Assembly: GCF_964213995.1 (NCBI RefSeq)
Contig: NC_135804.1
Location: 116,312,001-116,376,000 of the forward strand
Source of the DNA: Mustelus asterias
Lineage: Eukaryota
DNA length: 64,000 nt
Reading direction: 5' to 3'
Shown one piece after another: positions 1 to 64,000 of the stretch (positions are counted from its first letter, which is position 1; every line of letters starts with the position of its first letter). Under the pieces are notes generated by a model. It was not told the origin of the DNA. It was given only the letters and a program-made list of their open reading frames with translations, and did no database searches. Position numbers and translations under genes: made by a program.

Positions 1-107
1 TTAAGGGAGCATTCCCTGAGGGCCATATGATCAGGTCTCACCCTATGGAGAGTCAAGGCAGGAAGCAGAACCAGTCGGGTGCAAGCGTGTGTATCCCGGA
101 TTGGGGA

Positions 108-385
108 AAAGTTAAAGTTTATTTATTAGTCACAAGTAGGGCTTACATTAACACTACAATGAAGTTACTGTGAAATTCCCCTAGTCGCCATACTTCGGCG
201 CCTGCTCGGGTCAATGCACCTAACCAGCCCGTCTTTCAGAATGTGGGAGGAAGCCAGAGCACCCGGACGAAATCCACGCAGACACAGGGAGAATGTGCAA
301 ACTCCACACAGACTGTGACCCAAGCCAGGAATTGAACCCAAGTCCCTGGCGCTGTGAGGCAACAGTGCTAACCACTGTGTCACCG
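108..385 (-). mobile_element. HE1/V-SINE-like SINE, tail type B
   Basis: tRNA-like head, tgtgtggagtttgcac core, tail ...cagtaacttcattg...taataaataaacttt. Confidence 0.85.
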
Positions 386-1334
386 TGGATCCTCACTTGG
401 CGCCAGGGAGGATTATTGCATAGTCACATTCTCAATTCTGTCAGATCCTTTCATTATAAATACCTTTTTATTATTGGCAATAAATCGAACCACACTGAGT
501 CACCCTTGATTGATTACAGTAACTAATGTACTGACCTCCCACAACCTTCCATCAGAAACTGCTTCACATTCTCAGACCTCACATGGGATGCATCCCCCCC
601 CCCTCCTTCTCATCATATCCCCTCCCCTCAACTGCTCTTGAGACCCCTAAAATCTCCCCAGCCTCCCACTCGAATACACTCTGACATTCCCAGGGAATGC
701 CTCTACCCTCTCTGACCCACACGGGTCCTCTCGAATACAACCCCTCCCAACTGCACCTGACTTTACCAGAAGCTGCTTAACAATTCCCTCAGTAATTCCG
801 ACTTGCTCCAGAGATCAAACCATTCACCAGGCTCATGGGATCTATTTTCCTGATCTCATCTTGTGCACAGAGCTGTTTCCTCCATCCACCCCACCCAGAG
901 CAGCTTTCAGCTTCCACTTCCTTCTCTTTATTTTTGGAGAATCCTGAATACTGCCGCTGAGTATGTCACTGAATCTGCTAGCCTCTGACTTCCTAGAAAG
1001 GCTCAACTTCTGCCTTCAAAATGCCTGATGTGCTAAGACCTTCCCAGAGGTTTTAAAGTTTAATAGGCCAATTTTGTTAAGCAATCAACCATATTAGGGG
1101 AACTGCGCACAATCGTTTGGTTTCTAACAATGCTCCTTATACATGGGCAAGTGTTAAACAGAGATTACACCTTGCCTAAGATCTAATTATGGTTCAGGTC
1201 AGAAACTCCAATGTATTTTGTGAAGCCCACCTGGATCATAGGTTTAGCCTTTTGAATTTGGCTAGGATAAGCAAGAGATATTTCACTTCAGGTATGATTC
1301 AAATGACCCACTAGGAAGCTTTTATCAAATAAAC

Positions 1335-1540
1335 CGTTGTTGATTGTCGGAAAAATCCATCTGGTCCACTGATATCCCTTTAGAAAAGGAAATCTGCCAT
1401 ACTCACCTGGTCTGACCTACATGTGACTCCAGAGCCACAGCAACGTGGTTGATTCTCAACTGCCCTCAGGCAACAAAGGATTGGCAATGAATGCTGGCCA
1501 GCCAGCGATGCCCATGTCCCATGAATGAATTTTTAAAAAT
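1335..1540 (+). mobile_element. Second tRNA-derived SINE family, 3' part (other copies ~16830-17205 -, ~40475-40780 -, ~63670-63990 +)
   Basis: Shared aaggaaatctgcc...acatgtgactccaga...catgaatgaat sequence among four loci; B-box-like gggttcgaatcc in the full-length copies. Confidence 0.7.
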
Positions 1541-1911
1541 AACAAAGTTTATTGAAGAATATAGTTAACATGTATAGTAAGAAAATTAGCAAGAACTTTT
1601 ACCAATTACAAATAAGAAACAGAATAACCACTATAATGTATTACCCTTAACAGATATATCTAATGTTTCCCAATAAAACCAATCCCATTGACAAAAGACC
1701 CTTTTTACAGGTTTAACACAACAGAGACTAATGCTCATGCGATACTGAACTTGAGACCTTTGGATGAAGTCTGCAGTTCTCTGTATAGACTCAGAACAAT
1801 TTGAAGTCAGAACAGCTTCCCAGACCAGGGAGAGTCTATGGGCAAGACACCAACAGCAGATTTTCTACTCTAGGAAGGCTTTCAGCTAAACAGCAGAATT
1901 TCACAAAACCA

Positions 1912-2499
1912 GGCACAGTCACACAATGATTAGCACTGCTGCTTCACAGTGCCAGGGACCTTGGTTTGATTCCCGGCTTGGGCCACTGTCTATGTGGAAC
2001 AAAGAACATTACAGCACAGGAATAGTTCCTTCGGCCCTTCAAGCCTGCACCAACCATGCTGCCCGACTGAACTAAAAGCCCGTACCCTTCCAGGGACCAT
2101 ATTCCTCTATTCCCATCCTATTCATATATTTGTCCAGATGCCCCTTAAAAGTCACTTTCGTATCTGCTTCCACTACTCCCAGCAGCGAGTTCCAGGCACC
2201 CATCACTCTCTGCATAAAAAACTTGCCTCGTACATCTCCTTTAAACCTTGCCCCTCACACCTTAAACTTATGTCCCCTAGTAATTGACTCTTCCACCATG
2301 GAATTTGCACGTTCTCCCCGTGTCTGCATGGGTTTCCTCCGGGTGCTCCGGTTTCCACCCACAGTCCGAAAGATGTGCTGGTTAGGTGCATTGACCCGAA
2401 CAGGCGGCAGGTTGTGGCGACTAGGGGAATTTCACAGTAACTTCATTGCAATGTTAATGTAAGCCTTACATGTGACTAATAAATAAACTTTAACTTTAA
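1912..2499 (+). mobile_element. V-SINE (tail B) interrupted by a minus-strand CR1 3' end (~1996-2297)
   Basis: SINE core breaks at ...tgtggaa and resumes tggaatttgcacg. Confidence 0.8.
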
Positions 2500-2964
2500 C
2501 AGGGTGAGAGAGAGAGAGAGAGAGAGAGAGAAATTGCTTTCAGTCTGATATCCACTCCCTTCTAAAACTAAAACTCAAACCTGCAGCTCCAAACTGAAAA
2601 TGAAAAAGAAACTCCTATCACTGAACCTGCCAACCGGTTTTTCTCCTCGCAATGCAGAGTCATGAACATCCCAGTAAAAATAAACAAACCCCCATTTAAG
2701 CAGCAATAAAAAGACTCTCGTAGACAGCCTGGCAACAATGAGAAAAACAAACTGAAGCTGTGAGAGCTGCAGAGATCATGATTTTAAAAAAACTTTCTTA
2801 AATGTACACTGATATCACACTAATCCCATGACAAATATATAGGAATTCCAGCCCATTGTTTCCCCATCAATTCTGGTGAACTCCAATTTTATTTTAAATT
2901 TATTACTTTTCATCTGACTCAATTCTCTTTTGTCTTTGGAACTGGTGTCCTGCCTTCACATGTT

Positions 2965-4745
2965 CATAAAATCATAGAATCCCTCAGCCACCTCACTTGG
3001 CAGTACATACCAGGCCCCCACCACCCTCTGTGTAAAAAACTTCCCTCCACACATCTCCTCTGAACATTTCCCCCCTTACGTTGAACTTATGCCCCCTTGT
3101 AATTGTCATTTTTGCCCTGGCAAAAAGCTTCCAACTGTTCACCTTATCTATGCCCCTCATAATTTTATAATCTTCTATCGGGTCATCACTCAGCTCCTCT
3201 TTCCAAGGAGACAATCCCAGTTTATTCAACCTCTCCTCATAACTAATACCCTCCATACCAGGCAACATCCTGGTAAACTTTTTCTGTACCCCCTCCCTCC
3301 TTCCGCACTCCACATCCTTCTGGTAGGGTGGCGATCAGAATTGGACACAGTGGGGTGATTCTCCCATCCCGACGCGCACATTTTTTGCGCTTCGGGATGG
3401 GAGAATCGCGTGTCGGCCATTTTGCGGGATTCGCGCACGTGTTCCTGATGCATGCGCGTCTCCCAGAACCAAAGAACAGGCGCAGTCGGGACCGAGCTGG
3501 AAACCAGCGGGAAGAGAGATAAGTGATTTTAATCTGTTTTAAATGTATTTTTAATCTATTTTAAATGTCATTATCAGGCCCGGCACGGACCTTGCCGGAC
3601 CCGATAGCATCTCCCACCCTGCCAAGAGTATTTCACTCCGGTGGGGTTTAGAATAACCCCCCACGTCCGGGGAACTAGCGGGAGACCCCGCCGGAGTGAA
3701 GGGGGGGGCAATTGGGGCCCCAGGGGGTCGGGCGGCGGGACAGGTGCCCCCTGGGCATGGGCACCCTGGCAGTGCCAGCGTGTGCCCGGCACTGCCCAAG
3801 GGGCAAAATGTCCATGCCCAGGGGTCACTTTGGAACTGCCCACCAGGTACTAGGCAGTGCTAAAGGGGTGGGGCCTATTGTGGATCAGGCCTAGGGGGCG
3901 ATTGGTTGACGTGGGGTGTCCCGCTGCCACTCTGCAGACAGGATCGGTCTGGGCTGGAGGGAGGCCAGCAATTGGGACGGGCTGAGGGGGGGGTATGCTG
4001 CCAAGGAGGGGTCTGCCTCTGGGACGGGGGGGGAGGGGGTTGGTCTGCCAGAGGTGGTCAGCAGGGGGGTCTGCTGTGGTGGGGGGGATTGCCACTGCTG
4101 GGGGGTGAGGCCTGGAGATCGGGGCACTCCAGGATGAGGGGGTTGGGTCTGGTCTGGGAATTGTCGTGAGGGCCACGATCGGGCTGTGATGATGTCGGAG
4201 GGGCAGCACTGTGGGGGTCCCGGGCTGGCCAGTGATTGAGCTGGCCAGCAAACACGGAGACTGACAGATTGGGGCCACTGAGCATGCACAGAATTCCGGA
4301 GCTGTCAGCCTCTGCCGTGAATAGGCCTCGCCCCCCTTCTGTGTTTTAATGATATTCATGATTGTGACCTCTACATTGCACAGTGGGGAGATTCAGGTCT
4401 GAAGTTGTACTGAAAAAACAGTTGTGATCTAGACCAATTTTCTCGCCAATTTGGCACTTTTGGGAGAATTGCCCCCAGTATTCCAAATGTGGCCTAACCA
4501 ATGTCTTATATAACTGTAACATAATTTGCCAAATTTTATACTCGATGCCCCGGCTGATGAAGGCAAGCAAGCCACATGCTTTCTTCACCACCTTTTCCAC
4601 CTGTGCTGCCACTTTTAAGAGTCTGTGGACCTGTACTCCCAGATCTCTCTGTGTGTCTATGCATCTGATGGTGTTCCCACCTGAATTAGATCTACCAAAA
4701 TGCATCACCTCACATTTTTCTGGATTAAATTCCATCTGCCATCTT
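2965..4745 (-). mobile_element. CR1/HER1-type LINE 3' fragment (split by the element at 3352-4475)
   Basis: RT C-terminal peptides WQMEFNPEKCEVMHFG, LYKTLVRPHLEY, VQKKFTRMLPGM. Confidence 0.85.
3352..4475. mobile_element. Non-autonomous GC-rich TIR DNA transposon (Harbinger-like) inserted into a CR1 LINE
   Basis: TIRs ggggtgattctccca / tgggagaattgcccc; cagt duplicated at 3348-3351 and 4476-4479; CR1 sequence resumes seamlessly on the other side. Confidence 0.75.
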
Positions 4746-6054
4746 AGTATCTCTCTCATGCGCGTGGAACTGTGCTTTTTTTGTGCATTTTGAAAATTAT
4801 TTTTTGGCAGGGCTTAGCTTTGAAGATCCCAGAATCAATATGTGAAAGGAACTTTTTCTACTTCACCCTGACCAATGAAAAATATCTTATTTTCTATTGC
4901 AAATCTATAAGCAACCTTTCTGTTACGGGGCTTTATAAACATATTATTGAAAAACGCTTCCGAAAGGGGTGGGGAATATTCAGTTCTTAGATTGCTGTAG
5001 TAACTGCATGTCTTTTGTTACATCTTGTACCACAGATCAATAATTTAGGTTACTGGCAGGGTTGGAATACCATTCACTTCATTATAAGTGAAGAGGTCAA
5101 TCCTGTTGAGGAAAATACTCAAGCTTAAAGGTAATTTACCCGCTAAAAATGAATTGATTTGATATCTAGATAAATAACATTCAATTTTTGTGGCATTTGG
5201 ATACAAAATGAAGGAAAATAAGCACTTTTACTCTCATTTAATTGAAATCTGTCTTAGACAGGGCATTCTGTCTTTATCAGATATTGTATTGATTTTGCAC
5301 ACTTTAATGCCTTCAGAGGAGAGGAAATTTGAAGTGAGTTTTGTACAAATCTCTGAAGGATTGCTGAATTTGCTAATGCAAATGCCAATCATGAGTTCAC
5401 CGCAGTATCAAAAAATTACATCAAAAACTGCATTACGCTCAGAGATTTGCAATCCACTGTCAACCCTCATTCACCAAACCTCTTATCGTAATGCATCTTC
5501 GTTTTAATAAGCAGTCAATTCAAAATGGCTTGATTGGTCTGGTAATGAGAAAACATTTACAAGGTAAAATTGATATTTCCTTTTTTTCCTGACTATTTTC
5601 ATTCATTTTCTCCTGAAGGCAATGACTCTTTAACTGGGTATAGTTCCAGAGGCATCATGTAGCTTACCGTTCTTTACCAAGTTGGCAATTATTCATATGT
5701 CAAGCTTGTCAGTGGATGTTGACAGTTGACTTAACCATATTGAAGGGCCAAGTCATATTGGGGAATATCGAAAACTTCTTTACCCATCATGGAACTAGGT
5801 GTGATGCACAACCCTATGCAAAGCAGCAGCCCTATCGACCAGATTCATTATGCATAGCCTCCAAGTTACTGTTGTAGGTATCTTCAAATGTAAAAGCGCC
5901 CCATCATTGTTCTGCCATTTCTTGTTGTAGAATTAGTATGCTTACACTAAACAAAAGAATGCAACATGCCAAAGCTGAGTTTGATGTATAATCATCCCAT
6001 GTCGGGAACCTGAGGGCTGAGCTGCTAATTCATGCTGGCAAGAAGCCGTCAATC

Positions 6055-6900
6055 CCAAACATTTCTAATTTGCTCACCAACCTGCCATGTGACACTATAT
6101 CAAATGCTTTCTGAATGTCTAAATATACAACATCCACAGCATTAACCTCATCCACTGCCTGTGTCACCTTGTCAAAGAACTCAATTAAATTTGTCAAACA
6201 TGACCTGCCCTTGACAAAGTCACTTTGACTGTCTAATATTAACTTATTTTTTTCTCTAGTGTATATTTCTTATCCCATATTATAGCCTCAATCAGTTTCT
6301 CTACTATTGATGTCAAGCTGACAGGTCTGTAGTTTTCTATGTTATCTGTTGCGCCTTTCTTAAACAACTGCGTCACATTTGCAATCCTCCAGTACCCTGG
6401 GATGAATCCTGTGTTCAGAGAGGTCTGGAAAATTTCTGTCAACGTCTCCACAACTTGCTCCCTTACTTCTCTCAACAATCTAGGATGCATCCCATCCGGG
6501 CCTGGTGACTTCTCTACTTGGAGTGCTGCCAGCCTTTTTTAACACATTTTCATTATCCATCACTATACTGTTCAGTTGCTCAACACCCACATTTTCAACT
6601 GGGCCATTGTAACCATTTTCTAATTTGGTAAAGACAGAAGCAGAGACCTCATTTTGTACCTCTGCCATACCCTCCTCTTCAGTGAGCAGCTTACCGTGTT
6701 TATCCGTTATGGGCCCCACTCTATCCTTCACTAATATTTTACCATGAACATGTTTGAAGAACATTTTACTATTTGTGTTAGTACAGCTTGCCATCCTTCC
6801 CTTAGGCTTCCTCTTAGCCTTCCTGATTTCAGCCTTAGCTTTTCTCCTGCATTTGTTGTGAATTGTTGAAGAAAAGCTGTTAGCCATAATTAACTTGGCA
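6055..6900 (-). mobile_element. CR1-type LINE ORF2 (RT) fragment
   Basis: PGPDGMHPRLLREV...WRIANVTQLFKKG...NYRPVSLTS; frameshifted. Confidence 0.88.
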
Positions 6901-9900
6901 AATTTACATTGACCTTCACTTTCCTCTGCTTTCCTCACTGGGTCTTCAAGTGGTTCCACGGGAACTTCCTTAGATATGGTTCCTCTTTACACGTTCAAAA
7001 CTGTCAATGAAAGAAGTGAATAATCGTAACAAGAAAGAAAATGAACATGCTGCATGCAAGTGGGCTGTTTCTTTTTGTCAGAGTAATCATATTTTCCTCC
7101 CTCTGTTGGTAAAACTGTTCAGCCCACAGTATGAATGTGACAGTTTAACCAACAAGAGAACGCCTCCAAATGCTTAGAGCTGCAATCTGAAAGCAGCTCT
7201 CAGCATAAGCCGGGTTTCAGAGATAAGTGATGCCAAGGGTTTGACAGAAGATGCTGTCCAACAAATGTGGTGTGAGTGCCAGCAAGATCCTAACTTTCTG
7301 GACATCATGAAGAAAATCATTCTCAGCTGAGCCAAAGGAAAGCCAAGAGAGATGACGCAAAATCATCCTATGTGCTGCTAGCAACTTTTGCTTCCGTCAG
7401 CTGCCTGTCCCTTAGTTCACCAACGATCTTTTGCATTCATCCACTGCGCCTTATTCCACCATCTGGTTCTGCAGCTGTTTTCTATTTCCTATTAAGTCTT
7501 TTTTTGGGAAAAAAAAACAAATTTCAAAATTATTTCCATTAACTTATAAGATGTCATGAACATACCCTCACCTTCCCCTTAAACAATAGTGTCAAAAATC
7601 CTAATAATGCTTGGACTGAATTGTTCCAAATCATTGCCATTAAATAATTCCAGTCTTGTATCCCTTGTAATGAACTGTTGGTGAGTTCAATACCTGCCTG
7701 AAGAACACAGATAATTCAATAAATCTCAGGGGCTGGGTGGCAAAAATTGTTTCGCACCTTGACATTCTATCTCTGAGAAACAGGTATAAACCCACAGTAG
7801 ATCTGTAGAAAATTTGGTCTCTTTGCCAGTTACGAGAATCCTTTGTGTCTATGTTTTGGTAACATTAAGTCAGTTGCAGCTCACAAGGCAACAGTGCAAC
7901 AGTATATGATAATTAAATTGGCCAGTGGTGGGGTAGTATATGAATTTCACACTCCTGGGTGATGCAGCCATCTGAAATTAGCACTAGGGCACAATGGCGC
8001 TGCAAATTAAAGGAACTTTACTCGGCATCCAACTGATGGTGTATCTGACCTTGGAGTGTTTAATAGTGGTGCAAAAAACATTAATTGGGGTGACTTGTAT
8101 GCCCTCTTTCATGGCAGAGAGGACATTTAATTGGGTGGGAGGGTGGTGTGCTGCCTACTGCCTTCTCACTTCTGCCAACTTTAAGCCCAGACAGGCAGGT
8201 TCATGGACGGACATCCCACCCAAACACCAATTGAAGCCCTTAAATGGCCAATTAATGATCATTTAAGGGCGTCATCCTACTGCTGTTGGTATTAATGCAG
8301 TCTGGCAAGGCCTGTCACCATGTAGCATGCATGACAAGAAACATTGTGCAGGCTGCTTGTGGTCGCCTGGTTGGTGGGGAAGTGGCGGGGGGGGGGGGGG
8401 GGGGGCGGGGGGAGGGGGGAGGAGGTGGTTAATTTCCAAAGACATTTAGTGCCTGATCAAGGAACCTGGCATATGGACAGGGCAGGCCTACTGAGAGTCA
8501 TCCCATGCCCTTGCTACCCACCACCCCATGAAACCCCTTCTGCCATAATTTAACTCTGGCCTGGCTGTTATTCAATCTTGGGTCTCCAGTGGCTGCCATT
8601 CCTGCAGCAGCCACAGCTTCCCTGGTAACATTGGCGAGCAAAACCGTTGCTGATCTCTGATTAGCCAATAGCTCTCAGTAGGTGAGATTTCTGTTCCTGG
8701 GTCCTTGATCCTTTACGTTGTCCATGTAAATGCCTGAAAGGCACTTTTATCAGCAGGCCTTCCCAGAGGCAGCAACAACATTTGTCTCTTGCTGGCTCTC
8801 CAGCTGGCAGGCGAGACCCTGAAACTTCCATTAAATCCCCCCATTCATTCATATGTGCTCTGCCCAAAAACAGGTCCTTACCTCATTATCTGCTGCTGCT
8901 TCATCCCGAGCCATTTTTCTTGGCAGATAGTTTGCTATTACCTGTCACTCTCAGGGACAGGACAAGGAGCCAAAAGAGGAATCAAATCCACACTTTTGGT
9001 GACATTCTGAACTATATGCTAACCATCTAGCCAACTGAGCTAACCATGCAAGCATGACAAAATTCCCAACATACACACCTCTTGCCTGGATCAGTGCAAG
9101 GAAACTTTGTTGATAATTTAGTGGGTGTTTTCTGAACTGGTGTTAAGCTACAACAACTAGTTGTGCCTATCCAAACTGACCAAAGTAAACCAATCTTTGC
9201 CACAGAAGCAATTATATAATAAACTGGAAGATCAAACAGGGTTTTTGCTTTTAGCCATTAACTATCAATTCATCTTGGGTATTCATGTGTGACCACTGAG
9301 TGAGGATGAGATGTATTCATACGTGGTCACTTCTACAATTGTATAGCTGGCAGTTTCACTCATTGTATTGTTTCACACATAAAGAATTGTTACTTGTGCA
9401 TGGTACTTGGTCCCTTGGTACTGTAAGCCTATAAGATTCACTGTCTTTTTAAATGGATGGTAACAAAGTGGGAGAAAATTGGAAGAAAATAATTAAAATG
9501 TATATAAATCAAACAAATTTTAATACTTCATTCACAAAATTACAATATAGATGTGTGCATTCAAATATAAAATCACTGAGTACATTAACAATGAAATTCT
9601 CAGTTCATAAAATTGTCCCCAAGAAATAACCAGTGGCACTTTTGTTGTGATCTAGCAATTGTATGCTTCACAGTAAATTTTAACTTATTTATCTAGAACA
9701 TTAAAAATTATGACTGTATTTTATTTCCATGACCCAGATTGAATCAAACATGAGTATAAAGCGTTCTCACCAGGCTGCTAGATTCTTTAAACATTCTGCC
9801 CGAAGCAAGCTGGTTTCACACAAACAATTATGTAAGTGGACCATTTGATGGCAGTGCTGACACTCACATAGTCACACAGTCCAACCAACTTTAGCACTGT

Positions 9901-10179
9901 GCTTCCGGATTCAGTCTGGATGAATAATATCTGCACATCCCTATACAACACCCCAATGTTGTTTTTTTTCAAACATCAGAGCAATTTATCAAGTGGTTGT
10001 TCTCAAGAGTATTTTTAAGAGCCTAATTTTATTCATTATAAATAATCAAGTTAATTTTTTTTTCAAACTGCAGTTGTATTTGCAGAACTGTCACAATGTA
10101 CGAAACCTACAATGAATTACCTTTCAAATGCAATGAATGTTGTTTCTCGGTGGTTACATAGTTGCTGCAGACAGTTGTA

Positions 10180-10560
10180 GGTGCAAATCCCAGTCTTGGG
10201 CACAAAATCTGAGCTGACATTCCAGTGCAATATTGAGGGAGTGTTGCACTGTTGGAGCGTCGTCTTTCAGATGAGGCACAAAAACCCCTATCAGGTGGGC
10301 AGAAAAATTTATTCCACTATTTCAAGAAGAATAGGGAGTTATCACCAGTGTCCTCACTAATTATTATCTCTCAGCCAATATCACTAAAATTGATTATCCC
10401 CGTGCTGCTTTGTGAGATGTTGATGTTCACATATTGGTTGCAGTAGTCCACTAGTTCACAACAGTGACTATATTTTAAATGCACTTCTTCGGCTGTTCAG
10501 AAATCCGAGACATCCCAAGGTTGGAAAGACATATTATAATAATGCAAGGTATCTCTTTCT
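10180..10560 (+). mobile_element. Ancient DeuSINE (SacSINE/AmnSINE-like) relic
   Basis: ctgacattccagtgcaatattgagggagtgttgcactg...gtctttcagatgag...ataatgcaag tail resembles the recalled Deu-domain consensus. Confidence 0.6.
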
Positions 10561-12460
10561 TTATTTAGACGAATGTACTACCCCGACAGCAATGTGATGA
10601 CCAATCATTTAACTTCTATAGGAAAACAGTTCAATTAAAACCAAAGAATAGGCCACTTTGAAAATATTGGCATTCTAATAAATGTCCTTTTGAGTGCTGA
10701 GAACAAATGGAAGAAAAGCGTTCTGGAAGTCAATATATTTTGATGCCAATGTGATTAGTTGAATGAAGTTTTTATCTTCTCATCCTGCAACAGTTTTCAA
10801 TGGCCAATCCCCATTAATCTCTCAGGCATACAGGATTACCAAAATAAAAAGTGCACTGGAGGTCAACATATTTTGATAAAATATTTTGATATCATAAACA
10901 ACCTTTAAAAAAAAATATTCGAATGAAAAATATAAACATTTAGTTTTATTGAACAATAGACTTTTGTATTCATAGACCTGAACAGATCAGATTTTTTTTC
11001 CATGTCATTCAATATGATAATCATTCAGGAAACTAAAAGCTATCATTAGCTGGATATAGCGACTAAAATCTTTGCACTGTAAAATGGGCTGAAGCCAAAT
11101 CAAACTAGGATGAAATATCATCTCAGGCATCAACATTGTGAATAGCATTTCTTTTTTTTTGTCAACTGTATTCCTGATTGATTAACTTGCAGTAATTGTT
11201 TCTCAATCAAGTTATCTTTAGTTTATTCAGCCAAATAAGACAAAGGGGCACCACCCAACAAAATAAAGGTTTTAATCCATGTAGAGAGGTTTCAAAAAAA
11301 CTTTAGGATAAAAATTTTCATCCTGTAGTCCCAGCAGGTAGCCATGTTCAAGGGAAGATTAAGTTGAAGATGGGGCTACAACAAGCAAAAATGCTGATTC
11401 TCTGACTCTTAAACCTAATGAGCATATTCGCCTACTGAGAGTACTGGATTGACACATTTAGCTTTACATGTTTTGATGGTTTTAGAGTATCTGACAAGGG
11501 CAAAATTGTGTTCAACCATGATGTCTCTTGTGTACAGCCTTTGGAACATGACTCACGGAGGAGTCTATAGAGGTCTTTTTTGGTCTCACTACCACCTTGA
11601 ATTAGTGTACCATGTGTACAATTAGTTCTGGAATGCTTTGACCATGATACAAAACTTTTGTTCACTCCATTATTATCATTAAAATTATTGGTCACATGCA
11701 TCAAGAGGCCGCCGACCATTTATGCAGTCCCTGCCCAACCACCCAGCACAACATCCATTCCCCCTCCCACTCCCCACCCCGCACCACACCCCTCTATTTT
11801 GTGCCTTCACAAAAGGAAGGAAGATAATGAAAAATATAGTGTAGAAAAACTGGCAGAATAATTTAAATGTTTATTGTTGATTACAGTGAATTAATTATCG
11901 TTCCGACCCTAAAAATTGTGACACTTGAGATGTAGCGATTTGATTGTTTACTAAATAACAAGTGAAGTACTTTTATTCAATTAAATATGTAACTATTAAA
12001 CAACACCACTGACAGCTCTATGTTTTTGGCAATGACTGTGACTAACTAATGTATTCAGAGGATTGACATACAGTTAAATAATAACATTTATTCTCTGGTT
12101 TGAATAGCTTTCTCCACTGCTGAACAAGTTGATAATTCAAAGGAATGAGAAGAAAAAAACAATAATTCATGTTTACAAAAGCAAACACATCTTCAGCACT
12201 CACCGGTGCATTATCCTCTTTCACAATGATCTACGGCACTCTACATTGTAAATATGTATAGGGTGGTCATGAAGCTGGCTGGGTCTCTCTTTCAACATGT
12301 CTTGAGACATTGCTGAATTTTTATCTTCTGTTTTTGTACCACCTGTGAGATATGTCTGGAAATAACAGTTTTCTCATTCAACAGTAATTCTTTTCCACAA
12401 TGAATGGTGTCTAAAGGTTTTTGTCTTCATGTCTGACCAACTTAGCTTGGACTTACTAGG

Positions 12461-12618
12461 ATGTGAAGATGCCAGCATTGGACTGGGTTGGGCACAGTAA
12501 GAAGTCTCACAACACCAGTTTAAAGTCCAACAGGTTTTTTTGGAATCTGAAAGCTCTGAAATCTCACAATTCCAAACAAACCTGTTGGACTTTAACCTGG
12601 TATTGTGAGACTTCCTAC
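12461..12618. mobile_element. Miniature Penelope-like fold-back element (hammerhead lost)
   Basis: 52-bp inverted arms (12495-12546 / 12569-12620), same tail as the 43.5 and 50.8 kb copies; flanking tggacttactagg / tggacttacttgg duplication. Confidence 0.75.
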
Positions 12619-12839
12619 TGGACTTACTTGGACCAGCTTACTCTTGCCTGATCACAGAAGGAACTGTAGAAGCTTGTGTAGGGCCTCAACTGATATTTTG
12701 GATAAGTTACATGTTACTTCTAAAGTACAAACTATGCTTTTAATTTACTTCATTACCTCTCTCCACCCTCCATATGAATATATTATGTTGCTTAATTGCA
12801 ACACTGCTGGTATAATTATTAGATATACTTCTACCCAAA

Positions 12840-13255
12840 AGACCATAAGACCATAAGACCATAAGACATAGGAGCGGAAGTAAGGCCATTCGGCCCATCG
12901 AGTCCACTCCACCATTCAATCATGGTTGATTTCAACTCCATTTACCCGCTCTCTCCCCATAGCCCTTAATTCCTCGAGAAATCAAGAATTTATCAATTTC
13001 TGTCGTGAAGACGCTCAACGTCTCGGCCTCCACAGCCCTCTGTGGCAATGAATTCCACAGACCTACCACTCTCTGGCTGAAGAAATTTCTCCTCATCTCT
13101 GTTCTAAAGTGACTCCCTTTTATTCTAAGGCTGTGCCCCCGCGTCCTAGTCTCCCCTGCTAATGGAAACAACTTCCCTACGTCCATCCTATCTAAGCCGT
13201 TCATTATCTTGTAAGTTTCTATTAGATCTCCCCTCAACCTCCTAAACTCCAATGA
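12840..13255 (-). mobile_element. Young CR1/HER1 LINE 3' end with (tcttatgg)n tail
   Basis: Intact EFRRLRGDLIETYKIM...FFSQRVVGLWNSLP; 8-bp tandem tail. Confidence 0.92.
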
Positions 13256-14003
13256 GTTATATATTTTGCCTGAAGGTAATCTTTAGGAAGATTTTAAGTA
13301 ACAATTCAGTGTTTTGTTCCTAAAGATGTTCAAATTGATGTGATTAGAGATCACCTTACATTTAAAATCCAACTGTTGCACATTTGTCCATAGAATCATA
13401 GAATCATAGAAAACCTACAGTGCAGAAAGAGGCCATTTGTAATTTGTAATAAAACAAGAAACTAAATATTATTTTGTTTAAGACTTATTTAGAATCAGGC
13501 TGGAACATATCACAAGGAAGGAAAAAGCATGGGTGCATTTCAGTAACAACAAGGAAAATTCTCCTGAAGTTATTGGTTTCTTGCTCCGATATGATGGATG
13601 GGTTGCAGTCACTCTCCAGTATTTCATCACAACTGTCTTAAGAATGAACTCTGAGACTTCTTGTTGGGAGGATGTTCAACAATAAAAGGCACCACATCAA
13701 GCACCTGACCTATGGACACTTCCAGTGAGGCCAATGAATAATTTCAAAGAGCAAGAACGCTCCCGAGTGACTTTAGTCACTGTAATCCAGGGCTCGAAAC
13801 ACAATTTAACGACCAGCATTACTACTGTTTAGGTTAGTGTTAGTTAACTCAGACCAGGGACTAGTTATGGAATCTTGCTGATGGACATATTTCATCTACT
13901 CACTGGTACTGAGTCATTATGAAGCTGAGGGATTCTTTTTGGGTTTTTTTGCATCAATGTAAAAGAGAAATTGAGTACTAACAAACTGCTGATAAAATGA
14001 TTA

Positions 14004-14100
14004 CAAAAACAGAAAATGATGGAGAAACTCAGCAGGTCTGACAGCATCTGTGGAGAGAGAATAGAGCCAAATTTTTGAGTCAGGATGACCCTTCGTCAGA
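14004..14100 (-). mobile_element. 3' end of a second Penelope-like family with a degenerate hammerhead
   Basis: Minus strand reads CTGACGAagggtcatcctgactc-aaaaattt followed by ...ccacagatgctgtcagacctgctgagtttctcc; 16-bp flanking duplication gctgata(a/c)aatgatta at 13988-14003 and 14101-14116. Confidence 0.6.
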
Positions 14101-14929
14101 GCTGATACAATGATTATCTGGATTCAATATGTTGTACCTGGTAGACCTTACAGCAGCCCTGGAAATCAAAAATCTCTCAAGTACATTCATTTCAATGGTT
14201 TCCTACTTTAAAAAAGAAGTTCATTTCAATTGCATCAATAACAACAAAAACAACATTTTGTTTGTAGCATCTTGAATGCAGTAAAATGTCCAATGGTGCA
14301 TCAAACAAAATCTTGACATTCAGACACATATGGAAATGCGAGAGAGGAAGACCAAACGTTGGATGAAAATGTGATATTTTAGGGAGTCATAAAAGAAAGA
14401 AAGGTAGAGAGACAGAGGGGTTTAGAGAGCGAATTTCAGAGCATAGGGCCTAGGTATGGTCACTATGGCCCGTATGGTCACTTATCAATGAAATCAGGGA
14501 TGATCAAAAGGTCAGAATGCATCTGGATTAGAAGAAAATATAAAGGTAACAAGTGGCAAGGCCATGGAGAGATTTAAAATAAGGATATAAGTTCTAAAAC
14601 TGAGGTGATGCTTAACCAAGAGCCAAGATAGGTTAACGAGCACAAAGACGATAGATGAATGGGACTTGATGTGGTTAAGACATTTGGCCATCAAATGTGC
14701 CCAACATTTTTGCCAGGAGCAAATACCTGTGCGTTTTCCATATCAACAGTGGCCCAAGCCTACCTGTTTTAGATGTTACAACAAATACACAAACTTTGGT
14801 TTGACGTTATGTGGTCAGGCGACATGGAGATAATTTTACTCAATTGGAGCATTTGTTACAGAATCGAAAAAATATCTAGTCACACAAAATAAGTTATGAA
14901 ATCACATCATTTCTTTTAGGGACTAGTCT

Positions 14930-15395
14930 GCATTCAGATGAAGGGCTTACCTTATGAAAACAGAACAGGTTGGGCCTATGCCCACTGGAGTTTAGAAGAG
15001 TAAGAGGTGATCTTATTGCAACATAAAAGGTCCTGAGGGGCTTTGAAACTGGGAGGGTGTCTCCTCTTGTCAGGGAGACGAGAACTAGGGGCTAATGTTT
15101 AAGATAAGAGGTCTCCCTTTTAAGTCAGAGATGAGGAGAATTTGTTTTCTCTCAGAGGATCGTTACTCTGAGGAATTCTCTTCCCCAGAAAACAGTGGAG
15201 TCCGGGTCATTGAATTTATTCAAGACTGTGTTCGGTAGATTTTTGACTGATGATGAAGTACAGGGTCATGGAGGAAAGACAGGAAAATGGAACTGAGATC
15301 ACAATTAGACCAGCCATGAACTTATCAAATGGTGGAGCAGGCTCAAAGCGCTAAATGGCCTACTCAGGCTCTGAATTCCTACATTCCTATGTTCA
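14930..15395 (+). mobile_element. CR1 LINE 3' fragment
   Basis: gagtttagaagagtaagaggtgatctt...aaatggcctactc; homologous to the 12.9 kb copy. Confidence 0.8.
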
Positions 15396-15479
15396 TCCCA
15401 TAATTATCACTCTGAAGTATTCATGGATAAGTAACAAAAATAATCAAAAGTTTAACTCATGGAACACAGGCCTTTAGAT

Positions 15480-16045
15480 CTCGAGGATGAAAAACAAGGA
15501 GGTATTACTTTGCTGCAGCGATCCAAAACTCTGACAAGACAACAGCTGGAGTACTCTGAGCAGTCCCTGGGCTTCTTAGGAAGCATACGTTGCTCTTGGG
15601 AGGGAGTGCAGCGTAGATTTACCAAAATAATACTTGAACCCTAAGCCTTAACATAGGAGAAGAGATTACAGCACCTGAAGTTGTATTCTCTGGAATTTAA
15701 GGGGAGATTTGAATGAAGTTTTTAGGGGATATTGAGGAGAACTGATAGGGTAGATATTTCTGTTGGCCAGGAAGTCCCTCGACTCTGGATCTTAGTCTAG
15801 ACATTAGAGCCATATCTTTCAGGAGTGAAATTAGGGAACATTTCCACATGCAACTTGTGGTCGAAATTTGAAACTCTCCTTGGCAATTCATGTTGGATCA
15901 GTTGTTAATTTTAATTCTGAGATTGATAGATTTTGTTAATCAAAGGTATTAAAGGATATGGAGTTAGGTTGCAGCATCAACCATAATCTCATTGAATGGC
16001 AGACAGGTTGCAGAGACTAAATGGCTTACTCCTGTCTCTAAGTTC
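15480..16045 (+). mobile_element. Older CR1 LINE 3' fragment
   Basis: QLEY..., EGVQRRFTK peptide, CR1-type 3'UTR. Confidence 0.7.
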
Positions 16046-17415
16046 CAATCTGGTATACAACAAGAGTTGCTGGGTAGTAGAATGTCACTGCTATAGTAAT
16101 TGTCAAAGTCTGGCAATGCATCCAACAAGAGACTCCTGTCACCCCTGAGGATATATGATTCTGACATCTTATATATTCAAGTGACACAGGCAAAAACAGT
16201 TGAAGTTGCATTGTGAGAGATTCAGAGAACTGAAGTTTATGTAGCTCTATCTATCAAGTGATGGAAAACTGAATATGAAACACCAGATGTGCAATTTGAC
16301 AAGTATGTTGTTGAGCATGACGTGAGCAAGGCAGTGGAATAGCAAGGCAATGCAAAATACCAAAAGAAGATAAATAACAGTGCCATTTAAACCTTCACAA
16401 TGAACAATCTGCAATAACGGCAGTCCTCCCCAGATTCAGTCACCTTTTTCATTCATACTTGAACCAGAAAAATATAATTGATCTTGCCTACTAGTTTACT
16501 AATCATCCTCAGCCGAATTTCAAATTAATCAACATATACCCTGAAGTGTTGTGGTGAACGCAAAGGTAGTCAATAGTGCTGCTATTGCGAAACCAGGCTT
16601 TGTTGAAAGGATAGGGCTTTTAATAAACAAAGTGCTTTGCAACTACAAACAAATGGAGTATACAAAACATAAAGGAAACAACATAACGTGGAAAACATTT
16701 AATGATGTTGAATTCAGAATTCTGGTTAGACAGGAAAACACGTTCATCTAACTTATCAGTGAAACTAACATACACTTTCTGTCATGTCAGGAGTGGCTCA
16801 TAGGAGACTGAGACCGCAGGACTGGATGACAAATTTTTTTGTATTCATTCATGGGACATGGGTGTCACTGGCTGGCCAGCATTTATTGCCCATCTCTAGT
16901 TACCCTTGGAGGGCAGTTGAGAGTCAACCACATTGCTGTGGCTCTGGAGTGACGTGCAGGCCTGACCAGATAAGGATAGCAGATTAAGGATAGCAGATTT
17001 CCTTTTCTGAAGGACATTAGTGAACCAGATAGGTTTTTCTGACAATCGACAACGGTTTCATGGTCATCAGTAGATCCTTAATTCTAGATATTTTTTATTG
17101 AATCCAAATTCCACCTCCTGCCGTGGTGGGATTCGAACCCAGGTCCCCAGAACATTAGCTGAGTTTCTGAATTAATAGTCTAGTGATAATACCACTAGGC
17201 CATCCCTGAGCGACAAGTCTCCATTTTTTTTAGCTTACATTGTGTAGGGAGACCTTCTTTTTCTATTGGTTGTGAATCAGGGTAAGACATTCAAATGTCA
17301 CCTTGACCAACCAATTGGATAATCTTTCATATGAACAGAAAACTTTGCACAACACCTTGAAACAAATGTGAGTGTAATATGCCAAGAATCGAGGAATCAG
17401 AATGAACTATCAGAT

Positions 17416-18549
17416 AAATTCTATAATTCACCCTAAAGACAGTTTCACAACTTGAACATTAATGGATTTAAAGAAGGACCCCATCTCCCCTCAACGCCAA
17501 CAAAAACGTGAAGAGCTTATTTCATGGATAGATGAACTGCACAAACAGGTTTAATCACTGGTCTGTGCTGAGATACCTGGTCTTGGTTTGGGTGGTGGTC
17601 GAGGTGCAACAAATATCCAGGGAGCAGAACATCAGCCAAATTGATTGCTCCTGATTGCTGACCTCTCCCGGCTGTTTCGGTAAGAGCATCAGATGCTTAC
17701 AGGATAAGTGATTCACTCCAATCCAAAATACTCAGTGTCCTGCAATTCAAGATTCTTGGATGTCAATCTCTGGAAAACATTGAGTACAGATGTCTTTACA
17801 TTGATTCAGTTTGTGGACAGCTTCTACTAAGCCCTTGGCATGCGAGAGTTTCAGGACAAATATTCTCAGATTTATTTTATTTCATTTCCAGTTCTTTGAT
17901 CACTCAATTGCAGAGCAACAATGTCAGTAAACCAGCAACCCCGTCATTTAATTTTTAAATAGGTTATTGACAGCCATATCCAAAAGCTAAAGGACTTTAT
18001 TACATGATGCAGGAACAAAATAAATGAGTGTCCTTGCTTTCCAGCTTGCACCATACAATGTCCATGCTGTGTGCTTGAAAATGGTCTCTCATCAATTAAA
18101 ACCAATCATTTCAAGTTTTTAAAAAATTTCGTTTTGTTTCAACATTTTTTTCTTTTCAATCAATTTCTAGCCTTATTAACTCAGTCAAGTAATCATTATT
18201 AAAGCCTTAACCTTTCCGATGAGTGTGGGTGAGTATTTTGGATTGGAGCGAATCACTTATCCTGTAAGCATCTGATGCTCCTACCTAAACAGCCGGGAGG
18301 GGCCAGCAATCAGGAGCAATCAATTTGGCTGATTTTCTGTTCTCTGGATTATTTGTTGCACCTCGACCACCGCCCAAACCAAGACCAGGTATCTCAGCAC
18401 AGACCAGTGATTAAACCTGTTTGTGCAGTTCAGCCATCCATGAAATAAGCTCTTCACGTTTTTGTTGGCGTTGAGGGGAGATGGAGGCCTTCTTTAAATC
18501 CATTAATGTTCAAGTTGTGAAACTGTATTCAGGGTGAGTTACAGAGTTT
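17416..18549. repeat. Long inverted repeat, ~320-bp arms, 495-bp spacer
   Basis: 17416-17734 is the reverse complement of 18230-18549; roughly 18 substitutions and 1 indel by manual alignment. Confidence 0.95.
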
Positions 18550-20379
18550 GCATGCATAGTAATTTAAGTCACAGGTGGAGAGGATAAAGTGAATATAAAA
18601 GTTTTTCTTGTAGTCTTCTATGCTATTGTGCACTATACTTTGAAGAGGCAATAATAAAACACAATACAGTCTGTCTTCATAGGTTATACAGTCTAGACTA
18701 TTTATTTTGTCTCAACAGGTTGAAAGTTCCTGACAGTAAAATTGACAACATAAGCATATTTTTGAGTAAAGTGTAAATACGCTAAGATTTTTTTTTACAA
18801 TATGTGCTTTGCCTTTCTGTACATTCAAGAACCCTGACTCTCCTAACATTCCTATAGCAAGATCTTATTTCCCGGTCATTGATTTTAGATAGGAGCTGAC
18901 TAATGAGCCTCTGTGATTCAACTTGACATCGCCCACTCTCTCAGCTGGTGTCCTCTGGGACCAAGATACTCTGCTCCGATTCAAATATTCGATATATAAC
19001 AAATGTAAGTCAGACATAGGCCTATTGTTTTATTTATCAAGTACAAGCACCAGTTGATCTGACTTAACAGTCTAGGTGAGATGAACGCTGTTTGCTGGAC
19101 TCCACATCTAAGTTACAACCACATTATCCAATGTGCATATTGTTGGAACTTCCATTTTGTTTGTCACGGTTAGTCACTCTCATTCACAACTTAAAGGTTC
19201 CAACAAAAAATGAATGATGCCCCTTAGAGTCAGACTAACCAAGTTACAGAGGAAGGGCTTACATAGTTTAGAATCCTTTTCAGTCCTAAAGTCACATAAT
19301 CTTCATTGCTCCTACACTGAGTACAAAGTTAAGTTTAAAAACCCCAAGATGTGATCGACGCAGTGGTTTCAAGCTTTCGCTACAGTGCTCACCTTTATGG
19401 TAGATTCAACTGATCTTTATATCTTTAATATAGTTTACACCTGAATTATTTACTGTTAGGATGTATGTACACAAAGTGATAGCCAACAGCATTGCAGTGC
19501 AAGCATCTTTAAGGTATTTCCTTGAACTTTACATAGTTTATCTGCATTTTCTCAGCACAGCCAGGTTTTGCATAGCGGTGCTCTCTTTATGACTTCTCAC
19601 ACAGTACTGATGAGCTGGTTAAACAGCCAGTAATTGAGCATATTGCAGTCAATGACAGCTGGCACTTGTGGTGTGCACTTGTCTTTCTGGGGTTTTTCAA
19701 AATGATTTCCAAATGTGGCTAACTGCTGTGTACTGGACCACTACTGTGTTTTCTCAGCTTGACATCTCTTGATCAATATCCAGAATCAGCCAGATTTTGG
19801 TCTTTGTAACTATAGATTGGTGTTGAACATCAATGTACACACACAACATATTGTGCTTGTTTGCTCTGTAATAGGCAAATGAAATTCTGTTGCCTTGAAG
19901 TCCAAGTGAAATATATGTAGCTGCGTTTGAGGAAATCTAGTTTACGGTTCAGGTACAAACATATTTTTATGCAGGCCTGGACCCTTTAACTATCTAAAAT
20001 GGAGCTAACAATTTGAGACATTTCTTATCACTATGGTTCATTACTTTTCAAGACCAATCTCAAAACTCCTGCAGCCATATATTAAGGCTAGTTTTGGCGA
20101 AATGGGATGGTGCCTGAAAGTGTGTGTGGTCATTATGGTGCACTTTTAACTCAAGCCCGTTCAGTACAATACAGGAAGTATGACAAATTTGTACTGACTG
20201 CTTATTTGAATGCAGCCCAGCACTAACAACTCTGTTCATTGGCTACATACATCAACAGTGAGCCTAGAATTATAACATCTTGGTACCACTTAAAGTTGCT
20301 CCATAAATCTTAAAGGGGAGGCACTTTGTGGCTTGGACCTGTGTTTGCAGTCCTGAAGGAGGTGAATCTGGACTTGGAA

Positions 20380-23000
20380 ACAGTGAAGAATGGAAAAACA
20401 TGGGAGAGAGCAGGATACAGAGGTTTTCATGTACCTGCAAAGGGTCTGGGGGCTCCCAGAATAAATACCCAAAAGGCAGTGGGAGCAGATAGCCACGAAA
20501 GTCAAGCCCAGAAGAGCTGGATGCAGTGCTGCAAGACATCCAATAACCTCACACAATTGATCAAGATCAGTAAGTGCATCAACAAATGTCATATCGCTCA
20601 CTGCCCAACAATCTCTATAAAATAAGGATTCACTCTGAACAGTCATCTTCTCACACATTTAGCACTGCTGAAAGGCTCACACTCACATCTCATAGCTTGC
20701 ACTCTCTGTCAAGTATTCAACCATGGCAGCCACCTCACCCAAATAGATTGCAGGACACTAACCCACACATTTCCCTCTCTCTTCCAGGACAGGTGGCACA
20801 CAACCGAAAGCTAACCATCATTGGGACAGTCACGGGCTGCAAGTCCTAATTCCAATGGAGTTAGTGGTGCTGGCCATTGTTGTGATATCCATTGATGAGG
20901 TCATGGCCAATAGTGGATAAAACCATCAAAGATGGCTGCATCCTCATACATAATCCTCCTTCTCACATCAAAATCCCCGTTCATTCTGCATTCGTTCTTG
21001 AATTATAAGCTGCAGTTCCCCTCATTCAGCAAAACACACAGTTCTGCCTTTCTTCTTTCCCAATAGACATAGCCTAACCAGGCGGTGGAGAGGCTGCAGG
21101 AAGAGAATGATGACAAAGACACAGCATTGTCACTTGATTGCAAAATCATAAGCACCAGCTTAGATACAGACACTGCACATAGCTTGGAGAATAAATTACA
21201 GGCAGGAACTGCACATGCTGAGACACCAAGCATCAGCCTGCCACAGCCAGGACACAAGCAAATATATTTAAAGGATTTCAGGTTGCTCACAGGTTCTGCT
21301 GCAGAGGATGGGCACTTTAAAGGGCTAGTGTATAGAATAATTCTGATGGGTATGGTTACAAAATACTTGGAGCATTGGGAAGCCTGTCAGAAAGCCTGTG
21401 GTCAGTGTTGAGGAGTGAGGAGAAGTTCAACATCAACATCGCACCAGGCTCTTTGTAGAGCTTAAGACCCAACCTTTTCACCATGGAAGTGGTATCAAAG
21501 GATGTAGGAACAGAAGTAGGCCATTCGGCCTGTCCAATCTGCTGCACCATTCATGACTGATCTGACATGATAATCTTCAACTCTACTTTCCAGCCTTACT
21601 CCCTTGATTCCCTTATTGATTAAAATCTGTCTCTCTCAGCCCTGATCGACTCCAAAGCCAAGCATGGTGCAGCATCAAATGACTGATGTTGCATCTTCTG
21701 TTGTAGCACAAACAGCAGTCACCCAACATCTGAGTGCTCAGTCTGATGTTATGCAAGGTCAGCTAGCTCCCATGCCAGCTTGGAACTCTGCCATCGTGGT
21801 TTACAGAGTGTCACAGCCGTCCAGGAATTTATCCTCCAGCAGATTACTAGCGTTGCTGTGGCGAGGATTGTTTTATGGGGAGCCTGTGTTTCTCTCTGAG
21901 GGAGACAATGTTTACATTTCCATACCTGCCACTCCATCAGTACCCATAATGTTGCCAGTCAACCATGAAGTTCAAACAACTGCTCTTGCCGAGAGAATGC
22001 AGCAAGTATTTGGACCTTCTGGTTTAGAGTTACTCGAGGTTATTCTCCAAAGCTGTCTTCAGCACTCTCCACGTTAGCCACTGGGGTAGCACTGCAAAGA
22101 AGTATAATGACGGGAAAAGGCAGAGGGAAGACAGATATGATTTTATTTATCAATTTGATTTGAAAAAATTATTTTGTGGTGGATTTTACTTTTCCATTGT
22201 GAACAAAGGATGGTGGTCAATGATAGAGTTATCAGCCTCATTGTCAGTGGTTAACCCTTGTAACCAGGAGCCACCTTGGTGGAAAGGAAAAATAAACAGT
22301 AAAAATGGGGATATCAGAATACTGATCCAAACTGCTCTTGCATAGTGTAAAATGGATCACCAGAAAAAAATGGGAAATAAAAAATATGTGAGAAACTGGG
22401 AAATAGGGTGGCATGGTGGCACGGTGGTTCGCACTACTGCCTCACAGCGCCAGAGTCCCGGGTTCGGTTCCAGCCTTAGGTGGTTGTCTGTGTGGAATTT
22501 ACACGTTCTCCCCGTGTCTGCGGGTGTTTCAGTTTCCTCCCACAGTCCAAAGGTGTGTGGGTTAGGTTGATTGACCATGCTAAATTGCCCCTTATTGTCA
22601 GGGAGATTAGCGAGGGTAAATAACATGGGGTTACGGGGATAGGGCCTGGGTGGGATTGTTGTCGATGGAGGCTCGATTGGCCGAAACCACCACCTGCACT
22701 GTAGGAATTCTATGCTGCTTCTATGAAGAATACTGATCTGAACTGTTTCCTCCGATTGGGCTTTGATTTGTTAGGGTGGCTCAAACGTAGCTGCATGGGA
22801 ACTGCTTCAGAATGAAGGCATCACGACTGCTGCCAGGATATTGGACCCTGATCTGCAAGATATGCTGTCATTAGTCGTATAGCGATTGCATATTAAGGGA
22901 GTGGAATTTTTTGGTTCTGGGAAAGGGCAGAGTTGACATATGGTGCCAGCAAAGCAAAGTCAATGACACTCTATACCATATGAAGCCATATTCTCACTCT
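20380..23000. mobile_element. Fossil PIF/Harbinger DNA transposon (Myb/SANT-like ORF on +, DDE transposase on -)
   Basis: + strand 20480-20570: WEQIATKV.../SWMQCCKTSNNLTQLIK. - strand ~22800-22910: FHSLNMQSLYD**QHILQIRVQYPGSSRDAFILKQ, resembling the HARBI1-type FHSLNVQ...YPGSxHD motif. Contains stops and frameshifts; boundaries approximate. Confidence 0.7.
22406..22726 (+). mobile_element. HE1 SINE, tail type A (HER1/CR1-like ...attctatg)
   Basis: tRNA head, V core, and ggccgaa...ctgcactgtagg..ttctatg tail. Confidence 0.85.
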
Positions 23001-23594
23001 GCCTGGTTGTCTCTGACAAGAGTGAATGAGATACATTTAGCTCTCTTGAATAAGGAATGACTTTTCTTCTGTCAAACTGAGACTTTGCTAACTGGCATTA
23101 TTCTGGAATGAACCAGATGGATAAAAGTTGATCACTACAGTCACCTTGGCAACCACTGATAAACCAATTTTTGCCCTGCTCTGATGTTCCCGTTGTGGCT
23201 TCATCAGGTAACAAATTTCAGTGACAGTCTCCTTGCTGAATCGTGCCTTGATCACAAGGTAAGATAGTTGCTCTCGGAACCTTGGGCAAGTATGACCTCC
23301 AGTTCAGAACCCAATTCCTCCTCTCTTGTCTAGCAGCTTGTCCTTTGCTGTGTTGCCTTTGTCATTCTCCAAATCATGCTGTATTTCAAGGGGAATATCA
23401 ACTAATGAACCCATGTTTGCGAGCACCTAGCTTGCAAAGAAACTTTCACATTAGTAAAAAGAAATCTTTGAGCCCACATCATTTGCTGTAGAAGTTTGCA
23501 ACTTGAAACACCTATAGAAAACACTTAATACTTGTAGAATCATAACAACAGCCAGATGAAATCAAGGAGCAACTAACCCGTAGGTAGCTGGTGA

Positions 23595-24072
23595 CTTTTA
23601 CAGAAAGCATTCCTTTTGGTTGTATCACAATTTGATACAGCTCCTGCTTGCACAAGACCACAAGAAACTACAAAAGGTCGTGAATGTAGCCCAATCCATC
23701 ATGCAAACCAGCCTCCCATCCATTAACTCTGTCTACACTTCCTGCTGCCTCGGCAAAGCAGCCAGCATAATTAAGGACCCCATGCACCCTGGACATTCTC
23801 TCTTCCATCTTCTTCCGTCAGGAAAAAGATACAAAAGTTTGAGGTCACATACCAGCCGACACAACAACTGCTTCTTCCCTGCTGCCATCAGACTTTTGAA
23901 TGGACCTACCTTGCATTAAGTTGATCTTTCTCTACATCCTAGCTATAACTATAACACTACATTCTGCACTCTCTCGTTTCCTTCTCTATGAACGGTATGC
24001 TTTGTCTGTATAGCGCGCAAGAAACAATACTTTTCACTGTATTCTAATACATGTGATAATAATAAATCAAAT
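23595..24072 (+). mobile_element. Rex1/Babar-type LINE 3' fragment
   Basis: KKLQKVVNVAQSI...KAASIIKDPMHPGHSLFHLLPSGKRY...FFPAAIRLLN, A-rich tail. Confidence 0.8.
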
Positions 24073-24289
24073 AGTGCATGTGGGCAGGATGGGGAGGTGG
24101 AGTCACGCAAATCAGTGTTGTAGGATGATTGACATTTTCATCTTCCATTGGACCTGCACTATGCGCTTGCTAATGATCTCACCAATGTGGCGTTCAGCAC
24201 AATTCACCCCTAAGTACACACACGATGGATGCTCCACCTGTACATAGATTGCTTGAGGTTGCAGTCCCGATTTAATTATTTGAAGGGGC

Positions 24290-24725
24290 TGCCCCTCAAC
24301 CTTCAGTTGCATTTCATCCCTATGTTCCTAAGCTTTGGTCATCGACTGTGGAAGGGAAGGCAGGAGGGAAGAGGACCTCCTCGTGGGTTTGCTCTTGGGC
24401 CTGGCCCAATTAGGCATTAACAGGTCCGGGCAGCATGCAGTCAAGGGGGTGTTCGACCTGACTGTCTGTCCCTCTTCTGTGGCTACATTCACGGCTGGGT
24501 GGCCTTGGAGAGGGAGCATGTGATGTCCACTGGTTTGCTTCAGGCTTTCCGAGACCATTGGGAGCGATGGGGGCTGGGGTGCATCATCACCCCCAGGAAT
24601 GACACTTCGGTTTAACTTGTTAAGTTTCTTTTTGAAGCTTTGTTTTAGTTACAGTGCCCCACCAGGGACTGTCATCTGTCATTTTTGTTTAATTTATTGA
24701 CTTTTTTTTATCTAATAAAAGAGTA
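24290..24725 (+). mobile_element. L1/Tx1-like LINE 3' fragment
   Basis: EDLLVGLLLGLAQLGINRS peptide, T-rich 3'UTR, AATAAAA end. Confidence 0.5.
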
Positions 24726-25277
24726 TATGATGAGCCCCATTTTGGAACTGTGGAGCACAGGTACTGGCCATAAAACAGGCATTAACAAGCACAATTGTTC
24801 CCCCATTCTCTTTCCTACAATAAGCAGCACTCTAAAAATGAAAGACATTTGTTAAGTAGCCTGCTTTGGAAAACATTTTTGATAAAAAGTAAGGACTTTA
24901 TGTTACAGAAGGAGACTTTAACTTTTTTAGGAACAGTAATGGATTAGGTAAAGCAAGTCAGATTATTACCATCGGAAAGGTGTTCAGCTTAACTGAATTT
25001 AATTTACAGAGAACTGAGAGAAGTGACCATGACTCAGAATTCAAGAATAGTTCTCTAGAATTCAAGGAGAACTATTCTTGAAATCTAGATACCATGTATG
25101 CCAACCGATATAGGTTCCATGGCTTTGATTTGACCAATTATGCTGCCAACTTTATCTCAGAAATGTGGCTTTCTGGGATGTTTTAGCATTTTCTCTTAAG
25201 AGATTTAAATTGAAGAGTGACCACTGCAGTATGTGTTTTTCACAATCTGTTCTGGCCTTTACTCAATGGACTTAAGA

Positions 25278-25592
25278 GGTGGCACGGTGGCACAGCAGTT
25301 AGCATTGCTCCTCACAGCGCCAGGGACCCGGGTTCAATTCTGGCCTCGGGTGACTCCCTGTGTGGAGTTTGCACGTTCTCCCCGTGCCTGCGTGGCTTTC
25401 CTCCGGCTGCTCCGGTTTCCTCCCAAACTTCAAAGGGTTAGGTTGATTGGCCATACTAAATTGCCCCTTAGTTTCAAGGAGATTAGCAAGGCAAATACAT
25501 GGGGGTTACAGGGATAGGGCCTGGGTGGGATTGTTGTCGGTGCAGGCTCAATGGGCCAAATGGCCTGCTCCTGTACTGTAGGGATTCTATGA
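25278..25592 (+). mobile_element. HE1 SINE, tail A
   Basis: Full head/core/tail, as at 22.4 kb. Confidence 0.85.
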
Positions 25593-27379
25593 CTGACCAT
25601 TTTCATCCCTTCCTCTCCTGTGTTCATATATGATTGTCTGCTAAAATTGGCAGTTGAGTATGGTGCCAATTATAGGTCACAATATGTGCATAGTTACTTT
25701 TGTGTAACATTCTGATGAGGGTGTTTCCACATTAAAATCGAATTTCATAGGTCAATAGTGTATCCCTCAGTTTACAATAAATGAGTTAGTATATTATTTT
25801 TATATTTGTTTTACTTGATAGTGGAGTTGATACAGACTTTAAAAGTCTTCAAAATCTCATCCAATGGTTCACAAACTTGGGTTTTACCAACCGTGACAGA
25901 GGGACACCTGACATTAACGATAACATGCTTCACTACAGTTATTTTCTAATAGGACTAAATATACAATGATTTATAATGGTCAGTGCAGAAGGAGGCTCTG
26001 ACTCCTCAGCATCTTGGGAGCTGTACAGTTGGTAATTATGTCCTGGTTGCACCATGATTGAGCAATGGTCAAGTAAGCAATAAGCAGCAGCTGGAGGAGG
26101 TCTTGTTGTAAGCCGGGAGACAGGAGTGGGGTGCTTCCGCCACAGGTGCAGGATAGACTGGGCTGGCTGTCTCATTGAGGAGAGGAGCATGCATAGATGG
26201 GCACTAATCTCCCTTAACTATAGGGATGGGATAAAATGCTCTGTCAGAGAGTCAGTGAGACTCGATGGGCCAAATGGCATCCTTCTGCACTGAAGGGATT
26301 CTATGATTCTAAGAGTGGCATAAACATGCCAGAAGTTGATCGATAACAATGTTTGTGTCTCTACCATGCTCCAGCTTTGGAGTGAGATGGGGTATTGCAG
26401 TATTCTAGACATTTTGGTGGGGAAAAAATAACTATTTTAGATCATAATAGTGCAGAATTTACTGCTCCTGATAATGGGATTAGAATTAAAACATTTGAAG
26501 GGAAACACATGATTAAAACATGCTGAACCTTTCCATTGTTTTATTATATTACATTATAATTTTGATGGGAAGGTCTGTTATTACTAATCTATTTGAAAAG
26601 AGGCTCTTCAAATAAAATCATTTGAGAACTGATTCAATGTAATTACCCTTACTTCAGTTGAGAAGTATCTTATTCTGAATTTCTAACACAAATCAACAAT
26701 GATATGGCATCGAAAGAGATGTGTTACTTAGTTGATCCAAAATGCTTATTATTTCTCCTCTGTTTCTGCTGAATAGTGACTTTACTTGATGATTTTATAG
26801 TCATAGAATTACATTTGACCAAAAACCTGATCCAGAAGAAAAAAATGTAATAGTTCATGTTTAAATAAACAGTGCTCCATATTTATTAAGGGAATTATTG
26901 AGGCGCAGTGGGTCGTGACCCTGCTTCTGAGCCAGAATCTTGGGTTTTGAGTCCCATCCCAGGACCTGATGTCCAAGAAAGATGTGTTCATGACGGGGAC
27001 AACAGGTTGAGTATCAACCTGCAAAATCCTTCCAATACATGCTATTGGCTGGTGGTAAGAGTGAGAGAGACTTCCGGCCAACCATGCTTGGTGTGGAGTG
27101 GCACCCTCAAGCTATAAGCCTCTGGCACCAGGCTAGTGACCTGCTCCAGGAAAAAATCTCGCTATGGAAACAGATGAAAGTCTGCCTTGTGCACCATGAG
27201 GTGTGAGAAGATAAACAACAACATTAATTGCATGGCTCTATGCTCTAAGCCTTATCTTATGCAATCATTCAATAGATTAATATGAAAGCTGACTGTCAAT
27301 TTGAAAGCCCTGGGAAAGTATCATCATTCTCTCCTAGCTCAAAAGTATGTAGTTTTAAGCCCCACTAAAACATTTGAAC

Positions 27380-27980
27380 ACTTATTCATTGCTGTCAGTC
27401 CTGTACAGGACTGAGGGAGGGCTACACTCTCTGAAGTGTCATCTTTCAAACCAGACATTAAACTGAGGTTCTATCTGATCTCTAAAGTAGGTATAAGAAT
27501 GGCCTCATGGTGCTGGGGACCTGGGTTCAATTCCCAGCTTGGATCACTGTCTGTGTGGAGTTTGCACCTTCTCCCCGTGTCTGTGTGGGTTTCCTCCGGG
27601 TGCTCCGGTTCCCTCCCACAGTCTGAAAGATGTGCTGGTTAGGTGCATTGACCCGAACAGATGCCGGAGTGTGGTGACTAGGGGAATTTTATAGTAACTT
27701 CATTGCAGTGTTAATGTAAGCCTTACTTGTGACTAATAAATTATAAGAGATTGCATGACAATATTGAAAGAGCAAAGGACTTCTGCCATTGTTCTGGTCA
27801 ATATTTCTTCCTCAACTAAAGCCAGCAAAAGAAAGTATCTATTTCATTTTCTGTTAGTTTGCTGTGTGCAAATTGGCTGCTCTGTATGTTGCAACGGCGA
27901 CTGTATTTCAGATAATACTTAATTGGCTGTGAAATGTTTCAGAACATCGTAAGAACACTACAAATGCAAGTTTCTTTTTA
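27380..27980 (+). mobile_element. DeuSINE relic interrupted by a V-SINE (tail B, ~27502-27743)
   Basis: ctgagggag...tcatctttcaa... before, and ttgctgtgtgcaaattggctgc...aaatgcaagtttcttt after, the younger SINE. Confidence 0.65.
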
Positions 27981-28479
27981 GTGGTGCGTTTTTTAAAAAA
28001 AACATGAAACGGGAGGTGCAGTGGAAACATTGTTCCAAACATTATAAAATCGAGGTTGAAACATACTCCAGGAACCTCAACTCTCTAAGCAAAGTGCTGG
28101 AAACACAACCTTCCAGTCAGCAGATAAATTAGCACTTTGGCCACAACCCATTCCTCACAAGTGTAAGGGGGCAGAAAAGGCATTTTAATGCAACGAGTAA
28201 AAGAGAGAGAGAAATCTATGCATAGAAAAAGCCAGCCAGGGTGAGTGGAATTGTGTAGCACATCACCTCAGTCAAGTACGACTAACCGGGCAGGAATATT
28301 ACAGCATTGCAGACATCAAGGGTGTGTGGAGATGTAAGGAAGTGGGGAGGGAGATGTGAGGATTTTTGAGTGAGCTGCAACAACAAAAATTCTGGATCAT
28401 TTAGGATGAGCAGGTAGATGATTCCGCGTTGGATTTTTATTTTTGCTTTTTGGACATTGATGCAGACGTGATCCTCAAT

Positions 28480-28830
28480 TTCTATTCCCAAAGAATTTCT
28501 CCGGACCAATCTTTTGGGGGAGACGGAGCTCTGGGAAGGGGAGGCTCCTCCTTCCTTTGTAACGTCAGGGTGGGAGTAAACCAATGGGGTGTAGATATGT
28601 AGATTAGGAGGGGGGGTGGTGGTGGTGCGGGAGTCCCGCCCGCCCGCAGGCACTGTGGATTGGTCGGTGCGGCGGCCGGTGGGAGGTGCGCCTTGGCTGG
28701 GGCACAGAGGGAAGGAGGGGGCCCCGGCGGCGGCCGCTGAGTGGATGCGGCAGGCGTCGCTCAGGCGGTGCGGGGCTATCAAGTTGCGGCGGAGCCGGAG
28801 ACAGAGCTGCAAAGCCGGGGAGAGCTGAGT
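28480..28830 (+). promoter_or_regulatory. CpG-island, apparently TATA-less promoter of the protocadherin gene
   Basis: Abrupt GC/CpG enrichment; CCAAT at 28506-28510 and 28581-28585; ATTGG at 28659-28663; CRE-like (T)AACGTCA at ~28560-28567; GC boxes CCCGCCCGCCC at ~28635-28646; ~1 kb upstream of the ATG. Confidence 0.7.
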
Positions 28831-29064
28831 TCGTGCAGTAGTAGTAGCAGCAGCAGCAGCAGCAGCTCCAACTCAGGACACACAGAGAGACACAGACAGA
28901 GAGGAGAGGCAAGCTGAGTAGCAACAAAATCCACCTCCTCCCAACTTCAGCACCCAGACAGCGGCATGTTTCCTCCCGCAAGACACAGCTTGACCTGACT
29001 TTTTCCCCCCAGTTCTTTGAAGAAAACAGCGTTTTCCCCCAAAAGAGGTGGAAAAAAAAGAGAG
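28760..29064 (+). other. Probable non-coding 5'UTR exon (TSS not determinable)
   Basis: Follows the promoter. Candidate donor GAG|GTGTGT at 29064/29065, then AT-rich intron-like sequence ending at a strong acceptor. Confidence 0.4.
28839..28865 (+). repeat. (TAG)3(CAG)6 trinucleotide repeat in the putative 5'UTR
   Basis: Read directly. Confidence 0.9.
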
Positions 29065-29106
29065 GTGTGTGCGTGTGTATACGAGAGAAGGAAGGGGAGA
29101 TAAATG

Positions 29107-29332
29107 CTTGTTTTAAATGTTTCAGTTTGGGTGGGAAAAAGTAATTTCTTGCTTTAAATATTGCAGTTTGGGTGGGTAAAAATAATTGCTTTAAATGTTA
29201 CAGTTTGGGTGAAATAAAAATAACCTTGCTTTAAATGTTACAGTTTGGTTGGGAAACAAAAAATAATTGATTGCTTTAAATGTTTCAATTGGTGGGAAAA
29301 ATACAAATTGTTCGCGTTTGGATGTTTCAATT
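29107..29332 (+). repeat. Degenerate minisatellite, ~5-6 units of ~38-45 bp
   Basis: Unit approximately ttgctttaaatgttacagtttgggtgggaaaaataa, repeated in tandem. Confidence 0.85.
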
Positions 29333-29504
29333 TCAATTTAAAAAAACTCTTCGTTTTAAAGTGTGCAGAAGCTTAGATTTTGCAATGCATTGCACTGGCA
29401 GCACGATCCGCTGTTAAAAGAGTTTGAAATATTTCCCCCTTGAAATATTCCTGTATTTTTGCATGTCTTTATTTTTTCTCCTTTTCTCCCAAATGTACTT
29501 GTAA

Positions 29505-29569
29505 TTGAAGTTTTTAATTAAGTTTTTCTCTCTCTGTTTTTTCTCTTCCCCCCCCCCCCCTGTTTGCAG
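29505..29569 (+). promoter_or_regulatory. Splice acceptor (branch-point-like TTAAT, polypyrimidine tract, CAG) of the large coding exon
   Basis: ttttaatt...tttttctctctctgtttt...cccccccccctgtttgCAG|aag, AG at 29568-29569. Confidence 0.7.
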
Positions 29570-29680
29570 AAGTTGCTGTTTTTTTGAGGGGGGGGGAGGT
29601 GGTGAGATTGATTTGTGGAGGAGCTGCAGTGTTGCTGGAAAGGGGAGAGAGAGAGGTTGCTGCCGCCGCCGCTGCTGCTG

Positions 29681-32600
29681 ATGGAGAGGCGAGGAGGGCT
29701 GGATGTGTGGCGAGGCGCCTCCGCCGCCGCCGCCCGCTACCTGCTGCTGGGGCTGCTGGCGCTGCGAGCCGGGGCCGGCGGGCAGGAGCGCGACTACACC
29801 CTGCGGGAGGAGCTGCCCGACAACGTGCTGGTGGCCAACCTGGTGCGGGACCTCAACCTGACGGCGGCGGCGGCGGCCGGGCTGCCGCTCACCTTCAAGC
29901 TGGTGTCCAAGACCGGGGACGCCCCGCTGCTGCGGGTGGAGGGCGGCAGCGGCGAGCTGTACACCACCCCGCACCGCATCGACCGCGAGAAACTCTGCGC
30001 CAATGTCTACAGCGACAGCCGCTGCTTCTACGAGGTGGAGGTGGCCGTGCTGCCCAACGAGGTCTTCCAGCTGGTCAAGATGCGCTTCCTCATCGAGGAT
30101 GTCAACGACAACGCGCCCCTCTTCCCCTCGGCCGTCATCAACATCTCCATCCCGGAGAACACCGCTGTCAACTCCCGCTACTCCATCCCCTCCGCCCTGG
30201 ACCCCGACGTGGGCATCAATGGCATCCAGCACTACGAGCTGCTCAAGGGGCAGAGCGTCTTCGGGCTGGACATCATCGAGACCCCCGAGGGTGACAAGTG
30301 GCCCCAGCTGATCGTCCAGCAGAACCTGGACCGCGAGCAGAAGGACACCTACGTGATGAAGATCAAGGTGGAAGATGGGGGCTTGCCCCCCAGGTCCAGC
30401 ACTGCCATCCTCCAGATCACCGTCACCGATGTCAACGACAACCGGCCCGTCTTCAAGGAGGGCGAGGTGGACGTCCACATCCCCGAGGACGCGCCGACGG
30501 GCACCTCGGTCATCCAGCTGCACGCCACCGACGCCGACCTGGGCTCCAATGCCGTGGTGCGCTTCTCCTTCAGCAACCAGGTGTCCGCGCTGGCCAGGCG
30601 CCTCTTCGCCGTCGACGCCGCCACCGGCCTGATCACCGTCAGGCAGCCGCTGGACCGCGAGGAGTTCCCGGTCCACAAGCTGACCATCTTGGCCAGCGAC
30701 GGCAGCTCGACCCCGTCCAGAGCTGTGGTCACCGTCAACATCACCGACGTCAACGACAATGTGCCAACCATCGACACCAGGTACATCATTAACCCCGTAA
30801 ATGGCACCGTCCTGCTGTCCGAAAATGTACCACTTAATACCAAAATCGCACTGATAACAGTCACAGATGAGGATGCAGATTTAAATGGGAAAGTTACCTG
30901 CTTCACTGATCACGATGTGCCATATCGTTTGAAACCTGTGTTTGAAAGCCAGTTCTTATTAGAGACTGCAGCCTTGTTGGACTATGAGAGTACTAAAGAA
31001 TATACTATTAAGATAGTGGCTTCTGATGCAGGCAAACCACCGTTAAATCAATCAGCCACTGTGGTGATTAAACTGAAGGACGAGAATGATAACGCTCCTG
31101 TTTTTAATCAGCCTGTAATTGGCCTGTCAATCCCTGAAAATAACACCCCTGGTACACAGTTAACAAAAATCAGTGCCACGGACGCAGACAGTGGGAAAAA
31201 TGCAGAGATCACTTACCTCCTGGGTCCCAATGCCCCATCCATCTTCAGTGTAGATCGGAGAACTGGCATTCTGTCAGCCATGAGGAGATTAGACCGTGAG
31301 AAGCAAGACCGCTATGTCTTTACAGTACTGGCCAGGGATGGAGGAAGGCCTTCCATTCAGAGCAATGCTACTGTGGTTGTGACTGTGTTGGATCAAAATG
31401 ACAATAGCCCTTCCTTCACACACAGTGAATACAACTTCTACGTGCCTGAAAACTTACCTATGTATGGGACAGTTGGACTTATCACAGTTACAGATGCAGA
31501 TGCCAGAGGTAACGCGGCTGTTAGCCTATCCATCTTGAATGACAAGGGTTACTTTATAATTGACCCCACCAGTGGTGTCATCAAGCCCAATATTACATTT
31601 GACAGGGAGCAGCAAAGTTCCTACACTTTTCAAGTCATGGCTGTGGATGGAGGTAGGCCTCAACGGTCTTCAGTGGCCAGGGTGACTATAAATGTCGTTG
31701 ATGTAAATGACAACAGTCCAGTGTTTGTGTATCCTCCATCTAACTTTTCGTACGAACTGGTCTCTACTTCTGCTAACCCTGGCTCTGTGGTAGGGAAAGT
31801 TTTTGCAATTGACAATGACACCGGGATGAACGCAGAGCTTCGCTACAGTATTGTCAGTGGGAACTCCAGAGGACTGTTTGCCATTGATCCAATGACTGGC
31901 AATATCACTTTGCAAGAAAAGGTGACTACATCAGACCACGGTTTGTACAGACTTGTGGTGAAGGTCATTGACTTGGGACAGCCTGAATCCTTGCATGCCA
32001 TGGCACTTGTGCATTTGTTTCTGAACGAAACCATCAATAATTTCACCTACGTCCAAGAGCTGGTGCGGAAGAGCATGGAGACTCCTTTGGACAAGAATGT
32101 TGGGGACAGTCAGATGACTCCACAGACCAATGATTATATTAAGATTGTTATTGCCATCATAGCTGGGACTATGACTGTCATCCTTGTCATTTTTGTGACT
32201 GCTTTGGTGCGCTGTCGCCACACACCAAGGCACAAAACTGTGCAGAAGGGGAAACAGAGTGGGGAATGGGTTTCTCCCAATCAGGAAAACAGACAGATTA
32301 AGAAAAAGAAACGAAAGAAGAAGAGGTCTCCAAAGAACCTTCTTCTAAATTTTGTCACCATTGAGGAGTCCAAACCTGATGACCCGGCCCACGAACACAT
32401 CAATGGTACTTTGGACCTTCCGGTGGAACTGGAGGATCAGACTATGGGGAAGTACAACTGGGGCAAAACGCCTACCACTTTTAAACCAGATAGTCCCGAT
32501 CTAGGAAAGCACTACAAGTCGGCCTCCCCACAGCCCTCCTTTCAAATCAAGCCAGAGACTCCGGTGCCAGTGAAGAAACACCATGTCATCCAAGAATTAC

Positions 32601-32734
32601 CGCTGGATAACACATTTGTGGTGGGCTGCGACTCCCTGTCCAAGTGTTCTTCGAGCAGCTCTGACCCCTACAGCGTATCAGAGTGCAGTTGTCAGGGAGG
32701 CTTCAAGACTGCAGGGCCAATCCACACCAGACAG
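29681..32734 (+). CDS. PCDH11: Protocadherin-11-like delta-1 protocadherin, large first coding exon (signal peptide, EC1-EC7, TM, proximal cytoplasmic tail); gene continues beyond the window
   Basis: Uninterrupted ORF with cadherin motifs (PE, DRE/DYE, six DxNDN linkers = 7 EC repeats), [24 protein letters not shown] and a basic KKKKRKKKR stretch. PCDH11-type residues as recalled: [61 protein letters not shown]. First ATG at 29681. Donor CAG|GTAATG at 32734/32735 after ...IHTRQ. Read-through gives VMQRF-stop at 32752. Confidence 0.9.
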
Positions 32735-33187
32735 GTAATGCAGAGATTCTAACTGGCCCTCACACAGAGATCTTGTCTTGAAGATTAAAAGCCTTGAATG
32801 GTCATGCATGGCTGAGGCATTGAAATGTAAACAGCTTGTGATTCATCAATGTTGGAGAGAGAAATTAGAATGAAATGGCATTTAGCTGGTGGTGATTGCT
32901 GAGTTGTTGTTTCAACAATATGGTCTCTAGGTGGCACTGTAGTACTTCCTGGGTGTACAGAAAGCTGCAGCAGTTGTGAAAAGTACTGTGGAGTAGCAAG
33001 CACAGGAATCCTGAGATGCGTAGTGCAGGTGCAATGTGAGGCTGTACAAAATCGATCTTTTGGTTTCTGTTCAGAGACGTTGGCACCAGCAGTAAGGAAG
33101 GGAGGAACAGACCACACATTACACAGCAAAACAGTATCCCATTATACTGAAGAACAAAGACAGTAATATATTTAAAAAAAAACTTGT

Positions 33188-33193
33188 AATAAA
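33188..33193 (+). terminator. Candidate intronic polyadenylation signal for a short read-through isoform
   Basis: AATAAA ~440 nt after the read-through stop at 32752, followed by T/G-rich sequence. Confidence 0.35.
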
Positions 33194-36100
33194 ACTGCTG
33201 TGACTCAACCATTGCCTTTCTGTTTAAATGAACATGCTTTTGTCAGGAATGTTCTGTAATTTCTAAATCTGGAGGTCTCCGGGGAGGAGGGGAAAAGAAG
33301 TGCTTCTCAATTCCGTTCCGTAGAATCAGTGAAATTCTCAAGCTGTCAAACCTCGGAATGTCAGAAACGCAACAGCATGATTATTCAAGTTTTGATACAC
33401 CTAAATATGACTTCTCTATCACCACGCATGCTGGAGTCTGGCTGCGTAAATTAATTGTCTATTTTTAAAGTGTTGAACAGGCACGTTGAATTACATAGGC
33501 AGCAGGCATACCACCTATCGTCTGTGTCTTAAGAAATTGATATTGAGTTTACAGAGCCAGCCCCCTGGGTCACAGTTGAAAAATATGCCCTCGTTTTTTC
33601 TCGTGCCAACCCTTTTAATGCTTTTAACACAACCACATATTTGTGAAAAATAGGAGACTGGGGGTAAATACAAATCTTGTAGCAAAATGGGGCAGTTAAA
33701 AATGAAGAGAAAACGGACATGCACCAAAATATCTTAAGAAGGACCGAGGGGAAAGAACGATGGTGATACAGGTGTTTTCAAAAGCATGTTGATTGACAGA
33801 TGTGTTGTGGGAGGATGTACTTGCAAACCTTAATGGCAACAAAAGTCCTCAAAATGATATGCAAATGTTTCAAATGAAATGGGTGGCAGAACAGTGTGTA
33901 CTATTGAACATTGTAATGTCTGTTTTAATGTAGCTCTCTGAATCTCCATTATTCTACTGTGCTGCGTTCCTTTGAGACCTGTTTAACCCTGGTAGGCAAA
34001 CGGAACCGTAGCTGGAGCCAAACCGCTACCGGCTTTGCTGCTCAGTTAATTATTCAACTGCTTGGAGGACAATTGCATGTACTGTTTGTCTCAAGTATTT
34101 TCCCTGTGAGTAGATTTCGTTTTTGTCTAGCATTTAGGTCAGTAATCTGTGTTATCAATCACACACAAAAAAAACGGAGAGACCAATAAGATAGGGTTAG
34201 TTCACCGAGCAACTTAAAGCTCGAACTCACAGAAGCATTTAGCTCCAGGAATTGCATTTCACTGATTTGGAGCCTATTCATCCATCAATACGCTTGTTTC
34301 CTGGTGTGAATAAACATTTCACTGGGTCCTGTGGCTCTATTCAATCCATACAAATTTTAAACGGCCTCCCTCCCCCATTCTGAGCTGTTTTGCAAAGTTG
34401 TTGGGATTCCAGACCCTCTATGTATTAAACCACTAGGAGTCAGTAGTTCTACCTTCTTGAAGTATTAGATTGTGGTTTTCCTGAGGATTGGCTGAGCAGT
34501 AAACAAGGCTGTAACCTGATTTTACAGAACGTGCAATTGAACTGGTGCAGACACTCAGTCACTGCTCAGCTGTGTGCATCTGACAGTATGCCCACTAAAA
34601 TGACACATGGTTGCCCAGAAAATGCCTCTTTTTTTTTTGTAGTGAAGGTTAAGCTTTCCACAGTTGTAGAGAAAATATGCTGTTGATGTTTTTTGGGGGG
34701 TTTGTGGAAGGGGGAGGGGAGAGCTTCCCAGATGTTTTGTTCTGGCATTTCCTTAAATTGATGCCCTGTCTTTGTTTTTGTGGTAGAGAGCACTAAAGAT
34801 ACGTGTGCACTTTAATATTAAGAATGCCATACATATTTAATCAAGTCTGTGAAAATGTTGTATTTTTACCTTTCCAAAAATATGTTTGTTTGACTTCTTT
34901 GAACACGTTTATTGAACTATACCTCCTACTTAACACAGTGAAGAAGAAACTAGGCTGTAATTAAAGATAAAAGGTGTGATTTAATAATGATAAACCTGTG
35001 GCACTTCTCACCTTTTGGTAACTATGGTCATGTCATTGTTGATGGTGCTCTTTAAGATCCATTTGCGGCTATTGGCTCGTGTGAAGTCTTATTGTTACTA
35101 TATTTACAGTTAATACTGGACATGCGTTTTGTTGCATTTCAAGTAAACTGCTTTTCTTTTGACTCTTCACAACAGATTTAAAAATGATAGGTGAGAGCAG
35201 CAGCACAGTCTTGTTGTACGATTCCTACTTAATAATCCCATGGTTAAGTCCTGAATGCCATTTGCAGCTTCCATGGATTACTTCTTTCTGTGGTATTCCA
35301 TACAGATCTACAGTCCTGTAGATGGTTTATCTGTAACAGTAAATCAAAGAAGCAGAACACATGCAATAAATCAAATAGAGCAGAAAGGTATATGGATTCC
35401 ACAAGAAATGTTCTTTCAGAGCTGGCAAACATTATTTGCTCAGGTCATTTGCTTTTGTTTACAGAAATGTTATGTTTTTAAAATTATATTATACAAGAAG
35501 TACAATGTTGAAGTAGTCAGAACAGAGTGACCAATTTCCATTTTGGTTACCTCAAATTGGCCATTCAAATTGTCGGAAGAGGGAACCAATCCTATTATTA
35601 AACTGAAATACACTAGGCAGTGCTTGTTCATTTTGAAAGAAGCTGTTCAGTATGGGCTAATGTTCTTCCTTGATATTGCAACATGTTGTCATGCAAATTA
35701 ATTGACTCCAGTGGAACTTTATTGTTACAAACTCACCGGTCTTTAAAGAAAATCCCTGCCTAAAACAGTCAGTTCCCATCAATGCTCTTCACATACTCGG
35801 TAGTTCCCAGGTTTAGTCTTCAGCCTGTGCCAGAGTGTATGTGTTCTGAAGGAGAGGTTACACAAAATGGGTGCTGCAATTGATCTTATTGCCTCTGGAC
35901 TGAGAATGGGGACAATTGGCTTGGTTTGATTGGTATTTACTGATTTCAAGGAGAAAGTGCACACCTGTGCACTTCAGTTAAAGGCGGTTAGGCCTAGCTC
36001 CGACAGCCTCTTACTGCTGAATACCTTGTCACCACACATGAGTGGCCACCTTTTTGGCAAAGGGCTCAAGGGTGACAGTTGTGTGTGGAACGCACAACTT

Positions 36101-39090
36101 TGCGTGATCCAGCCTTCACAGTAGAGAGAGCACAATACATTTTTTAAAAAAATTTGCATCTTAAAAATATTGGTCACATCGATGACAGCCACAAATGAGG
36201 CATAGCCAGACTGCTTGGCTGGTCTCTGAGTTTGTAACAATAAGGTTCGACTGCGTACTTGCAATGTTATGTGAAATGTGCAACATTCAATTTGCGCGCT
36301 TGTGTATGTTGATTTTATTATTCTTGTGATTTCAATGAAGCAATTTGCAGTTGTACCTATTAAAAGCAATAGTTAAATTGAAGAATTTAATCTAATAAGA
36401 GTAAGTGCAATGTAGTGTAAAACCGCTCCATTTCAATTTTAGTGGTGGACGTACCATTTCTTTCATTTGAATTAAAATTCATTTTGGAATTTATACATTT
36501 TCTGTACTTTTGGTATGGCCTGTGTACTTCATTTTGTATATTTTAGACGCATTTAATGTCTTTTGTGCAAAACCCATTTCCTCATTAAACTTTTTTTGCA
36601 TTATACTAACACATGAGCAGAATCTTTGGTGTTTCAAATCTAAGGTCATTGGGAGTGTTGTATTTTAGTTCTTCAAATCAGCTCATTTTCTACCCTCCTC
36701 CATGGCAGCTCTCTCTCCTCTTCTCTGGAATATAAATATTGTTGAGAATAGGATTTCAGGAGCATCAGTGAATGTCTGAAACTTTACTCAAACAGCCACT
36801 GTTTGTACAGACCTTGACAGTGAGTACCAGACAGGTATTCAACTGCAGTGCATTACATCAGTGCCCATTTCTGTCTTCACCTGATACTCATACAAATGCA
36901 CTGCCACAACTAGTTGTTGCATGTCACTGAGGAGCATATGGACTCTGGAATGATTTTTATCCTGCATAACCCAAGTAAACAGCTAATTGTAATACTAATG
37001 GAGGGTAGCTAACTCAGCACAGGATATATTTTAGACACTGGATGAACTCAGCCATTATTGGAGCTGTTTTTAAATTGATATGAAGGAAGAATCCAGGGAG
37101 TCACAGACATTGTATACAAGGGAAAAATACTTTAAAGACTTGGATTTTTATCCATTTTTTGTCCATGTGTGATGGACTAATTCATGCTATTTATTTCCTA
37201 CACTTGCTGAACCACCATTCAACAGCTCTCATTACTTTGCCCATGGAGCCTGTGTAAGCAGGAGAGCCTAGATACAAGCTATCACTATATATGGGGGTGG
37301 GGGCAGATATCAATAATTTTAAAACAACACACGTGCACTTTCCAGCATAGGAATAATGGTTAGGAACACTGGTCTATTTTGTGCCTGTCCTTATCTCAGG
37401 GAAATGTATGCCAATTGTACAACCAGCTATCTCAGTAAAAAGCAGCAATTGAACCAGGAATTCATCTTGGTTGAATTCCATTCTGGGAAGACCATGGATC
37501 AAGGGATCTGCCTCATTTCTAATTAGGTGGAACAACAACTAATACTTATATAACACATTTAGTGTAGCAAAAGGACCAAGGGCATTTCAAAGAAACGTCC
37601 TCAACATCAGCCGCATTAGGAGATACAAAGGCAAATAGGACAGGTTTTAGGCATTGTCTTAAAAGAGGGATGAAGTTTAGGGAGGGAATTTAGAGCAAGG
37701 GATTTGGTAGCTAAGGGCACAGTTGCCACTGGTGAATTGATTGAAATTGGAAGAGCTCAAATATCTTGGAGGGTTGTAGGGCTGGAGACGATTCCAGAAT
37801 TCTGGAAGTGGAAGGACATAAGCATTTGAATACAAAAGATGAGTATTTTAAAGTTGAGGTGTTGCTGAATTGGGGGCCAGCGGGCTCGGGGGTAATGGGT
37901 GAATTGGACTTGAGGCAAGTAAGGACATGAACAGCAGAGTTTCAGATGATCTCTGGTTTACAGAGTGTAGAATTTGGGAAGGTGGCCAGATTTATGAATT
38001 GTCCAATCCAGAGGTAAGGAAAACATGGGCCTGGATTCTCCAGTATCGTATGCCCTGCTGCCAAACCTCCATTCACCTCAGCGGGACTGGAGGAATCCCA
38101 ATCATGGATGAGGTTGGAGAATTCCGGCCATGGATAAGTGTTTCAACAGAAGATGAGTTGAGACAGGGTGGAGTTAGATGATATAGAGGTGGAAAAATGA
38201 AGCCTAGTGATGGTGCAGTTATATGGTCAGAAGCTCATCTTAACTCTTAAGGTACTTATCTACTAAATCAATGCTGTTGACAACAGCAGTGCAGATTTCC
38301 CAAGCCTGAGTTGGAACTAGTGACATGGGTTATTTAAAATTAGGAACGAGTCCAAGAGAGTTGCTCCATGTGTGTCAATCTAGGAAACCAGTGGAACTGC
38401 AGAAACTCTCAGCCCAATCTAAATGTAAAAAGTATGTTCATCTAAAATCTTCCTCTCGGTGTAAGTATAGAAGTGGCTTTTGTTTGCTGATGCAACTGAG
38501 CATATGAAGATTATGCAGAAGGAATAGGTTTTACACCATCACTTGAACATTTTCCTCTCTTTATGGAGAAAACCAGATTGAAGTAGATATAAGTTTATAA
38601 ATGTTAACCTTCACTATTATAAGATGAACACATTTCAATCCATGTGTCAGTTGTGCTTCACAAAAGAACCTACTCTGCAGTGAGAATGGTCAGTACAGAT
38701 AACTCCAATCAGAGCAATTGGAGAAAACTATCAGGCATTACTTTCGCCTGCTAACTGAACTTGGGCTGAACATTTTCAAGGTGAATTAATGGCTTCTGAA
38801 AACTGCAGTTATAGATGTCTGTTTTTCTCTTGCCTGTTTGACTTCTGAGAATTATACTTGGAAAATAACCTGTAAATATCCAGCTTTTCAAAAAGTGAAA
38901 CTTTCTCCCCAAATTCAGTTGTTCTGTCCTGCATCCGAGACTGGTGACAATATATTTTGAGGTACTGAGTTACCTGGATTCTCTTGAATACTCCACCATT
39001 AAAAACAATGACAGCACTTCAGAAGTTATTTATTGTCCATGAAGAGCTTTGAAACATCCTCAAGAAGCAGTAAGGGGCTATATCAAAGTC

Positions 39091-39387
39091 AGTCGCACAG
39101 TGGTCAGCACTGCTGCCTCACACAGCACTAGGGACCCGGGTTCGACACACAGTGACCCAAGCTGTGAAGAGTTTGCATGTTCTTCTCTTGCCTGCGTGGG
39201 TTTCCTCCGGATGCTCAGGTTTTCTCCCACAGTCCAAAAGATATGCTGGTTAGATGCATTGGCCATGCTAAATTCTCCCTCGGTGTACCTGGATAGGCGC
39301 CGGAGTGTGGCGACTACGGGATTTTCAAAGTAACTTCATTGCAGTGTTAATGTAAGCCTACTTGTGACACTAATAAATAAACTTTAA
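39091..39387 (+). mobile_element. V-SINE, tail B
   Basis: Same family as 108-385. Confidence 0.85.
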
Positions 39388-42300
39388 GTAATTGCTGGGG
39401 CTGAAGATTAAATGGGGTTAGACTGTTGATTTAATTTGAAAAATTGCTCAAGATTCCTATATTTGGATTTCACCATTGCACTAATGTGACATCTGATCCA
39501 AATTGTTGGCCTTTTTGTAGCTGAATTGTAATGCCTGATTATGTTTGTAATTTTGCAAGCTCTTTTTAATTTGTTTCCATGTTCATGGTGGAGGGCTGTG
39601 TGCAGTACCCGGGGAGGCGGGTAAGAAGGCCCACACAAGTAGTCAACACCCATCGAGTGTTAAGAATAACATTAATAATCCAAAAAACCATGTAATGAAT
39701 TGCAGTGCCATATTGGAGGCAGCTAGTCAGTTCCACCTAAAGCTCTGCACCTGTTCCTGGATACTGACAGTTCAACTTTCTTTCCAATGACTGCAGCAAG
39801 TCATTTTTCAATGCAACAAAAGGCAAAAAATTACCCAATAGGATCAAAAGTTGGCAATGAAAGAAAATTAACGCATAAACTCTTTTAATGACCTTGGAAC
39901 AACCCAACATGCCTCACAGTCAATGAAGTACTATTGAAATGTTGTTGCTGTTGCAATATGGAAAGCATAACTAGTTTGCACAAAGCAAGCTCCAACAGAC
40001 CGTTATAAACTAAATGGCCAGATAATCTGTGTTCAGTATGTTAGTTGAGGTATAAAGGTTGGGCAGGACACTAGGGAAAACATCCCTATTTGAAGAGTGG
40101 CATGGGTATTTTTACGTCAGATTGGGTCTTGTTTAATATCCCACTAGGGAATAAACAGTATAAGTGGGGAAATAAGAATACTGGTCTGAAGTGGTCTTGT
40201 AGATCTAAAATAGATCATCAGTAAAAAAATTGGAAATAAGAATACTGGTCTGAAGTGTTTTTCCTCTGGGACAATGCAGCACTCCGTAAGCACAAAAGAG
40301 AATGAAATAATGATCAGGATGAAGTGAAATAATACATTTGCATGGTGTGACATTTTTCTTTTTTGTGCCACCAGCAGCAACCAGAATCTGGCAATCTTGC
40401 CAGATTCACTAAGACCGGCTGCCAGCAAGATATGTCAAATAATGGTCCTCCCAACCGTCAGCCTGAGTGAATTCTTTATTTGTTTATTGTCGCTGGTTGG
40501 GCCAGCATTTTTTGCCCATCCGTGAGAGCATTTAAGAGTCAACAACATTGCTGTGGGTCTGGAGTCATATGTAGGCCGGCTCGGTTAAGGACAACAGATT
40601 TCCTTCCCTAAAGGACATTAGTGAACAAGTTGGATTTTTCTGACAATGGTTTCATGGCCATCATTAGACTTTTAATTCCAGATTTTAGTTGAATTCAAAT
40701 TTCACCATCTGCCATGGGATTTGAATTACCCTAGGTCTCTGGATTGCTAGTCTAGTGACAATGCCACTACACCACTGCCTCTGCCTGGTCAATAGGTTTA
40801 CTCTGGATTCTCAACTGCAGCACACTACTCTGTATTAAGAATCCAACTAAGCACAATATAAAAGCAGCTAAAAAGAGGGTGGTTGAAAAGAACTGCTTAT
40901 TGCAGAAACAGTCCTCCAATGTAACTAGCCACTCAATTAAAAATTAGTGCTGTCAAATTCACCCTGTGGATTGAGTTATATCCATTCATTAATTAATATT
41001 CAGTTTATTCAGTGTGCAGTTCCACACATAGAGGAAACCCTAGAATAACATTTCTTGTTTTCCTTTCCGTTGCTGACTCATGTTAGTTTCATGTTTCCTT
41101 GGAGATGAGTCATCACTAGCATTGCATCCAATTTGCCTAAACAGTGTAGGCAGAGTATTAACTATGGGCTGCATGGCCGACTAACCAAATGCTATTTCAA
41201 CCCTATTTTAATACACATATTTACCAGTAAGTTCACTGGATAGGGATCAGGAACAGGAATCCTGGTAGAATTTCCCCTTTCAAGCCTGACAGCTAATTGT
41301 AGCTGCAACTGCCAACTGTGCTGAGATCGGCAAACTCTACTCTGGCCCAAAATCCCATATCCTTCTGAAGTGAAGAATTTCTCCAGGTGGCACAAAAGCA
41401 GTTCTTGCTCCCGTCACATATGATGGCTTAGTCATACAACTGAGGTGACATGCCATTTTTACTGGCGGCAGTTCTTGGATTTGAAGTATATTGTATGAAA
41501 TGAGGTTGGGCAGTTAATGGTAACTTGCTACAAGGCAAACTTTCATTAAAAATCTTGGAATTTTACAGAGCCATTCAGAGACATGCCAGCGAGTGTCATT
41601 TGTCTTTCACATAATCTTATGAGTTACAGTTGCAGAGGTTGAAGACATCTCACTATTGTGTGAAATTTCTCCATTGACCATTCAACACAACTGGTCAGTT
41701 ACGTTAAGTTGAGTTAACACTCCTATTAAAATAGACGAATGATTAATGAGTGCACTGAAAGTTTGCCTACTAATGTTACTAGCAATGATTTGTAGACTAA
41801 TATGACTTTGGGATGTGCATGCAATTTAGGCTAATGCTTGAGACGAGAAAACTGACAAGCTGGATAAGTTTTTGCTGGAGGCGATGTGTAAAACTAGGCT
41901 TGTTAATTCCCTTTATATGAATTTGGCAATGGAATGAACTGCAGCACAAACTTGGCAGCCTAAAGCTTGGAAATTGCAGGTGCCAATCTCAAACCAGCAT
42001 GAAAATATGCTGCTTCAGGGTTAGTATTCATGCCAGTATGGATTTAGACACACTGTATGATAGCCCCCGAGTTCATTGCCAGGCTATTGTTTTTTCCGTC
42101 AGATATCACCACATGCAACATGCAATGACGTTTGTCTCTTTAGACTTGACCATATGTGCTGCAGTGCTTCCTAATGTGCAGTGCAATGTAAAACAGGCAA
42201 TCCGACTTCAGTGTCAGGTTCATGGTGAAACTTGCATTTTGGCATTTGAACCACCCATGAAGTGATTGTGCTTAAACCTCTACATTTTGCATGAAGTCTG

Positions 42301-43532
42301 TGAAATTAGTAATGTTCCTCAAATGTCCTTCAAACGATTAGTCTGATTTAAGTTCTCCTGTATCTTTTTAATTTTTGTCGTAAGCAGCAATAACCATTAG
42401 CTGTTTGGTAAGTAATGTGATTCTTCCTATAAATTCACTTAAGACAGTAAATTCCAGCCAATACATTTCTAGGAATGGATGGCTCTCTGCCATCCCTTCT
42501 GTGTACCGGATTCTGGAGAAGCATGAAAACCAGACCTTCAGAATCGATGCTACCCTAATAGTTACTTATTAATTATTAACCAAAAATTTCTGCATGGGAC
42601 AAATCATTGCAGCTTTGCTCTGCTCTGGTCCCAGTTATGCTGGTCAGAACATCAGTGTTATAGACATTGGGTGAAATCTTCCTGGTTCTATAGAGTTAGA
42701 TTTGAGGAAGATAAAAAGGAGAAGTGTAACCAAAGGACAAGCCACGTAAATGGACAGAAATCCCACTGCGACCAAAATTTTCAGACAGACGGGCTCTGCG
42801 ACCGAGACAAAATTGCACCAGAGCCCTGGATTTGGAAGTCATACCCCCCATTTCTGACAAAAGCTATTTTCGTCAGAGAAATGCTTGGGGTGAGTGTGAG
42901 GGATGTGGTAGGGGGAGGAGGTGGGATGTTATTCTCATATATGTGAAACCCAAACCCCGCAGGGCCATTTGAACTTAGTGCGGAGTTCAAACAGACTCCA
43001 TTTGTCCATTTCTGCTGGAGTGAGGTTTATTTCTCAGTGTATGGTTTAAGATTGTTAGGAGTAAATATAAATGTGTGAACAAGATGGATGTGTTCTGTGG
43101 AACTGTTAAACTAATAAGTTATTTAAATCCCCTATTCTATAAATGTTGGGGGCAAACAGCCTGCTGTAACTTTGGTGCTTGCAATTTTAATGGTTGTTTG
43201 TTGACATAAGCCTGCAGGCTATCATTATAGTGTTATTGCCACTTGGCTGCTTCCACAATCTATCATTATCACAGTGTGTATCCTGTAAATTCACAGTTTG
43301 ATAGTTCCAAGTGTTATAAAGGGATTACCTGCCCTTGATGTAGGGTTATGAATCCATGCATTTATATTTTAAAAGGGATTAAATACTTGAAGGGATTTAC
43401 AGGTATTGAATGGAATTATGAGAGTGTTTTGCAATGTAGTGAAATCTGTAATAGATACTTAGAATTTTATTTTATTTCTCCTCAACATGGCTCCTGAGGT
43501 CTTCCCATGTTGGATGCTGAGTGAGTTATGCC

Positions 43533-44603
43533 TTGATGTGGAGATGCCGGCGTTGGACTGGGATAAGCACAGTAAGAAGTCTCTCAACACCAGGTTAAAG
43601 TCCAACAGGTTTATTTGGCAGCACTAGCTTTCGGAGCCTCAAGCTCCTTCACGTGACTGAGGACTTGTGTTCACAAACGGCATATAAAGTCACAAACTCA
43701 ATTTACAAGATGATAATGGTTGGAATGCGAGTCTTTACAGGTAATCAAGTCTTAAAGGTACAGACAATGTGAGTGGAGAGAGGGTTAAGCACAGGTTAAA
43801 GAGATGTGTATTGTCTCCAGCCAGGACAGTTAGTGAGATTTTACAAGCCCAGGCAAGTCGTGGGGGCTACAGATAATGTGACATGAACCCAAGATCCCGG
43901 TTGAGGCCATCCTCATGTGTGCGGAACTTGGCTATCAGTTTCTGCTCAGCGACTCTGCGTTGTCGTGTGTCGTGAAGGCTGCCTTGGAGAACGCTTACCC
44001 GAAGATCAAAGCTGAATGCCCGTGACTGCTGAAGTTTCCTGCAGGAAAGGATGTCCCGAGGCATGGTACATTGGGGAGACCATGCAGACGCTACGACAAC
44101 AGATGAATGAACACCACTCAGCAATCACCAGGCAGGAGTGTTCCCTTCCAGTCGGGGAACACTTCAGCAGTCACGGGAATTCAGCTTTGATCTTCGGGTA
44201 AGCGTTCTCCAAGGCAGCCTTCACGACACACGACAACGCAGAGTCGCTGAGCAGAAACTGATAGCCAAGTTCCGCACACATGAGGACGGCCTCAACCGGG
44301 ATCTTGGGTTCATGTCACACTATCTGTAACCCCACGACTTACCTGGGCTTGCAAAATCTCACTAAATGTCCTGGCTGGAGATAATGCACATCTCCTTAAT
44401 CTGTGCTTAACCCTATCTCCACTCACATTGTCTGTACCTTTAAGACTTGATTACTTGTAAAGACTCGCATTCCAACCATTATTTTGTAAATTGAGTTTGT
44501 GTCTTTTTATGCCCTGTTTGTGAACACAAGTCCTCACTCTCCAAAAGCTAGTGCTGCCAAATAAACCTGTTGGACTTTAACCTGGTGTTGTGAGACTTCT
44601 TAC
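43533..44603. mobile_element. Penelope-like element 3' fragment with inverted pseudo-LTR arrangement and GIY-YIG endonuclease remnant
   Basis: CRKGCPEAWYIGETMQTLRQQMNEH...LPVGEHF, then after a frameshift DLRVSVLQ...EQKLIAKFRTHEDGLNRD. Arms ~43570-44035 / 44161-44605 inverted. 11-bp duplication tgagttatgcc at 43522-43532 and 44604-44614. Confidence 0.88.
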
Positions 44604-45719
44604 TGAGTTATGCCAACCAGGGAGGGTGTAAGGGCAAATAATGGTCAGCTAGAGGCATTATTGGCATGAGTTAGTGCTAAATTGGCATAGGGGCTATAAG
44701 ATACCATGGGGTGGGTAGCAGGGCATAGGTTGCCATGGATGGTGGAGGGGCAAAGAGGGGTATAAAGAGGCATGGATGGGGCATAGAGAATATACAGGGA
44801 TGTCCTCTTTCATTCCAAGTAAGATGGAGTCCCAGAGTACCGAGTTGTCCTTTCAAACAGCCCGCTTCGACACCCAGCAGTCCTTGTGGCTTTCTCCACA
44901 CTGTTTCCAGCGGTGAAGAACCTGACTCCAGTGCGCCTGGCCCCTCAGAACAAACAGCCAGCAGTTCAGTGCTGATTCTCCTGAGGTGGGTTACTGAAGT
45001 CAAGAATGAAAATTCAATCCAATGTGTCTGTGTACTAATAAATGTCCATTGATATGAACCCTTTGAATATTTCAGTAACTGTTTCCTGAAGCAAGGTGTG
45101 TGTAAAGTTATGTAAAGCAAAATATGAAACTATGTAAAATGATAGTACACTTTGTGAAATATGCTGTCCATAAAATGTCAAAAATATAAAGGGAACATTC
45201 TTTGACTGTATTGTCCAGATGTAAAGGTGGTGAATAGTTGGGACACACAAATCGAAAGCCCATTCTTCCAGTGTTGAGCTATTTGATCTCAGCCAACAAG
45301 GCAGCAATAATTGGCCTCTGTGTTCCTGAGCTAGAGAGAGGTAACTTGACCAGAATTGTCACTCCCGCTGTTATCCAGTGTCTTCGTTTGAAACTATCTG
45401 TGAGGAGATATTGAGTGAGGATAAAGTCTGCCTCAGAAAAGCTGTTCCTCGGATTATTCTCTTGACTGAATAAACTGATGCCTCTGAATCCGTACCCAGC
45501 AAAATAAATTACTCCTCCTTCATGATGATGGAATGCATTTTCATGCATAAGATGTAGGAGCAGAAAGAGGCCATTCGGTCCATTAAGTCTGCCACGCCAT
45601 TCAATGAGATCAAGACTGATATGATAATCCTCAAGTCCACTTTCCTGCCTTATCCCCATAACCCCTGATTTTCTTACTGAGTAAGTCCTTCTGAACTTCA
45701 CGAGTAACCACTATTCATC

Positions 45720-46699
45720 TGCATGACAAGATCATTTTAAGTAATTTTGTATTGCAATTCTTTCAATTTGATGAAATATATCTAATCCGTCTTATGCAGG
45801 GGTGGCACGGTGGCACAGCAGTTAACACTGCTGCCTCACAGCGCCAGGGACCCGGGTTCTGCCTCACAGCGCCAGGGACCCGGGTTCGACCCCCGGCTTG
45901 GGTCACAGTCTGTGTGGAGTTTGCACAATCTCCCTTTGCCCGCGTGGGTTTGCTCCGGGTGCTCCAGTTTCCTCCCACAGTCCAAAGATGTGCAGGTTAG
46001 GTGCATTGGCCATGCTAAATTCTCCCTCAGAGTACCTGAACAGGCGCTGGATTGTGGCGACTAGGGGATTTTCACAGTAACTTCATTGCAGTGTTAATAT
46101 AAGCCTAGTTGTAACTAATAAATAAACTCTTAACTTTAATCTAGATGGTAAGGCCATTCAGCTATGGTGACATAGCCTCATCCTGCACACACCAAATAGT
46201 AAATGTGCCTTTTTTTAAAGCTATCATTACATAAGAATTCAGGTTCAGTAGGTTTGCTTTCACTCCTCCTGGAATACTAATTGTAGCTTTTCTCTTTGTT
46301 ATCCCAGCTGAAATCAGCTAATTCAACATTTATCAGAATTAAATGGAGAATTTGGAGATTCATGTGATTCAATATATCATGTGGAAAATTTGAACCCCAT
46401 CAAAAGTATGCATTAATAAAAATGTTGCTAAGTTTTATTGCTCTTAAGGTGCTCCCAATGGAAGTTTTCTTGATGTATTTCAGACAAAGAAAGAGCTTGC
46501 ATTTATATAGCACCTTTACCTCAGCACATCCCAAAGCATTTCACAGCCACTGAAGCACTGTAGAGCTACAGATACTGTTATAATGGTAGAGAATCATAGT
46601 TGTTTCAATCATCGACAAGCATAAGACGGATTAGATATATTTCATCAAATTGAAAGGATTGCAATACAAAATGATTATTTAAAATGATCTGGTCATGCA
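45720..46699. repeat. Inverted repeat, ~80-bp arms
   Basis: 45720-45797 vs 46619-46699: 3 substitutions and a 3-bp indel. Confidence 0.9.
45799..46138 (+). mobile_element. V-SINE, tail B, with internal 28-bp tandem duplication
   Basis: ctgcctcacagcgccagggacccgggtt occurs twice (45831-45886). Confidence 0.88.
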
Positions 46700-49526
46700 A
46701 TTCCATAGCAAGACAATTTTTACCAGAGGTTAGAATTCCATATATAGCAGAGCGTTATTGTATTATTTCCAGGTAGGCTATGGTTCTTGGATTTTTAGTG
46801 AATGTGTTTGTCATCATTAAGGTGAAAAATAGCAATGCCATGGAATAAAACACTTTTACGAGCCCAGTATTTCCATCAACTAGAGCCAACTTAGATATAA
46901 GGGGGTTAAATTTCCCTCGGGGTTCTTCCAATCAGCCACTATCACTTTGTCAGAAGTTGTACGGAAATCCCAGAGAAATGCTATTGATTAGCAAGTGCAC
47001 CCCTTGTTGGAATACCCCATTCATGTTATATCTTATTGAAAAAGCCTTGTGATCTTTCCCTGCATATAATAGTGGATTAGATTGCAGAATGATGGCATAT
47101 TTTCATCACAGATGAAATAAGTAGGTGCTGCACAGAGATCCAAGATACAATGGCAATTTCTCACCAAAATGACATTTTATGTTTGATATGTGGATAAATA
47201 GCATTCATTTTTTATAGTATTTTGATATAAAAATGAATGAAATTAAGTACCTCCACTCTATTCAATTTAATTTTTTATCAGACTTGGCACTTTGGCTTCA
47301 TCAGATAATTTATTGATTTCACACACTTTAATGTCTTTAAGCTTGCAGTGAAAATTGCAGACTCTAATCTACCATATCTACACTGACAGATCCCTCTTTA
47401 ACACTGATGTCCAGCCTGTCTCTTGCTATCCCATGGCTTCTGTGACCCCCTTCAAGAGTAGATTTTTTAGAGAAAGGTTACTGGTATAAAGAGAGATTAC
47501 TGTCAGCTTGTTTAGAGGGAGAGGTCTGCCCTTGTACAGTGTGACTGAATTGCCTCCTCGTATAAAGAAAGACAATACTGTCCACTAGTTTGTAGTGTGA
47601 CTGAACTGTCTATTATGTGCGGGAGTTTCTGTATGTCTGCAAGCTTAGAGACTGAACTGACTGCCGAAATTGAGATAGACTGCACTGCCAGCTAATGTAA
47701 AGAGATACGGCATTGTCTGTTAGTTCATCGCCAATAAACAGAGAGATGGCATTTTCTTCTAGTAAATAGGGATTTAACTGGTTACTAACAACATGCATAC
47801 AGAAAGATGAACTGTCTACTGGGGAGGAGAGTGTTGGTGCTGTCTCCTAAAGTACAGAGATAGGATACGATCTACCACTATATCATTATATTGTTTTGAG
47901 TAAGATAAATGTTCCAAAGCTCCTGAAAGAATTAAGTACTACTTATACTAAAGCAAGCATATATATCCCAGATATTACAAACCCAGTCTGTTCTTTGAAT
48001 CTTGTTTTGAAGTATATTTTTGACAGAGTTAATTCTACAATGTAAACCCCTGGATAAAAATGCACCCCTTTGGCTGTTGCTTTCAAGAATGATTTCATCA
48101 TCATTTGTAAGATAAGCACTACCCTGATATGCCATCTGCCTGTCTTCTTTGATCTACACCACAAGCTTCCAGGCAACTAGGGAATGCCAGTGTGCTGCGA
48201 TCAAGCCTACAGCGCTGCCATCCTGCCTTGCACTTCTGTGACTGGAATTCAAAATCTGCTAAAGATTGCATTGATGTAAAAGGAAAGGGGCCTCAAGTCT
48301 GGCACTTGGCATTGTCAGTCGACATTCGTGAGTGACATTCGTGATGTTGGGACTAGGTGTTAGCGGGCCAGGCATGCTCTTTTATTAAGGTCAACCAGAT
48401 TTGAACATAAACAGTCCCCAGGTCGACCCCAGGAGGAGCTTCAAGCTGCATAGGGTTGGTGCATTTGTGCTGCATTTTATTTTCACATTCCTGAGAGGCA
48501 ATGCTTGGATGAGCTTTTGAGAGTTGTACATCATGTACCAACTTACATTGGATATAAAAAATTAATTAATAGCTCCAGTGTTGAAAGTATCAGTCACTCC
48601 ACTCAAAAAAAATAACTTAAGGGAAATGCTTTCATGAGAAAACATTATACAATTTTCTGCTAATGCCATCCACAGGACCTAGCTGGGTTTATCCCTTGAT
48701 TCAGCTGGGCCAGAAAAGCACAGATTGCACTGCAGAATTCTCAAGGGTACATTATATTACAGCAGTATTAATAGAGTATGACAGGAAATGCATTTTGGCA
48801 AGTGGTTTGGGGATGGTATCAGTGGGCTTCCATTGCTCCCTATGAATTCCAATACAGCCTGTGTATTTTGTATGCATAGTAAATCAGTAATATTGTACTT
48901 GCAGTTCAGTAATAACAGAGAATGTGCAATCATATACCTTCAAAACAAAGCCATGTGAAAAGCAAACAATAAAGCTGAAATAACATTACTGATTTGGCTG
49001 TGGATTAAAAATTATTGGAAACTAAATGCTGTTATTAACAAAGCAGGAGGAGGTTGATTTGTTGTATCATTCTAGTTCTGCCTTCATCTGGACGTTCCCC
49101 ATTCTACTCCCCTCTCTCTTTTCCCTCCTTTACCATTATGTAACACATGACTTCCCGAACAAAGAAGTGGACAGCGCTGGCCAGTAACTAGCCAGCAGGA
49201 GGTGTAGAAAAGCAAGGCAGGGTATCATAATCCCCAATTAGAATTCTCGCAGGATGGTGCTTCTTACTCATCAACCCAGCTGAAAGAGGGTGCCCACTAA
49301 GGTGGAAAGCGGAGACAAATGAGCCTGCTTGACCGGCATGTTAGTTAGCCAGTACACTGAGTCAAATGAGCCACCGGTAATAAAATGTATTAAAACCTGA
49401 ACAGTCAGAACCTTTGTGAAGATGAGGGCAGACTTCTTTGGTTCACCCTCTGTAGCAGTTGTAAGTGTAAAAGAGCACATCTCCAATCTTGTGAAAGAGC
49501 CCACAGAAGAACTCTTTCCCCTCATT

Positions 49527-49811
49527 AAAAGTTAAAGTTTATTTATTAGTCACAAATAAGTCTTACATTAACTCTGCAATGAAGTTACTGTGAAATTCCC
49601 CCAGTCACCACACTCCGGCTTCTGTTCGTGTCAATGCACCGAACCAGCGCATCTTTCCGACTGTGGGAAGAAACCGGAGCACCCGGAGGAAACCCACACA
49701 GACACAGGGAGAAAGTGCAGACTCCACACAGACAGTGACCCAAGCCGGGAATCGAACCCAGGTTCTTGGTGCTGTGAGGCAGCAGTGCTAACCACTGTGC
49801 CACCTTGCCGC
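49527..49811 (-). mobile_element. V-SINE, tail B
   Basis: Same family as 108-385. Confidence 0.88.
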
Positions 49812-50848
49812 CTCTATGTGCCAGTCACCTTATGGTGATTGATGTAATCTTGAAGCAGAAAAGGTGTAACAAAAAATTTTAAAAACACTCTTAGTTAAAA
49901 AGAACATGTTTGAAAAAGCTTTGCAAGTCAACGAATACCTGAGAGAGTGAGATGTTTAATCTATCAGGGAGACCAATTTTGATGATATGTCACAACTTAT
50001 ACTTTTTTATCCAAATGCTGAAAGGCCTGTGTGCATTGCCAGCATTATCTGTCGTTCTGTTTTCTCTTTAACCATTGGGTTACAGATTTGTCTGTAGTTT
50101 TAAGGGTTCAAATGCTGAGCACTCAATTAACCAGTTGCCTTTCTGCGTGTTCACAGATAGTTGTGCAACTATAGTTGTAACAAACTAGTGTAGTTGGGGG
50201 CGGGGGTGATGTGTATGTGTAGGGGCAGGGGATTGCAGATGGCAGATATTTGGAGTGAAACTGCCTGCTGCCCAATTGCCCCAAGTAAAATTGCAGTAAC
50301 TGTTAGCATGTCAACTTTATTCTGCAGCATGTAACGACATTCAGCACGCATTCTTTTTCCTAAATTTTTATTCTAAAACGGAACAGATTGCCCAAGTGAA
50401 ATTTTACAATGTGCCACTGGCTCATATTAGAAGAAATGCCAGACTCGGTCCCTAATCTGTGTTGAATAAACTGACCCTGCCCAGGGCAGCTGGATCACTG
50501 CGGTAGGGTTTTGCGTGCTGGGACTAAAGGAAGGAGAATTTGATGAATCTGCTTGGATTGCTACTCTTGGTATAGTGACCCTGGCTGGAAAATAGATATT
50601 TGTGTGGGCAGCACAATGACACAGTGGTTAGCACCACCGTCTCACAGCTCCAGGGACCCGGGTTCAATTCTGGCCTTGGGCGACTGTCTGTGTGGGGTTT
50701 GCACATTCTCCCTGTGTCTGCGTGGGTTTCTGCCGGGTGCTCTGGTTTCCTCACAGTGTGGAGATGCCAGCGTTGGACTGGAGTAAACACAGTAAGAAGT
50801 CTCACAACACCAGGTTAAAGTCCAACAGGTTTATTTGGTAGCAAAAGC

Positions 50849-50883
50849 CACTAGCTTTCGGAGCGCTGCTCCTTCGTCAGGTA
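50849..50883 (-). ncRNA. Minimal type I hammerhead ribozyme motif (second copy, opposite strand)
   Basis: Reverse complement reads tacCTGACGAaGGAGCagcGCTCCGAAAgcTAgtg. Confidence 0.75.
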
Positions 50884-50922
50884 AGTCGGAGTTCCCACTT
50901 ACCTGACAAAGGAACTCCGACT

Positions 50923-50957
50923 TACCTGACGAAGGAGCTGCGCTCCGAAAGCTAGTG
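50923..50957 (+). ncRNA. Minimal type I hammerhead ribozyme motif (PLE type)
   Basis: tac-CTGACGA-a-GGAGC tgc GCTCC-GAAA-gc-TA-gtg: CUGANGA and GAAA boxes, 5-bp stem II, palindromic AGCT mini-stem III, stem I UAC/GUG. Confidence 0.75.
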
Positions 50958-52351
50958 GCTTTTGCTACCAAATAAACCTGTTGGACTTTAACCTGGTGTT
51001 GTGAGACTTCTTACTGTGTTCCTCATACAGTCCAAAGGTGTGCGGGGTTAGATGGTTTGGACATGCTAAATTGCCCTTTAGTGTCCCAAGATGTGTAGGT
51101 TAGATGGGATTAGCCATGGTAAATGTGTCGGATTACAGGGATGGGGTGGAGGAGAGGGTTTGGGTAAGATATTCTGTCAGAGAGTCGGTGCAGACTGGAT
51201 GGGCCAAATGGCCTCTTCTGCACAGTCACGATTCTATGATTCTAAAGTTGCAAAAGTCAGGATTAGGGTTGGTGCTGATGGCACCCATGGGTAAATAGTC
51301 TGTTGACAGATCGAGAAACAATGCCTGGGTGAAGTACTGAAGGACCCTCTGGCATTTGTGAAATTGTGCCCCAGGAAGAGTTAGTGCCTGCAGGAAAGGA
51401 ATGGAGAGAGATGGACGAATCTTTAAACACACACATACACACACATGCTATTGTTCTGCCCCTGTGGCCCAATAAATAAAAGCACTGAAAAATTGGCTGC
51501 ACTTCAGCACTAAATAAATTAATGGGAGAGAAGTGTTTAGTCCGCTTTAGACACTGGTGGATTGTGAAACAGCTAATGAATAGGAGACCAATTTATTCAT
51601 TGTGCTTAAAGGAATTCAGCAGCAGTAAATGTATTATTGCAATAAATCCCTGAAAACTGAAGATTTAATGCAATAATGAAATCTTTAACCATGTGTTGAA
51701 ATTTATGGAGATCAAAGAGCTTGTCAGGAGAGATTGCTGGGTTGCCAACGAACAAGTCAGGTTGTTTGTTCTATTGGCTTATTAACTAGTTCACTGAGAA
51801 AATGCAATTTGATACGTTTTTGGGGAATCTGGGATAATTCTAAGGTTGGAGGTTGGAATGCCTTGTATTCTTTTAAGAAAAATCCTTGGACATGTGCTAT
51901 TTCTGCAGCATCTTCAACAGCAGCCTTCCCTAAATCCTGACTGCTGCATGTTTTAAAGCAGGTTTAAGAGTGTTCGGACTGTGCAGCCGACAAACAGTCC
52001 CACCCCTCCCACCCCCTCTTCAAAATGACATGTGTTCCTAGGATTTCCAGGTGAAACATCAAGAAACATGTTAGATTTGCTACTCTTAATTTTTTTTATT
52101 CCAAAATTCAAATTGAATCCAATTCATGGTCCCCACGAGAGGAGAAAACCAGATCCAGGCTGACGAGATAAGCATTGCACCCGATCTTAGGCTTGATCTG
52201 ACGTTTCATCTTTGCCAAAAGGCCAAGAAGGCTTTGAAAGATTGCATCAGGCGATGTCTCGGTTGAACCTCATCGGCTACCCTGATCTTTGACTCTACCC
52301 TACCCTGGGAGATCAATCTGCCTGATCATTGACTCTCCCCTGCCAGGTAAT

Positions 52352-52661
52352 AGGCGGCACGGTGGGTGTCACAATGGTTGGCACTGCTGCCTCACAGCGC
52401 CAGGGATGTGGGTTTGATTCCTGGCTTGGGTCACTGTCTGTGTGGAGTTCTCCATGCGTCTGCGTGAGTTTCCTTCGGGTGCCACGGGAGGGCTTCCTCC
52501 CACAGTCCGAAAGATGTGCTCGTTAGGTGCATTGGCCATGCTAAATTCTCCCTCAGTGTACTCAAACAGGCGCCGGAGTGTGGCGACAAGGGGACTTTCA
52601 CAGTAACTTCACTGCAGTGTTAATGTAAGCCTTACTTGTGACACTAATAAATAAACTTAAA
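52352..52661 (+). mobile_element. V-SINE, tail B
   Basis: Same family as 108-385. Confidence 0.85.
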
Positions 52662-53899
52662 GTATAGGTTTGCTACCCTCCCCCAGGGGAAGAATAGGAA
52701 ATTGGTGGTCAGAACCTGAAAAATGCCTAAAATATGAGAAGTGCCAGTGCAATCACTAAACACAATTGTGTCAGTAAATATACGCGTGATGTTGCAGTTA
52801 ACTAAATTGACACATTCTGCTCTATTTCTATGGTTTATATATGAACTTGAAATTTTAAATGGCTTTGGAAAGATATCAGGTTGATTGACATTTTTTTTTG
52901 ATAGATTGAATTTCTGATTTGATTGGCCTGCATCAGACTGAAAGGTCTTCTGATGGTGTAATGCTTTGCAACAAAATTACTTAAGGATCCCGAATGGTGT
53001 TTTTATTATTGATTTTGAAGTACTGCATATCCATTACGTCGACAGAATAAATGTCACTTCAGCACTGCTCAGAGTCTGCATAAGTATTGAGTGCAAAACA
53101 ACAAACTAGACCATCTATTAATCTACACTGTAGACCAAAATCTGTGTGTGCAATCTATATTTAATATATACATAATCCATGACAACTTTGAATTTTTCAT
53201 CTTTTATTTATGTTTGTGGTCTAACAGAAATGTACACCGAGGTACAGAATGAGAAACCAAACCAATCATTCATAAGATAATTAGTTGTTTTTTATTTAAG
53301 TGAATATATAATGTAAATAAGCAATTACATATTTCAGTAACTTTTGAATTAATATAAAATGTAAGGAGCTATTATATAGAAATATAGAAGGTAGGAGCAG
53401 GAGGAGGCCATTTGGCCCTTCGAGCCTGCTCCGCCATTCATCACGATCATGGCTGGTCGTCTAACTCAATAGCCTAATCCTGCTTTCTTCCCATAATCTT
53501 TGGTCCCATTCGCCCCAAGTGTTATATCCAGCCACCTCTTGAATACATTCAATGTTTTGGCACCAACTATTTCCTGTGGTTTAGAAACATATGCTTACAT
53601 AGGAGTGATGATATCGTGGTCCTACGACCAACAATCTGCTTCCATTTCCCGGTGTACGGCACCATAGCAGATGTGATGGGTCTGCACCTGTAACATCAGT
53701 CATCTGCAACTGTTAGAAACTGTACGGCACTTCCCTAAGGATGACAATAAGGAGCATATTTAAAATTTGTTTGGTGACATGGGTGACATTCCTAGTTGCC
53801 TTTGCGAATATGGATGTTTGCTTTCTTACTGAACCATTGCAATCCATGAGGTGAAAGTACCCCTGCCGCATCCCCTCACCCCAATCCCCCACCAATCCC

Positions 53900-54360
53900 C
53901 CCACAAAGCTGTTAGGTAGGAAGTTCCAGGATTATGAACCAGCGACGATGAACAGAAAAACAATATATGTCAAAGTGAGGATGATGTGTGACTTGGAGGG
54001 AACTTGAAGGTAATGATGTAGCCATGCAATGGTTGCCCCTATTCTTAAGATAGTGGAGATCTCAGTTTTGGGAAGTGCTGCCAAAGTGCATCTTGTGGCT
54101 ATTGTACAATGCAGCTATGGACCATCCGAAGTAGAGAGAGTGGATTTTAAGGCAACGAATGGGCTGCTGAGGAAATGGACTGCTTTATCCTGAATTGTGT
54201 TGTTATTGGTGCTACACCTTTCAGGCAAGTGGAGAGTATGCCATCACACTTGAGTTATTGACTTGTCTTGTAGGTGGCAGAAAGGCTTTGGGAGTCAGCA
54301 GGTGAATCACTTGCATCCGAATACATAGCCCCTGACTTGCACTTGTAGCCACAGCATTTG
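53900..54360 (-). mobile_element. Degenerate CR1/L2-group LINE RT C-terminal fragment
   Basis: VATSASQGLCIRMQVIHLLTP.../QSLSATYK.../SVMAYSPLA spread across frames. Confidence 0.55.
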
Positions 54361-54785
54361 GCCTGGATTTTTGCCTCTGGGACGGGAGCACAAAGTTGGA
54401 ACATTTCTTGGCTCTGTAAACATGGGAGAAAGAGACACAAGGGGTTGGGATCTTCGTTCTGGGGTGCGGCAAGATTAAAGGTTGTACCCGCCGTCACTGG
54501 AACGAGTGTGGAGGCTGCCAGATGTGGAGGCAGCTTGAACAGCACGCCTGCCTCTGCACACTAGCACTGTGTGAAAGAATGAAATAAATCCCTCCAGCCC
54601 TTTCAATCCTCACCCATCCTCATCCACTGCCTATATCTCCACCTCATAACAATCTATATCCCCCATGGAAACCTCTGTCCTTATACCCACTCCCCTCATG
54701 GCTCATCCATACATACCCCTTATGACAACCTATATCCCTCTACCCAAGCCCCATGGTTCCTCATGGCCCCTATGCCAACCCATGT

Positions 54786-55137
54786 CATAGAATCATAGAA
54801 TTCCTACAGTACAGAAGGAGGCCATTTGGCCCAATGACTATGCATTGACTCTCCGAAGAGCATCTTACTCCCCACCCTATCCTCATAACCCTGTCCATTG
54901 ACAATGGCTAATCCACCTAACCTACACATTCTTTGGACATCAAGGGGCAATTTAGCATGACCAATCCACCTAACCTGCACACCTTTGGACTGTGGGAGGG
55001 AAGCGGAGCAACCGGAGGCAACCCACGCAGATGCAGGGAGAACATGCAAAGTCCACACACACACCCAAGTCCAGAATTGAACCCGGTCCCTGATGCTGTG
55101 AGGCAGCAGTGCTAACCACGATGCCGCTATGCTGCCC
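54786..55137 (-). mobile_element. HE1 SINE, tail A
   Basis: (catagaat)n tail, core, tRNA head. Confidence 0.85.
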
Positions 55138-56229
55138 TTTCCTCAATCATTCATGATTCTTGATATCCCCTGTGCGAGCAGCATGGTAAAACCCAGACCA
55201 CCACCCACCCCCCCCCCCTCCATGCTTACTGACCTGGTATCCATTATGACCAAACCTCTGGAGCCATGCAGAAATGGAATAAAGTTATGTTTCTCTTGAT
55301 GAAGTCACTAAGAAAAACTCTGGTCAAAAATATAATGCATTGAAATTCCTTCAGCTGGGAGAACAAACATCTCTATCAGAATTTGAAGCTGACAATCAAA
55401 TTGTTTAATTAACAGGCACCCCACTGTGATAATGATAGCTTGGAAAATCAGTTTTTCAGCACAGATTCTTCATGTGTCAACAAGACAGAGTGAAATAGCA
55501 AGCAGATTTTTGCAACTCCACACAATTTTTAGAAAAGTTAGAGCCCAGCAGAATTAAATCCCTTGACAGCTATGACAGTTCCAATGAGCTTCAACAGTTC
55601 CAAAAGTCTTAACAGTGCTTTGACATCTCTACTGTTCTTTGACAGTTCCAATGAGTTCATGCACTTTTTAATGCAAATTCTTGTCTACTTTAAACAATCT
55701 CAAAAGGTACCTAATCTCTCTCAAATGGGTACCTTATTTCTCCCAAAGGGTATTATTCCTCTACCAAAGGGCACCTGACCTCTCCCAGAACCATTTCCAA
55801 AGAAGAGCCTCTCTGCTACAAAAATTCAGGCCTTTATATGGGACAAGGATGACCCCCAGAATGCTGATGTTTGGAAATTTGATTATTACAATGTCATTGA
55901 ATGTTATGAGTGTGTGATTAGACTCTTGTTGGCTGGAGCTGATTATTGCCTGGCACTTGTGTGGTGCATACATTACTAATCATTCATCAGCTCAATCCTG
56001 GGTATTTCCTAGTTCTTTATATAGGCAGGCATGGACTGTTTCATGATCTGAGGATCTGTGAATTGAGGTCAACACTGAACAATCATCAGAGCATATCCTG
56101 ATTTCTGACCTTATGATAGAGGGAATGTGGAAATGATTGAGCCTGGGGAACTACTCTCGTGAGGAACTCCTGCGGCGATCTCTTGGGAATAAAATGATTT
56201 GTGAGTTCTATATTTATGAAGGAATCAAA

Positions 56230-56647
56230 GGCCTGATGTTACGGCCGTTCACGCGGCAGCATTTTCCCATCCCACTGCAGTGAACGGAGATTTGGCTGGG
56301 CGTTAAATTCTCCAACTTCGCTGTAGCGGGAGCATGGTATGCATCGCCAGTAAGATCATGCCCAAAGATGTAAAGACATGCACATTTTATTTTTTAATTT
56401 ATATATTTTTAAGTTATTTTAGTTTGTAAGGAACTAGAATACATTAAACGTACATTTTAAACTTGCTATCCTCTTCTAAAGTACACACCTAGTTAATTAT
56501 AAATGTCCTCGGCCAGAATTCTCCAGCCTTTCACATCCCTCCGTCACTGCCAGCAGGTTGGAGAATTTGGCGCTCAGACAAATCTCCACTCACTGCAGTG
56601 GGACCAGAGAACCCTGCTTGTGTGAACAGCCAGAGAATCCTGCCCCT
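56230..56647. mobile_element. Two ~135-bp MITEs in opposite orientation (related copies at ~38026-38130 and ~60788-60913)
   Basis: Short TIRs of the ggccagaattctcc...gagaatcctgccc type and a shared aaatctcc.ttcactgcagtggga core. Confidence 0.55.
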
Positions 56648-59026
56648 CAAATCCGATATTGTTGACAGAGAAGGGGATCACTTAAAATGTTAACATATGG
56701 TTATGCTGCCTTTAAAATGCACAAGTGGAAAATAAATTCCTGTTTCTAACCAATAAAATTAAGATAGTGTTCAACAAGATCTAATAACCACTGAGTTTCA
56801 GCAGCAGATCTGATAAGCTCATCCAGACAATTTAACTAACCAGCCATGTTGACACAATATTCCTTTGGGTGGGCAAGATCTACTGAACTTTCCTCAAACA
56901 TGATTTGGAATCCAACAGCACTCACTATAAAACCTGTATGAAAATGTTAGAACAGAGGACGACCAAGTGCAAGGGCATGGAAGGAGTTCTCAGGGGAGAG
57001 GCGAGGAGAAAGGTAATCATTTGGTGGATTATCTAGAATGCTCCAAAACGTGATGCTAAAATTGCTGAAGTTTCAGGGTGGAGTGGGGTTAGAGGGGGGA
57101 ATATACTAATAGGGGGAGCAATGTAATTGTCCAAATGCAAGTGTATGAAGAGGCTCGAAAGAAATATTCATATGCGTGGAATCTTGCTAAAATAGAGTGG
57201 AGAAGAAAATCGGGTGGTCTGTAAAACAAGCTACAAATTTACTATAATTGATTTTGCACAGCTGCCCCAAGTCTAGTTTTACACTTCAGACAGAATTTTC
57301 TGGTCCTTCCCGTTGGCGTCCAACAGCCACCTCCCCCCCCCCCCCCCCCCCCCATTGCTGGGTTCCTGGTGGTGTGTTGGGTGAGCCATGCAAAACACCA
57401 GTAGATATTAATGGGACTGGATGTTTCCACCGGCGACCAATGGCGAGTTGCCTCTGCTGCTGGAAAAGATGCTGTGGGGGGAGGAGGATGTGGTCGCAGA
57501 AACTCCTGCCACCTGTATACCTTTAAAATGTCTCACTGCAACTAAATACTTCTGTGAGGATGTGGAAAACTCTTTTGTTGTAAGAAGAGATCTAGGTCTC
57601 TCACTGAAGCATTTCCTTGATGGACCTATATGGTAATGCAGCAAGTGGCTTTGTGTTCTTTGATAATTTCTTTGCCCTCTTGCCCATTTGCTGTCTTTCT
57701 CCCCTGGAACCTAGCTAAGTTGCTAGTTCCTTGGTGTTTAAGGTGTCTTGCCAAAGTGGCTGTTATTCATCTGTGATCAGTATTTATCAGATTCTGTGTC
57801 TGTGTTGGATCAGAGAACCAACTCTGATCCTGCCTTGCCCAAATATCAATTCCGAATTCACTTCCTGCAAAAAACACGTGGATAACATTGTGTTTCAGGA
57901 TCTCTGAACAATTTATACGTCCCTTCCCCAGGGCTCTTGAGGTCAATTTTAGAGCCCCTGCAGCTGCCCAGTTGAATTTGGAGAACTCCATACATCCTGG
58001 GGATCCAAAGGAGAAGTCCCCCTGGGTGTAAACAGTACAATTCCTTCTTGGATAAGCTGACTGAACCATTGGGGGAGCTCTTAATTGCTTTCTAAAGAGA
58101 TTACAATGAATAAGTACTGTAGGTCATCTGGAAGCTGCTCATAATTTAGTCTGTGCGCCAGACTTAAGAGAATCTTCTAGGTTTGTGTTTTATGGAGCAG
58201 ATGGCACAATGTTGGCAAGTAGACTAAAGTGAGATAATGTGAAAAGAACAGCCGATTATAATCAATGCCATTTATTTTGCTTCTTGGCGTCCTAAGTGCT
58301 ACTGCAGGATTAAGAGATTTTGATGGATATTCATGAAGGACATGGAAATGCCTTTTTGCTTCCTCCCACTCCAGCACGATTTGCCGACGGACTGTACAAA
58401 AAAAAGTCAACAACTGGAATTGAAACCAGTTGCAAATTGAAACAATTTGCAGTTTAAAAAAAAAATCATTTCAGCCAGTGAAAATATTTTGCAATAAATC
58501 TAGATTTAAGATACTGTTTATAAAGGTCAGACACTGGCGGTTTAAATGGCATGGATCTCAAAAGTTCTGTCCTACTGCAGATCTTACTGGTCCTGGAGCA
58601 TTGCCAGATCTCTCCGGATGTTCGTAGATTTGCCTGCAGACTATTTAAATATGCTGAAATACTCTTGCCGTGCCTGTCTGTTATCTTCTGGGCAGCAGCT
58701 ATGCTCGAGTGAGTGTCAAAAGAATTGTCAGTTTTGTGCACCCCTTTTCCTTACTGACCTACTGTGGCTGTTATATGTGCACAGAATGCAGACAATTGTA
58801 AAAATCTTAAAGCCTTTGAGCATCATCCAGATCTAAATTTCAGCAAAGAGTTTGAGAATTTGGAATGACAAAGCAAATAGAACAAGATGAAAAGAGGGAT
58901 TCTGAAGTGAGAAGTACATTCTTTGGTGCTTACAGTGTTTAATTAGCCCTTAAAATATTTTGAATTGCCTTTTTTAATTGCCTATGTATTGTGATAAAAC
59001 CGTTCCTGATATTTAAGGAGATTAAT

Positions 59027-59643
59027 TAGAATCATAGAATGAATCCCTATAGTGTAGAAGGAGGCCATTTGGCCCATCGAATCTGCACCAACAATAATCC
59101 CACCTAGCCCCTATCTCCGTAACCCCATGTATTTACCCTGTTAATCCCCTGACACTAAGGAACAATTTAGCATGGCCAATCCACCTAACCTACACATCTT
59201 TGGACTGAGAGGAAATAACTCGGGGTCAAAGCCACAATTCCACATCAATTACTCGGGGGCATAGGTTGAAAGTGAGAGGGGGAAAGTTTAAAAGAGATGT
59301 AAGGGGCAAGCCTTTCACACAGCATGGTGGTGAATGCCGGAATGCGCTGCCGGAGGAGGCGATGGAAGCAGATTCTGTAACAACATTCAAGAGGCATGTG
59401 GATAGGTACATGAATAGGCAGGGAATAGAGGGATATGGACCATGTAGAGGCAAAAAAAAATTATATCTAGAGAGGTTTGGTGGGCCAAAGGGTCCGTTCC
59501 TGTTCTTTGTTCTTAAACCAGAGCACCCAGACCCAGGGAGAATGTGCAAATTCCACACAGGCTCCTGAAGCTGAATTGAACCCAGGGCCCTGGCCCTGGG
59601 TGACGGAGGCAGCAGTGCTAACCACTGTGCCACCGTGCAGCCC
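59027..59643 (-). mobile_element. HE1 SINE (tail A) interrupted by a plus-strand CR1 3' end (~59250-59512)
   Basis: KVRGGKFKRDVRGK... peptide inside the SINE. Confidence 0.8.
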
Positions 59644-59878
59644 AAACCTGTTATAAAATTGGGACTTGTTGCACCATCATAGCACTTGTCTTAAAAAATT
59701 TTATTAAAAAAGGTCAGGTCAGGAAGCATGGAATTTTCTGGACCACAGAGGTAAGATTTTCCAAACTCATTTCATGCCAAACCCACCAGAGGAATATTAA
59801 TCTTTCATCCTGCCCAACTGGGCTAGATTTTAAGCCAGGTTTGAGAGCTAATGGACTGTGTGGGAAACCATTGCAGAT

Positions 59879-60228
59879 ATCATAGAAATCATAGAAATCA
59901 TAGAAACCCCACAGTGCAGAAGGAGGCCATTCGGCCCATCGAGTCTGCACCGACCACAATCCCACCCAGGCCCCACCCCCACACATTTACCCGCTAATCC
60001 CTCTAACCTACACATCTCAGGACTCTAAGGGGCAATTTTTAACCTGGCCAATCAACCTAACCCACACATCTTTGGACTGTGGGAGGAAACCGGAGCACCC
60101 GGAGGAAACCCACGCAGACACGAGGAGAATGTGCAAACTCCACACAGACAGTGACCCAAGCCGGGAATCGAACCCAGGTCCCTGGAGCTGTGAAGCAGCA
60201 GTGCTAACCACTGTGCTACCGTGCCGCC
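59879..60228 (-). mobile_element. Young HE1 SINE, tail A
   Basis: CpG-rich, near-consensus copy with (catagaaat)3 tail. Confidence 0.9.
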
Positions 60229-62060
60229 CAGATACCGTGCCGCCCAGATAAACTGTCTTAAAAAGAGCACATATCATAGGAATAGGTAGCTTTCCTTTTG
60301 GTAACCTTCACTGAAATGTGAGGATAGCCTCATCAACATTAGTGGATAATTTCCACATCTACCATGGAAAATTGTTGGTATTAGAAGCAGAAGTGTCTTT
60401 GTATTCTCTGCAGGCATCTTAAAATGTGCAATAATGGAGTCAATCCCCATTATCAAAATCCTCTTATCAGTTTTTCCAAATACGTATGAGAATTTGCAAG
60501 TTGGGGAACCAATGCAGATCTGCTTCATTTATCTTGTCATGAAATGGTGTGCAGTGTCAGATGTTTAACTGACTTTGTGAAGGAGACATGCACAGGGCCT
60601 CAGGCATTCAATCACCTAAATTAGGAGAACATTTAATCATTATTATAATCTTAGTAAAAAGTTAGACAACCAAAGTTTTACATTTGTTCAAAGAACCTTC
60701 AAAGACCAAAACAAATTATGAGAGTTGCAATGGAGTTCGTCACCTTCACTACTTTGAATATTTCTTGAATTAGTGGATAACTCTCTGACTTGGATTCCCC
60801 TGATCTTGTTTGCCCTGCCAGCGAGAACAGAGAATTTTCTGCTCAGCAAAAGTCCATTCACTGCACCAGGGCCGAAGAATCCCAGCCAAGGGCGAGATTG
60901 GAGAATTTCGGCCTCTATCTTTAAATATTCCAATTTCATTCAATATTTCATTGTGGTCTTAACTCCATTTTTTTGTTTGTAACCCTTGATGCCCTTGTTA
61001 ACCAAAAATCTGTCTAACTCAGCCTTGAATATATAAGCCCCTCCCAACCACCACCAATGGGGAGGGGAGGGGGGGATCGGTGGTGGTGATTGGGGGGGGG
61101 GGGGTCACCTTCAGTGGGACTGGAAGATTCCATCAGTGGGAAGGGCTGGAAAATCTTGCTCTACGAATCTATTTCAATTCTCTTGCTAATTTCTTTTTGG
61201 TGTAAATTTTGCCAAAGTGATGGTCACTTTCGTTCTCAAACTCAGAAGAATTTGTATTGCCATTCTATTCTTTAAATGACGACTGTCCCGTTTGTGATGG
61301 TTCTTAGTCACAAGCCAACCAGCTTTCAAATTAGAATTTTGTTCTGCTTTGATTGGAACTGACTGAGCAAAGTGAACACAAAGGGCAGCGCAAAACTTTC
61401 TAATTGCTGAGATAATCAATGGTACAAGTGAAAACGAGTCTGGGTATCAGGTGGGATGTGAAGTACAACAGCAAACTCAGCCTTTATAGAATTTAGATCA
61501 ACCTAATTAAATCCAGTTTTTAGCCTCACCTGACTGAGCAGGTTTGGGACTTCAGGGACTATCTTTTCAGGAGCAATACCATACTCAATATTACTGCTTA
61601 CGAAAGGCAGAATCTCAGACTATTATAAGCTGCCATGTATGTTTTCGGCATAGCTCCTTGAAGTAGCAATCTTAAGTTTTGTTTTAAATGTACAATAGTT
61701 GGAATCGTTAGAATTCTGTTTTCACACTTAGGACATTTTGATTCATTCAGGTTGAATACTCATTGATATATGACTAGATTCTTAGACACAATTATAATGG
61801 GCTGTTAGTCGGCCTGAATTCTACTCTGGGTGACGGAAGCCTGCTGTCAAAGCAAAAAGTAGGTCTGACGTCCGCACTAGCCGACGCCTGATTTTACAAT
61901 AGACGGCCTCCCAACCAGAGGGCTGGCAGCTCTCAAGCCTCAGCAATCCCACAGCCTATTCTTACTCTTCCACTGAAGGTGTAGAATACTCTGGCAGGGA
62001 CGTAGCCATACATTACAAGGGACCAAGTGGGAGTGCGTGCGGTTAGAATCAAAGAGAAAC

Positions 62061-62378
62061 ACAGAATCCCTACATTGCAGAGGGAGGCCATTCGGCCCAT
62101 TGGCCTGCACTGACAACAATCCCACCCAGCCCCATCCCCTCTTGCCCATGTATTTAGCCTGCTAATCCCCCTGACTCTGAGGGACAATTTAGCATGGCCA
62201 ATCAACCTAACCCACACACCTTTTGGAATGTGGGAGGGAACTGGAGCACCTAGAGGAAACCCACTCTGACACGGGGAGAACATGCAAACTCTGCACAGTC
62301 ACCTAAACCGGGAATTGAACCTGGGTCCCTGGCGCAGGTGAGGCAGCAGTGCTAACCGCTGTGCCACCATGCTGTCCC
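62061..62378 (-). mobile_element. HE1 SINE, tail A
   Basis: Same family as 59879-60228. Confidence 0.85.
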
Positions 62379-62711
62379 ACCATGTCTGCTCGGACACAGC
62401 ACTGGCAGACCCAATGGAGGAAGTTTAGAGAGGAGGCATACTTTGTAATTGCAGTGGGGGAGGAATAAGACAACCTCACCCTCCAGTCTCTCTCTCCCCT
62501 GCTGTTGTGCCTAGTCTCCTCTTCTTGAGTTCACTTCCCTGATACCATTATATTTGTACTACAGATAGGGCCAGGAGGCAGGTGTCGAGATACTGCAGCT
62601 GGAACAGGGATCAGTCCCCATTTTGTTGGTGTTAATCTGATCCACATGCCAGTTGTCGAGCCAAATGAGCTAACTGCACCCCCTTCTTAGCCTTATTCTC
62701 CTCCCCCACTG

Positions 62712-62888
62712 CTCTGTATCTGTGTGGATTTGCTCCGGTTTCCTCCCACATTCTGAAAGACGTGCTGGTTAGGGTGCATTGATCTGCACAGGTGCTGAAC
62801 TGTGGCGAGTAGGGAAATTTCACAGTAACTTCATTGCAGTGTTAATGTAAGCCTTACTTATGACTAATAAATAAACTTTTTAACTTTA
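62712..62888 (+). mobile_element. 5'-truncated V-SINE, tail B
   Basis: Core and tail B only. Confidence 0.8.
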
Positions 62889-64000
62889 GCTTTTTTCCTT
62901 CCGCGGAGGAGAAACAGGAGCATGTGACCCAACACTCCTTTTCTCCCTAAGACTCTGATAAATATACCCAATAAGATGGGATAGCACAGCCCTCATTCTT
63001 TATTAGGTGAGAATTTCCAGAATAAATGTTTTTAAGAGTTTACAAGGTGTCCCAGAATGCTTTCCGTTGTGCTTCAGAATTCCACTTCAAGCTTACAGCA
63101 ACAAGTGGAAAGTGAAATTTGACATATCTTTAAGTGGCAGTCAGTCCTCAGCAATCGCTTGTTTCCTTCTGTTCAGCTGGTCACTGTTGGGAAAGGTTAT
63201 TAACTGAAGTGTTTGTCACCAAAATGGTGTGAAGCCACTTTAATGGGTGCTAGCGGCAAATTTAGTTGTCAGTCAACACCTTAATAATCCACTGACTTCA
63301 ACTCCTTCAAGGTGGCACCTGGACCTAAACATGGCTAAACCAGCATTGCAGTTCATGACGGCTTCTTGCCCATCTCTTTGGAGCCTGAAATATTCAGTCA
63401 GAATAACCCTTAGTGTTTCTCCAAAGCAAAGAAGATGGATATAAAGTAAAATCACTCTGGTATCTCTCATGGGTCTTGTGGGAGAATTGTAGAACGTGCG
63501 GCAAAGAAGGAGGCCATCTGGCCCATCATGCCTTTGCTAGCTCTTTGAAAGAGCTTTCCAATTGGTCCCACTCCCCTCCCTTTTCCTATAGCCCAGCAAA
63601 TGCCTTTTTCAAGTTGTTAACCAAATCCCTTTCGAAAGTTATCATTGAAAATGCTTCCACCCCACTTTAGTGAGGCGATGGCATGTGATATTGTGACTGA
63701 ACTAGTAATCCAAGGTAAATGTGAGGACCTGGGTTTGAATCCCAACATAGCAGATGGTGAAATTTGGATTCAATTAAATAAAATAGAACTAGAAGCATAA
63801 TGATGACCATAAAACCATTGTCGATTGTTGTAAAAATCCATCTCGTCCTTTAGGGAAGGAATCTGCCATCCTTGTCTGGTCTACACATGATTATAGATCA
63901 CCAGCAATGTGGTTGACTCTTAAAGGGCCTAGAAAGTCACTCAACTGAAGGGCAATTAGGGATGCGCACATCCCATGAAATAAAAAATAACATCACAATT

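Follow-up and report, generated by a model that had tools for sequence, protein, structure and literature searches.

The fold-back at positions 50757-51018 of the analysed DNA, a 64-kb window of Mustelus asterias (GCF_964213995.1, NC_135804.1:116,312,001-116,376,000, forward strand), is very probably a one-off, 5'-truncated insertion of an abundant Penelope-like element (PLE), in which two pseudo-LTRs (pLTRs) are joined head-to-head, likely through two-ended priming at a staggered cut, and in which two hammerhead motifs travel as passengers that are predicted to be masked. It belongs to a PLE family, is bordered by a target-site duplication (TSD), has a tail on one side only and a unique seam, and its target is a SINE in an intron. 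The fold-back is real and ordinary, its layout is already published, and it is not a mobile unit.

The first-pass annotation had placed the element at 50756-51020. The inserted unit is slightly shorter, 50757-51018, and positions 50756 and 51019-51020 belong to the TSD. The description of 110-bp inverted arms with a single mismatch in loop II holds: 109 of the 110 positions pair between 50786-50895 and 50911-51020 (99% complementarity over 110 nt), the two segments are separated by 15 nt, and the sole mismatch, 50867/50939, falls within the 3-nt loop II. The RNA of the fold-back has a predicted folding energy of −240 kcal/mol (z = −31, n = 100 shuffles). However, the arms are not equal and the centre is not a plain loop. 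The left arm (50786-50895), which is the 3' part of the pLTR with the element sense on the − strand, is accompanied by a 29-nt PLE tail at 50757-50785 (− strand), which is confined to this arm and in longer copies reaches the ORF start codon. The right arm (50911-51018) comprises the same part of the pLTR with the element sense on the + strand, has no tail and includes an AATAAA at 50971. The centre is a re-copied piece of about 21 nt, in which the hammerhead's beginning recurs with its core broken; it forms a seam at 50893-50913 (+ strand) that has a single match genome-wide; short microhomologies can be read from the sequence at both of its joins. A scan for bacterial promoters and terminators gave no result and is irrelevant to shark DNA.

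To define the boundaries of the insertion, each flank was aligned separately against other loci. Among 259 loci, 55 uninterrupted copies of the repeat span the same site, which bears out the proposed insertion in a SINE, presumably HE1. The 5' part of this HE1-like repeat occupies 50604-50756 and the 3' part 51019-51244 (both on the + strand). The TSD of about 12 bp appears as an overlap of the two flanks in the uninterrupted copies, in register in 52 of the 55; its left copy (50747-50756, + strand) has 10 nt and its right copy (51019-51030, + strand) 12 nt, the two differing by a 2-nt indel. Two inverted SINEs, at 49664-49812 and 50607-50755, lie 0.8 kb apart (81%), and a further intronic duplex is possible beside the fold-back. 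A weak match to U1 snRNA at 52206-52353 (− strand; 27 bits, E = 4e-4, under the gathering score) adjoins a SINE and probably represents a U1 pseudogene in decay.

At 29612-32752 (+ strand), an open frame contains the large coding exon of PCDH11X and, in the region searched, shares 94-99% identity with proteins from sharks, rays and chimaeras. The following coding exons of the long isoforms start at C4:116,784,474 and continue beyond, about 440 kb downstream; these small exons were located with a C-terminal query, having been missed by a whole-protein search. Since the next coding exon of the long isoforms lies so far downstream, the fold-back is intronic, about 18 kb into an intron of about 440 kb, and the protocadherin intron of the first-pass annotation is confirmed for the long PCDH11X isoforms, with coding exons found on both sides. 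We also observed that the antisense of the hammerhead start matches CAG/GTAAGT, which we take to be the consensus 5' splice donor, at 50878-50886 on the + strand and at 50897 and 50920 on the − strand. The fold-back places this splice donor and the AATAAA on the sense strand of PCDH11X, yet inside a hairpin, and one may speculate that intronic fold-backs are better tolerated than solo copies, with donor and AATAAA masked.

A Penelope origin had been suggested from the motifs, and is supported by the finding that the arm sequence ends copies that encode a reverse transcriptase (RT) and a GIY-YIG endonuclease. The window contains two further fold-backs of the same PLE family, each with its own TSD: a longer one at 43537-44609, which includes a GIY-YIG coding fragment, and a shorter one at 12462-12628, without an intact hammerhead. 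The parent was reached by walking from the longer fold-back to further copies. In one of them, L045, the arm stands at the 3' end of an element of about 2.7 kb with RT motifs, a linker and an endonuclease. The L045 frame, of about 800 codons with one stop, is 62% identical to its closest database protein (881 aa), which passes the Pfam threshold for RVT_1, and a more distant homolog passes that for GIY-YIG; its protein-atlas neighbours are animal RT/GIY-YIG proteins. The frame itself is degraded, and its own Pfam matches fall below the cut-offs (GIY-YIG E = 0.015, RVT_1 E = 0.24). Pieces with 73-85% identity to the PLE protein occur in predicted isoforms of shark XRCC5, PPP1R12A, FSTL5 and USP8 and are either exonised fragments or annotation artefacts.

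The parent is an endonuclease-bearing (EN+) PLE. An RT with a C-terminal GIY-YIG domain is recognised through the close homologs and the visible motifs, the 5'-truncated pLTRs occur as inverted and direct repeats (130 inverted and 4 tandem among 180 sampled copies), the tail is present at one end beside the ORF start (29 nt, ending at the ATG, where 30-40 bp are expected), and the TSD is short (12/10 nt). A copy that extends past the tail, L107, encodes the N-terminus of the ORF (53% over 77 aa, E = 6e-25), and in set-2 copies (90/90) its continuation is matched merely 0-10 nt beyond the tail motif, mostly to the ATG. The order of the parental pLTR resembles that of a small LTR, with a TATA-like box, an Inr-like motif at the front of stem I, the hammerhead, AATAAA, a GT-rich tract, the tail and the start codon; the subfamily with a U-A pair in stem I has no TATA-like box. 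The TATA-like and Inr-like assignments use what we take to be the consensus motifs, and we assume that the family is probably catalogued in Repbase or Dfam. Between the RT and the GIY-YIG-like region of the L045 frame we found a C-x4-C-x2-C motif. A Cys-rich, Zn-finger-like linker between RT and endonuclease marks the Neptune clade, and likewise Nematis, in the sections available of PMC3846280 and PMC8557442, and from this linker the parent probably belongs to the Neptune clade.

The presence of a hammerhead on each strand, of the minimal, dimer type, was verified with a descriptor for minimal type-I hammerheads run on both strands of the whole window. There are exactly two matches, one on the + strand with its core at 50926-50954 (motif 50922-50958), for which the cut predicted after 50954 agrees with the position given at first pass, and one on the − strand with its core at 50880-50852 (motif 50848-50884) and a predicted cut after 50852. 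Both cores consist of CUGACGA, an extra A, a 5-bp stem II and GAAA-GC-UA, and stem I has two Watson-Crick pairs and two G-U pairs. The core boxes, the extra base 9/10.1, the G10.1-C11.1 pair, the palindromic 15.2/16.2 positions, the NUH site and the lack of a stem III are those of the minimal type-I motif. A search with Rfam over 49000-53000 returned no hammerhead match at E ≤ 10, which is consistent with the motif because it lacks a stem III. Matches to Rfam miRNA families were rejected, being far under the gathering scores and reflecting the hairpin.

We then considered the motif across the family, in a survey of 161 loci, one arm each, pre-selected for intact core boxes. In this selection the extra A is present at 161 loci, U16.1 at 156, an H17 that is A, U or C and not G at 156, and GC at 15.2/16.2 at 149, with N7 free to vary. 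The first pair of stem I is C-G at 105 loci, U-A at 39 and mixed at 11. In the 20 recurring types, 97% of the stem cells are paired, compared with 26-47% when the partners are slid, and three stem pairs are changed on both sides, representing few independent events. On the basis of this covariation, the hammerhead fold looks to be under selection in the source elements, with few independent events behind the fit.

Folding with ViennaRNA, which cannot model a double hammerhead, supports as a prediction the earlier proposal that the antisense arm masks the ribozyme in either direction of transcription. The head-to-head arrangement means that transcription from either side reaches the antisense arm first, and stem II, which has a predicted probability of 0.88 in a single arm, drops to 8e-16 in the full hairpin. 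Both hammerheads of the fold-back are accordingly modelled as masked by the hairpin and predicted to be likely inactive. Stem I is weak even in the single arm (predicted 0.07), two-strand folding of single arms leads to an alternative duplex and not to a hammerhead dimer, and the duplex of single arms centred on AGCU reaches just −4.5 kcal/mol. Published minimal hammerheads show no cleavage as monomers and weak cleavage as dimers in the sections available of PMC4209133, and the hammerhead of PAc requires the element's own protein, according to parts of PMC11167929.

To estimate the abundance of the family, exact matches to two variants of the tail were counted genome-wide, giving 24,320 and 5,239, with 0 for the reversed-pattern controls. 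The first 90 listed matches of each variant were sampled (n = 180, all in the first ~47 Mb of contig C1), so that the census is anchored on intact tails. Apart from the inverted and tandem copies given above, 44 were solo or complex and 2 ran off the locus. In the simple fold-backs (n = 116), the second arm ends at a median of 32 nt short of the tail end, and a TSD of ≥8 nt is found in 89 of them, compared with 1.2% of shuffled flank pairs. Their length has a median of 247 bp and a continuous range of 79-1695 bp, and 67 have a hammerhead core in both arms. Extrapolation gives a genome total of about 20,000 or more fold-backs, as a rough lower bound.

These data bear on the proposal, made at first pass, that the fold-back could be a non-autonomous, retrozyme/MITE-like hairpin unit with self-masked ribozymes. 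Inverted termini, a TSD and intact cores are compatible with such a unit, but a fixed unit present at many independent sites is not what is observed: the seam of the copy at 50757-51018 is single-copy genome-wide, even with CpG variants allowed. The first-pass annotation had itself considered loops that differ from copy to copy as the mark of an insertion by-product, and the single-copy seam leads to this outcome. In the best 40 matches to the fold-back the seams differ, save in copies that share their flanks too. The 156 fold-backs that we compared form a continuum of lengths and seams, in which common seams go with common flanks (two local duplications), with the exception of one two-copy pair, L231 (C1, ~33.33 Mb) and L232 (~34.90 Mb), which have the same seam and the same arm-specific variants in unrelated flanks. 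This pair favours a mobile unit, but its seam exists in exactly two copies genome-wide, 1.6 Mb apart and with a clear TSD at one only, which points to one local copying event, by re-mobilisation or ectopic gene conversion, and not to a family; fold-backs can therefore occasionally be copied. Furthermore, both arms end at or before the 3' edge of the hammerhead in 20 of the 116 simple fold-backs, and the motifs lie on opposite strands, without the same-sense tandem arrangement of non-LTR retrozymes. We consider a mobile unit highly improbable, and largely refuted for the copy at 50757-51018. Identical fold-backs with shared flanks were also seen at L009/L013 (C14) and L070-L072, representing local duplications or redundant contigs, and L168/L200 were discarded as a same-centre pair, having simple symmetric seams that differ despite the similarity score.

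For the origin of the two arms, we lean towards two-ended priming at two internal RT start sites. In parts of PMC11167929, the PAc protein is described to cut and extend both strands in vitro, with RT starting internally at two sites, one on either side of the tail. In the favoured view, the one-sided tail, the fixed offset of ~32 nt and the TSD result from priming at both ends of one staggered cut. The GIY-YIG endonuclease of the parent would cut the SINE with a stagger of about 12 nt; the left target end would then prime cDNA synthesis from the distal of the two start sites, located at the ORF start codon, yielding the tailed arm, and the right target end would prime about 30 nt further upstream, yielding the tail-less arm. 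Synthesis of both cDNAs would halt at a point about 44 nt upstream of where the ribozyme cuts, in one case after a back-slip of about 23 nt, and the two would be united at the quasi-palindrome just before stem I. In a transcript of the host gene, from either strand, the antisense arm would come first and leave the ribozyme unfolded, and no stem III would be available unless a second same-sense copy were present.

The second arm could instead have been made by snap-back, in which a single cDNA (or antisense template) folds on a local palindrome and primes itself, leaving the PLE origin unchanged; we regard this as possible, but rather unlikely. Self-priming at a junction palindrome has been proposed (part of PMC3846280), and the left arm together with the middle piece does form a near-perfect palindrome with a 2-nt loop. 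A base common to both arms of the fold-back is present in 0 of 125 other arms, with the middle piece retaining the family base, which calls for copying from one arm to the other, either at insertion or later. The 5' ends of the two arms lie within 10 nt of each other in 53 of the 116 simple fold-backs (permutation mean 12, maximum 23), a symmetry that is explained more simply by snap-back than by two independent cDNAs, and the arms are mostly of the same subfamily (40/46, by length class). On the other hand, 63 of the 116 are not symmetric within 10 nt, and the 3' end of the second arm is fixed ~32 nt before the tail end, matching the second RT start site described in parts of PMC11167929. Also, at least 4 of the 75 parsed fold-backs (L148, L193, L228 and L247, judged by eye) combine arms of different recurring subfamily types, which speaks against snap-back, although later gene conversion could have produced such mixed arms. 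Divergence of the arms by an indel or ≥2 changes is seen in 19 of the 75 and is mostly explainable by decay. Homogenisation between arms throughout the family was considered and is unsupported (one CpG, with 1 concordant versus 2 discordant double decays).

It is improbable that the host keeps the intronic hairpin for a role of its own, either as a source of dsRNA or endo-siRNA against the parent or as a substrate for A-to-I editing in the PCDH11X pre-mRNA. A near-perfect duplex of ~110 bp in the intron of an intact gene would form upon transcription of the intron, but nothing distinguishes the copy at 50757-51018 from the extrapolated 20,000 or more alike, and its insertion in a SINE looks recent. 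Formation of dsRNA is possible as a side-effect of the whole PLE family.

The positions at which the copies are truncated were explored with 157 of the 180 tail arms and 105 of the 116 second arms, the shortest arms being unanchored, and three loci were removed as putative duplicates by flank similarity. Two intervals show a modest, 2.5- to 6-fold excess of 5' ends: −3..+5 of the predicted cut and −38..−32, at the front of stem I, where many, not all, subfamilies have an Inr-like motif ~30 nt past the TATA-like box. The nominal p values are 1e-3 to 1e-5, for intervals picked after viewing the data. Variation between subfamilies can halt alignments at these places, local palindromes can provide sites for joining, and among solo copies the cut has no surplus of ends (3 ends, ratio 1.2). 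In the copy at 50757-51018 the arm ends lie ~44 nt upstream of the cut, and this copy is therefore itself no evidence of cleavage. It is conceivable, though doubtful, that the tens of thousands of stubs are a fossil record of a PLE cycle in which two RNAs, paired through the palindromic hammerhead stem III on a dimeric RT-endonuclease, are copied from both ends of one cut, with the cDNAs running off at RNA 5' ends that stem either from transcription start at the front of stem I or from the ribozyme.

According to the sections available of PMC3846280, PMC8557442 and PMC2377424, PLE insertions typically consist of inverted, 5'-truncated pLTRs, with a tail at one side and a TSD. Adineta Pen2a_Av (PMC3846280), the general PLE scheme (PMC8557442) and D. 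virilis Penelope (PMC2377424), as described in those sections, have in common with the shark fold-back the head-to-head pLTRs, a tail of ~30 bp on one arm that adjoins the ORF start, a short TSD and a palindromic seam; the TATA-like and Inr-like motifs of the pLTR are common to these EN+ PLEs and the shark parent. In contrast, the shark fold-back is reduced to two pLTR halves and lacks any coding portion, as do the majority of copies in our sample, and its TSD is ~12 bp, compared with 8-10 bp in the EN+ PLE insertions. With the minimal hammerheads presented in parts of PMC4209133, the cores have in common the CUGANGA and GAAA boxes, an unpaired base before stem II, G10.1-C11.1, the palindromic 15.2-16.2, the lack of a loop III and a short stem I. 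Dual minimal hammerheads on opposite strands are also reported there, at ~100-700 bp from each other, whereas the shark cores are ~45 bp apart, and no shark family is named in those parts.

PAc (Poseidon, Anolis), according to the sections available of PMC11167929, likewise has a tail delimited by two internal RT start sites and both strands cut and extended, and its protein-assisted hammerhead lies in the pLTR-ORF region, similar to the placement in the shark PLE. In PAc the ORF begins inside the hammerhead and the tail is found >110 nt inside the ORF, whereas the shark PLE has its hammerhead ~95 nt upstream and a tail that stops at the start codon; the Cys-rich, Neptune-like linker of the shark parent is a further difference. 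Animal non-LTR retrozymes, as described in parts of 10.64898/2026.07.22.740005, are also non-coding, hammerhead-bearing and PLE-derived, but they are same-sense tandem units amplified as families, in contrast to the inverted fold-back with its single-copy seam. A literature search, judged partly by title, found no publication on this shark PLE family or on shark fold-backs.

As one stub among many, a single fold-back is of little weight. The shark PLE family is a large natural dataset on how PLEs make inverted ends and on what the hammerhead does; for PAc, cleavage is dispensable in vitro and no RNA ends were seen at the cut, in the parts of PMC11167929 that deal with it. Mapping, across the whole genome, where the arms end and which subfamilies they belong to could separate two-ended priming from snap-back and probe cleavage in vivo, with no bench work. 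If the stubs were indeed such a fossil record, they would provide evidence for cutting of the template by PLE hammerheads in vivo, and transcription of intronic fold-backs, if common, would hypothetically make them an abundant source of dsRNA in sharks.
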